Source: Epiperipatus broadwayi (lineage: Eukaryota > Animalia > Onychophora). From it: a stretch of 64,000 nt of DNA. Location: assembly GCA_028023455.1 (NCBI GenBank), contig JAQFVV010000010.1:17174001-17238000 (forward strand), written 5' to 3'. Under the pieces are notes generated by a model, which searched no databases, had not been told where the DNA came from, and saw nothing but the letters and a program-made list of their open reading frames with translations. A program made the translations under genes and the position numbers. Below, in pieces: positions 1 to 64,000 of the stretch (the first letter of the stretch is position 1; each line of letters opens with the position of its first letter).

Positions 1-815
1 CTAAATTGTAGTATATAAATTACGTTACTTTTGATAGATTTAGAATTACGTCTTGCTTTTTTAATAAAATGATTGATTTACTCTTGACCAAAAATACCGT
101 AACTTTAAAAAAAAAGACACACATAAAGTCCAAAAAAAAAAATGAGAAAAAGCCCTGTAACTTTAAAGACACACACAAACTCAAAAACAATTCTAAGATT
201 AATAAAGATTGACTTAATACGTCTTACTTTTGAATCAAATTATTGATTTACTCTTGCAAAAAAAATACCGTAGCTTTAAAAAGACACACCTAAAGTCCAA
301 AAAAAAAAAAAAAAATTCGAAAAAGCCCCGTAACTTTAAAGATACACACACAAACTTAAAAACAAGATAAGAATAATAAACATTTACTTATTATGTCTTG
401 CTTTTGAATAAAATTATTGATTTACTCTTGCAAAAAAAAAGACCGTAACTTTAAAAAGACACACGTAAAGTCAAAAAAAAAAAAATTAGAAAAACACCGT
501 AATTTTAAAGACATACACACACAAACTCAAAAACAAGATAAAATTAATAAACATTTACAAAAATGAAAAAAAAACTAACATCATATAATAGTATTAGTTA
601 GTAGAATATTTTATTACAAATCTAAGAAATCAGATCTTTTTAGATCAAATCGATCATTTAGGTCCGGCCCGGAATTGTTATATGTATATGTTTTCGATTA
701 GCATCAACGCCATCTTAAGGCGAACACCAAGGATGAGAATACAACCAAATAAACTTGATAAAAAAGTTTTTTAAAAAGTTTTGTAGAGGGAAGTATAGAA
801 ACTTAATATATAGAT
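1..815 (-). mobile_element. Possible non-autonomous Helitron/Helentron-like element containing the tandem array (runs off the window start)
   Basis: The minus strand reads A|TCTATATATTAAG at 815-802, resembling the 5' TC start of insect non-autonomous Helitrons, and an internal minisatellite follows. The 3' hairpin/CTRR end is not visible. Confidence 0.25.
30..560. repeat. Tandem array of about three diverged ~172-bp units
   Basis: The motif gtctt(g/a)cttt...attgatttactcttg recurs at 50, 221 and 395 (periods 171 and 174). Each unit holds two cc(g/t)gtaactttaaa..agacacac subunits. Confidence 0.9.
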
Positions 816-3800
816 ATACCTATACCCCATTTTAGTGCTTATCCTTTATGCAAGGATTCACAATAGTATTCATCATCAATTTGTACCCATTATTTGGATT
901 TACAATTGATTATTTACTATAACAATCAATAAAATGTTAAAAAAAATTTTTGGGGTGCCATTTTGTAATACTGATGGCATCAATGATAGTTATTAATGCT
1001 AGGTCATCCAAAAGCAAAATGCATCTTTCATACTGAAACTGTATCATACAGAGTTTATCCATAATATACAATACAGTACCACAATATTAGTGCTCATTAC
1101 AATATTTTGATTATAAACTTAAAATACGATTAATGAATATACAGTATAATATTTTATTTTATTTTCATTCAACATTTTTGCAAGACAATCAATTTTTTGA
1201 TATCCCAAAGATTTTCATCATTAATTATTACAACGCCTAAAAAAAAAAAGTGTTTCATTCAGTACAATAAATAATCAAAATCATATTTAAAGATATATAA
1301 CAACCAAATATATTAATACATATTAAATTTTAAAAGGTGTACATTAGTTTAAAAACTGTATACTATATTTACTCACTTCTATGGATTAAAAATACTTTGC
1401 TTGCAGCAAAAATGACAATCATTGTATTGTAATTTAGTTATCATAATTGTTACTTTGGAAAAAAAAAAAAAGATTTCATAATAAACTTTGTACGATCAAA
1501 AAATACTAAATCTAAATTAAAAATAACACAATCTATTTACTCAATTTTAAAACATTTCATAACATTATCACACATGTATAAAAATGTAAACTGAAAAAAA
1601 AATGAAAACTTTATTCAGCATAAAACTGCTAATATGAAATGTATTTTTGGTTTGGCAAAAAAAAAAAAATGTTACAGCTGGCATATTTGTATATAAAGTG
1701 ATCTTTATTTAATAGTAAATATTGTAAAAAAAAAAGCCTTAAATATTGATTACAATATACAAACACAGACTGCATTAGATACTGTTTTAATATGTCAGAA
1801 TATATTTTTTTGAAGTTAGCTGTGATTAGCTTTTAACAATGTATAGTACAATATGCTAATTTTGCTATACTTAATACTAATGATAAATAACAAATCTTTG
1901 TGATCAATTAAATAAGTTATTAAACATTTTTTTAAAAATTCTAAATGATTTCGTGTAAGTAATATAATATGGTAGTGCAAATTTGAAAAAATAAAATTTC
2001 AATATGGATTTTTTTTCAGCGCAATGAAAAACAGTTCCACAGAGAAATACAAAAAATTGTTAACAGTTAATTTACTTTCACTTTCTCATCCATTTTGCTG
2101 TACTTTTGCTAGTTAAAAAATGCATTTTTTTTTCTAGTAATTCTGTTTAAAAGTTATACGACCACAAAAATATCAAGAAAATCTCTCTCTGAGATTGTTG
2201 GAAACAGAAATGGTTATCTTAAGTCAACTGGAAAAAGAAGGAAATCATGATATCTGTTCTTTTATGGATTCATTCACATTTAACACTGCTACTATTTTAA
2301 AAAACAAAATAAAATAGAACAAAATATTCAAACTATCATAGGTATATCCAAACTTTCCAAAATCATGAAATCCTGGCATCCTATATAAAAAAATCCAAGA
2401 AGCAAGTCAACCATCCATTCTAAACTTTTTCTTTAGAGATCCTCAGCCATTATCTGGTGCATTCCTCCAAAAAACCCAAGAGCACCAAAAGATTTAGAAG
2501 ACAACAATGGACCTTAGAATAAGCAATTCCCAATTCAGAAAATTAGATAATTAGGATTGATGAATAAATCACAGGAAAGAACAACTTAACATAAATAATT
2601 TTTACATAAATTTAAGTTGCATTTTAGTACATATAAACATATTTTAAGTGCATAATACTTGTATAATACATATAGTACAGTGTACACAAGCATATACTGT
2701 AATGTACATTAAGAAAGTTTTTTTTAATTACTATATATACTAGGTTAAATTGTTCATTGACAACTTATAATATAATTTTTAGTTAGAATAAGCAGCCAGA
2801 TTTTTTCCCATAAGCAACTTTTATAATTACTTGTTCTTTAAGAAATATTCTTGCTTAACAATGAGTTTTGAGGGACCAATTGCCCTCACTAAGTGGGGTT
2901 AAGGTATATATGTATATTTTTTTAAAAAAAGTTTGTAAATTGAATAGATATATTATTAATAAGATGTATGCAAAATATATAATTTTTTAATGATTATTTT
3001 TAAATTTACCAAATGATACTATAGAAGATAAAACAATCTATATTGAAATAACATGTTAAAATAGTGAATAATTTAATAATAATATAATAAATTATAGTAT
3101 GTATGAATATGTAGATTTATACAATATATATTTTTGTTTTCTATGTTTTCATGTATACGATCCTTATTTTTTTAATTTATGATAATTAATATATCCTATG
3201 TATATAAAGAAGTTACTATATAATTAATATATATAAAAAATAATGTAATAGTTATATATATATATTTATCAGAAGGCTTGTGGCCATCAAAATTGTTATG
3301 GGTGAATTAAATAAAACATTATGAAAAATGTATAGGAGGAATGTAGTTTTTAAAAGATATATTTAAATGAATATTGCTTTTAAAAATTAAATGCATTACT
3401 TGCTTATATTTATTTGATTGTAAAGAAATTTTGCATTATTAAATATCAAAAAATTCATAATAAAAATGTTGGTTTTGTGTATACCATTGATATTTTGAGA
3501 ATGTCCAACATAAGATTAAAAACTTTTTGCTTTTTGCATACAATTGAAAATCAATAATGAATAAATTAATATAATTTTTAAACAATTCAACTTTTATATA
3601 TATATAAATTATCAAGTAACTGTATACAATTATGGCAGGACATTAAAACTGCTACTTTATTTTTTGTTTTCATTTGCCAATAAAAATTAACGTTCAGACT
3701 AGAATAGCATTTTTTTTCTTCTTTTGGATATCATATAAAGTTCTGAATTATTCACATATCTTACAGGTATGTTTAATTTCTATATAATGATATGCTAGTT

Positions 3801-6289
3801 ATTATCATACTCTCACCATGTAATTTTTCTTTCAGTACATATTGATGTTATAGTAACTTGACATTAGAAGTTGCTGCCATATTTCTTCATTTACTACTGA
3901 AAATGAACTTTTAGCACAGAATTTCTTTTTATACGTCATGTATAGCACATCAATATATATCACAGGTATTCATACAGCAAGTAGATAAATATATTTTAAC
4001 CTGATTTTTTAACAATTCAAATTTTTTCATTGATGGATGCATTACAAGAATTGTAATATTGTGGATAGAAGGATTAGAATCATGAATTTGAAAAAATTAT
4101 ACTCTACCTGAACTGACTTTATTAATTATAAAAATGTTAATTATAATTTATCTATTTATTTTTATATAAAAAGTATCAAAGGTAATAGTATATTTTATAA
4201 AACATGTAAATTGTTTAATACATATGATATAATTGTATTGAAAATGCAGGTATTACATTTGTCACTGCAATCCAAGATTTTCTCTATCTGCATAAAAGCT
4301 AGGGATCAAATATCATGCAGAGGGAGAACTACTAATATATAACAAAGTATATATATAAGAGCAATCATTTTTAAGACCAATGGAATTAATTAATCATTGA
4401 TAATAAACTTTAATAAATAAATGAAGGTTGGGCAATCATTTAATTTTTACTATGACTGGTGAGAACACAATTTAAAACTCAGTTCTCTTAAGATAACTTA
4501 TGTAAATTATTAAAACTCATATGATGACTTAATTTTAAAATAAAACAGTTATTTAAAAAAATTAATTATTAAATAATCATTCATTGATTTAAACACTTGC
4601 AAACTATGTCAGAAAAAATATAGATTGTACATTATTAAAATAATATTTATTGAATAAATTATATGAAGTTTAATTATCACATTTTTGATTTTAAAGTTTA
4701 TATATCTAAATGCTGTATGTTGTTTAATTAAAGTATAGAATTATTTCAGATTTAAATACTAAATTAATAATGATACTTACTGGTCAAATTAAATAATAAT
4801 CAAATCAAGCTATATATATTCTAACCTCCCCCTGCGCGTTCTCACCCCAAAAATATACTGTTTACTACTAATATTACGGGTTCTAGCTCAGTTAACAAAT
4901 AAATAAATGAAATATTCAGCATTAATTAAAATGATTACTAGCTCTAATTTTAAAATACAAATTCGATTCAATTTTAAAATGAATTAACAAATATTTACTA
5001 TTTTCATGGGACATGGAGTGACAATACGGGGAACGAGATAGACTACATTGAGACATTATCCACACGATACTACCTCAATGGCATAAGAACACTATCCCCT
5101 CTTTTTTACTTTTACTATATAACTAAATAACTAACTCATAGTATTCTTACGACTTTCTAAGCTCTATGCACTACGATTAAAATAATAATCATATCTTAAT
5201 CTTCTTTATAACAAGAATCTAGCTCAATTAAATAAAATGAAGTAAAATAAAATAAAATCTCAGGTTCAGAAATTGTATTCTAACTGATTTAAAATTACGG
5301 TAGTAAAATATGAAAAGGGAATTTTATGTCATAATCTACTACACAGCAACTAACAATAATAAAAATAATAATAACAATAATAAATATAATATAATCTTAT
5401 TTCTTCCTAAAATGAAATAAATAAATACGTACGTGGTAGTATTTAATAATCTGACAACAGAATACTTGTGGCAACATTAGCATATAATTTAATGTAATAT
5501 TGTGGCAACCGACTTATGACCAATAAATAATATAAAATTATGATCTTTTAATTTTAACATACCAATAAATTCTCAAAATTATTATAACACTTTTATGTTT
5601 ACCTTTTGTGCAAAATCTATATGTCTGTTTCAATTATAAATGTATCGTGATTTCATGCATCCATGTGGAGAAATAACAACTCGGACACAAAAACTTTAGA
5701 ACGAATTTAAAACAAAGTTTATTAACAACATAAATAAATTAACAATATTTTTACACTATATACATTGGATATCCCTTACTCTCATATCTCAACTTAGTTT
5801 ATTAGTTTATAAAATGAAATCAAAATAATATTTACTTTTCCTAGTTAAATCTTATTTTTTTAAAACACTTAAGAAAATACAGTATTATTACTTGATTTAT
5901 TATTATGGTTAGCTTATTACAAAATGCATTTCTTATATGATTATCACTAACACTTTGCATCCCTAATATTATTAAAATTATATTTTTACAAAATTTACAT
6001 TCGTAGTAAAATTCTATAAAATAACAAATTTTAGTTTTATATTGGTTGTATGGAATCTTACAAAGTCAAAACATTGTTCTACATTAGGTATTAGGTTTTT
6101 TATTGTTCATTATCCGATGTTTATTATTCCTAATATTCTCATTCAAGCCTTACTTCGGATGATATATTTACAACTATTAATATACCATGCACAAGTATAT
6201 GTTTATTGTACATTATTGGACTATTTTCTTAATAAATATGCAATACTTATTTTCTAAATATTATTTAAAAAAAATTCAAAATTTATTAT

Positions 6290-8338
6290 CACTTTTAAAA
6301 AAAACAACTTTGTTTAGATTTCTCTTTCAAAAAATCTTATATTCATTTCCGAATTAATTTTACAATGTATTATATGATTCTTTCTCTCTTTATGATATTT
6401 TGGACTTTCAATTTTAAAGTTACACAATTCTATACATTCCAGCAAATAAACTATTCTTACATAAACGATAACATATCTTCAGTTCTATTTTATTCATTAT
6501 TTCTTTGAAAATATCTTTCTGACCGATGCAGATTCACGAAATAAGGATAGCGAAGATAGATGCATAGGATCAAAATACAACTAGAATATTACTCGTCATA
6601 TACCTTGACAATCATGGCACAGTGAATTAAAAGACACTATAGAGGAGTGACCTTTACCTGTCTACCAACCTCTATCATAGGAGCGATGTTAAAGCTATTT
6701 CTTCAGCTTTATTATAACATCCAAAGTTTAAAGATATGCAAAAACACTGTCCAAACTATATGTGTTCAGTCATAGGGCTTAGTTAACTATACTGAAATCA
6801 CACAAAACTAAATATGATCCAAATCCTTTATTTTTCCTATTTCTTAAAAAAAAAACATCATCTTGGTTTCCTCTCCACTAGTACTTCCAAGTCACTATCC
6901 GATCTTATTTCTCAAGATTTTTTCTATACTGTACATCGACAAATACATATCTGCATTACTAGCAATAATAAAATTCATTGATATTTTAAAACTATTCCAC
7001 TGTTCTATAAGACAGCTTGCTTACTACTTTCCTCCGTATATTTAATCATATACAAACTATTTGAATATCTGAATACTTTATCACATGAAAGTTCAAAAGA
7101 ATCACACAATTGTTCTGTTAAATTATATTATTAATATACTTTAAATAAATTATTGCATGCATATTCCGAATTACTCCTATCTCATTATATGTTAAAAATG
7201 TTGTATAAAATGTGTACATATAATTTAAACTTTCACACTTCATTCTTAAGTCAATAGATGATCTAAAAAAAATACATTATGCATTATAAACAACTATTAA
7301 AATTACCAAAACGACCTTTATCTTCTCGATCGCGTTCCGTAGGCTTCACCATCCATTTTATCCTTGTAGATATAAGATTCACATCCATACACTTTATTTT
7401 TAAACAATATTTTTATAATTTTATCAAGTTATTATATTTAAATTTTAATATTAATAAATTTATGTTTATATGTTTTCCCTCATCTCACATAACATTTTAT
7501 ATTTTAAAATAAATTAGTAAAAAATATTCCAAACTATATTTACTGTACTTCTTCATCAAATTTCCTTGAAAAACGTTCATATTAAAGCTAAAAAAAATGT
7601 TTATTATTTCTTCTTCAGTCACTTAATGTTCTTCTCCCTGCTTGTTAAATTCTAAGGCAAAACAATTATTGCTCTGTTTAATAAATATTCATAGATGACA
7701 ATCCTTGGTTTTTTATAATATTTAATACAATTATTAATTATGATATCAATTAATCCCGTAAAGAAAACGTCTACATATTCTCTTCTAATATTTTCTGCTA
7801 ATATTTTCCCGCGCGACTTTTATGATGCATCTTCTATGTACTTTGATTTAAATATTCAGTAAATTTTTCTATCTCCATGGATCCATTTTCATTAAGTAAT
7901 TTAAATTTCCATTTTCCTAATCTCTATCTTTATTAAGCGTTTTTATAATGAACACTTTATAATATTTTAATTCTTCTTAGATAAAGTTTTTTCTTTCCTT
8001 TTTTAAAAAATAATGACTCTTTCCTATCATTATTCGGTAATTTTTCCTTTCTTTTAAAGTTCTGGTAACTATATACTTTGTAATGTTTCCTTTAAAAAGG
8101 ATAAACATTCTTTCTCTGTTATAACTTTTACATAATTTTTTCTTTATAATATACGTATCTTAATTTTTCAATAGAGAAGAACAAAATAACTTCAGAGTAG
8201 CCTTATAAATTTGTGCGTCATAATTTTTCCTGACGGCAAATAACTTCTCTTTTAAGTTTTCTGTATAGCGTCCAAATTATATTCCTCTGAGTTTCCTTTA
8301 TCATAACTTCTATATACTGTTTTCTGTAGTATTTCCAT
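6290..8338 (-). pseudogene. Decayed ~2-kb ORF of unknown, K/E/I/N-rich, virus- or TE-like protein
   Basis: From ATG 8338 the minus strand reads MEILQKTVYRSYDKGNSEEYNLDAIQK. Long in-frame stretches broken by stops and frameshifts follow (KEKLFAVRKNYDAQIYKATLKLFC; GKWKFKLLNENGSMEIEKFTEYLNQST; LAENIRREYVDVFFTGLIDIIINNCIKYYKKPR; ISTRIKWMVKPTERDREDKGRFGNF). No family recognised. The end is approximate. Confidence 0.5.
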
Positions 8339-8399
8339 TTTACTGTAAGGTTTTGGCTAAACTTGAATAAAATTACTGGCAAGAAAACTTTTAAAAATT

Positions 8400-8700
8400 A
8401 GCCCTCCATGTAAAGGCAGTTCAAAATATTATATTTAAAAAAAACTTTTAAAAACAAATACAAAATTTTAAAATTATATTACTTTTCTAGCTTACGATAT
8501 TATACAGCTAAAAAATATGTTACTCCCTCCTTCACTTACACATTACTTTCTCCCGCTTCATCTAATTCTTATATTTTGTCTGCTAAAATACCTCCGTTGA
8601 TTGGTTAATGACTTTTTTAGCGCGAACAAATTTACACATTTTAGTTTTATAATAGATTAAACCTCTTTAAAATAAAGAATTTATGACGTCATGTCTTAAA
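8400..8700 (-). promoter_or_regulatory. Promoter-like region upstream of the decayed ORF
   Basis: CRE palindrome TGACGTCA at 8684-8691, CCAAT on the minus strand at 8600-8604, a local CpG cluster (gcgcg), and GTAAGT/GTAAGC donor-like motifs in the putative 5' UTR. Confidence 0.35.
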
Positions 8701-10729
8701 TATTATTTAGAATGTATTTTTTAACTCCATTATAGTTTTATCAAAATCATTTAAACTTTAAAACAATTATTAAAATATCATTTAATATCTATTTTAATAT
8801 TAATATTTAATTTATCTTGTTTTTATTTAAATAAAATATTTAATTTTTTTATTAACTGTATTCAACTTTTAAACACTACTTAAATATTACATCATTTAAA
8901 CATTTAAAATAACTATTTAATATTTCAACATTCATTTCAATGATAGACAGCAATTACATTTAGTTCCATAATTCACAAACTTTATTATTATATTCTAACA
9001 AGTGTGTGTGTGAAGGTATATACTATACAGTCACATGATTACTAACTTTATCAGATGATTTTTTTTAATTTACGTCTCGGTCTAAATTACAAAAACTGAT
9101 ATATTTTATAAAATTTTGAACAATAATTTAAAATGTAGAACTAAATATAATTCTCACCATCCCCAAAGTTTATTTTAAAATATATTAGATTAAATTTGAA
9201 TATTAATTATAATTATAACACTACATATAGCATTTATTTAATTTATTAGTTTTAAAACTCGAATTAATAATATACTTTTAACTATTTATAGCTGTGTTAT
9301 TTTATATGGCCAGCTTTTACAACCATAAGCAAGGATATAATTAAGCTTTATTTAACTGTTTTCTTCCAAAATAATCCATTACACTTTTATATACCAGGTA
9401 TTTTCAGCCTTAAATTGTACTATAAAATCTAATCGATCCTACTATTATTCATATATCATACAAACATATCTTAAAATTTAAAATTTTTTTAGTAATTGAC
9501 CATTCTACCTTATTATGACCTATAGATAAGGGCACAATATATATATCTTATTCTTTATGTTTGCTAAAAAAAAAAAAAAGGCCTTAATAAAAATTATAAG
9601 TTTTGAATGTAATTATTCAATATTAAAATAAACACTACACTTTACAATATTTAGTTAACTTAAAATTGCTTTTTCAAGTTTTATACATGCAATTAAAGTA
9701 AATATTCTTAATTATTCAAAAAGAAATTGCTAATTCTATATAAAATTTAAATTATTCTAATAGCATTGATATAAATTAACAGCAAATCATGGGAAAAAAT
9801 AAAATAAATGATTTATGTCAACATATAAAAGACAAATGCTTTTACATTGATTTTTTTTATTTCTAGCTTTTTTGAAATAAAAAATGTTTACTCTAGCTCC
9901 AGATTATTAATTTAATTACAAAGTAATGATAATCATTCTAAACTGTCACATGACTCAAAAATTGTTTCAAACATACTACAAATAAGAATTTTGAAATTAT
10001 AATTCCATTTTCATTTTCTAACTTCAGATAAAAATTTGTTTTAAATATCAATAATAATTATATAATCTATAACTAGAAACCATGAAAAAAAATCTTTTTG
10101 AAACAAATGAAATGTATAAATTGTAAAAGTTATAAACCAAAATAGTAATAACAATGGTAATCCTTTAGTAGGTGCTCAGAGGTATTTTTTAACACTTAAA
10201 GGAATCATCAAACAATCTCGGAACACTACTGCAGATAGTAAGCAATAAATATGATGCCTATTTTAGAAAAAAAAAAAAATTGTTTTGCAGATTTTGGATC
10301 AACAACAGTAGGAAAGATATTGACCTCTTCAATAAATTTAATGCATAATTTTGAATTAGAACACTGTTTAGCAGATTTCGGTGAAACAACAGTTAAGCAT
10401 CTATTAGATTATTCACAAATTTGCACAGATGATGAGTATTGAAAATTGATATATTAAGATTTTTTAGATTATCGACTTCGGGACGATGCCCACAAATGTC
10501 ACTCACTGGTTAGAATTTTAACCAATCATTGACTTTAAATCATGACTGTGCCTAAACAGTAGGGAACACAGACACATGGTATACGCCATCTTTTTTACCA
10601 TTGTATCATCTTTCTAATGGTGTTTTTATTTTTTCTATATCTTAAGAATTGCAGTTTTTATGAACATTTTAGTAAAAGGAGTTTCTTAATTTTTATTTGA
10701 TTTTTTTAAACTTCACGGAAAAAAATTAA

Positions 10730-11240
10730 TGACAATGTTTGTTTGTTGAACAAAAATACATATTATTCCAATACATATGTAAGGAAGTCTTTTTAAAAGG
10801 CTTAGAATTTATCGTAATTATATAAAACTGCAGAGATAATAATGTCCACCAATTGTAAGGATATATTTTTCATATTTTTTTAAAATATAAATACTTTATA
10901 ATGATGTAGAATAAAGGTTTATTTTGTGTTGACGAATGTCTGTTTGTTGTCCAAAACGTATATATCTAATTCCTTGGATTGTAAATATATTTCAGAAGTA
11001 ATACTTTTTATCACCTGTAACTATGTACAAAATTTTAAATATATTTTTTTTTATAAATAATTTATAATGCTGTAGCAGAATAAAGGTTTATTTTGTGTTG
11101 TAGAATGTTTGTCTGTGTTCCGATACACATATAACTCCAAAAGCCATGAACCAAGTTAATTGTAATTTTATATGAAAGTAATATTTTATATCAGTTATAG
11201 TATAAATATTATATATATATTGTAAATAATGATTATAATG
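10730..11240. repeat. Diverged ~165-bp tandem repeat (2-3 units)
   Basis: tataatg(a/c)tgtag..aataaaggtttattttgtgttg..gaatgt..gt occurs at ~10897 and ~11063, with weaker similarity at ~10735 and ~11225. Confidence 0.6.
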
Positions 11241-13187
11241 AAAAGATCTATTGTACTGTCATAATCTTACTATAAGCAGTATCTCATGTGACAGTTTTGT
11301 ACGGCAATTGTATTTCATTTTTTGAAATCTACAGGTATTTTTTTCTACTTTCATTAATACTTTATATTACACTAAATTGAAAATAAATAATTTTCTGATT
11401 TAATTATCATCATGTGTAGAAGTCTGATTGATATGCATACACCCTAAAAAAGTTTTGTCTTTTAACTTATCACTTTGCTCTTTTATATTCTATATTATTT
11501 CATAATTAATTTCATTTTTATAATAAATTACAATTAATTAAAATTCTGTTTGCATAATATCTAATATCCAATACTTTTGAAATTTTTTTTACCCTAGAAA
11601 GAAGCAATATGTTTAGCAGATAACTACATGGAAGAATAAGATTTGGGTCAGCTAGCAAAAATGAAACTCTCCAGCATGTGTTATTTCTAAGGTTTTACAT
11701 TTAAGAATTATCTAAGGTAAGCTATGTTATATATGCATTCCTTTTTTTTTTTGTTAATTTCATAAGAAATTTGATTAAGATGTCTAGAAAAGTGTCCGAT
11801 TAAAATTTAACTCTCAAAATTTAGAATTTGTGAACCTATAAAAAAATAAGCATTTGTAAAAGTGTTAAAAAAATTTTTTAATATTATTTAAGGAAAATTA
11901 TTATATTTTCTCAGCATTATGACATTCCTTGGTCCATTAATCTTGTTCAATTGCTTAAAATTCAACATAGCTGTCCATTAGGATTGAAGGGGATAATTAT
12001 AATGGAAAAAATAAAAAATAAAACCAAAAAAAAAAAAAGATCAATTTCTTTCTTGATCAAAATAAAATAAAAATAATAATTTTCAGTATTTAAAGTGACA
12101 AACAGATTTTTTTTGTAATAAAAAAAAATAGGCAAAGGAAGTCAGATGTAATTTTTTGCAAATAAATGAACTTAAAATAATTACTTTGTATGGGTTCTTT
12201 TTTCAAAATAATGCTAGGGTGGTTTTAAAAAACTAGGACAATTGTAATGAATAATAGTTCTAAAAAAGATCAATTCTATAAACTAACAAATCTAGCTTGA
12301 TCTGAAATAGGGGAAACAAAATAGCTCTCAATACTAGAGAAATTTAACATTCCACCATCACTTTTATTTTTTTTTTTAAAAATTACTTTAAACAACTCAC
12401 TGCATATTTTTTCTTCTATTTTATTTATTTTGTATAAACTAAATTTTTTTTTTTGTTTCTTGTTTATTTGTAACCATCTATTTTTTTAAAAAAAAAAATT
12501 AATGTGCGCAAGTAAATTAATATTTACACAATTAATTAGTATTTTAGTTCTTCTATTTGTTTATTTGTTAAATTAAATTTCTAAATTTTTTAACTGCCAA
12601 TCTAATGTAGTATCATTTCTGAAAAAAGAACACATATTTTATTCTTATTTAATCCTGTTTACATAACTCTCATTACTTTATTAATATTGGTAATGGAGGG
12701 GGGGGGGCACAGATCTACTGCTTGTTTATTAAAATTGTGCAAGTTTTATAGTAATATTGCTTCATATAAGTAAATTCACATTTGTATGAATTCTTTTTTT
12801 CCCATTTACTGATTGGTATTTTCAGTAGTAGTTGTGACTTCCTCAAGTATCAATAAATGTCTCTTAGTGTCTACTAAATTATGATCACAATAATCTATAT
12901 GTTAAAATTAACTTTGTTAATGGTGACTTCTATGTTTTGCGAATATACATATTATTTTCAAAGCTCTTTTAGAGACATACATATTGAAAGAGCAAGAATA
13001 AGATGATGTCAATGTAAACAGAATTTGTTTATGACTTTATTTCAAGATTGTGTTGAATAACATAGTTGCACGTTTTCCAATGTCTGTTATATAAGTATGT
13101 TTGTAGTGTCTAAATCAAACATATAAATATAATTTACTACACTTGAAATTGTTATATTAGTATATAAAAAGATTTTTTTAAATATAT

Positions 13188-15873
13188 TGTAACGGTCAGA
13201 ATCGTCTATCTCGCTAACACACTGCAGAATTCAAACCCCAGACACGAAACTGAACATTCTAGGAGGGGTTGCCTTCTAGATATACTAAGTTCGAATCTAA
13301 AGCCCAAATTTCACAGCGCCATCTACGTGACAACGCATCTGATGCCACTACTAGTATGACCTTTGACCGGTGCCTGGTGGTCAGGGAGAAACAAAAGACT
13401 CTATACTAAAAGAAGTTTGGGTGGCTAATTAATGTCTATGGATTTACAAAAGAAATGCAGAAAATATATATATAGACCGAGACAGTGATAGGAATCTATA
13501 AAATAAGATATCAAATTTAGTTTTAAATAATTTCACACAATTTATTTAAATAAATAAATAAAACGCCACTGTCTGCTTATATGAGACAGGGACACGTATT
13601 AAATAATTTGGCATTATATGACAAAAAGACTTTAGAACAAAAAGATATATTCTATTCCTCGGGCTAATAGCATTACGATAATGTGCTTGACGAGATAGGA
13701 ACATGTGCGAGGTGCTTTGAGTAAGTATATAAGTTTAAGAAAATATTTGAAATTAAGTGTTCTAAAATATTCATTGATTTCGAGAATAGTACGGACAAAA
13801 GCTTGTTAAGCAACAAAGTGGGACTGTGATCAAAGCATTTATTTGAGAATAATAATAATAAAGTTACATTGGGAGGTCAGTATTGCTGATAATGAATTTA
13901 TTAAAGTTGGAGGGTGTGACACGTTTAAGTCACGGATGCTTTGTAAAATAAATATAAAATAAAACAATATCGAATATCCGGAATGATTACGGAGGGCATC
14001 TCGCCGCTAACCCGTAGGAAAGTATTTTGATGAACAGCCGAAACTTAGCAACTGTGTGACGATTGCGTTTAATTCCCAGGGGTGTCATTTGGAACACCCT
14101 CTGCCTGGAAACCGCAAGCATGGAGAGAACGGCCTTAGCCGTGTAAAGAATCCTTGGAAAAATAAAACAAAGCGGTCTCAACAACCAATTCATGTACCAG
14201 CAATACGAGACTAGAGTATAAAAAACATACTGAATGGGTTTTACTTGGATTAAGAGAAATGCCCAATCAAATTCCCCGAAATTCATTTAAAAAGGGTCCG
14301 CACATTCTCGACGTCAATGATGAACTTTATAATTAAAATAGAACACGGTAATTAAAATAAAAAAATGCATGCTTGCGGGTTTGAAAAGTAAGTATAGATT
14401 TATATATCCAATCATGCATTAGGGGACACATTTAATCATTGACTTCGCACATACTCTTATATTAGATTAAAATCAATAACATGTAGATTTTAAACTATGT
14501 GATTATATTATATTAAAGAAAAGAATCGCCCTCGAACGAGTGATTTGCAAGATAATAAAATTGGAAAATTATAAATTTAAAATATGCCTTAATAGCGGCG
14601 TCTTACTTTCAATAAAGGGAATAGTTCACTCGGTCAAAGACGATTCTGACACATTATCATAATAAAATAAAAGAAAGCTTTATAAATAGAAAATATTAAC
14701 CCAAGGACAGAGAGCAAAATGTTGAGTATATTTAAACACGTTAAAGAAATACATAAGGAAGTTAGGTGAAATATAAGGGAAACAATTTTAAATAGCTATA
14801 GCATGTTAGTTATCACAAGAGCTCTTGGGTTAATTTAGGTTACCTCTGGAGACGCATTGGCAGGTAGATGTTCGGCAGGTTTTATAATTCAGCAGCAAAA
14901 TCTGGAATGTTCATATTTTTGGCAGCGGCAGCAGCAGTTCCGGGGTCCGTGTGATAATTTCCAATGGTATGGAGCAGCGGCTGGCTATTCCGAGGGGACA
15001 TAGCCATCTTAACGCCTCTACTCGGACATGTCAAGATTAGCAAAATATTAGAATAGAACACAGAATGATTTCTCTTAGACACATTAGAATAAAAAACAAC
15101 TAACTGGAGAACAAAAGAAAAACCTCCTTTTTATAGTAGAATTTAACAATAGAACTGCCCTGTAGCATTACAAAAATATCGGACTTATCAACTGTAATTA
15201 AATCATCGGAATGTCTAAAGAAATTCAACATTAATTAATTTCTTTTGTTAATTTCCCCGTCGACATTCGAATTACAAACTAGATTTAATTAAAAATTACT
15301 TTTATTAATTAAAAAAAACCTTAAGTGGACATCTGCTGTTTTTAGATAAACTTATACAACATTTACTAATTAAACTATTGTCCCTCATTTATTTTAACAG
15401 AAATATTTGGAATAACTTTTATTAAATTAAAGAAAATGATTTTACTTTTTAAATTGCAATATTTGAATCTATTTACTAAACGAATATTTACTAAATGAAT
15501 TTTATTTTAAATCAAAATATATTATGACGGTAATATATTTGTAAATAGATTCAAACAAAATAACTTTACAATTTATAATTTTGATATGTTTTAAAATGCA
15601 TATCATAGTGTGTGCGCAATTACGACTTACATAACCTACTTTTTAATAAATCAAAATTATGTGAACATATACATAATCTATAATCTTTTATTTATTTGGA
15701 AATGAGTTATATATATAATACGAGCATTGTACTCGTGGTTTAAAATTAGGCGGGATTTTCGGTATATAAGCGTATTGCAGACACCCTACGATAGATTGGG
15801 GTTCAAACTAAGGTATGAGGGTAGGAAATAGGTGAGAAAAGGTGAAACGAAGATCTGCAAAGCAGACCTTACT
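13188..15873 (-). mobile_element. ~2.7-kb solo-LTR-like element (promoter on minus strand, decayed ORF on plus strand)
   Basis: Begins ATAT|TGTAACGGTCAG at 13188. The probable degenerate inverted end cagacc-ttac lies at ~15863-15872, and the right TSD is not preserved. Minus-strand TATAAAAA at 15135-15128 has an Inr-like CAGT 30 nt downstream (~15105). A plus-strand frame is long but stop-interrupted over ~13200-14350. GC and CpG are higher than in the flanks. Confidence 0.5.
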
Positions 15874-18780
15874 GATTAAATATAGATGTATTTATTATCA
15901 ATTGTTTTAAATGGATCAAGTGATTTACATTATTAAAGTTTTATTGATCATACAGCAAAATGTAAAATAATGTCATTGTTTTGTTTTTAACAAATAATAT
16001 ATTAGATGTATGTTGTAATACAATTGATATTTTATTATTTAAAAAGATGGGATGGATTAAAATACGTGTTAATAGATTTATTTCTTAATTCATTTATTCA
16101 TATTTTATTTTACTGCATGCATTTAACAACCAACATATAAGCATAAATGAATAAATAGTAAATTATTGTTTCATGTGCGTATTGTGCAAATGCATGTGTT
16201 TTTGTTTATGCAATTAAAACAATTTCCGAGTATAGATATTTAAGGGTATCATTTTATATAATAATTATGTTTAATGGTTAAAATGTATATTTTGTATTGA
16301 ATAAATATATATGCAAGAAATATTTATTTATTTATTTTATTCAAAATAAGATTTCAAAATTGTAAATTCCTTGTACTATTTTTTCTTTAAAAAAATTGTT
16401 TAAAAGTTAAAAAAAAAAAAAACATTTTGTTCTGGAATGCAGACTGCAACTAAGAAAACTCTTTATTAAATAGAAATTGATTCTATGTAGCAAAAAAAAA
16501 TGTGGAATTGAGTGAATCTATAGATGGTATCTAGGGTTATGACATCAGTATTTATTTCATCATGGGGAAACTGATATAAAAGTACATGACATGATGTTTT
16601 TCGAGAGATCTGGAATGCCTGGAAATTGTGTCAAAACATATGATAAGATCCAAATATATATTGTGTGGCATTGAATAACTAAAATGGATATAAAATAAAA
16701 ATAGATGTAAAATAAAATGAACAATAGTGTAATTTACTAAAGGATTTAAGTTGCTCAATTTTCACATAATCACACACAAAAAAAAAAATATCACAGGGAT
16801 TTACCATGGATATATTTTTTAAAATGTTTACTTCACTAATTTTATAATATTCTGATTATGAACAATACTTTCAGAATTTGGACAAGCTTTAAATATATAA
16901 TTGGTTAATAATACTTCAGTTTGCATCAGGATTAATGAGAAGCACCAAGACTTGTGACCTATTATTATTACTGTGCTGACTGTATTGAGTGTATTTTATA
17001 TAAATAATCCATTAAAAAAATATTCAACGATCCTTGGATGAATTTACCAAGTCGTATATATTTTTTTATTATATAGTTATGTTTACATATTCATTTAATG
17101 TGTAATGTGTGTGTTAGCATATATTATATAAATAGATTAACCAAAAAGAAAAGTAAAAAAATTTCAAAATAGAATTTTAAATATATTTATTAAAATTTAA
17201 TCTTAATTTTATATAACATTTTAAAAGTGTGTTTTATTCGTTTCATTATTTATCTATAAATTGAAAAGCCATATATTTAAATATAAATACAAAATCAGTT
17301 ATATTTAATAAAAATATATTATTCGTTTATGTTTATAAAAGATATCAGTTGTACTTAAATCGGTTGTCTTTCATTTATAACTGTAAAATTATTAAGAAAC
17401 AAAAAAGAACAGACAAGTCTTTTTTTTATATATAAAGATTTATTTAATACTGATTATGCAAATAAATATTTTATTTCTAGCTATCCATGCATCATTCTTT
17501 GCATTACATCATAGAGAAGTCAGAAATTTAACAAACTGTATCTTTTAAGTTATTTTTATCAATTATCAATTTATAAATTATCATTTTTTTATGTTAATAA
17601 ATTTTATTTTATTAATTAAATTTGAATCTCATGATTATTTCTAATTTATTGTGTAATAGTACCCAGGTTTAAACCCTGTTACAATGGAATGAAATATTAT
17701 CCACCGACTGCCCTGGATAAGCATAATTCCTATAAATTGGCTTCAATATGTTCGTACGAGGAGTGATATATATATGTCAGAGAGAGAAATAGATTAAAAA
17801 ATTAAAAAAAAAAAAAAGAAAATATATAATTATTTGTTTTGGAACATATTTAGAAATATGTTGTTATAAAAAGTAGTAATTGAGAGATACAGTTATAAGC
17901 AAATATATATTTTTTATTATTACTTGTTCATGTGTTTTATTTTAATGAGGGAAATGAAAAGACTTTGCTATATATACCTCTAGGCAATTCTTTGTTATTT
18001 GTTACAGTACTTAGCATCTCTAAATTCCGAAAAATCATCATAATTGTACCGTGGACAAAGAAACCAAAAATAAAAATGTAAAAAGCATTCCAGAGGGGGT
18101 AAAAAAAAATTGAAATGCTGATAAACTGAAATGGGAGATCCAAAAAATAAATTGATTAAAATCTCGGAACCGTAGAGAACAGAAAATACTTTGAAAAAAG
18201 AAAAATATATAGGTTTTTTTTTTCTTGTATTAATTTGTACGATTATGCATTCGTTAACTATTGAAATTCGCTGAAGTAACAAAATTGCAGAGAAAATGTT
18301 TTTCTTTGATATTTATTGAAAATGTCTATGATCCTAATGATGGGGTGAAAACTACATATGTGTATGGCTATCACTCCATGCTCTAAGTATATAGCTGTTC
18401 CTGCTCGCTGCCTGCCTTTACGAGAACCTCATGGACCTTACAGATCCACTGCCCAAGAGGAAAAGAAAAATGTTGAACTTCTGATGCTGATCAAACTTCC
18501 ATTAAAATATTTGTTAATCACTGTCGTCATTATTCTTTATTCCCAGTCAATGCCACCAAATGGATGCTCGTGCCGGACTTATGACAATAGCAGACATTTT
18601 CCTTTCTCCAACAAAAAAAACCTATAGATTTCTTCTTTGGATCACTAACTCGGAATGACGTAAGCTTATGTGGAAGCAAACTTATCTTTATTAAAATTCC
18701 CAAAAGTAAATATAATTTTCTTTGCATTAAGTGAACTTAGAATTGCATATAGTTATCCTCAAAAATGCTTATTCATTGTT

Positions 18781-18920
18781 AAAATGATTTATTAAACTGT
18801 ATGTATAATTGTATTCTTTGACATTATATTCCATATTTACATGATTTAAATATTTAAAATGATTTATTAAACTGTATGTATAATTGTATTCTTTGACATT
18901 ATATTCCATATTTACATGAT
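18781..18920 (+). repeat. 75-bp tandem duplication within the 5' LTR
   Basis: aaaatgatttattaaactgtatgtataattg...catgat at 18781 and 18856. Confidence 0.9.
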
Positions 18921-19307
18921 CTATTATATTTAATACATTTTGTTTTTCTTGTATGTTAGATTTTGATATGTGAATTATATATTTTTTCTTTTATGAATAT
19001 TTAATTTAATAAAATAAGAAAGAATAAAATTGTGTACTTTTTGAAACCGAATCATTTATTGAACATTAGTGAATAGATTTACGCTTGCCTATTTCTCTTT
19101 TCCTGCCAACATATCTTGCAAAACTAGCTAAATACATCTTACACGAGTAGGCACCTATATTAAATATACGTTAAACTCTGTTAAGTTTGATGAAGAAATT
19201 TTATTGTTCATTAATGGAATGAATACTCAGAGGAGGGGAAGTTAAAGCAGCTAATTTTAAATTATACACAATCTAGTTTGAGAGATATAGAAAAAGATAG
19301 TTCATAT

Positions 19308-22046
19308 TGAAACAGTCGACCTTAGTTTGTCGAGTTTCACCTTCTACCATTGTCCATGTGTCATCATGCTCCATTTTTTTAATGTAAAACATATATTATG
19401 GGAGCGTATATACGTAATTAAAAATATTAGGTAATTTTGTATTTTTTTAAAATTGAATTTTTCTATTTTAATACGTTGTAATTTTCTTTTTCATAAAACA
19501 AAATGCAAATTCAAGATAACTGTCTGAAATAATTAAAGGGGTGGGGAGTTTGTCTCATGATTTTAAACCAGGAAATTATAAATTAAAATTAAAAAAGTAA
19601 AAACTAAAACAAAGCTAATGCATTTTAGTTAGCTATTAACATTGTTTTAGTCAAATCCATTTCCAAGCAGGAAATTGATTTCAATTGATTTTAGACAGTT
19701 ATCTTAAAACTGAATCTTTATTAACAATAGAGTAAAGATTCTCCTAAAATAGAGATCCATTAGAGACAGGAAATCTATTTTAGAATAAATATTCTCTAAG
19801 GGGCCAAAAACTGATATAAATAAGGGGCCAAAAACTGATATAAATAAAGCTAAAAATCTATTATGTTAAGAGTTGGGTCAGTTGTTGCTAGGTGACTTCA
19901 CGTCCGTTTGAAACTTGGGAGAACCAAATTGCCATCCGCCGTCTTCAGCTGAGCCTTGCCGCAATGTAGCCCCAAAAAATGCCGCCCACGCAGCAGATTC
20001 GCCGATGCTTTCAAAGAATCCTGAGGTAACCAGCCAAAAGACTATATAACCGCCTTATCCACTTTTAACTATGTAATTTAATTTGTAAGATAATAATTTC
20101 GTTATATTTAATGTTTTCTTAAAGCTTTGTTAATCGTTATATCAATTCTTTGCTGCCTAATTATTATGCAATCCAACTCTGCCTAATTATTATGCAATCC
20201 AACTCATGCTTATTATTATTATTTTTATTAGTTAGTGCGGTTATGATTTAAGTTTAATATTTTTATATTTTCTTCCTTTATTTATATATTCCACTAAAAA
20301 AAAACTTAATCTTACGAACTTCTATTAACAAGGGAAGGGGTGGGGAATTAAAATGAGTTCTTATTAATTATTTTAAATACATCGTAAGTTTGGGTTATAC
20401 TTTAAATGAATATATTTTTATCTAAATGTTTTGTCGTAAATTTATACGAAACGTATAAATATTTTGCAATCCGGGGTGGATATTGGTGTCTGATAGTGTT
20501 ATAAAATTTCTTATTGATCATCATCGCCATAAAGACTGGTGATTTAACTTTATTTTGTAATTTGCATCCTTGACTTTTTTTTAATTACTATATTAAAATA
20601 TTGATTCAGGAAGGGGGAAGCAGTGCAAGCTTTATTAATGCTAGTTAATTGATAACCAAGACTCTATATTACATAGGTCATTATACTCGCATGTTATTAC
20701 ATATTTGTTAAACCATTTAAGGCTTTTCTTTAATAGTTAAATTTATTGATTTTATATTATTATGATAGCATTGCTAGCATATATCTAATTATTTATAAGC
20801 CGCATACGGCTTTGATCTGATTTGCCTATACCTCACTCCAGGGAATCACGATCATTTCGCTAGTCATTCTCTCCTCCAAATATATATATTATATACTGCT
20901 TTGAGTCGCCTGTACTTCACTCCAGGGATTCAAAGCTTCGTCGTTCGTATCCTCGTCATAAAAAAAAGTCTACGTTTACTTCTAGATTATTCAGATTAGA
21001 GTAGATGAAGCTATGTATAGTTTGCCGTGGTACGGCCTATAGTATCTTCCTACCAACCTTCTTCTTCCTGTACTGTCTCAGCAGAAAGCTGGCGTGTACC
21101 ATCATTATAAGAAATTGGAGAATGACCTTATCCTGGCCAAATGTGCCATTTCCTCTCAATGATATTATGCTAACACCGCCATTTCTTACAGTTAGTTTCA
21201 GCCTGATAATATTATGCTAACACCGCCATTTCTTACAGTTAGTTTCAGCCTGTTTAGCAAAATAAATCGTAATAATGGTGTTTAAACCCAATTTCTCGCG
21301 AAGCTGCCCTCCCTCTTTACTGAAATAAACTTTTCTCGCAAATATTAAGTTTTCGCTATATCCTGTCAAATGTTGAAAATATAGAAGAAATAATGTTTAA
21401 TACTGCCGATCAAAAATGTATCTGCATTATAATTATTATAAATGAAATATCTAAATAAGAACAATAAACTTATGTATTAAAGTCTTTTAATTAGCGAAAC
21501 TCGATTATATCTTTATAAATGTATTTTTATGTATAAAACGGCCACCAAACCATTCCGACAAATCCATCTCTTGTAACCGCCGCACTAACTTAATACTTGT
21601 CAATATCAATATAATCTTAATAATACTATTTAATGTGTATAATCAAAACAGTTTTATAAGCGTAGAGTCAATTATATATATCTAAACTCATCATCAATTA
21701 CGTTCAAATAAACATTTATATTTTACACTTAATCCAGTTGTTCGAATCTCATTAATGATATTTATATTTATGTATACTCGGAACTTAATATCTTGGGTTC
21801 ACTCAATCTCTCATCATCATCATCAGTTGAGTCAAATGTAAAATGTTGTAGCACCAGGCCAGGATGTAATGAATTTATGTGGTATCACCGTAGGTGTTGT
21901 TCATAATGTTATAGTTTTGGGGAATGGGCAAATAGGTTAGAATTCATGATTGCTCCTGACCTGTGTATCTTGCGCATGATTGATTCGGGGTACTTTTGCC
22001 TAGATTCTAAATCTTGTTGGATGGACATACATTTTCGACCGATATA
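19308..22046 (+). mobile_element. 2739-bp solo-LTR-like element nested in the Gypsy 5' LTR
   Basis: An exact ATAT TSD (19304-19307 and 22047-22050) restores the uninterrupted 3'-LTR sequence gttcATATacgcaaa. The termini TGAAACAGTCGA and TCGACCGATATA are degenerate inverted repeats. TATAAATA lies at 19839 and TCAGTT at 19878. A minus-strand decayed ORF starts at ATG 22032. Short internal tandem duplications sit at ~19800, ~20153 and ~21160. Confidence 0.8.
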
Positions 22047-22540
22047 ATATATGCAAATTTCACTGCATATATCCATTCATCTGATAGATTTCCTCCCAAC
22101 CCTAAGAGTGAGTAACTAGGGTCGGGCACCTGAGCAGAGGTATTTAAGATCATTTAGAATATTAGGAAAAGTATAATTCTTGCTGTATTAGTGAGATTGG
22201 TACTTGAGGTCGGTTGCTACCTGATGCTCATAAATATACTTTATCCAGATAATTTTTTTGCTTGTTTGTTTTTAATAGTGGCTACTGCAAAAAATTCTTA
22301 ACAACCTGATATAGGATATGCGCATGATAGATATAAGTCGTATTTATAAAATTTCCTCATGAAATTGATTCATATTTGAATTTGATATGGTAGACAGTGT
22401 TCAAATACTGCCTACAGGTGTTATGGCAACTAAACAGCCATAGTTTTATATTTGTTATTGCGTGAGGTACACTTACTCATTTTTAAACATATTTATTTTG
22501 TGCAGACATTGTAATTAATACAGAGGGTCGCCTGTTAAAA

Positions 22541-22561
22541 TGGCTTCCCAACAAATGGGGC
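22541..22561 (+). promoter_or_regulatory. Primer-binding site, degenerate tRNA-Lys type
   Basis: TGGCTTCCCAACAAATGGGGC directly follows the 5' LTR and resembles the tRNA-Lys PBS TGGCGCCCAACGTGGGGC. Confidence 0.75.
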
Positions 22562-22846
22562 TGCGAATGTAGGAGAATGGCAGGTTGGTAAGAAATTTAT
22601 TTTTAATTGTTTTGTCTTGTTACTATTGCATTAAAGAATAATGCACCAGATAGGGTAGAAATTGGAGTGAGGATTAGAGGTTCAACAGTAGGGCAGGTGA
22701 CAATCAACATAGTACATTGTGAGCTGGGTGATGAGCCTGGCACATTATAAAGAGAAAAGTAAAAAAAAAAAATTTTGATATTATATTCACTCCGAAATAA
22801 AAGTTTGTGTTTCCCAGCGATATAGAAAACACAAAAATAGAAATAA

Positions 22847-25800
22847 ATGAAAACCCATTCACGAGAAAGAAAGGAAAAGAAGATAGACCAGGACAGCAGA
22901 GATAAAGCAAAAGAGACAGGCATAATGGATATTATAATAGAAAAATTACAGGAGATAAAGGGGTATTCAGAAGACAGAAGGAAGAGAGACCGAGAGAACA
23001 TATCATCAGTTTACAAAAATATTTTAGGAGATATGGGATGCTGGAGAAATGCAAAATAATCATAGTACATCAACCTCGAACATTCCAGGAGTATGATCCA
23101 CCTCGAAGAAGCTGTTTTGGACAAAGAAACAGCAGGAAAGTATTAAACTGTGAATCATAAATCAGAAGTTTCAAAGAAAAGTTATGTACAGTTTTTCAAA
23201 CAAGTGGCCACCCTAAAAGCATTAGAGAGGTGTAAACTATTTGAAAATCAGATCATAAGAATGGTATGCAGAAATTTGCCATTGGAAATAAAATGCTTGG
23301 TGGAGATTAGAGGTAATAGGTTAGCTAAAGAAACTGACAAAATACTAAATCAAATTGAATAGATGAGCAAATGTTGGGAGGGGGGGTTGGAGACAGAACA
23401 TTCATGGACAAATGTAAAATGGATATGGCAAAAAAGGGGAGAAGAGTTGGTACACCAGGGAAAAGAAAAACGGGAATTTGGTGTGTTCATGAGAAGTCAA
23501 GGTTCCATGCTATGCTAAACAGGGGTGCCCAAAGTTTTGTATTGAAATAGATGAAATAGAAATAAAAACCCTCATAGATTCAGGTAGTCAAATACTATAT
23601 AATAAACTGGTGGGAAACAATCTTGCATATGAACTCTTTTATTGAAGGCCGCACAAGTAACAATGGCAAACAATAAGAGGGCCAAGGTAGAACCCAAGCA
23701 GATATGGATGGACTTGTGGCACCATATTAGGGTCTGATTTCCTACACAAACACAAATGTGTTATGAAAGAGAGTCATACATGAAGGAGAAATAATTAAAT
23801 TCCTGGTGCTGAACCTATACCATCCAATAGGGGTTATAAATGTCAAAGAACATCTAACGGACAGCGTAACAGCAAGAAAGAAAGGAAACCAATCCAGAAG
23901 AGGAGTGCATGCTGCAGAAAAGTATGGCCGCACTTTTTCAGATGTATCCAGTGTAATTAAAGGGTGTGAACAAAGAATTAAAATAAACCAAAATCAACCT
24001 TTCCAGTCTAGGTCATACCCAGTTCCACATCAATAGCGGGACAACGTTAAGCAACAAATCGATCAAATGGTAAAGTGGGGAATTATTTTGAAGTATTCCT
24101 CCTCATATTGTAATCCACTGGTGGTTGTAAAAAAAGATGGATCAGTCAGGCTCCCACCACCTATGCAGGAACTGTTGGGGAGATTTAAGAAAAAGAAATA
24201 TTTTCAGCTTTTGACTTGACCATCAGTTACTGGCAAATCCAACTCCATCCTGAAGACCAGAAATACATCACCTTTAGAAATGATGATGATTATTCTTATC
24301 AGTTTAACCGTATGCCATTCGGCATAATAAAGAGCAGTGTGTTTTTTGAGATGCTTGGACCAAGTATTATCGGAGGTCAAAAAGTTGGTGATAGTGTATG
24401 TAAACAACGTATTAGTGGCATTGGCAACCATTGAGGAACATTTTAAGTACATAAGAGTTATTTTTCAAAAAATGCCTAAAGAAAGGAATTACGGTTAAAA
24501 AAAACATGATATGTAAGGATGAAGTCACATTTTTAGGCCATGTGATGGGTACCCAAGGGATCAAACTCCACCCAGACAAGATTCAACCTATGAGAGAATT
24601 TCCTAAACCTGTCTCAGAAGCAAATTCGATCATTCCTGGGCCTCTGTAATTTTTACAACAGGTTTTACGATGAGTTGATAAAACAGAGAGAGCCTTTGGT
24701 CAGATTGGTAAGGAAAAATATCCCCTGGAAGTGGACTCAATAACAAGAGAAAGCCTTTGAGATAAAGAGGGGTTTCGAGAAACAAGTCATGTTGGCTTCC
24801 ATGTTGGATTTCCCTGATTTCAAGAAGTCATTCATCATACAAACAGACAATAGTGGGTATGGGCTAGGGGTCACATTATCTCAGATGCAGGATGATGATC
24901 AGGTGGGGATATTGTACTTTACAAGCCAATTGCTTAAGGGAGCTTCACTTCACTTCCCCATATTGAAAAGGAAGATCTCGCAATCGTCTGGGCATTCCAG
25001 AAGTTCAGGACTCTTGTTGGTATCAAAAATGGTTGTCACTACTGATTATAAAAGTTTGGAGTTTTTGAATCACAGTTACTTGATCAACAGTCAGCTGATT
25101 CACTGGGGTCTATATCCGCATGAATATCACTATACATAAAATATTGCAAATAGTCATAACCTTGCCCAATCCCAACCATGCCATTTGAATAGAGAGAACC
25201 TGTATGTCGCCAGTTTAAAACAGGATAAACGAAGAAGTGGAACAAGACCTGGTCCAATTATCCAAACAGGAAGATGGACAATTGAAGACATTGATTAAGC
25301 AGCTAGAGAAAAAGGTAACAACAAAACTTAGGATTGGTGGGAAACACTAAATGAGACAATCTATATTACAATACAAAATTCACAAGGATCAAGAGAAGTG
25401 GAAGCCCATCTTACCACATCAGATAAGAGATGCCGTTATCACCCATGCATACCAACTCTATGGTCATTACAACACACCCAAACCTGAGTGCTTGCTATGG
25501 TACTAGTTTTATTGGCCCGGAATGCATACTAATATTATGGCTGTGGTAGGCCAGTGTGAGATATGCCAAAAGGCAAAGCCAGCAGTTATGTAATGCCTAT
25601 GACTACCATAATTCTAACAAAGCCCTGGATTACTATGATCCGTTGTCAGGCTTTTAACAGAAAAAAGTATCTCATAGTGGTATAACAGAAAAAAGTATCT
25701 CATAATGGTATATGATCTATTTTCGAAATTCATAGTCGCATACCCGATACCCTAGGTAAACACTAGAAACACCATAAAGGTGCAAGAAAATAACTATTTC

Positions 25801-26467
25801 CCCACTGTGGGAAAACCAAAAAGTTAGTACTATCAGATCATGGTACTCTGTTCATATCAGGGCAATGGTGTAGGTAGGTACAACAATAGGTAATCAAGCA
25901 TGTGTTGATATCCATCCATAAACTGCAGTCAAACCCACGTGAAAGGGTCATGTGAGCATTAGGTCAGCTATTTAGAATCCATCTTCCAATGAACCATTGA
26001 GGTTGGGTCAAGCAAGTTTCACAGGTCATCAATTATATCAATTGGTCGGTCAATGATTCAACCAGGTTTGCTCAAATACAACTGCATTTAGGCAAATATG
26101 TCCATCGATTACTAAAAACCCTCTTGCAGAAGTGAGTCCCCGATAGAGGTAGAAGCCAATAGAGCTCAAGGTTACCAGACCCTTATGAAAAGGAGACTCA
26201 ATTAGAATAAAAGATCAGTGGGTACACAACAATGATTCCAAATAGGGTACAATGGTAATGGTGAAAATGCCACATGTTAGTGATCTTGGGAAGTTCGTCT
26301 GTCAAAAGTTTTGTAATTTATATGAGGGCCCGTTTGTTATTGTTCGGCGCCAGGGAAACACTGCATTTTGGGTAGACATTGGGTCAGAGATTAAAGGGTC
26401 TTACAATGCTAGGGCTTTAAAACCCATGCCAAGGGTTTTTTTTTTAGCCCTCAAAAGATCATTTTGA
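22847..26467 (+). pseudogene. pol: Decayed gag-pol of the Gypsy element (many stops and frameshifts)
   Basis: Protease LIDSGS at 23571-23588. RT motifs SYPVP, YCNPLVVVKKDGSVRL, DLTISYWQIQL..EDQKYITF and YQFNRMPFG, with YVDD decayed to YVNN at 24397-24408. RNase H FIIQTDNSGYGLG at ~24835. Integrase HAYQLYGH..CEICQ at ~25441-25570, SDHGT at 25833, SNPRER at ~25930 and YEGPF at 26321. Confidence 0.92.
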
Positions 26468-26479
26468 CATCTTTCCACT

Positions 26480-26490
26480 GGGGAGTGGGC
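26480..26490 (+). promoter_or_regulatory. Polypurine tract
   Basis: GGGGAGTGGGC ends 3 nt before the 3' LTR TGTAACA. Confidence 0.8.
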
Positions 26491-26838
26491 TATTGTAACA
26501 GTAGCTGGATTTAAACCCTGTTCGAATGGAATGAAATAGTATCCATTGGCTGCCTTGGATAAGCATAGTTCCTATAAAGTGGCTTGAATATGTTCGACTA
26601 TTATATATGAGGAGTGATATATATATGTCAAAGAGAAAAATATTAAAATTTTTTTTTTAAAAAGAAAAAATATAATTATTTGTTTTGGAACATATTTAGA
26701 AATATGTTCTTATAAAAAGTAGTAATTGAGAGATACAGTTATACGCAAATATATAATTTTTTTATTACTTGTTCATATGTCTTATTTTAATGAGGGTAAT
26801 GAAAAGACTTCACTATACATTTCTCTAGGCAATTCTCT

Positions 26839-27851
26839 GGAAACTAATTACTAAGCCGGGCTTGACTGCTTGATGGTATTCTGACTAGCCAAGAAAGCTT
26901 TGGAAATGCCCTTTATGTAGCCTAGACTTACGGCTAAGAAAACAGTTCTGTTTATCTTAGCAATTGCACACCACTTGATAGCGTTGCACAGAAATATTAT
27001 GGCTTGTTTTGTGCTTCGTGACACTTTATGTGAATTCCACAATTCACAGTTGGCTATCGTATCATCTGATAGTGTCTGGATTTCAAGTAGTCACAACTTT
27101 TGAAATCTCCATGGTAGAGTAATTTCATTTATACTTAAATCAGGCAGTATGACCCTAAAAATTGTCACACCGTCCCCACTCTTCACTACGTGCAAAACAT
27201 TGGCAAAAGGGTAGGGACGAACAGGATTTGACCTAGCTCACATGAAAACTGACCCTTTCACAAGAAAATATGAGACAAATAAAATGGCGCATGGCAGCAA
27301 GGTATTCGATTCACACAGATTTCTAAGACAACAGGTTGTGATTCTATGACATAAACCAGTACAAAAAAAAAAATAAAAAAGTCAGAAGTTTTGATCTTAA
27401 ATGTATTGGGGGAGGGGGGGGGAGTAGAGGGAGGGAGGTTGAGAAATATTTTGTCTTTTTGGTTTGTTTTTATTTTTTAAAAAAAGGTAATAGAAATTGG
27501 TTTTAAAAATAAAAGTTTTACTATATCAGCGGCAAAGATGTGTTTGTGTATAATTTTGATTATTATAGTAATTTGCTAGTAGGACGGAACAAAAAAAATC
27601 CTAAAAATAAAAAAATTAAAGATGTAGTAGAAAAAAACAAAAGAATAAAATAATTTAATCAATAGTAAAAAGTGATTTTAAAAATTGTTAAATAGATATC
27701 GCATAATACAAATAAAGCCAAAAAAAAAGTTGCCATATAGGGAAAAAAAGTCACCATATTTTAAAAATCGCAGCCTGGTAACTTTGCATTGTATTGTTTT
27801 TGACTGGCAACAAAGCCATCAAGCGACCAGACCCGCTAAGTAATTAGTACC
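26839..27851. mobile_element. Non-autonomous TIR DNA transposon (GG...CC termini) inserted in the 3' LTR
   Basis: Imperfect ~35-bp TIRs: GGAAACTAATTACTAAGCCGGGC..GCTTGATGG on the left, and the right end's reverse complement GGTACTAATTACTTAGCGGGTC..GCTTGATGG. Flanked by ATTCTCT and ATTCTTT (a 7-bp TSD with one mismatch), where the 5' LTR has a single ATTCTTT. Superfamily uncertain. Confidence 0.8.
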
Positions 27852-28224
27852 ATTCTTTGTTATTTGTTGTAGTATGCTCTAATTTCTGAGAAATTATAAT
27901 TGAATGTACTGTGGACAAAGAAACCAAAAATAAAAATGTTAACAACATTCCAGAAGAAAAAAAAATGACTGGGAAGATCAAAAAAATCATTTTGCCACCA
28001 AATGGATGTTCATTCCGGACTTATGCCAATAGCAGATATTTTCCTTTCTCCAACAAAAAAAAAATAGATTTCTTCTTTTGGATCAAGCAAACTTATTTTT
28101 ATGAAAATCCCAGGTTCCTGAAGGTAAATATAATTTTCCTTGCATTAAGTGAACTTAGAATTACATATTGTTACCCTCAAAAATGTTTTTTTATTGTTAA
28201 AATATTTATTAAACTGTATTGTAT

Positions 28225-28571
28225 TACATTCAAAGATCAGCCTTTCAAGCTAATTGTGCATGTGTCTTCTGCAAGTGTTAAATAATAAATGAATATTTCA
28301 CTCCACAATACAAGATATAGTATTTATGCAGGAATAAAAGGAATCCTCTTATTCCTATGACTCAAATTCTTCAGATTTGCTCATATAAAAGAATTTGAGT
28401 CGTAAGAATAAGGATTCCTTTTATTCCTACATAAATACTATATCTTGTACTGTGGAGTGAAGTATTCATTTATTATTTAACACTCACAGAAGACGCATGC
28501 ACAATTAGCTTGAAAGGCTGTTCTTTGAATGTAATACAATTGTACGCATAGCATCATATAAAAATAAATGC
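28225..28571. mobile_element. Palindromic (fold-back) insertion with 16-bp TSD
   Basis: ~147-bp inverted arms (28225-28371 and 28389-28536) plus a 35-bp tail. TTAAACTGTATTGTAT occurs at 28209-28224 and 28572-28587. Absent from the 5' LTR. Same family as 44783-44966. Confidence 0.9.
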
Positions 28572-31500
28572 TTAAACTGTATTGTATAATTGTATTCTTT
28601 TACATTCTACTCCATATTTATATGATCTATTATATTTAATAAATTTTGTTTTTCTTTTATGTTAGATTTCAATATGTGAATTATAGAATTTTTCTTTCAT
28701 GAATATTTAATTTAATAAAATAAAAAAGAATAAAATTGTCTAATTACCTTGAAACCGTAATCATTTATTGAACCTTAGTGAATAGATTTATCGTTTATGC
28801 TTGCCTACTTCTCTTTTCCTGCCAACACCTCGCAAAACTAGCTAAATACATCCTATACGAGTAGGCACCTATATTAAATATATTTTAAATCCGAACCTTA
28901 AGTTTGATGAAATAATTTTATTGCTTATTAATGGAATGAATGCTCAGAGGAGGGAAAGTCAAAGCAGTTAATTTTAAATTATATGCAATCTAGTTTGAGA
29001 GACATAGAAAGAGGGGGGAAAGATCGTTCATATACGCAAATTTCACTGTATATCTCCGTTCATCTGATAGGTTTCCTCCCAGCCCTGAGAGTGAGGTAGC
29101 TAGGTCGGGCACCTGAGTGGAGGTATTTTAAGATCATTTAAAATATTAGGGAAAGTATAATTCTTGCTGTATTAATGAGATTGGTGCTTGAGGTCAGTTG
29201 CTACCTGACACTCATAAATATTCTTTTTTTGGAAGATTTTTTTGTTTGTTTTACTGATGGAATAGTGGCCACTGAGAAAATTTAAATTTGATATGGTAGG
29301 CAGTGTTCAAATACTGCCTACAGGTGATATGGTGACTAAACAACCATAGTTTTATATTCGTTATCCCATGAGGTCTACATATCCATTTTTAAACATATCT
29401 ATTTTGTGCAGACATTGTAATTGATACTGGGGATCGCCTGTTAAAATTGATTACATTATATCATATCCCACATATTACTGGTGAATAGTTGCTTGAAATT
29501 ATTGGTAATCAAATATCATATAGATATTGTAACTTTTGCTTTTCATTATCAATTTTCATCACAAAAATAAAATATCCATATGCAGGCATAATTTTTAAAA
29601 CTATTAATATTAACATTATCTCATTAATATATTTTGTGTTCAATTTTCTTTAAAAATTTGATGTAATTTTTATCAAATATACTCAATGTATTTAAAAACA
29701 TTACTTAATAAGTCAGTTTTCATTATGTATTGAACATTTAAACATATATAAAAACAATTTTATTCTGAAAATAATTTTTTTAAAACAATTTTGTTAAGAA
29801 TGTTTGTAGATAGTTTATTTTATAATATACACATAATACATTATTTCATTTTAAAATTAATTTTTTTCTTGCATGTACATGTTTATGACTGTTCTGCCTG
29901 TATATATATATTAAAAATACATATGATAAAGCATTTAGTACTATTCACAGATTTAGATTATCTATGGATTCCATTGTATATTGTTTATAGGGGGAGTGTA
30001 ATTTTTTAACAAGTGATGTTTTTAATACATTTGTATTTTTTTTTTAATACCTGCTGATTTGTTTGCAATTAAAAAAATAGATTTTAGAAGATATATGGAT
30101 AATTGACTGAACTTACATATAAGTAACAACAATCTAATTTACAAGTATTAATTTCTTTCATTCACATATTTAATATCATCCACTTTTGATAAATGCAATA
30201 ATGATTATTAATATTTTTTTATTAGATTAGATATTACTGTACAATTTTTTGCCCAGATTGGGACCTGAACCAACTGTTAAGTGCTGTTTCAGCAGAAATC
30301 CATCTCGAAGACCATTTATTTTTTCAGATATCTTTATCCAGGTGTTCCACATGTAACAATGATAAAAATAAATTTTAAATATATCTAATATACATATGTG
30401 GGTGTGTCTAAAATCAAGGTCAGTAACCAGCTATTTGTTTTAATGTACAAATAATGAATTTAAAAAAAATCACTAAAAAATCTTCAATAAATTATTGTCT
30501 TCACTTGTCTAATGAAAAATAAATAATAGGATATAAAATACTAATTTATTATATGCACAAACATAACCTTGCCCTTGCACATAAAGATCTAAATCTTTAT
30601 AAAGAGACATATAACTAGATGAAAATATTATGTTATGCTGAAGTGAACTAATAAATAAATTGTATATTCTTTGACTTTCATTCATTTGTTCTTTTGTGTA
30701 TTTTTTAATTGTAAACACATATCAAATTTGTTTCACAGTTTGCTCTTCTATTCAATTTCATCTATTATGCTTTAACTCAAACATATGGCATCTTTTACTA
30801 TTAATATTTGAATACTTCAGTGTGTATTGTTTTTGAAATTGTTCACAACAAATAGTTCTGGTATAAATACTTTATACATAGCCATGGTGATAAAATAGAT
30901 AAGCAGAAAAATACATAGAATGATAATTTATTGGGAAGGTGTAACAATGTCACATTGTATTGATGCAAATTTGTTTAAACTATTTTGAATTTAAATAAAA
31001 CATACTTTATCAGTGGGTATATAAGATTTAAGCATTCGTTGTATTTGGGAACTAATCAACTATTGCCTGTTCGGTGATAGTGGGAGAAAAAAATATTTAT
31101 TGTATAGTTCCAACTATATAAAAACAAGATCCCTCTTAAATAATCAAATATTCAAATATATATTCATTATCCACTTAGGCAAGAAAAAAGAAATCCAATT
31201 TTTTTTAAAAAAAAATTGTTCATTTATTCTTGTTCATCTTTCTCTTAATTATTTACTTAGATTTTGCAAGCATTCTCAAGTGCTATACATATGATTATCA
31301 GCCAGATGATGGTTCTGATTAGGAGCCAAAAAAAGTTAATGTGTATCAAGTATTTTATTATAAAACTTGCAATTAATAGAATAGTTTACTTAGAATTCTT
31401 GACAATGCCTATTAATAAAAAAATCCATAAAATCTGCAAACATCAAAACCATACATAAATGATTTCTGTATTATTTATATATAAGTAATCATTCAAACTT

Positions 31501-31788
31501 ATTTTTTAATGTATTCTGCACAATCAATCATTAGAATTGGCTGACAAATTTGGAATGACATTTATTTTAATTACATGTAATAATGACCAAAGACATATAC
31601 AAGCACTAAAAAACTGAAATTTCAGACCATATCTGAAAGTGGCAATCCTAGTTATATGTGAGATCTAGCAAAACAAAAAATTTATGAAATAAAAAACAGT
31701 ATAGCATTTTTTCTCAATAAATTATGGTAAACAGATGATAAATTTAATGAGCTTCTGGAACCAAATAATTTGTTCTATCAGTACTCAC

Positions 31789-31821
31789 TGAATATGCTTT
31801 TTGGCAACCAAATACAATACA
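31789..31821 (-). other. Candidate 33-nt micro-exon of a host gene
   Basis: cctttatttag|TGTATTGTATTTGGTTGCCAAAAAGCATATTCA|gtgagt, open in all three phases. Confidence 0.3.
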
Positions 31822-32974
31822 CTAAATAAAGGCTATGATTTGATGTTAACGGATTTTTGACATTTCTAAATACTCTAATCCTAACTAGACCAAAGTACAA
31901 AGGTCTTCGAAGTTTTGAGAACCCAAATTTAAAACTTTCATATATATTTATTTTGTTAATTATAAATATAAATATTAGATTATAAAATCTTTTTAAAAAA
32001 ATAGTTCGAAATTACTAAAAGTACTTAAAACTAAACTTAAAAAAAAATAACTTTTTTAATCAAATTGTTAACTATTACTATAATTAAAAGATATTATTTC
32101 AATCTTGTGATTTACATCAATTTCAATTATTATATTAGAAAAAAAAAAAGAAAAGTATATATATAATTACACAAATGTGTAAATTATTAACATTTCACCA
32201 CAAACATACAGGGTGATATCTGATGAAAATGAACCATCATAATTATCAACTTACATTACATAAAGCTTTTTATCCTTAAATAAGTATTAATGCTTATATA
32301 TTCAGCATCTTGTTAATTTAAGACATAACATTAAATCATGAACCCAATAACTATAAGTTTACAACCTGTCCCACAACAACAGTGAAGGAAACTATGCTCA
32401 GGGTTCTTTAACAGAAAAACATAGACCTTCATCCAATCATCTTTACCTAGATACCTATTTACTAACCAATATTATATTGGTGAAATTGTCTAAGGGTTAG
32501 CTAAAAAAAATCAAGAACTAACTTGAAAAAATATTTAGCTATATAAATAAAAAAAAAATTCTGAGCTTCACCAGAATCTGCACATCCAAGCCATGGTCAT
32601 AGAAAGCTTATAGTATACCACACAGCCTCCTAGTTACAATTATTAACTTTATACTTGTTTATTCCATTCTAACTACTACCATATATACATATTTCAAGTG
32701 TCAGCAACCAAAATACAGTCATGAAGCACAGACTAAAAATGTAAGTGAATATAATATCCCCCTTCTCTTCCTCATTTAGGCTTAAAAATAGTTTGCAACT
32801 TTATAAACATTTATTAAAATAATATAACATTATCAGTAAAATATGAACATTTTGTGAACTAATCTACATAATACAAATACGTTATTAAAAATAAGGGGTA
32901 CATTAGGAAAACTATAACTTATTATTAACATTTCTCTTGCATTTTATATATACACATTAATATAAATTACTTAC

Positions 32975-32995
32975 CCTTTGGTCTCTGAAGGCTTG
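32975..32995 (-). other. Candidate 21-nt micro-exon of a host gene
   Basis: tttttttctcttag|CAAGCCTTCAGAGACCAAAGG|gtaagt. Strong acceptor and donor, and GC-rich relative to the flanks. Confidence 0.45.
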
Positions 32996-33307
32996 CTAAG
33001 AGAAAAAAATCACAATTAGAAAACAATTTATAATATAATAATAGTGGTTATTATTTAATCAAATATTTCTCACAAGAAAAAAGCAAAAAAAAAAAGACAC
33101 AGTAAGTTAAGACTAACAAAAATATCTGATAATCTGTATAATAAGTAAAATACCTTTTTTTTTTTTATAAAGGCCAAATAATTTTTTTAAAATATTTTAA
33201 ATTTGTAATAATGTCATTTCACTGTAATAAAAAACTAATATTTTTGTAAGACATGAAGGTCTAATAACTAATGTATCTAATCAAGTCAGTTATTAAAAAT
33301 CACTTAC

Positions 33308-33328
33308 TCATAAAGAAATACGGCCATT
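33308..33328 (-). other. Candidate 21-nt micro-exon of a host gene
   Basis: tttttaattatggaattag|AATGGCCGTATTTCTTTATGA|gtaagt. Confidence 0.3.
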
Positions 33329-33661
33329 CTAATTCCATAATTAAAAATGAAAAATAATAATAATAATAATCCAAAAATTAAAGTTGTGCAACAACTATAT
33401 GAACCAATCTGTGAAACACAATTATGTCCCTATATCGTAAACACATACTACTTTTATGTGACAACTATCAAATTGATTTTTAGAGTTGTTTAAGTCTTAT
33501 AAGTATTTAAGCTCATATTGCATGTAGAATGAGAAACTCGTTATTTTTCAGAAATATTACCAAAATCATCTTTTCCTTTATTTAATATCTTATATAAATT
33601 TAGTTTATCCAAATCACTTCGAACACTTTTTAGCAAAAACCTTTTATTGTACATATATACA

Positions 33662-33704
33662 CATACACCTAAGTTTCAACTATCATGCAGTCTTCTTCAG
33701 AACT
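33662..33704 (-). ncRNA. Degenerate minimal hammerhead ribozyme motif
   Basis: The minus strand reads CTGAAGA-A-GACTG-CATGA-TAGTT-GAAAC-TTAG-GT-G. The stem II changes fit CpG/C>T decay of CAGTC. The cleavage triplet and helix I are damaged. Confidence 0.55.
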
Positions 33705-33714
33705 ATGATATAAT

Positions 33715-36700
33715 CAACAAAATAAAATACATAACTATATAAATAATACCATAAAAAATGTAAACAATAAAAAACTAAAAACAACATAAAATATATAACA
33801 AAACCTAATAAAACTGAAATAAATATAATTAAATCCAATTAAAATAAACCAGTTAATATAAAATAAAATATACAATATAAACAGAATATAAATATAAAAT
33901 AGGTATTCTTGAATATGTATTGAAACAGTCAGATCTATCAATCATCCTGTTTCACCTACTATTTTATATAATAGTATTTATTTCCATAAATATACACCCA
34001 AGTTCGCGTATATCAAGTTAAAATTAAACATAAATATTGTAATAATCATGTGTGCATGTATTATAGCGTTCATCATTCAACACTTACGTATGCGTGTGAT
34101 AAATTGGTGTATACACACATACGTACTAATTTATTGAATTAATATAAACCTTGCTGTATGTATAACGAAAATGTACATATATACAGAAAAGAAGTAATGC
34201 TATAGGTTTAAAAGCATTATAAATTTAGTTTTATTTTCATATAAAGATAAATTTCAGTTAAATATGTTACATATAGAATAAGATGTTTACGAGTTTTAAA
34301 TATGTTTTCTTAAAAAAAAAAAAATGAAATAAAAATAATCTTTTTTGCTGAATTTTGACCCAATTAAATGTAAAAGACGAAAATAGATTTTAAAATAATT
34401 AAAATAAATTAACCTGGGTTAAAATCAAGGTAACCACCTTTAAAAAAAAAAAAAAATTGATAACTTAGCAAGAGTTCCTGCCTTTGCTAAAAATATTTGT
34501 AAAGTACACGAGAAAAACAAATCTAAGACCGAGAAAGTGGTAAACAAGTTTTGTGGCCAATGTGAAGGGGAGAGGTCAATATAAAAACCTTTTGCTTCAG
34601 CTATTTTGTATCATAATCATTCTTGCTTTATTTTGTTCACTTTAACAAGTTATGTTGAAATTTTCCATGATGAGAGCTGTTGAGTAGTGAGCGATAGATT
34701 TGCTATCTCCTGGAATACTGAGCTATGAAATGGTAGAACATCAACACCCTCATCCCGAGTTACAGAAGTAATGCTGAGGCAACCCAAGATCAAGCGACCA
34801 TGCAAGTCAACTGTAGAAGACAGATTGGTAATCGATTTCTGCAGATTTTAATTCATCATTTAAACTAAGTCTAAAACCTTTAAAGCTAATTAAATTAATA
34901 TGTAAACAGCCACTTTTATTTAAACTATTTATTTAAACTTTCAAAATATTAATTTCTAAAACTCAAATTAAATGTGTCTTTTGTTTTATCTTTTAATTTT
35001 GTAAGTCTTGCCTAATTTAATCTAAACTAAGCAAAATTAAAGCCAAATTCTAATTTTCACTTACGCAAATGAATAACAAATAGTTATTATTCTTTCTAAA
35101 ACTAAGCCTATGCCTATATTATTTGAATTATGCATTTATTGATTTATGCTGTTTTATTCAGAGTGGAGTTTGCTAATATTTAGTGTAATTAGCGAGAGAT
35201 GATTAGATGCTCTCACGTTTATTTAATTCTTCGTTTATTAATGCATATACTTAACTCCCTTCTGAAAAGAATAGATATATAAAACTTAATTTATATATAT
35301 AATTAAGCTGTTACAGCTACTTAATAAGATCGATTTGCTTTAAAGTAAATTATTTAGTTAGTATTTAGCAGACATGATAAAATACAGCATATTATTAGTA
35401 TTTAAACTTGTAATGCTCCCTAAATATGCTGTAGTTGTCCTTAATTTCATACTAATAGCTATACAGATACCTTAACAAACTAGATTTTATTATATTCCTT
35501 TAGTAGCATAATTATTAATGCTATCTCTATGAACTAGCTTATAGTGGTCTCATGGAATGAAACTAAAGAGTTGCGTATAAATTTTAGTTATGTAATTATA
35601 TAGTCAGCGGGGCAAATGTGTTCTTAGGAAGCACATATATGCCTTTACTCCTTGCTGTTATTCTTGTATAAAATGGGCTTGGTTGAAGGTCAACCCATTT
35701 AATTAGTTCGGACAGCATTCATATTTAGGACTGGAGCACAAGGATCTAGATGATTTATTTGTTCATAAGCTGTTCCGATCACCTGGACTAAATGTATCAA
35801 TTTCACAGCAAATAGTATGGTCCATTATGTGGTATGAATCCCATGATTAAGCGCATGTTCAAGATACACAGACTCAGATTAGCAGAGTATCTGAAGTCAT
35901 ACTACTAAACACCAGTTCATCCCTCTGTAATAATTAAATATTTCAGCTTTGATCTTAACTTATATCTAGTTTCGTAAGTTTATTATCTGTATAGAGAGAA
36001 ATGTTAGCTCATCGTAATAAGAATAAGTTAGCTATAATTCGTAATAATCACTTCTGCAATCTAACTATTGCAAATCTTGCAATCTATAACATGGCATAAT
36101 TAAAGCATAGCTAATCGTGAATTGAAATATGAATATATTTTCTAAATGTAACAAATTCTCTACCATAAATAATTTGTGGCTCATGAACATCATCCTCCTC
36201 ACCTGTGTATGAGACAGCTTTATAATTCATTTTATATTTCTCTTTCATTTACTTCCCTTAAATTTGGCTTATATTAAAATTTATAAAACGTAATTATGCT
36301 TAGTGTCTCATTTCTAGCTCATGAGTAATTAATTTCAGAGTCACAGTCAAAATTAATAACATTAGTTCATTAGATCATATCTCCCGTGTGGCTATGGTTT
36401 ATGAGAATATTTGTTTACTACATTTTAGTCTTATGTTTCACTGTTGTGCTACTGCTGGCACATAAATTAAAGAAATACGAGTGTAGCCTCATATATGTCA
36501 TCCGTAAGATAGGAAATCTCTGAGCTTTGGTAAAGGAACTGGGGTGAGATTGGATTTGAGATCTCCACAACTTCATCTCGATCAGCCTTGGGATAATTTG
36601 CTAAAACTCTGGATTTTGTTGCACGAATGTACAGATATGACTGTTACATAGTACACAGTTAAGAATACACATGTATAATTTATATTTTGTTTATATTGTA

Positions 36701-36870
36701 TATTTTATTTTATATTAACTGGATTATTTTATTTGAATTTAATTATATTTATTTCTTTTATTAGATTTTGTTATCTATTTTATATTGTTTTTAGTTTTTT
36801 ATTATTTACATTTTTTGTGGTATTATTATTTATGTAGTTATGTAATTTATTTTATTTTGTTTATTATTTT
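33715..36870. repeat. ~210-bp inverted arms (33715-33920 and 36649-36870): a Penelope-like head-to-head palindrome split by a 2.7-kb insertion
   Basis: The reverse complement of 33715-33920 matches 36649-36870. The left arm continues into the hammerhead motif at 33662-33704. Confidence 0.75.
33921..36648 (+). mobile_element. 2728-bp solo-LTR-like element
   Basis: Termini TGAAACAGTCAGATC and GATATGACTGTTACA are inverted. TATAAAAA lies at 34580-34587 with TCATA/TCATT ~31-37 nt downstream. A minus-strand decayed ORF spans ~36634-35360. The TSD is not preserved (GTAT vs TAGT). Confidence 0.65.
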
Positions 36871-36879
36871 TATAACAGA

Positions 36880-37560
36880 TTCTACAATGAGAAAAGAGAA
36901 TATATATCAGTCTATAAATTATAATGATTTTGTCCTATTTAATAACTTTGAAAGTTATTCAGCCATTTGCCATCTGAATTCTTGAGTAATATTGTATCAC
37001 TACAAAAGTCTTTGCAGAATGTTTTTTTTTTTTCATGTGTCAAAGCATGGGCCGGGAAGCAAACCCGCAAATGCGAGACTTCTTGTAAGGCAGCTGTGCT
37101 GACCACTCAGCCACCAACACTTGACAGGTTTTTGTATGTTGATCGTTAATAAATGTAAATATTCAACTAGCTCTACATAAAAATGCATAAAATGACCAAC
37201 CATGCCTTTGTTTAAACTGATAGCAAGGGTCTTTTTCTCCAACATTAATTTAATGATGTTAAGATTTATAATATTATGTCCTGCTGAAATATCATGATAG
37301 AGTATCAAATTTTATTGGAGATTGATCGATCTCCAAACCATACATAGTTGGCAGTGAGTGATTCCTAAGTAACATTGACTTGATAAATGTTGTCAGATAT
37401 AAATTTATCACATTTAAATTCAAACAATGGGGATTGTATACATTGTCAGCTAACTTATCCTTAATAATAATTTTTCCAACAAGATTTATATTTTTTTGGC
37501 TATCCAGTTAAAGAGTTTTTTTTTGACAATGTTTAAGCTGTTGTTTGTCTTATTTTTAGT
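36880..37560 (-). mobile_element. Possible heavily decayed LINE RT fragment, interrupted by a SINE
   Basis: Minus-strand peptides LEIDQSPIKFDTLS (like xIDFxKAFDTL) and KFISDNI, plus a degenerate YADD-like region near 36905. Confidence 0.3.
37022..37125 (-). mobile_element. Short tRNA-derived SINE
   Basis: A-box TGGCTGAGTGG and degenerate B-box GGTTTGCTTCCC, with an A-rich 3' end. Homologous to 41615-41709. Confidence 0.75.
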
Positions 37561-40500
37561 ACTATAATTAATGCCAAATAATTTATTTTTATTCCATATT
37601 ATAAATCTTTCATTTTATGTACTGCTTTCTTTTCTATAATTTCTTACATCACTCAGAGTAGGCTACTAAATGTAATGTTTATGTTATTTTTGCTCTCAAT
37701 GACTTCTTGTTTTAGATCTTTTTGTTTTTATTTGAGTATTTCTCCATATTTTTGTTTTTTTTTGTTTTGCAATATTCTCTTCTTCATCTTTCTATGTTAG
37801 CAATCAAAATTGCTATTAAGATATTTTATGTAAACTACTTCCCAGAAAATTAAACACAATCATAACCAATTCCCAGAAATTTTTTTTATTGTAAACAATC
37901 AATAAACTATATGTAAAGTGAATCAAAGTAATTATTAAAATTAATATTATATTAAAATAAAATAAAATTTGAATATAGCTATTTAATTTTTATTACAACT
38001 TAACTTATAGCAAGATTTACCCCTTACCCCACACCAATCATAATAATTAAATTTATTATTGCAAGATTTGACAATAATTTTAATAACAAAAAAGGCAAAA
38101 AAAAAAATTAACAATTTTAAAGATACATATTTTAATTCAATTGTAAAAAAGAGAAAATTTTAAAGATTAACAAAAATAAGCAGTGAAAAGTGTATTTTTT
38201 TTTCTATTCATTCTTCAAACTTGATGACTTGTTCTATGAAATGTTTGAAAACAATTCTATATCATATCAATAGAAAATAGAATGTTATGAAATATCTTAA
38301 TAGAAAAGGGAAAACTAAAACCGTATGTTATTAAATGGTAGTTTGATTATAAGATTGTGAAAATGTAATAATGAAATTAAATTGATGATAATTAAAATAC
38401 AGATCACAATAACTATAAGCTTGAATAAAAGTTATTTTTGATAAGTAAAAATGGAATTCTAAAAAAGATAGAAATATGAATGAGTATGAAAAGTAAAAAA
38501 AAATATTTGGGGAAGATTTAGAAATGTGAAAGTAAAGAATGTAAAGTCAAAAATATAGAAGTTTTAATAAGAATAAACATATAATCAGTTTTTTGAAAGT
38601 TTTGACTTTTAAAAACTGAACTGACAAAACATAATGGTTTATTTTATTGATTGAACTGAAATTCCCTTCCCAATATTTTTTACTTTTGCTTTCCTTACTT
38701 AAGAATAAATTCTGCATCTACAACTCTTAATTGCACATTTTTTTGAAAAATTAAAAAAACACAACAACTTAGGAAATCTTTTTTTTTTTTAAAAAAAAAA
38801 AGACAAATATTAAAAAGCATTAGTAAGAAATCTGTAGAAATTCCAATTAGTAAAAAGATTCTCTAGGAATTTTATTAAATCTAATTATGCCACTTTAGAT
38901 ATAAATTTAATAGTCATTAATTTTGCTATTATATAAATTCCTTTTCTCAAGTTGCTAAGCACAGTGACTTATCAATTGTGCTAAATCTATTGATGTTTTA
39001 CTTAATTACAGCTACTTTTGAGTTAATATTTTCTTAATTTTTATCTAAATAGAACTAAAAAACAATATTGATAATAATAATAAAAAAAGATCCAAATAAT
39101 TTCTTATGTGCAAAAATCAGACTGGAAAATTTATTTTTAGTCCACATGAATTAATATATATATTTGTAGTAATGTTTTAATATTTTGTTATTGGTAAAGA
39201 TTTAAATACAAATTCCGAACTTTTTTAATTTTAGCCTAGTCATTAAACTGTACAATAATTATGAATATTTTTGTAAAAATTAATAAATGACTTTTTCATA
39301 ATATAAGTTTTCAGGATTCTGAAGAAGGAATATTTTCTTAGTGACATCATTTTTTTCATAAAGGTGCAGCAAACTTTTTTGAAGATTTGATTATTTTTGT
39401 TTAAATATTATCTACAAAGTTTTATTTATATATGCTAAATGCAAATTAATTAATTATATTAATAAAATTGAAACAATGGCCTAGTACATACATACATATA
39501 AATATAAAAATTAATATTCTAATTAAACCCAAAGAATTAATCTTTCTTGAGGCTCAAGAAATCTATAGAAATTTCTTATGAAAGATACCATGCTATTTAT
39601 ATAGAAATGAGTGATTATTACATTATTACTATGGCAGTATAAAAAATTAATCAACTTCAGCACTTGTTCTCCATGTACAAGATATTGGCTACTACATAGA
39701 TTTCTCCTAAACCAAATTCTAATGCAACAATCATCCTCAAAGAATATTTAGATAGGCTATAGAGATTTTGAAAAGATCAAATTGTATTAATAAATAGAAC
39801 GAAATAACAAAACTACCATTTACATGGAAGTTTATTTACACAAATAAATAAAAGCCATCAACTAAATTAAAATTCAACCAATTGGTTCTCACAACATCAA
39901 GTTTGATTCGTATTAATCATTACGATTTTAACTAGACAAATAAAAAAAAAAAGCAGTCTAATTTGTTCTATTTCGTACTATAATTTTATATATTTTATTT
40001 CTTTCTACCATTTTTAATTGATTTTGTACAACTTTATATAACTATCCAACACTCACATGATAATATCTTTATCTGAAACATAGATAGTTATTATATAGGC
40101 AGTATTTAATATTCTACATAGTTGTTCTCAAAGATTTCCATTTCAATAGAGATACACATAAATAAGCAACTTTATGTATATGTTTACAAAAACAATAAAA
40201 ATCTTTCTTTAATTGGTGTAATAGTAAAAAAAGTTAAAATTTTATCCAAAGAATATAATTTCATAAATATTATGGCATTTACCAATATTTTCAAGTAAAT
40301 ATTTTCATTTTATTAATCTTTACTAAACATTCCTCTTATATGTATGAGCATGGATATATTTATAAATTAATAAACAAACATTCAATTATTTTTAAATATC
40401 TTTAACATTATTCATTTTGGTCTTATATGAGCATATATCCATATGTGTTAGTATTTATCTATATCTTTTATTTTTATCTATTATTAGAAAACGTGGAACA

Positions 40501-41097
40501 TTTAATATTTTCAGTAAACATATGAGCTGAGAGTTCTGTTAACTTTTAATTGTCTATTATTTGGAATGCCAATATTTTGTCAGTTTACAATAACATAGTT
40601 AATCGAAAGTGATGTGCTTTACTTTCTACCAAAAAAAAAAAAAAAAAACATAAATAAGAAATGTCTTGCAAAACATTAACTGACCAAGGCAACAAACTGT
40701 AAAACACTTATTATAGCAATGTAATTTTCATCAGCCATAGAAATAGGTAATGACAGATTCAATTAAATTTGGATATGGAAATTAGTTGCAAATATTATTA
40801 AGCAGTTCTAGTGTTTAAAAACATTGCTGTTTTGAAGGTTTAGGATCATCAAAGTTGAGTTATGCTATTATTGAAAATAGCATTACTACTAAATTCCTGA
40901 GATGAGATTTAACAGATTAGAAGCACAAGTTAATACCTTGTTGAGATAAACATTGAAATAGGTGTTACACTGTATTAAAATGCTGAAAAAGTCTAGAAAA
41001 AATTATCTAAAAAATAATAACATAAAAATTATATTAGGATACTAGTTGCAGCACCCGATATCCACAAATTCATTTTGATTCCAAGTTTTGCCATGTC

Positions 41098-41283
41098 GAT
41101 AATAATGAATATTATATAGTTTGTTTTATATATATGCCCACATTTAAGACCAATAAAAAATTAACAAAAAAATTTAAAAAGATAGATAATAATGAAAATT
41201 ATATAGTTTGTTTTATATATATGCACATATTATATATATATTAAGACCAATAAAAAATTAACAAAAAAATTTAAAAATAGATA
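41098..41283 (+). repeat. ~87-bp tandem duplication
   Basis: gataataatgaa..ttatatagtttgttttatatatatgc..ttaagaccaataaaaaattaac at 41098 and 41185. Confidence 0.85.
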
Positions 41284-41614
41284 AATTCTGAGGGAGAAAA
41301 TTAGAAAGCACTTGTATTTTATCATGTAAAAAAATTAATGGTTTTTCCTAACTTTGGCAGAATTGTCATCATCATTAACTGTACTCTGTAGTAGCAATAC
41401 AGTATAATTGGAAAATATTTAAACTTTTCACTTCCTTAGCAATAAACATGACTATCAAGTGATAAGATGATGAAATAACCATCAAATCATGATGTCAAAT
41501 GATTCATGAGTGTGAAATTTATAAATTCAAATTTTATAATTTTTTTTTTTTCAAATTATAGATAGTGAGAATATTAATATGTCCAACAAACAGAATTAAA
41601 AATAAAACATTATT

Positions 41615-41709
41615 TTTCCATATGTCATAGCATCGGCTGGGAGGCGAACCCACAACAACCATCTAAAACCAAGGCGGCTGCGTTGACCTCTTGGCTAACA
41701 ACGCTTGAT
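41615..41709 (-). mobile_element. Short (~95-bp) tRNA-derived SINE with 16-bp TSD
   Basis: A-box TAGCCAAGAGG and B-box GGTTCGCCTCC. The TSD AAAATAAAACATTATT lies at 41599-41614 and 41710-41725. Confidence 0.85.
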
Positions 41710-44580
41710 AAAATAAAACATTATTACACAATTTTTTCTTTAAAAACCGATATAGTATACTGTTTATAAAATAAAAAAATTACTATTTACCTATTTGTAT
41801 TTTTTATATTAAATAAAAGATGATAGCCAATATGTAAGCATAACAATCAATGACAGTTTATATATTTAATAAATGAAGTAAATTTACATTCTACATATAT
41901 ACTTTGACTCATATATATATATATATCAACATGATTTTTTTAAGTAAATATACCAGAGTAAAGTGAATTTGGAATTTATAATAAACTCAAAACAAAAAAA
42001 TGTACAGAAACTGCAAATTAATTTGGCTATTTTTTCTTCAGATAAAGTATCAGCACTTTTGCAGACTTAATATGGCAAATCAAATGTAAATTTACACCTC
42101 ATATACCATATTATATCAACTAAATATATTATTTTAAATTGTTGTTTGTAAAAGCAGAACTCAACACCGTATTATAATTCAATTAATTTTACTAGATATT
42201 TCTTATTAGGAATTTAAAATTAAAAAACAGATATTTTGTTTCATTAAATCCCTATACCAGAGAACATATAGAATCTAAAGTGAAATAATGTATTAAAGTA
42301 AACTATTATAGATGTTCCATGTAAAATATTAAATATGAAGTTTTAAATTATCAGGTTACAAAAACATTATAGTAGGCTTTTCGACACTATATTATCAGTT
42401 CAATTCTGTCACAAATAAAAATGAGGGCATTATCAAACAAAAAAGCAAATGAATGAACATTTCATAATCTGAGGAAAAAAAATCAAAATTAGTAACTTTT
42501 ATGAATAAAATGAATAACAAAAGTCTTAAGGCAAAGCACAATAAATATTATTTCAAATGAAAATATATTTCCCAAAACTTTATAAATTATAAATGAAACC
42601 CAAGACTAGATATTGTTTGTTTTGATTTACATAAGATACAACTGTATTGCAAATGTTTTAAAAAAAGAAAAAAGTTGATGAATCATTTAAGTTAATGAAC
42701 AAATATATGATATAAAGAGCAACAAGAATGAGTTTTCACACACATTATATATATATAATTTTAAAACAAATCAAGTTACGAGCATTAATAATCTTATAAC
42801 TTGAGATTTAATATATCCAATGGGGATATAATTTGGATATATAAAATTATGGTTCCACTTTTAAAATGTTAAAATCAATGCAGGATTAAAAATAAATGTC
42901 ATAGACATGACAAAGAATTTCTTTCTCTTTTCAAAGCTAATACATCTAAACTTTAAACTCATTCAAATAACCACAAAAACTGAACTGCTAAATACAGTTA
43001 GATACCATGCCTTACATGCAGAACTACTACTAAGATGTATAATCTACCACAAACAAAAAAAATGAAAATGATATCTATAATAAATAACTCGTGGAAAATG
43101 AAGACCTGCAAAGTTGCCAATTATAATCCAAGTAATATCAATAAATAAAAATGAAAATGTTTTTAAGGGACTAAGAAATATAGAAATGATACAATTTTAA
43201 ATGAAATCTCTTTACAGTCCAGGTGTAAATTGTTGGTTGACCAGCACTGGTGCCTGAATCATTATTTCATTTAGCGCTACTTCAAATAGTAATAAAATAT
43301 ATATTTTCAATCATTACAAATTTATTATTTCCGAGACCATAATTTTTATCCTTTAAATTTATTGTATTTTAAATTTTCTTAATGGAAATACATATTTTAT
43401 GAAATATTGTATATCTTTTCTTGGTTTTTGATATTATATAACTCAGTGGGAGGTAGTTACTTTCACTTTTCAATTACTGATTATTACATATTTATATTAT
43501 TGACGGTATTCTAAGTTTTAATATATCATAGCTATGAAATATAAGAATACATATTAAAGAAAGTGAAGGGAAAGCACGAAACCATGGTCAGGGGTTTGGG
43601 GAGGGGTTCCTGACAGAGATATTTTAAATGCTGGCTCTGGCTAAGCATTTATCACAAAGCTTGTAGAGAAATTGGCAATCCTCATTGTTTATAACTTACA
43701 AGCTTAAGAGATAGGGTCATGTGATCTATGACTCTTACTTTGACAATGAATAAATGTATTAGGGATTAATAATAATTATAATGAGTTCTTTAATGCCTAT
43801 ACTTTTATTCTTTAATACCATCCTCCCCCTTTTTATCACCTTTTTATCTTGTTTATATTGTTAAAATTGTACATCTTTACATGTATTAAATATTTTTTCT
43901 TAAATCAATGAAAACAAAAATAAAAATATTTTTTTAAAAATATTTTAAATTAATAAAATTTTAATATTGACTACTACCACTTTCTATATTAATAATTAAA
44001 TTATAGAAGATATTTTATAGTATTAAAAAAAAAATCTATTTTCTTATCAAATAATGGCAAATTTAAAAAACCATTTACTAGGTATTTGTCTCAATTAAAA
44101 AGACAAACATCAAATAAACTATTTCTTAGATTTGATCTTTAACAAAAAGTCAGAGTTTAAATGAGCCAGTTTTTATAATGAGTTAGCTAATCAGTATTTT
44201 AGATGCTGATATATCACAAATTACCACAGTGATATTAAAAATTGAAAATCTAGTTAATAAAATTTGCTTTCTCTATGTAGTATACTTTTTTTTTTCAATT
44301 ATTTAAAAAAAATAAAAAAGACAAAATTTACACCTTTAGTAAATAGTTATTTTTATTATAACTATTGCCTATATGCAAGGATTTCTATGTAATAGTTGTA
44401 ATTCTACTAAACTCTGAATGCCAATATATACATATATAGACAAACTTTTTGATTGGCGATTAATAAAGATCATATGTAAAAGTTGGATTTTTCCTGTTTT
44501 TAAAATAAAATATATTATTCAATACAACACAAATTTTTCAAATTATAAAAACAGAAACTTATTACAAGAAATATATGTAT

Positions 44581-44966
44581 ATACTCTTATTCTTCTCCTT
44601 TCTTTCTTTGCATTTCTTCATATACTCATATATTTTTTACTTATAATAAATTCTTTCATATACACTTTAAGGTAAAAAAAATTTTTAATAAAACTTCTTT
44701 ATTAAAATTTTTTTTTGTGCATTAAAGTGTATATGAAAGAAGTTATTATAAGCAAAATATATATGAAATATGTATTTATAAATAAGCATTTATTTTTATA
44801 GCGTCTGTATACAATTGTAATTACATTCGAATATCGGCCTTTCAAGCCAATTGTTTTATTCCTGCATAAATTCTATATCTTGTATTGGTCAGAGGGTATT
44901 CATTTATTATTTAACACTCGCAAAGCGTTTGCATAATTGGCTTGAAAGGCCGATAGATATTCGAAT
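44581..44966. mobile_element. Composite insertion of two different palindromic elements between 13-bp direct repeats
   Basis: 44581-44764 is a hairpin sharing termini with 60772-61122. 44783-44966 is an internally deleted relative of 28225-28571. GAAATATATGTAT occurs at 44568-44580 and 44967-44979, with a shortened GAAATATGTAT at 44765-44775. Confidence 0.75.
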
Positions 44967-45779
44967 GAAATATATGTATTATGGATTGTAATCTTTGTTT
45001 AAATTAGCAAATTATTTCTTTATCTATTAATAATAAGTTTAACAACTTCCAGAAATATTCTCTGCATTTAAGCATAGATCTTAAGTTGAAAAATTAATAT
45101 TCTACTAAATATATAAAATGCATGTATGTATGTATAATAAAATTTCTATTTGAAGTATATAAATAATGAATAAAAAATGAGATAAAAAACTGGCTAACAT
45201 TTAAACAATCATAGTAATTTAATAAAAAATAGAAAACTACTCAAATTCTCAATCACTACTTGGCAATTATCAAGCTTCTCCAGTATTGTTTTCTCCTTTA
45301 CTACTCTACCAAAAGGGGCTAATAGAAAGATCTTTGCCCTGCAACAGATGGCTTGAAGGTTGCTTTACTTTTTAACTATATAAACACACACATATATAAA
45401 ATAGACTTACATAGGAATACAAGAAGAAATAAAATATGAATTAGTTTAAACATTTTGCTATTTTAAGGTAAACTTTAATAGAATTATAGTTTTCACATAC
45501 ATCATTAGAACAATAATAGAAGATAAAAAATATCCGTTCTTAGTTAAAAAATAATGTTCCAGCTCCTTGTTCACAAAGCTATAGTTAAATTTAGATTTCT
45601 TCCAGGGAACATCATTATTTGCAATAAATGTTTCACAATAAGTGAAATAAATATGAGATAGAATTACCAAACATATAATGATTTAACTTTAATTGAATTT
45701 TTTTCTCTTAATAAATACATTTTGTGTAATTGTTTGCCTATATTAAATAAAGCAACAGAGCTACCATGTCAAAAAAAGC

Positions 45780-48700
45780 ACATAGTATTTGTAATATGAT
45801 TTACACAAATGTTGCTAAAGACCCCATTGAATCAAGAAGTAATAATATAGATGCAAACCTGCATGAGAATATGAACCAAACCTTTGCCAAAATTTCACAA
45901 AACTATTATGAAAGATATTGAAAGTCTTGAACTTTTTGCAGACACTATTTCGGAAATAATGTAAGCCCTTCTATATTTCTGATACTCACTCAATGGTACT
46001 TATGGGACTTTTTAATTCTTTCAAATGGTTTTTCACAGATAATCTCTTATATTAGTGATCACAGACACTCTATGCTACCTATATAAATTCCCAAAGAATT
46101 ATTATAAGAAGCACTGAGCACAATTAAAATGTGGGATAACGTTTTACAACTAGCTAACCACCCTAATTTCCAATACATTGTTTTAGAATTTTACAATATG
46201 GAACAAAAAAAAACAGATTCAAAAGGCTATTCAATACTCTTGGAAACCATGTGCTTATTAAAGTAAATCAGCCTAGGAAAAATATTATCACAGGAATACT
46301 TAAAAAAGCAAATCTAAACTATTAAAAAAATGACTTAGAAATTTAATGTAATCTTTCAGTAATATTTCAAGTTTACAGACAATTTATCTTAAAGATACAT
46401 TAATACTAGTTTTTGAAAATAGCTATGAATTTAGAGTATGGCTATATAACATCGATCCATGTATCATGTTTCCAATGTGGCATTCACAGATCACTTATCT
46501 ATAAACTGTCTCAATGTGAAATGTAATGATTGTAACATGATTAATACACCAAGACACCAATGCCCTCTAAGTAAACTGGAAATTGATACAGATATTATTG
46601 CCATAACCTCAGAAAATGAAAATATTCCAGAAATAATCAAAGGTCAACCAACAGTGATAAATGACTACTTAACATCATATATGCCAAAACTATTAACGAT
46701 TACAAATAGTAAACCGACTAAAAGTGGGTCATCCACCCAGTGAGAAACTGAGAAGAAGATTGCAATGAAGAAACTAATGAAAATGAGAATACTTCTTCAA
46801 AAATAGGAAACCCAAATAATAGTATTTTGACGATAGATGATGAATTTGTACATGTCTGAAAATGACATAATAGACTTGAAAATAGTAAGTACATACAATA
46901 AAAACAGCTATCATTTAATAGTACTGGTTATACCTGTACTAGTAATATAGCACACTGATACATTTTAAAAAATAGATAAATAAAAATTACTTAGATTTTC
47001 CACTGAAAGTTAAAGATATAAATTAAATAGACATGCATGATAAAACTTTAAATAAGTATGCTCAATATTAGAGGATTAAGATTCGATCCCTAAAAATTCC
47101 AAGTAGTAAAATAGCTAGACATTGTGCAACCATATGTATGTGGTTTAGTGGAAACAAAAATATATAATGTATCTCAGATTAGATAGATCTTTCTGTTTAT
47201 TTTAACAGTGGGCTATTCGGCTTTTTCTAGGATGGCATCAAACCCTTTCAGGAGGGGCAGGGGTGATTATTATGAGGTCATGTCCATTTAATTCATTTGT
47301 AATATTGTACATAGATGATCATTTGTAATACTTATTATTCATCATAAGACTATAAGCTTAAATATAGTGTAGATATATATTTATCCAAACCATAAACAAT
47401 GAATAGAATCATTCAAATAATAATTTCATTATTTGCATCATTTTCACTGCCTATTTTGCTGATGGGACATTTCAATATGTCGTACACTACAATTCGGTTC
47501 AAATGGTTAAATCTCATTAATATTCCACTAATGAATGGTGAAGGGTATCTACCAAATAATGCAATATCATTTAACAATGGCAGATATTCATTATTGATTG
47601 ACTTCATTTTTTTATTCATCTTTACTACATCACTCACTTAAAATCTAACTAGTCTCTGCTCCATTTTCAGACTATTCTGCAATAATGATAATGATGCTAT
47701 TGTGTACAAGAACTATAGAATTTTTATATTCAGAAATTTATATTCTACTTGTCAAGCTGAAAGATAAACTACTTAACCCTGCACAAAAATGGATATCATT
47801 TACACAAATGATTTCATGCACTATGAACTGTTACTAAATCTATTATGTCTCCTTTAAGACTTTTAGTCCTTAATGATGAATTGCACAGAAGAATTACGAA
47901 GTATGTACCCATGTCAGACAACAGACAATTTATATTAAAATTTAAAAAACTCATAAATCAATATGTCATTTAGTAAAGAAATATATGGCACATACAAAAA
48001 GAAAATTCTCATACAACCACACACTTGGTTGAGACAATATGCACTAGGTCAATCTCATACATCTAGGGTCCCTACTGCTTTACTAATTGACAACATAGTT
48101 GTGACTGGTGATAATATGCTAACTTCAATCTATACACATTTCAAAGGTAAATTACAGAAAGAAACATTTTCAAATCGTTTCACAATTACTTTGGAACAAC
48201 AGACAAACAAGCATTGTTCAAACCACAGGATTTTTTATAAAATTTAGAAACATGTCTGAATCTTCCTATTCAGTCATATCAAAGTTTGTATTTAAACATC
48301 TAAGTCAATTCATCTCAAAATATCTTGAAGACATGCCTAATTTCCTATCAATAGAAATTTATGAAGAATAAGTAATACAATTAGGAACAGATTGGATGTC
48401 TTTGAGATGTGGACATGGAAAAGAATGGAAAAAATCAGTTGGATGAATAAAATAACTAATGAAGTTTTGAAAAGAGTAAATGAAAAAAAAGATTGATTGA
48501 GGAAATTAGAAAAAGAGAAACTGGATTGGATATATATTAAGAAGAAATTACAATTTAATGAAAGATGTTATGGTGAGAATAGTGAAAGGAAGCAAGAAGA
48601 AAGGATGAAAAAGATTGACATTGTTGGATGATATAAGAGATGGGAAGGATTACATGAAATTGAAGAGTTGGGCAATGAGGAGAATGGAGTAGAAAAATGA

Positions 48701-50640
48701 ATAAATGAATAATGTAGCCACTCTCTGGTCCTGTCCATGGGATAAAATACTATTGATGACCCAACAGCAAGCAAATGTCCTAGTCATAAATATATATATA
48801 TATATAGTACCATCCATAATGCAAAATATAAGATCAATATCTAGGAGTCCAATAGGGATAAAATTACTTGAAAAGCTATTAAAAACAAGATGGAGATACA
48901 TCTATTATCACTGTCGTCACAGGGATAATTTGCTATAAAAGGATCATCAATAACAAGGAGTATTATTATTCAAGATAGTCACTGATACAGTGCAAAATAC
49001 AAAGAAATATCACCCAATGGTAGTACAAGCTTGACATTAGCTTTTGACTCCACACTAAATGATATTCTCATAAAAAATACCAACATATTTAATTCTATTT
49101 TATATGTGCTTCCAAATTTATTTATAAACAAGAAAATATATATTACTTTAAATGGTACAATGCCTTCCTCATTTAATCCAAGTCATCAACACCCCAATGA
49201 CCACTGTTTAATGCTCTATTCTCTGTAACTTATATAAACCAAGAAAAACATCATCCAGGCAACTATATCCCAAAATGGATCTTGCATAATCTGTACAGCA
49301 TACATATACAATACTGCAATCTTCCTTCCAACAAAAAAAGAAATTCTGATATTAGTAAAAATCTCATAAACTTGAATTTAATTTTGACTAATTATAAACA
49401 TATTTCTTGCCATACCATTTACCTATTTAAGTTTTCTTTTCTATCTGAGCAATATGCTACATGAAAGTAAATATAAAATAAATTGTAGCAATCAACAGAA
49501 AACTTAATATCATTGCTTTCAAAGATATATCGCTCACTCTATTCTAAAGCAGCTCTTATCAACAAGCTTATCATCACAAAGATAACATACTACTTACCTG
49601 TCATAATCTTTACAAAATCATTCATCGCAAATGTTTATTCATTGTGATGAAAGCTTTTGTGGGGAAAGAAAACAGTTGCAATTTCACTCAGAAATTTAGT
49701 TTCATAGTATTCAAAATGGATTAAGACTACACTCAATTTACGTATATGGATCCAAAAAACTATTAAGCTTAAGTCAGTCATGATAAGATTATTTCCATAT
49801 CTAGAGGCAATACAGTAACACCAACAGATAAGCCTCCCCATACACAAAACATCTTCAAACAATTCTAATACCAATTAACCTAATGACAAATATTAAAAGA
49901 TAAGATTTCCACTAGAGAAATGACAATATTGGAAAATTCATGCTATCCAAACATATATGAAGGGGTTGACTCTCCAATGATTGGCATTATTAATTGGCAA
50001 CTGATAGGAAGATTTAAGTACTGGATTCTTTGAGCCCAAATATTTCTATTTTATGCTCAAAATAAATATGTGGTCTTTACCTACATTATATTTTTTGAGG
50101 TATAAGAGAAATCTTGTCAACACAGAAACTAATGTCAATTATGTCTCAATGAAAAAAAAAACAAGACTTTTTTTTTTAAGTGGGAAAAATAATAATACAA
50201 TTCAATCGATAATTAATTTTTTCCCCAAAAGCTTACTTTGCAGAAATAAGGATCACATTCATACTTTATGCTCTGTATCCACAAGATGTTTATTTCTTTA
50301 TAACAATAATACAAGACAGCTCCACACATTTAAAAACAAACTAGACACAATTAAACAGACAAAGAAAATTACTCCTCCAGATATATTTAGAGCTACATGG
50401 TCGCTTGTTCATCAATGCTCTAACCTATAGTGAGATGTTCTAATTATAATTTCTCGATATGTTTTGTCAGATATATTGATTGCAATATTGTATGCTGAAC
50501 AATATGTAATTTTTTTTTTGCCTAATTGTAACAAAATTGTAAATGTATAAATTTGTTTATACTGTATTGTGTTTTTTTATTCCTACTGAATATATTGTTT
50601 TTATTAATAAAATTCCTTTAGAAATTAAAAATAATAATAA
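45780..50640 (+). mobile_element. Decayed APE-RT non-LTR retrotransposon (I/R1/Jockey-group-like)
   Basis: ORF1 zinc knuckles CFQCG..DHLSINC and CNDC...HQC at 46467-46563. APE motifs ILLMGHFN (~47455) and SLLIDFIF. RT motifs SGPVHGI (APGPDGI-like), IRSISRSPIGIKLLEKLL, LAFDSTLNDILIK and QYAT* (YADD, ~49450). C-terminal C..DHI..LC (~50240). AATAAA and a (TAA)n tail at ~50627-50640. The 5' boundary is approximate. Confidence 0.85.
48380..48710 (+). mobile_element. 5'-truncated RTE-clade LINE 3' end nested in the larger LINE
   Basis: RLDVFEMWTWKRMEKISWMNKITNE..RNWIGYILRR..KRLTLLDDI..YMKLKSWA matches the RTE C-terminal signature (FEMWxWRRMLxISW, WxGHILR). A GAATAAAT-repeat tail follows. Confidence 0.85.
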
Positions 50641-51519
50641 TTTTCTAGTTTTCTAGTTATAGCTGGAATTTGAAGTTTACAAGGCAGCAAATTATCTTTT
50701 CCTTCATCACAAAAAACAAATTATAATTATTGTTTTTATTTTTATTTAAAAAAAAAAAAAAAGATTGGTGGGGGGAGAGATTATTAGTAAGCACCCTGGG
50801 ATTTTTTCTTATCTGAAGGAACCACCGAAACCGCTAAACAATAAATGGAAGAAGTAATGGTTCTCCAGCTTTTTTCACTAAACAGTGCAAACAAATACGA
50901 GATAACCTTTTTTTCTTTCTCTAATAGTTATTGGAATAGTAATAAATTGTTTATTTTTTAAAGTTTTCATTCAATAATACGAGAATTAAATACATTTTGT
51001 TTTTAGTTTTGCGATTCTTTAAATGCTGACAAATTATTTTATTTTTGTCAGTTTCTTCATTAAAATAATAATAACGTAAATAAGAAAAAAATCGTGACTT
51101 TTTGATTTATAAGCTGAGATGAGGGGAAAATGAACTTTTGTCCAAATACTTGATCTCATGACTTATTTTTTTTAATTCCAGTTTCTTTATTAAATCATAA
51201 GAATAATAAGTGCAGAATTTCTTAATCTTTCGATTGATTATTTTGTCAATGGCATTTTTTTTTTTTTTGCACTTTTCCATTAACAGTAAATACGATTAAT
51301 AGAAGAATTGTGACTTCATGACTTGTAAACGGGGGGGGGGGGAGCAGTGGCATAAAAAGTTTGCCGCAAACGCTAGACTTTATAAGCGGTGAATGGGAAG
51401 TAACATCCACTTGGGTATTTTCAATAAGCAGCTGAAAAAATTTTATGAATGTGTAGTTACCAGTAAGAGGCCATGTTATTAGATTTTCTGTATCAGTATA
51501 ATTGTCTCAATGAGATGTT

Positions 51520-52375
51520 ATCATGAAAAACCTTGTGATAAAGGTGATTCACCTATGCTGCAAAAAAAAAAAAAAAAGCGAAGACTAAGGGAAAATAGGT
51601 AACAATTCTGCACTGTTGAGATTGCCAAACCAGCTGTTTGATCTGAAACAATAGCTTTTTTCTGCTGCACAGATGTCAGAGGACAAATGAACAGCATATT
51701 GAACTCTGCAAATTTTGGAGCTTTGTGATGGACCTTTCCATGAACAGTCACCATGCTGAGTGCAGATTTTCCTAAACAATGTTGGATTCAACTTTTGCAG
51801 GCTCTTGCTTAACTTCCACTGAAGTCAGAGGGCAAGTGATGTGAACACACAAAGAATATATCCAATCAGACAAAGTCAGGTTCATTGATCATCCACAAGT
51901 AAATATACCACAATGCTGCAAGATGACCATTAGTCACATTGCAAGATGCCACTACCCATGCTGTGATTTGAAAAAACCCATGAGCTTCAAGAAAACAGGT
52001 TCCGGATGTTCAGGATAAAAAGAGAATCAGATTGCTTTTACTTCTATGTGCCATGCCAGGGCGGGTTGACTGACATTCTTAACACAGAGATATGCGCCTA
52101 GCTCAATCATCTATTCTGATGAATGTCTATTCTATACCTAATCCAAAGGATTCCAACATTCCACTGACAACAATCAGCTGTAATATATGGATCCAGTGAG
52201 GGCAGTTAACTCCGAGGCGATCAAACATTCTTAGGCAGAAGCTAAAGTAACATCACCAGAGCTATAGTCCGGTATGGATTTTATCTGCTGGAGAATATGG
52301 CAGCAAAATAACAGCAGCATTCCAGACTTCTTTATAGCCTTCCTTCAGGACATGGCAGTGAAAAAGTTTGCTTCC
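51520..52375 (+). pseudogene. Merlin (IS1016/IS1595-like) DDE transposase remnant
   Basis: SIIYSDE (52103-52123)..GFQHSTDN..YMDPV..AEAK..W..FFIAFLQDMA resembles the Merlin/ISXO2 motif IYSDEW..GxxHxTVNH..FVDP..W..K. TIRs not located. Confidence 0.7.
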
Positions 52376-53035
52376 TTTTTTTGTTTCTGTTTTGCTTGGT
52401 AGCTTTTTATTTTCTTTTGTATTTTATGAAATAATAAAAAAAAACTCTGTTATTAGTTGTTCATACTATTTGTCAATTAAAATTTTGGGAAAAAAAAAAC
52501 TGATTATATTCTTGTAGTTTAAAGGGGGGGGGGGAGATACTATTTATTTATAAGTTTGAAAATTTTTAACCCCTCTCAATTGTATTATTATTATTTCAAT
52601 AAAACTACACACATAATACTATTTTTTTTCTTTCATAATATTGTGTCATTTAAGAAAAAAAAGCCTACAATTTCATTGAAATATCATAACAGTTAATTGA
52701 AAATTAATACACATTTAATTATTTCTCCACCCAAAAAGAACATAGGCATATTATTTTCCTTCAATTTTATTTACAAATTTATAAAATACAAAAAAAAAAA
52801 AATCCTTACTTATTCCATTTATCACTTAGTCTCTTCAATAATTTTTAGTGATTCTTCCTGCTAAGAAAAATTGTTCCAGAACATAAAACACAATAAATCA
52901 GTATCTTATTCCTATTTACTTCTTTCTTTTAATTAAGGGGTTATGAACACAGACTTTTAAGCTTCCTTCAGATATTCTCTCCATCTTATATAATCTTACA
53001 CATTTCCACACATATGTGAATAAGCTAAATGATTT

Positions 53036-53078
53036 CCAATATGCATTTTTTTGTACTGAACCAGCACTCATCAGTAGG
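53036..53078 (-). ncRNA. Degenerate hammerhead ribozyme motif, same family as 61535
   Basis: CCTA-CTGATGA-GTGC-TGGTTCA-GTAC-(G>A)AAA...ATGCAT-A-TTGG. Loss of G12 fits CpG decay. Downstream sequence is homologous to 61580-61640. Confidence 0.6.
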
Positions 53079-54970
53079 TTCCTTTATTTTTTACAAAAAA
53101 ATATGGGATTTACTTTTTTTTTTTTAAATTAATTGACAGTAACAATGTCCCACTAAATTTTCATTTATTTGTTTGAAGGTACAATTTTCAAACTAACTTC
53201 AGTTTATAGGAGGCAAAATTAAAATATTATATTCAACCACAAAGCTAAACTGTGAAAAACAATAAAGCTGAGAAAATATAATCATTGTATAAATAATAAA
53301 ATTTTAAAAATGTAATATTTTAAAAATTATTAATTTTATATTTGTTTATAAATTTTCATAGATAAATATTGAAATCTATATTTTAATAACACTATATTTG
53401 TCATAAAATTAAGATTAAAATGATGTATAAAAATATTTATTTATCATAGCTCATATAACTAATTTTTAAAAATAAAAATATTTTGATACATGAGCTAAAT
53501 ATAAGATTATGTAAAAATTTATTCTCATATATATATATATATTGGTGTCACTAAAAGGTTTTGTGAGCCTCTATTTCACGATGCTTCTGCTGATGAAGCA
53601 GCAAACATTTTATCATGTTATTCTACAATTAAGCTATTTGACAGTGTAAAATTAAGTTCAATGTAAGCATAATGAATGAGAATCTTCTATATGTACTCAC
53701 ATTAATATATATATATTCTGTAAAAATCATGTATCAGCATCATTGTAACACTGCTTTGTAGAATCACTTGAAGACTGTTCTATAAAATGGATACATCTTC
53801 CCCATATACAATTTTTACAAATGTTCTTTTTTATACTGTTCAAAATCCGTAAATTTTTTAATACAAGTACAAATAAATTATTCCCCAATAGAACATACTA
53901 TTATTGTTTACTATAATACTTGAATAATATCTCAAAACAGCAGACACTACAAGTATACCACAATTGATCAAAACTTATTTTTAACCAACAGTTTAAGCAA
54001 AATCTGTAGAGCATATACAAAGACTGATTGCTTCTAGTATAGTAAAAAAAATTGCATAATAAAAAAAATGCTTAGCTACATCCTGAAAGGAATTTAAATA
54101 AAGATTTGTAATGATTTATACAGTTATAGTGAAAAAAAAAGAAAAATCATTAAAGTTTAAACATGACCTGAGAAATCATATAATTCTTATGTAAAATCTA
54201 ATATGGCATTTTATAGGAAAATGTATAATGATAGAAAAAATTATTTGTAACAATATTATTCAAACTATGATATGTACACTTTAAGGGCACAAGAAAACAT
54301 GTAATGAGATATAATTAAAAAATTCACTAATGTACTGACGAAGAGTTTTATTTTTCATTATTTTATAGAAATTGCTTTAAATATTGAAATTTTTTTATAA
54401 AAATAATCTGTTAGGGCAAAAGAAATGTTAATTTATTTTTCCATCATATTTATCTTTTGTTTTGAAGCAGCAGTAATATTGTTTATACTGATACATGCCA
54501 TAATCTTATCAAACTCTTTTCTCATTCTAAGCTTAATATTTAATTATTAACAAAAGATATACACTTTAAATATCTAAAATTTAAATATACTATATCAAAT
54601 GTAAATTGGGAAACATTTTACATATTTATCTTGTAAATATTCATATACAGGTAAATTAATTACAATAAGATGTGCTATAATGAATATAGTTGATTCTAGA
54701 ATATCCTTCAGAAGCAACCATAACAATCAAAATACAAATACAAATTCAGTAATATAAAGCAAAAATAATAGAAAAGTAATTTATTTGACTTTCATATAGA
54801 GTACATGTAAATTTAAAAAGCATCATTATTTCCCTAGTGAAGATTACATAAAAGCTATATCATATTCAGCATTAAGAACTCTTACACCTTTTTACTATCT
54901 CACTTTAAGAGTCTTTCTTTCTTAATGTCTAAATTAATTGTTTTTCTCATTCTATTTTGTCAGCTAACAG

Positions 54971-55208
54971 CTAAAATTACATATGTAGCAAAATACATAA
55001 TTAAAAAGAAAAATGCCATGCTGAAGGCACAAATAAACAGGAAATTAAGCTAAATTGATAAGTGAATTTTACAAACTATACCAAATTCTAAAATTACATA
55101 TGTAGCAAAATACATAATTAAAAAAAAAGAAGTCATGCTGAAGGCACAAATAAACAGGTAATTAAGCTAAATTGATAAGTGAATTTTACAAACTAAACCA
55201 AATTCTAA
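54971..55208 (+). repeat. 117-bp tandem duplication
   Basis: ctaaaattacatatgtagc...caaattcta starts at 54971 and 55088 and the copies are near-identical. Confidence 0.95.
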
Positions 55209-55944
55209 TCAAAGTAAAAATACCCATGTAAACATTGTGCAAATGTATATGCTACTTTGACAATAATATTCCTCCACATTCATCAAAGCTACTGTGCTTG
55301 TCATAAAATCTTAATTTCAAAAAATGTACAATATAACATTTGTTCATTATAGCATCATACATTGTAGCATAGTCTAGAGTACTTAATTAAATACTAATAA
55401 TATTGGGTGAACATAGGTACACATTATATCTGAGGATATGTAAACAAAACATTTGAATATCACTGGTTTAATATAGTAAATATATCCCTCCTATACAATT
55501 ATTTGATTATTAAATCTAGTGATACTTTAAAAAAAAAAAATTAATCATGGAAAATGCTCAACTGCTTATTCAAATATTACTAAATACATCAGCATTTGTT
55601 TTTGTATAAGTATATAGAAATTTCATTGTAAGAATTATATAAAGAACCAAAACAAACCTGACTTTTCATACAAAAAATTTACTGTCTATTGTTCACATAT
55701 TCATTGCTCATATCTTGATTATTAAATGGTAAAAAATTGATGATCTGATATTTTTACAAATCACAATAGGTTAATCATTTCATAGGACATAAAAATTGAT
55801 CTAATTCATAATGTACAGAATAATTTAAAATAACCAATGAGTTTAATTGTGTTACAAAAAAATAATAATAATAATTTTTTGATTTGGTAAGATTTTAATT
55901 TAATAAATGCTTCTCTTTTGTTTTTACATTCATGTGCATATGTT

Positions 55945-56499
55945 AACATGATCACCATTTCTTATGCTAGCACATAACTGTTATTAAAACAAGTAAAATT
56001 CTCCATACAGTATTGCATTACACTGGTTGGCACTACTATGGGGAGTACGCCTGTTTTAATAACAGTTATGTGCGAGTATAAGAAATGATGATCATGTGAT
56101 GTTTGGTGGTTTAACACCAATTCTGTCTAAGAGAAGAGTGGTGGCTATGGTTGTTAAAGAGCCAAAGACACCAAAATGTATGGGTACTGAATTGAGTTTA
56201 GACCCACATGACTATATAAACTATTGAGCTTAGATTGAAAATATTAGGTTTTCAATTTTATTCTCATAGTTAAGTAGAGATAAAAGGTGGTTGCTAGAGG
56301 GTTGCATTAGATTCTAAGATCTATGTGCAGTGCTCTCAGATCCAAGGCTCCTCACTGAAGAAGGCCACAAACCAGAAACTATTCTGGAGATATAGGCACT
56401 AGATGGGGATTTTATGCACAAGCCTTCTGGAATTCATTGATTACTCTGGTTGCCACTGAGTGGCACTACTGTATGGAGAGTTTTGCCTGTTTTAATATA
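55945..56499 (+). mobile_element. Penelope-like/retrozyme-like insertion: short inverted arm plus ~1.1 copies of a 433-bp monomer with a decayed hammerhead
   Basis: 55945-56013 is inverted relative to ~56029-56097. ggcactact..tgg.gag..gcctgttttaata recurs at 56029 and 56462. The hammerhead motif at 56349-56390 has GUC mutated to UUC. A candidate 8-bp TSD CATATGTT lies at 55937-55944 and 56500-56507. Confidence 0.8.
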
Positions 56500-58199
56500 C
56501 ATATGTTCTTTTCTCAAATGCAAGTTGAAATTATTATTGCATAAATAGATATATTAGCAAAAACAAATTAACAACAATAGCTTTTCCCAAACAAAAGGGT
56601 TTGCTTCCCTTAAAACTCATCATAATTCAAAAATTTTGTATAAAAAAAAAAAAAGTTAATTATATTGCTTTCTTACAGGAAAAAAAAATTAACTCATTCT
56701 CATAGATTCAAAAGATATCATAAACTTTAAATATCTTATTTGAAAAAAAAAAATATATAAAAATATAATAAATAATTAATAGACATTTTATTAAATGATT
56801 TTAATTAAAAATGCTATTCTGTTGTAAAAGTAGTCCTATAAACTGTTTAATTATAAGCACAATATAATATTTTTAATATTAATTTTAAACATATTATAAA
56901 ATGAAGTAGTCATATTAATGAAAATGATTTTGAGGACTACATTGCAAATCCGATTAATAAAAATAAAGCAAGTTAAGAATGGAAATTAAATTAGGTATAT
57001 TTTTGTTGTTATTTTATATATACTTCATGCATTACATAATCAATTTATAATTATATACTTTTTTTTTGTTGCTAAAGTGAAATGTTATCAAAAAAATATA
57101 TTTACCTATATTGCTCTAATAAATTTATTAAAATAAAAATAAAGTAAAAAAAAAGATATATTAATTAATATAATAATTTTCTAATTTATTTTTCTGCATT
57201 ATATTATATAATTAAGATTTCTTAAAATTATGTAGCAATAATTTTTTGGGGTGATATTATTCATATTTATAATAAAAAAAACATGGTTTTGCAAATCTAT
57301 TTTTACAAAGATATTATTAAATAAAAATTAAGTAAGTAAATCATATTTCAACTAATGTAATATACAATTTTGTAATTTATTTTTAGATAATTTGTTAATA
57401 TACAAATTATGGCTCAATTTATTTTTGGCAAAAAAAAATTATATAAATAACGAAAGATGTGTTACTTTGAAATTCTGTTATTATAAATTGATTTTTAAAA
57501 ATTAGATAAGTAAATCATATTTTAGCTCATATTTATATACATATTTCAATTTATTTTTGATGTACTTTATTACTACCACGTTTCTTAATTATATAATGAA
57601 TAAACCAATGTTTTTTTTTTTGTAAAAATATGTTACATTTATAATAGAAAAATGTTATTTTGCAATTCCATTTTTATGAAATTGTTAAATAAAGATTAGG
57701 TAAGGAAATTTTATTGTGCTATTGTAATATATTTATTTTTCAACTTATTTTTGATGCAGTTTATTATTGTAGACAATTTTTAATTATGTAATGAAATGCT
57801 TCTACTTTTCTTGACAAAAATCTTGCCATTTTATCTTATGAGAATCATATCATTCACTCACTTTAGTACTAAAATATTGCAATAAAATGGCGAACATTTA
57901 ATAAGATGTGGTTATTTTTAAAAATAATGCTTGTTTATTTTTGAAGTAACAGATACAAACTGATAAAGTCCTTGTACAAGAGGATAAAACTGTGTAGCAT
58001 ATGTTAATATATGCAAAAAGAATGACATAAATGTACATAAAACTGCAATGAAAAATAGTATTAAAATTTTATTAATTCTTTTTGCTGATTGATAAAAAAT
58101 CAAGTCATATGACCTAATTTTAATAAAGCTCCTATTTACAAATGTTATATATAGAGTAAGTTAAAAACAAACTCTTATGAAGCTTCAAAAATACCCTCA

Positions 58200-58241
58200 A
58201 CCTCAGACCGCGGTTTCTGCCTCTAGCGTCATCAGTGAGGT
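58200..58241 (-). ncRNA. Minimal type I hammerhead ribozyme, core intact
   Basis: ACCUCA-CUGAUGA-C-GC-UAGAG-GC-A-GAAAC-CGCG-GUC-UGAGGU. Helix I has 6 perfect pairs, helix III is the palindrome ACCGCGGU, the cleavage triplet is GUC, and stem II is short. Confidence 0.85.
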
Positions 58242-58971
58242 GCTAGGGAATAAAAATACTAGAACTAGTCCAGCATTTTATCAATGCCTAACTATTGAGA
58301 AGAAAATCTGAAACTTTCAGACATTTAAATGTCCAAAAATCCAGCTATCTAACTCAAATAGCTACATAACAAAAAAATAAAATGGCTTCACATTTTGATT
58401 TTTTCTTCATATATTTTTATAGAAACTATCAATACATATTTTTTAGCATGCAACTACTTTCCTTTTTTTAATTTTTACCATACTTATTCCAGTCACTTAG
58501 ATTTATGTAAAACGTCTTATGCTATAGATCCCTTCTATCATGTCTGTGAAAATAGGATTGTGTGTCTGCTTCATCACAAGTCCAATCTTTAACTATATAC
58601 ATAACAATTCTGACTATATTGTTTATTTCTTTTGTAGAGAACTTAACTTTAATTTTTTTATTTTTTTTTTTAGAGTTAAAATTGTTAAACTCATTTGAAA
58701 ATATATGTTAATAAAATATGGAATTCTTTTTATTATGATGGAGATTAAGACAATAAGATTTAATTAAAATACTGTCTGCAAATTACACAATTCACATAGT
58801 GATAAGTTCAGTAACAAATTGGTAAACTTAACAGATTTATCTTTAAGCATCACATGGTCACATTTCCTATACTAGCACATTAATTGTTGACAAACAGAGC
58901 AAAACAGAGTAATCAATGGATGCCAGAAGGCTTGTGCATAAAATCCCTATCTAATGCCTACTCATCCAATA

Positions 58972-59013
58972 TCCCCAGACTAGTTTCTGGCTTGTGGCCT
59001 TCGTCAGTGAGGA
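58972..59013 (-). ncRNA. Minimal type I hammerhead ribozyme (left arm)
   Basis: UCCUCA-CUGACGA-A-GGC-CACAA-GCC-A-GAAAC-UA-GUC-UGGGGA on the minus strand. Confidence 0.85.
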
Positions 59014-59408
59014 GCTTTGGATCTGAGAGCACTGCATCTAGATCTTAGGATCTAATGCAACCCTCTAGCAACCACCTTTTATCTCTACTTAACTACAAAA
59101 CTATGAGAATGAAATTGAAAACACAAAAAATATTTTCAATCTAAGCTCAATAGTTTATATAGTCATATGGGTCTGAACTCAGTTCAGCACCCATACATTT
59201 TGGTGTCTTTGGCTCTTTTACAACCATAGCCACCAGTATCCTATTAGGCAGGATTGGTGTTAATCCAGCTATTGAGCTTAGATTGAAAATATTTTTTGTG
59301 TTTTCAATTTCATTCTCATAGTTTTGTAGTTAAGTAGAGATAAAAGGTGGTTGCTAGAGGGTTGCATTCGATCCTAAAATCTAGATGCAGTGCTCTCAGA
59401 TCCAAAGT

Positions 59409-59450
59409 TCCTCACTGACGAAGGCCACAAGCCAGAAACTAGTCTGGGGA
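59409..59450 (+). ncRNA. Minimal type I hammerhead ribozyme (right arm)
   Basis: Same sequence as the left-arm copy. Helix I UCCUCA/UGGGGA gives 6 pairs including one G-U, and helix III is the palindrome ACUAGU. Predicted cleavage after C59444. Confidence 0.85.
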
Positions 59451-60771
59451 TATTGGATGAGTAGGCATTAGATAGGGATTTTATGCACAAGCCTTCTGGC
59501 ATCCATTGATTACTCTGTTTAGCACAGGTGGCAATACTGTATGGAGAGTTTTGCTCTGTTTGTCAGATTTATCTTTAAAAGCTAACATTGAAACTATTTA
59601 GCACAAGATGATGTATATATAGAGTTTATATTTAAAATAATAAAAGGAAACCACTTACTGTCAAAAAATTAAATTTTATTTACAGAAATGAAAAATAAGC
59701 TATACATGAGTAAACTAAATATTTCAAAAGATTTTCAGATGAACTGCCAAATATTTCAGATTTTTTTACCTGTTAACTGATTACAAAAAATATGAATAAA
59801 TAATTAATGAATGAATAAATAAATAACTATTAAATAAATGACTCATTTATAATTAATTTCCATTACATATCTTGAATATTTAAATTTGTGCTTCCATGTC
59901 ATTAAAGTCATTTACTTTTTAGAGAATTTTGAAATTTTCAAAATTGTGCATGTTAGAATATGGATTATTTTGAAATTTTACTTTTAAAATGTTTTTATTA
60001 ATATAATGCTTGATTTATTTTTTTTAATCAATTCTTACTATTTCAAAATTCTGTTATGCAATGATTTATATATTGCCTTATACATTTACTATTAAGTTGT
60101 TTTGTTGGACATTTTAACAACTTCTAAATACTTAAGCACTGGACTTCTGAGTTCAGATGAAAAGATATACATTAATAAATACAAAGTAATTAATTGCATT
60201 GAACCAGCTTTTAGAAAAACATTGCCAGAATCATAGTGCTTAAGAATTATAGTTTTATGAAAAGAGTTAATTACTAAGTTGAGATTTACAACTTCTAAAT
60301 TGTATTTCTATGTTACTTAAACTAGAATAGCTCTCAATTTATTTTTTAGAACGTGTACATTAAGATGATTTATTTATTAATATTTTATTTACAAATAAAT
60401 ACTCTCTTTTTAACAAGTTTTGAATAATTGCACAGGTAAAATAGAACTAAACATTTATTCATATATAAATAAACAATTATGCCAAGTAATTTAAAATTTT
60501 GCTTTCAAGTCTTTTATTAGCAAGGGTTGAATTATTTTTTAGTCTGTTTTCTTTTATCTATTATGTTTCCACACAATAATTATTGAATGAGATTATTTTC
60601 ATACAACAGTGAAGTCAAAGAGTAACTTCTCAAAATTTTTTCTTAGAAGCCCAACTAAAAAGTTTTTATTTTTGAATGAAAATAACTTTATTTTTCAATT
60701 TGGATAATGAATATATAGATTTAAATGTACTTTAATGCTTAACCTTATATTATTTAATAAAATGCTTCTTA

Positions 60772-61122
60772 TCAGAAGTATATTCTCTTATTCTTCTCTT
60801 TTACTTTTTTTGTATATCTTCATATATTCTTCTATATATATTTCTTATAATACTTCTTTCATATACACTACAATGCAAACAAATTTCCTTAAAAAACTTC
60901 TTTGTTTCCCTTACAGCTTCGACTGTCCAGCAGTCATTATCGGAGCTTATCAAACTTCCTCTGCTTTAAAAGTAAAAGGTTACTTTTAAAGCAGAGGAAG
61001 TTTAATAAGCTCTGATGAAGACTGCTGGACAGTCGAAACTGTAAGGAAAATAAAAAATTTTAAGAAAATTTGTTTGCATTGAAGTATATATGAAAGACGT
61101 ATTATAAGAAATATATATATAT
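60772..61122. mobile_element. Palindromic insertion with hammerhead-like motif and 11-bp TSD
   Basis: ~145-bp inverted arms around an apex at ~60974-60980. AATGCTTCTTA occurs at 60761-60771 and 61123-61133. The right arm has CTGATGA-A-GACTG-CTGGA-CAGTC-GAAAC-T-GTA (61012-61043), but helix I has only 2 pairs. The left-arm core is mutated. Confidence 0.85.
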
Positions 61123-61348
61123 AATGCTTCTTAGGAATCAATATATTAACACTTATTTATATTGTTTCTATGAAAATGTTTTGTTTTTTTATTATAAATT
61201 TATTACCTGTCATCTCATTATAGTTTCAATTAGTTATGAATATTAAAAAAAAAAACTACTTTATATAAAATTTAAAACAGTACAAACAGATAATATCAAA
61301 TTAATTTCCATTTTAAATAAGAATTTTTTTTAAAATAAAAGTATTTAT

Positions 61349-61661
61349 AATTAACTTATCCATTTAGTATACTGAATGTTTACTATATTAAATAGAGGGA
61401 TTTAAACTTAGGATTTTCAGTCTATTTTCATCCTCCACTCCATCTCAAATAACAGCTACACATTACTACACACATGAGCAAAAAATAAATGATCCCCAAT
61501 ACACGTGCAGAACCAGCAAAAGATTATGATCTGGTCCAACTGATGAATGCTGGTTCTGCATGAAATATGTATATTGGGAATTATTTGTCTTTTTCACATG
61601 TGTGTGATCATATAGTAAAGGAAGAATATAGACTAAAAATCCTAAGTTCAAATCCTCTATT
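61349..61661. mobile_element. Palindromic insertion with intact hammerhead and 13-bp TSD
   Basis: ~61385-61520 is inverted relative to ~61545-61661. TAAAAGTATTTAT occurs at 61336-61348 and 61662-61674. Confidence 0.8.
61535..61578 (+). ncRNA. Type I hammerhead ribozyme with canonical core
   Basis: UCCAA-CUGAUGA-AUGC-UGGUUCU-GCAU-GAAA-UAUGUA-UA-UUGGG. Stem II has 4 bp, helix III 3 bp and helix I 5 bp. The triplet is AUA, with predicted cleavage after A61573. Confidence 0.85.
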
Positions 61662-62059
61662 TAAAAGTATTTATCTTTCTTGTTTTGTTTTTATTCCATA
61701 CTATCATACACATACTTGGAGAAATAGAGATAATTTTCATTTTTATTTAAACTTTTTCTTTAAAACATTTTAAAATTAAAATCACATTAATAACTTTTTA
61801 AAAGTGAAATATAAAATACATTTCCAACATATACTTATTATACAAAACTAAAAAAAAAAAAGATTATTTTGTGATTAGCTGTTCAGTTCTGTTGTATAGC
61901 TAAAATATCTATTGGGAAGTAATTACCTAATTCACTGATTAAACTCATATTATAATGTATAATACATATATTAAAAGCACATCTTTGAAAGAAAAAAAGA
62001 TGTAATGACTAATATACATATTATATATATATCATATTAAATTATAGGCAAGACACTAT

Positions 62060-62300
62060 CCAAAAATCATTTGCAGACATAGTCTTCAATTGTTCCTATC
62101 TCCTTTAAATACTCATATATCAAATTTTTCATTTTTTTTTTTTTATCAGCCTTTACAATTATCTTCAAAATAAACTTCTTAATTAATAACATGCCTACCC
62201 AATTTAGTCACTTTCCTAATTTCCACAATATCAATTCTTTTCTTACTTATTCTCTATTATTTCCAAAATCAGTCTTCAATAACAACAACAAAATTTCTAA
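62060..62300 (-). mobile_element. Decayed RTE-clade LINE 3' fragment
   Basis: Across frameshifts the minus strand gives EIRK..LNWVG/HVI..ILKIIV..YEYLKEI, the RTE C-terminal pattern. Confidence 0.45.
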
Positions 62301-62988
62301 CAAATTAAAAAAAAACAACAATGCCCCAAAAGAATACTTACACTGAAAATACAATAAAACTTACTTGAAAAATAATAACCATGAATGTTCCAATTTAATA
62401 TATATATATTAAAGAAAATTAATTTTTAAACTTAATCCATATCTTAAGAGTATAAATAATATAAAGATTTATTAATTCTCTAAGATTTATAACTGATTTA
62501 CTAACTTGCAAGGTTACAAGGCAGTTTTGTAACGTGATACAATGATTCAACTTATTAGAAATTACTATTTTATGGTAAAATTACATTTTCAAACACACAT
62601 TTAAAGAAGTAAAACAAAAATAATTTTAAAATGATTTTTTTATCTAGAGTCTTTTGTCATGTGTATCATTATTAGTAGCTTCAGATCTTTCTAATGCTAC
62701 TAAAATTCAGGTACAAAGTTCATTTTAAAAAATCCAAGCATTGAATTTTCTTTGACTGCTTAGTTGACAGTTGAAATATTTCACATTTGGAAGAAAATAT
62801 TGATCAATGTTGTTTTCTGGTTAGAACACATGAAAATTTTATATAGCAATACCACACACAAAAAAGCAATACTGCACAAAATTTTCATATTCCTGGTAAT
62901 TAAGTTCAAATGAATGTGTTTTTTTAGAAAAATAAAATAAATTTGATTTTTATTATTCTACGGATTACTTACAAAAAAATATTATAAT

Positions 62989-63456
62989 GGAAAGTGAGAG
63001 TATTCATTTGTAGTTAAAATCCACAAAGCACATACGCATTAGCTTAATGGCTGATTGTTATTATTTACAGTTTAAAAAAACATAGCGCTATATAAAATAA
63101 ATATCTTATTTACATATGTTTAATTTCAACTAAGAATGACGTATCGTAAATTCTGGTAAATTTCACAAGCATCATTCATTCAGGCATAGTAAAGGTAATT
63201 TAAAATGATTGTTTAATACCTTCACACTCTCATTTTCAAATGCTTAAGATTTGCCCATACTTAAACGTTTGGGTTGAAAGGATAGATGATTCACTCTATC
63301 TTTTCACAAAGATTTTATCTTGTGTTTGGAAAGTGAGAGTATTCATTTATAGTTAAAATCCACAAAGTGAATGTGCATTAGCATAATGGCTGATTATTAC
63401 TATTTACAATTTAAAAAAACACTGTGCTATATAAAATAAATATCTTATTTACATAT
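62989..63456 (+). repeat. ~128-bp direct repeats 339 bp apart with an internal hairpin
   Basis: ggaaagtgagagtattcattt...atcttatttacatat at 62989-63117 and 63328-63456. Internal stem gaaaggataga/tctatcttttc at ~63276-63305. Confidence 0.85.
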
Positions 63457-64000
63457 AATACTTATATAAAAAAAAATAAAAAAATAACTAACTATCAATC
63501 ACAAAAAATGAAAGAACAGAATTATTTATGTTTTGACTAGAAACAGAATTACTTATACTTTGACTACAAGTAGTAAGACATCTGGTAACTCCAAAAAAAT
63601 TGGCATAAAACTTAAACTGTATGAAATAAATTCAGACAATTTGATTTTTATAAAATAGAGACATATTTAAAAAGGTACTAAGATGGATACCTGTTCAATT
63701 TAAAAAAATAATATGAAATTAGAATATATAAAAATAGATAGCGATATAATTTACCATATGTAGCTGTTGAGGGTTAACTAATAAATTCTTGCAAATGTAT
63801 ATCCATTAATTTATAAATAAAATAGATTTTATCATTATTATAAAAGTGCTTATAATAAATGAAAAAAATCTAGTCCCAAAATCACATGTCTAATATATAA
63901 AATCTTGGCTAAAATGACATTTAAGATATTTAAGTTATTATCATCTGACTAAGAATTTATCTAATCCAAATAAATAATTAAAGTCCACTACCTCATTTAG

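Follow-up and report, generated by a model that had tools for sequence, protein, structure and literature searches.

A nested solo LTR from a probably non-autonomous, LARD-like retrotransposon family in Epiperipatus broadwayi

The 2739-bp element at positions 19308–22046 of the window (the whole 64,000-nucleotide stretch of Epiperipatus broadwayi DNA analysed here), whose sense strand is the + strand, is an insertion nested within an LTR of another retroelement. It belongs to a repeat family whose complete members consist of two LTRs around a short interior, and it has no coding capacity. It sits in an older Ty3/gypsy element, within the 5′ LTR, contains no antisense gene, and is very probably the solo LTR of a non-autonomous, LARD-like LTR retrotransposon.

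The insertion, its empty site and the host element

The window is very AT-rich (22–39% G+C in 2-kb steps) and contains two sets of direct repeats that bracket the element, pairing 17652–19296 with 26494–29013 and 22047–22546 with 29030–29452. The spacing of the repeats drops from ∼9717 to 6983 between the first set and the second, a difference that corresponds to the element together with one ATAT. The element is flanked by ATAT on the left (19304–19307) and on the right (22047–22050), and a paralogous empty site is found in the 3′ LTR of the host element, where both flanks meet across a single ATAT at 29030–29033. The empty site reads gttcATATacgcaaa and the filled site gttcATAT[element]ATATatgcaaa; window positions 29020–29040 (...gatcgttcATATacgcaaatttc) correspond to the two flanks without interruption. 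Thus, the repeat spacing and the empty site at 29020–29040 confirm the insertion, its limits and the 4-bp duplication to the base, and the exact ATAT target-site duplication proposed in the preliminary description holds. No second copy of the element was found elsewhere in the window.

The host is an older, degraded element of the Ty3/gypsy type that extends from 17650 to 29446 on the + strand, in the same orientation as the nested LTR. Its 5′ LTR is split by the insertion into a left part (17650–19307, +), which matches 26494–29013 in blocks of 77–88% identity, and a right part (22047–22540, +), which matches 29030–29446. The interior (22541–26493, +) begins at 22541 with a degenerate tRNA-Lys-like primer site, a match equalled by 5 of 2000 shuffles. 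It continues with pol remnants that contain many stops and lie in the + strand order reverse transcriptase, RNase H and integrase SH3. Pfam searches of the ORF pieces of this interior gave RT_RNaseH with an E-value of 8.6e-13, together with SH3_Tf2-1 (E = 0.0014) and RVT_1 (E = 0.0098), both under the Pfam cut-offs. A purine-rich tract, GGGGAGTGGG, lies directly 5′ of the 3′ LTR (26494–29446, +), which was identified from the direct repeats and which retains the intact target site at 29030–29033. Since the two host LTRs align only in blocks, 77–88% identical and broken by large indels, the host element must be old. An uninterrupted target site survives in the window because the insertion entered the 5′ LTR of the host only, leaving the 3′ LTR without it.

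The pol remnants start a few hundred bases to the right of the element and on the same strand, and the element could on that ground be taken for the 5′ LTR of a gag-pol element lying downstream (22600–26470). However, no second copy of the element follows the pol region, and both of its flanks are contiguous in the true 3′ LTR (28898–29128). The empty-site paralog refutes this assignment, the element being nested inside the 5′ LTR of that very gypsy element, and the probability left to it is negligible.

A family of elements with two LTRs and a non-coding interior

A search of the organism's own 5.6-Gb assembly gave 6142 first-look candidates, of which 40 were scored. All 40 corresponded to the LTR unit at 19308–22046, mostly at full length and with 86–90% BLAST identity. 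A 25-mer from the 5′ end of the LTR occurs 685 times in the genome at two or fewer mismatches, and its reversed control 0 times; as this strict count is a lower bound, there are at least 685 LTR copies. The sample that was read comprised 29 LTR copies and 12 interiors, selected as best matches. In a MAFFT alignment of the window copy with the 29 others, mean pairwise identity was 92.9% in ungapped columns, and the window copy had a mean identity of 91.4% to the rest. The 29 fetched copies share the termini TGAAACAGTC...CGACCGGTACA; all LTR copies start with TGAAACAGT and usually end with ...TTTTCGACCGGTACA. Besides the window copy, the 3′ end could be read in 28 copies, of which 27 close with ACA and one (L023) with ACT. 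A perfect 4-bp duplication, ATAT in 12 cases, surrounds 21 of the 26 copies that have both ends but no interior flank; the other five match at three of the four positions.

The LTR nature of the repeat became apparent from copies lying next to an interior. Two of them (L024 and L030) are preceded by a purine run (...AAGTGGGAAGGAA), beyond which come ∼970 bp and then the 3′ end of another copy. With the 967-bp interior as a query, which could return the non-coding type only, 634 first-look candidates were obtained and 40 scored; these 40 are colinear with all or part of the query, have no large insert and are 76–93% identical to it. In 9 of the 12 interior loci that were fetched (L031–L042), the 3′ part of an LTR lies upstream and the 5′ part of an LTR downstream, and LTR starts are found 3.6–3.7 kb apart in the genome, as paired copies. 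A complete element is therefore an LTR, an interior of ∼0.97 kb and a second LTR, ∼6.3 kb in all, of which 5.4 kb is LTR. The 3′ LTR, beginning with TG, is directly abutted by a polypurine tract, AAGTGGGAAG[G/A]AA, in all seven junctions displayed. Over ∼300–400 bp of overlap, the two LTRs of one element are 93.5–98% identical in eight of nine elements, and LTRs of different elements are on average 85–89% identical and never more than 94%; at one two-LTR locus (L041) the LTRs are only 79% alike. The outer ends of whole elements are flanked by a perfect 4-bp duplication in three of four cases (ATGT, ATAT and CTAC), and in the fourth by one matched at three of four positions.

The leader of these elements carries TGGACGCCCATCTGTGGGGC (in L037, TGGCACCCAACATGGGGC), which is similar to the sequence complementary to the tRNA-Lys(CTT) 3′ end; in the genome's own tRNA-Lys(CTT) that end reads ...GGTTCGAGCCCCACGTTGGGCGCCA. 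The L037 leader agrees with this complement at 16 of 18 nt, and most other copies give a bulged match. The local alignment score was equalled by 0–11 of 2000 shuffles in seven of nine leaders, and by 56 and 74 in the remaining two. The tRNA-Lys-like site is not adjacent to the LTR, as the textbook layout would have it: it begins 22–25 nt past the LTR end, behind a T-rich spacer. Despite this displacement, the integrated LTRs end cleanly at ...ACA. In this family and in two or more further LTR families from the genome, a bulged tRNA-Lys-like site stands 20–25 nt past the LTR end behind a T-rich spacer. It is conceivable, although we think it doubtful, that these are true primer sites. If the displaced site truly primes, the integrase would have to trim ∼23 nt from the end of the linear cDNA, or priming would be non-canonical. 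An odd replication architecture would then be common to abundant elements of Epiperipatus broadwayi, a matter of the family interior and not of the solo LTR in the window. ARAGORN predicted no tRNA genes in the 64-kb window, and in L043–L046 it found no intact tRNA; partial, retro-copied pieces of tRNA-Lys are present there.

The preliminary description had read the element as solo-LTR-like, but had reasoned that copies never flanking gag-pol would point to a DNA element instead. No gag-pol was met in the sample, yet the structure is that of an LTR retrotransposon. A non-autonomous cut-and-paste DNA transposon, Ginger-like or similar, would share with this family the 4-bp duplication, the short imperfect inverted ends, the uniform length and the lack of gag-pol between copies. 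It would not explain why copies pair in direct orientation on either side of a conserved interior that has a polypurine tract and a tRNA-Lys-like site, nor why the whole LTR–interior–LTR unit has a 4-bp duplication of its own; moreover, the terminal inversion covers only 9 of 12 nt, and the two members of a pair resemble each other more closely than unpaired copies do, the signature of reverse transcription. The two-LTR structure refutes a DNA transposon, to which we give hardly any credence. Thus, the paired LTRs, the polypurine tract, the primer-like site and the duplications around whole units fit reverse transcription and integration. The full-length two-LTR copies that the preliminary description had suggested looking for do exist, with a non-coding interior of ∼970 bp, and the solo-LTR reading of 19308–22046 (+) is borne out by the 29 full-length copies with their termini and 4-bp duplications, and by the two-LTR elements with their tract, tRNA-Lys-like site and mutually similar LTRs.

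The element could also be the LTR of an autonomous family, the 0.97-kb interior being the commonest deletion derivative and the copies with gag-pol having gone unsampled. The sample was indeed narrow (of 6142 LTR and 634 interior candidates, 40 each were scored), and the interior query was confined to the non-coding type. Against this, the only two LTR copies with an interior flank, L024 and L030, both hold the non-coding interior, the scored interiors run colinear over the 967-bp query or a part of it without a large insert, and tblastx detected no similarity between the family interior and the gypsy pol of the window. We consider an autonomous family unlikely.

At equal stringency, 685 LTR starts were counted genome-wide, as against 19 sites at which a polypurine tract runs into an LTR start, and complete copies are thus greatly outnumbered by solo LTRs. 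The matching ATAT flanks place the window copy among the latter. Its history as a solo LTR of a LARD-like element would have begun with integration of the gypsy-type host, as the divergence of the host LTRs suggests. The LARD-like element then entered the 5′ LTR of the host and duplicated ATAT, the insertion documented above, having presumably been mobilised in trans by the proteins of an autonomous element, given a family without gag and pol. Recombination between its LTRs probably then removed the interior and one LTR, which would account for a single LTR between intact duplications. The copy finally decayed, through the change of its terminal CA to TA, private duplications at ∼19797–19846 and 21159–21252, and a difference of ∼8.6% from its relatives. 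The autonomous partner probably belonged to a gypsy-type lineage whose LTR ends resembled those of the family and whose primer site was also of the tRNA-Lys type.

Termini, promoter candidate and antisense frame of the window copy

The window copy starts with TGAAACAGTCGACC and ends with TTTTCGACCGATATA. Its 5′ terminus, TGAAACAGTCGA (19308–19319, +), is an imperfect inverted repeat of the 3′ terminus (22035–22046, +), which reads ...CGACCGGTACA in the family and ...CGACCGATATA in the window copy; by eye, 9 of 12 nt are paired. The 3′ end of the window copy differs from that of the family by two transitions (GGTACA to GATATA), so that its last letters are TA, not CA. The TG/CA-type inverted termini given in the preliminary description therefore apply as regards the TG start, the CA end of the family and an imperfect inversion, but not as regards the end of the window copy itself.

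A TATA-like box, TATAAATA, at 19839 is present in 29 of the 30 copies and is followed ∼40 nt downstream by TCAGT. The window copy (L001), alone among the 30, has a 24-nt tandem duplication that includes the box (19797–19846, +), giving a second TATA at 19815. Since TATAWAW occurs 14 times per strand of the element, the motif by itself is at chance level in such AT-rich DNA, and in the alignment of 30 copies the surrounding DNA is about equally conserved. Of the plus-strand TATA and initiator proposed earlier, the conserved box and the downstream TCAGT are thus confirmed as sequences, and TATAAATA at 19839 is a reasonable promoter candidate, its use as a promoter being a prediction. A 47-bp tandem duplication, found by repeat analysis of the window, lies further downstream in the LTR (21159–21252, +), its two copies being 98% identical. 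An Rfam search with E-values up to 1 gave nothing within 19308–22046; the sole Rfam matches reported were microRNA-like ones, under threshold, to a foldback at 28329–28429.

An ORF antisense to the LTR, starting close to its 3′ end, had been proposed for this element. The ATG at 22032–22030 (− strand), 14 nt from the element end, is present and is conserved across copies. However, a TAG at 22002–22000 closes the frame at codon 11, after the ten sense codons MYVHPTRFRI (22000–22032, −). This TAG is common to the window copy and to 20 of the 22 other copies anchored at the ATG, the exceptions (L007 and L025) carrying indels. The peptide FTFDSTDDDDERLSEPKIL, quoted as part of the ATG frame, lies instead in the +1 frame with two stops ahead of it; the quoted frame is thus a join across a frameshift and several stops, and the acidic run in the peptide arises where a (TCA)n-like stretch is read in reverse.

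All three antisense frames contain stops in 30 of 30 copies. In the 3′-terminal 400 nt of the antisense strand, the longest open stretch ranges over the 30 copies from 31 to 59 codons (mean 38), against 48 ± 13 codons after shuffling; for the whole element in six frames it is 71 codons, against 80 ± 15. In a six-frame scan of the 30 LTR copies the longest open stretch did not exceed 89 codons, and none of six ORF pieces of the element had a Pfam match at, above or near cut-off. On the sense strand of the four interiors examined no open stretch reaches 60 codons, and their antisense open stretches are AT-rich, of low complexity and in frames that differ between copies. The LTR encodes no protein, and the antisense ATG opens a frame of 10 codons only. 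We reach this verdict because the stops are common to the copies, and not because protein relatives are absent. A family with no open frame, which the preliminary description had named as the outcome that would speak against its ORF, is in substance what the shared codon-11 stop reveals.

One might still suppose that the antisense frame is a real gene in decay, once intact in an ancestor or a master copy, given the conserved ATG 14 nt from the end and the resemblance of another LTR in the window, at 33921–36648, to the element near its 3′ end. However, the codon-11 TAG, present in the window copy and in 20 of 22 others, is the common state of the family, the second peptide is out of frame, stops run throughout, openness is at or below that of shuffled sequences and there is no Pfam match; the likeness to 33921–36648 is furthermore limited to the terminal ∼60 nt and to DNA. 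A decayed gene is accordingly most improbable.

That likeness was characterised separately. The first 10 nt of the element are identical to those of the unrelated LTR at 33921–36648, and the first 60 and last 60 nt of the two LTRs align better than any of 2000 shuffles, whereas the next 60 nt inward from either end align no better than shuffles. Between 19308–22046 and 33921–36648, blastn and tblastx gave nothing notable beyond the termini and no shared reading frame; the best tblastx match (E = 0.007) joins opposite strands of the two elements over 23 residues. Protein-level kinship with the element at 33921–36648 was rejected, the searches being empty past the termini. The resemblance is one of DNA-level conservation at the LTR ends, the pattern that related integrases acting on both families would produce. 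The host element, too, has LTR ends of this sort and a tRNA-Lys-like primer site.

Significance and relation to known systems

The value of these results lies mainly in annotation. A false protein-coding candidate is removed, the limits of two nested retroelements are now fixed, the apparent kinship of two unrelated LTRs in the window is traced to shared integrase-recognition nucleotides at their ends, and one abundant non-autonomous LTR family, with at least 685 LTR ends, is defined in a large, AT-rich animal genome. The family should be useful for repeat masking and for estimating the rate at which this genome removes retroelement DNA.

Antisense ORFs are known from HTLV-1 (HBZ), HIV-1 (ASP) and some plant gypsy elements, and these are open, conserved frames. 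The only thing that the element has in common with them is the idea of a gene opposite the LTR promoter; in the copies studied here its antisense frame, unlike theirs, is closed after 10 codons.

Drosophila elements of the gypsy group (Ty3/gypsy, Metaviridae) make 4-bp duplications, prefer targets of alternating A and T and use a tRNA-Lys primer site. The window family resembles them in its 4-bp duplication at alternating AT targets and in its tRNA-Lys-like primer site, but differs in that the site stands behind a T-rich spacer and in that the family has no reverse transcriptase or integrase by which to place it. Its likeness to Ty3/gypsy is therefore circumstantial, consisting of the 4-bp duplication, the tRNA-Lys-like site and termini like those of the host (TGTAACAGT), in a family without a reverse transcriptase.

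In plants, the TRIMs and LARDs are well-documented examples of LTR retrotransposons that lack ORFs but retain their LTRs, their primer site and their polypurine tract. The LARDs, or large retrotransposon derivatives, were described in Triticeae and form a structural class of non-autonomous LTR retrotransposons. The window family is like them in its long LTRs (2.7 kb here), its conserved non-coding interior with a putative primer site and a polypurine tract retained, its absence of gag and pol, its high copy number and its many solo LTRs. It differs in belonging to an animal genome and in its shorter interior (∼1 kb), going by the LARD sizes generally quoted and the summary given in PMC3286476. 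LARD is used here as a structural label and not as the name of a lineage, and it implies no common descent for the window family.

Among animals, 38 families of non-coding LTR retrotransposons have been described in Culex quinquefasciatus (PMC3286476), and the mammalian MaLR elements are cited in that paper as LTR retrotransposons without ORFs. With these the window family shares the LTR–interior–LTR organisation, a tRNA-like primer site, short duplications, the absence of coding sequence and of an identifiable master copy, and matches in the thousands. The Culex elements have LTRs of ∼200–340 bp and tandem repeats in the interior (PMC3286476), whereas in the window family 2.7-kb LTRs make up most of the element. 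The family thus belongs to a known kind of ORF-less LTR retrotransposon, reported in animals as well, and there is nothing surprising in finding it here.

A displaced tRNA-Lys-like candidate primer site

In the fetched genomic loci that carry the ∼970-bp non-coding interior of the LARD-like family (L031–L042), the first 25–45 nt after the 5′ LTR hold a T-rich spacer followed by a tRNA-Lys(CTT)-type candidate primer site, which lies 20–25 nt past the LTR end. The same displaced candidate site was found in two further families (locus L044, 1470–1560; locus L045, 1470–1580). In textbook reverse transcription, a spacer between the LTR end and the primer site would belong to U5. Integrated 3′ LTRs terminate in ...ACA and lack the T-rich spacer, and the arrangement is therefore not the textbook one.

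The 3′ part of tRNA-Lys(CTT) is also present as DNA adjoining LTR ends, at L043 (1480–1540, minus strand), L044 (1470–1525) and L045 (1472–1525). The copies span 56 nt at L044 and, estimated by eye, ∼33 nt at L043 and ∼54 nt at L045, and all three include the CCA tail, which the gene does not encode. ARAGORN detected no intact tRNA at these three sites. These partial copies look like over-copied primers.

Copies elsewhere in the genome

One region of the assembly (G000:C6617:130741-138009) holds three LTR starts and two interiors of the studied family at a spacing of ∼3.6 kb and is a tandem LTR-interior-LTR-interior-LTR array. Two LTR copies, L020 (G000:C61) and L023 (G000:C12862), are 99% identical and share an identical right flank; some loci seem to be present in the assembly as haplotype or duplicate versions, and copy counts may therefore be inflated.

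The host element and a second LTR-like element

The 3′ LTR of the host gypsy element contains a 323-bp foldback (28218–28540), whose 130-nt arms show 95% complementarity. Since the corresponding part of the 5′ LTR has no counterpart, the foldback is probably a later MITE-like insertion; its microRNA-like matches in Rfam are sub-threshold. A further ∼1 kb of the 3′ LTR (26840–27851) is without equivalent in the 5′ LTR; one of the two LTRs has either gained this sequence by insertion or lost it by deletion.

Another LTR-like element, ∼2.7 kb long (33921–36648), belongs to a different family from the studied element, with which it has only terminal nucleotides in common, namely the start TGAAACAGTC and a related last ∼60 nt. 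The host element also carries a degenerate tRNA-Lys-like candidate primer site, TGGCTTCCCAACAAATGGGGCTGCGAA (22541–22567), and its LTR start, TGTAACAGT, is similar to that of the nested family, a likeness that may point to integrases of one common lineage.
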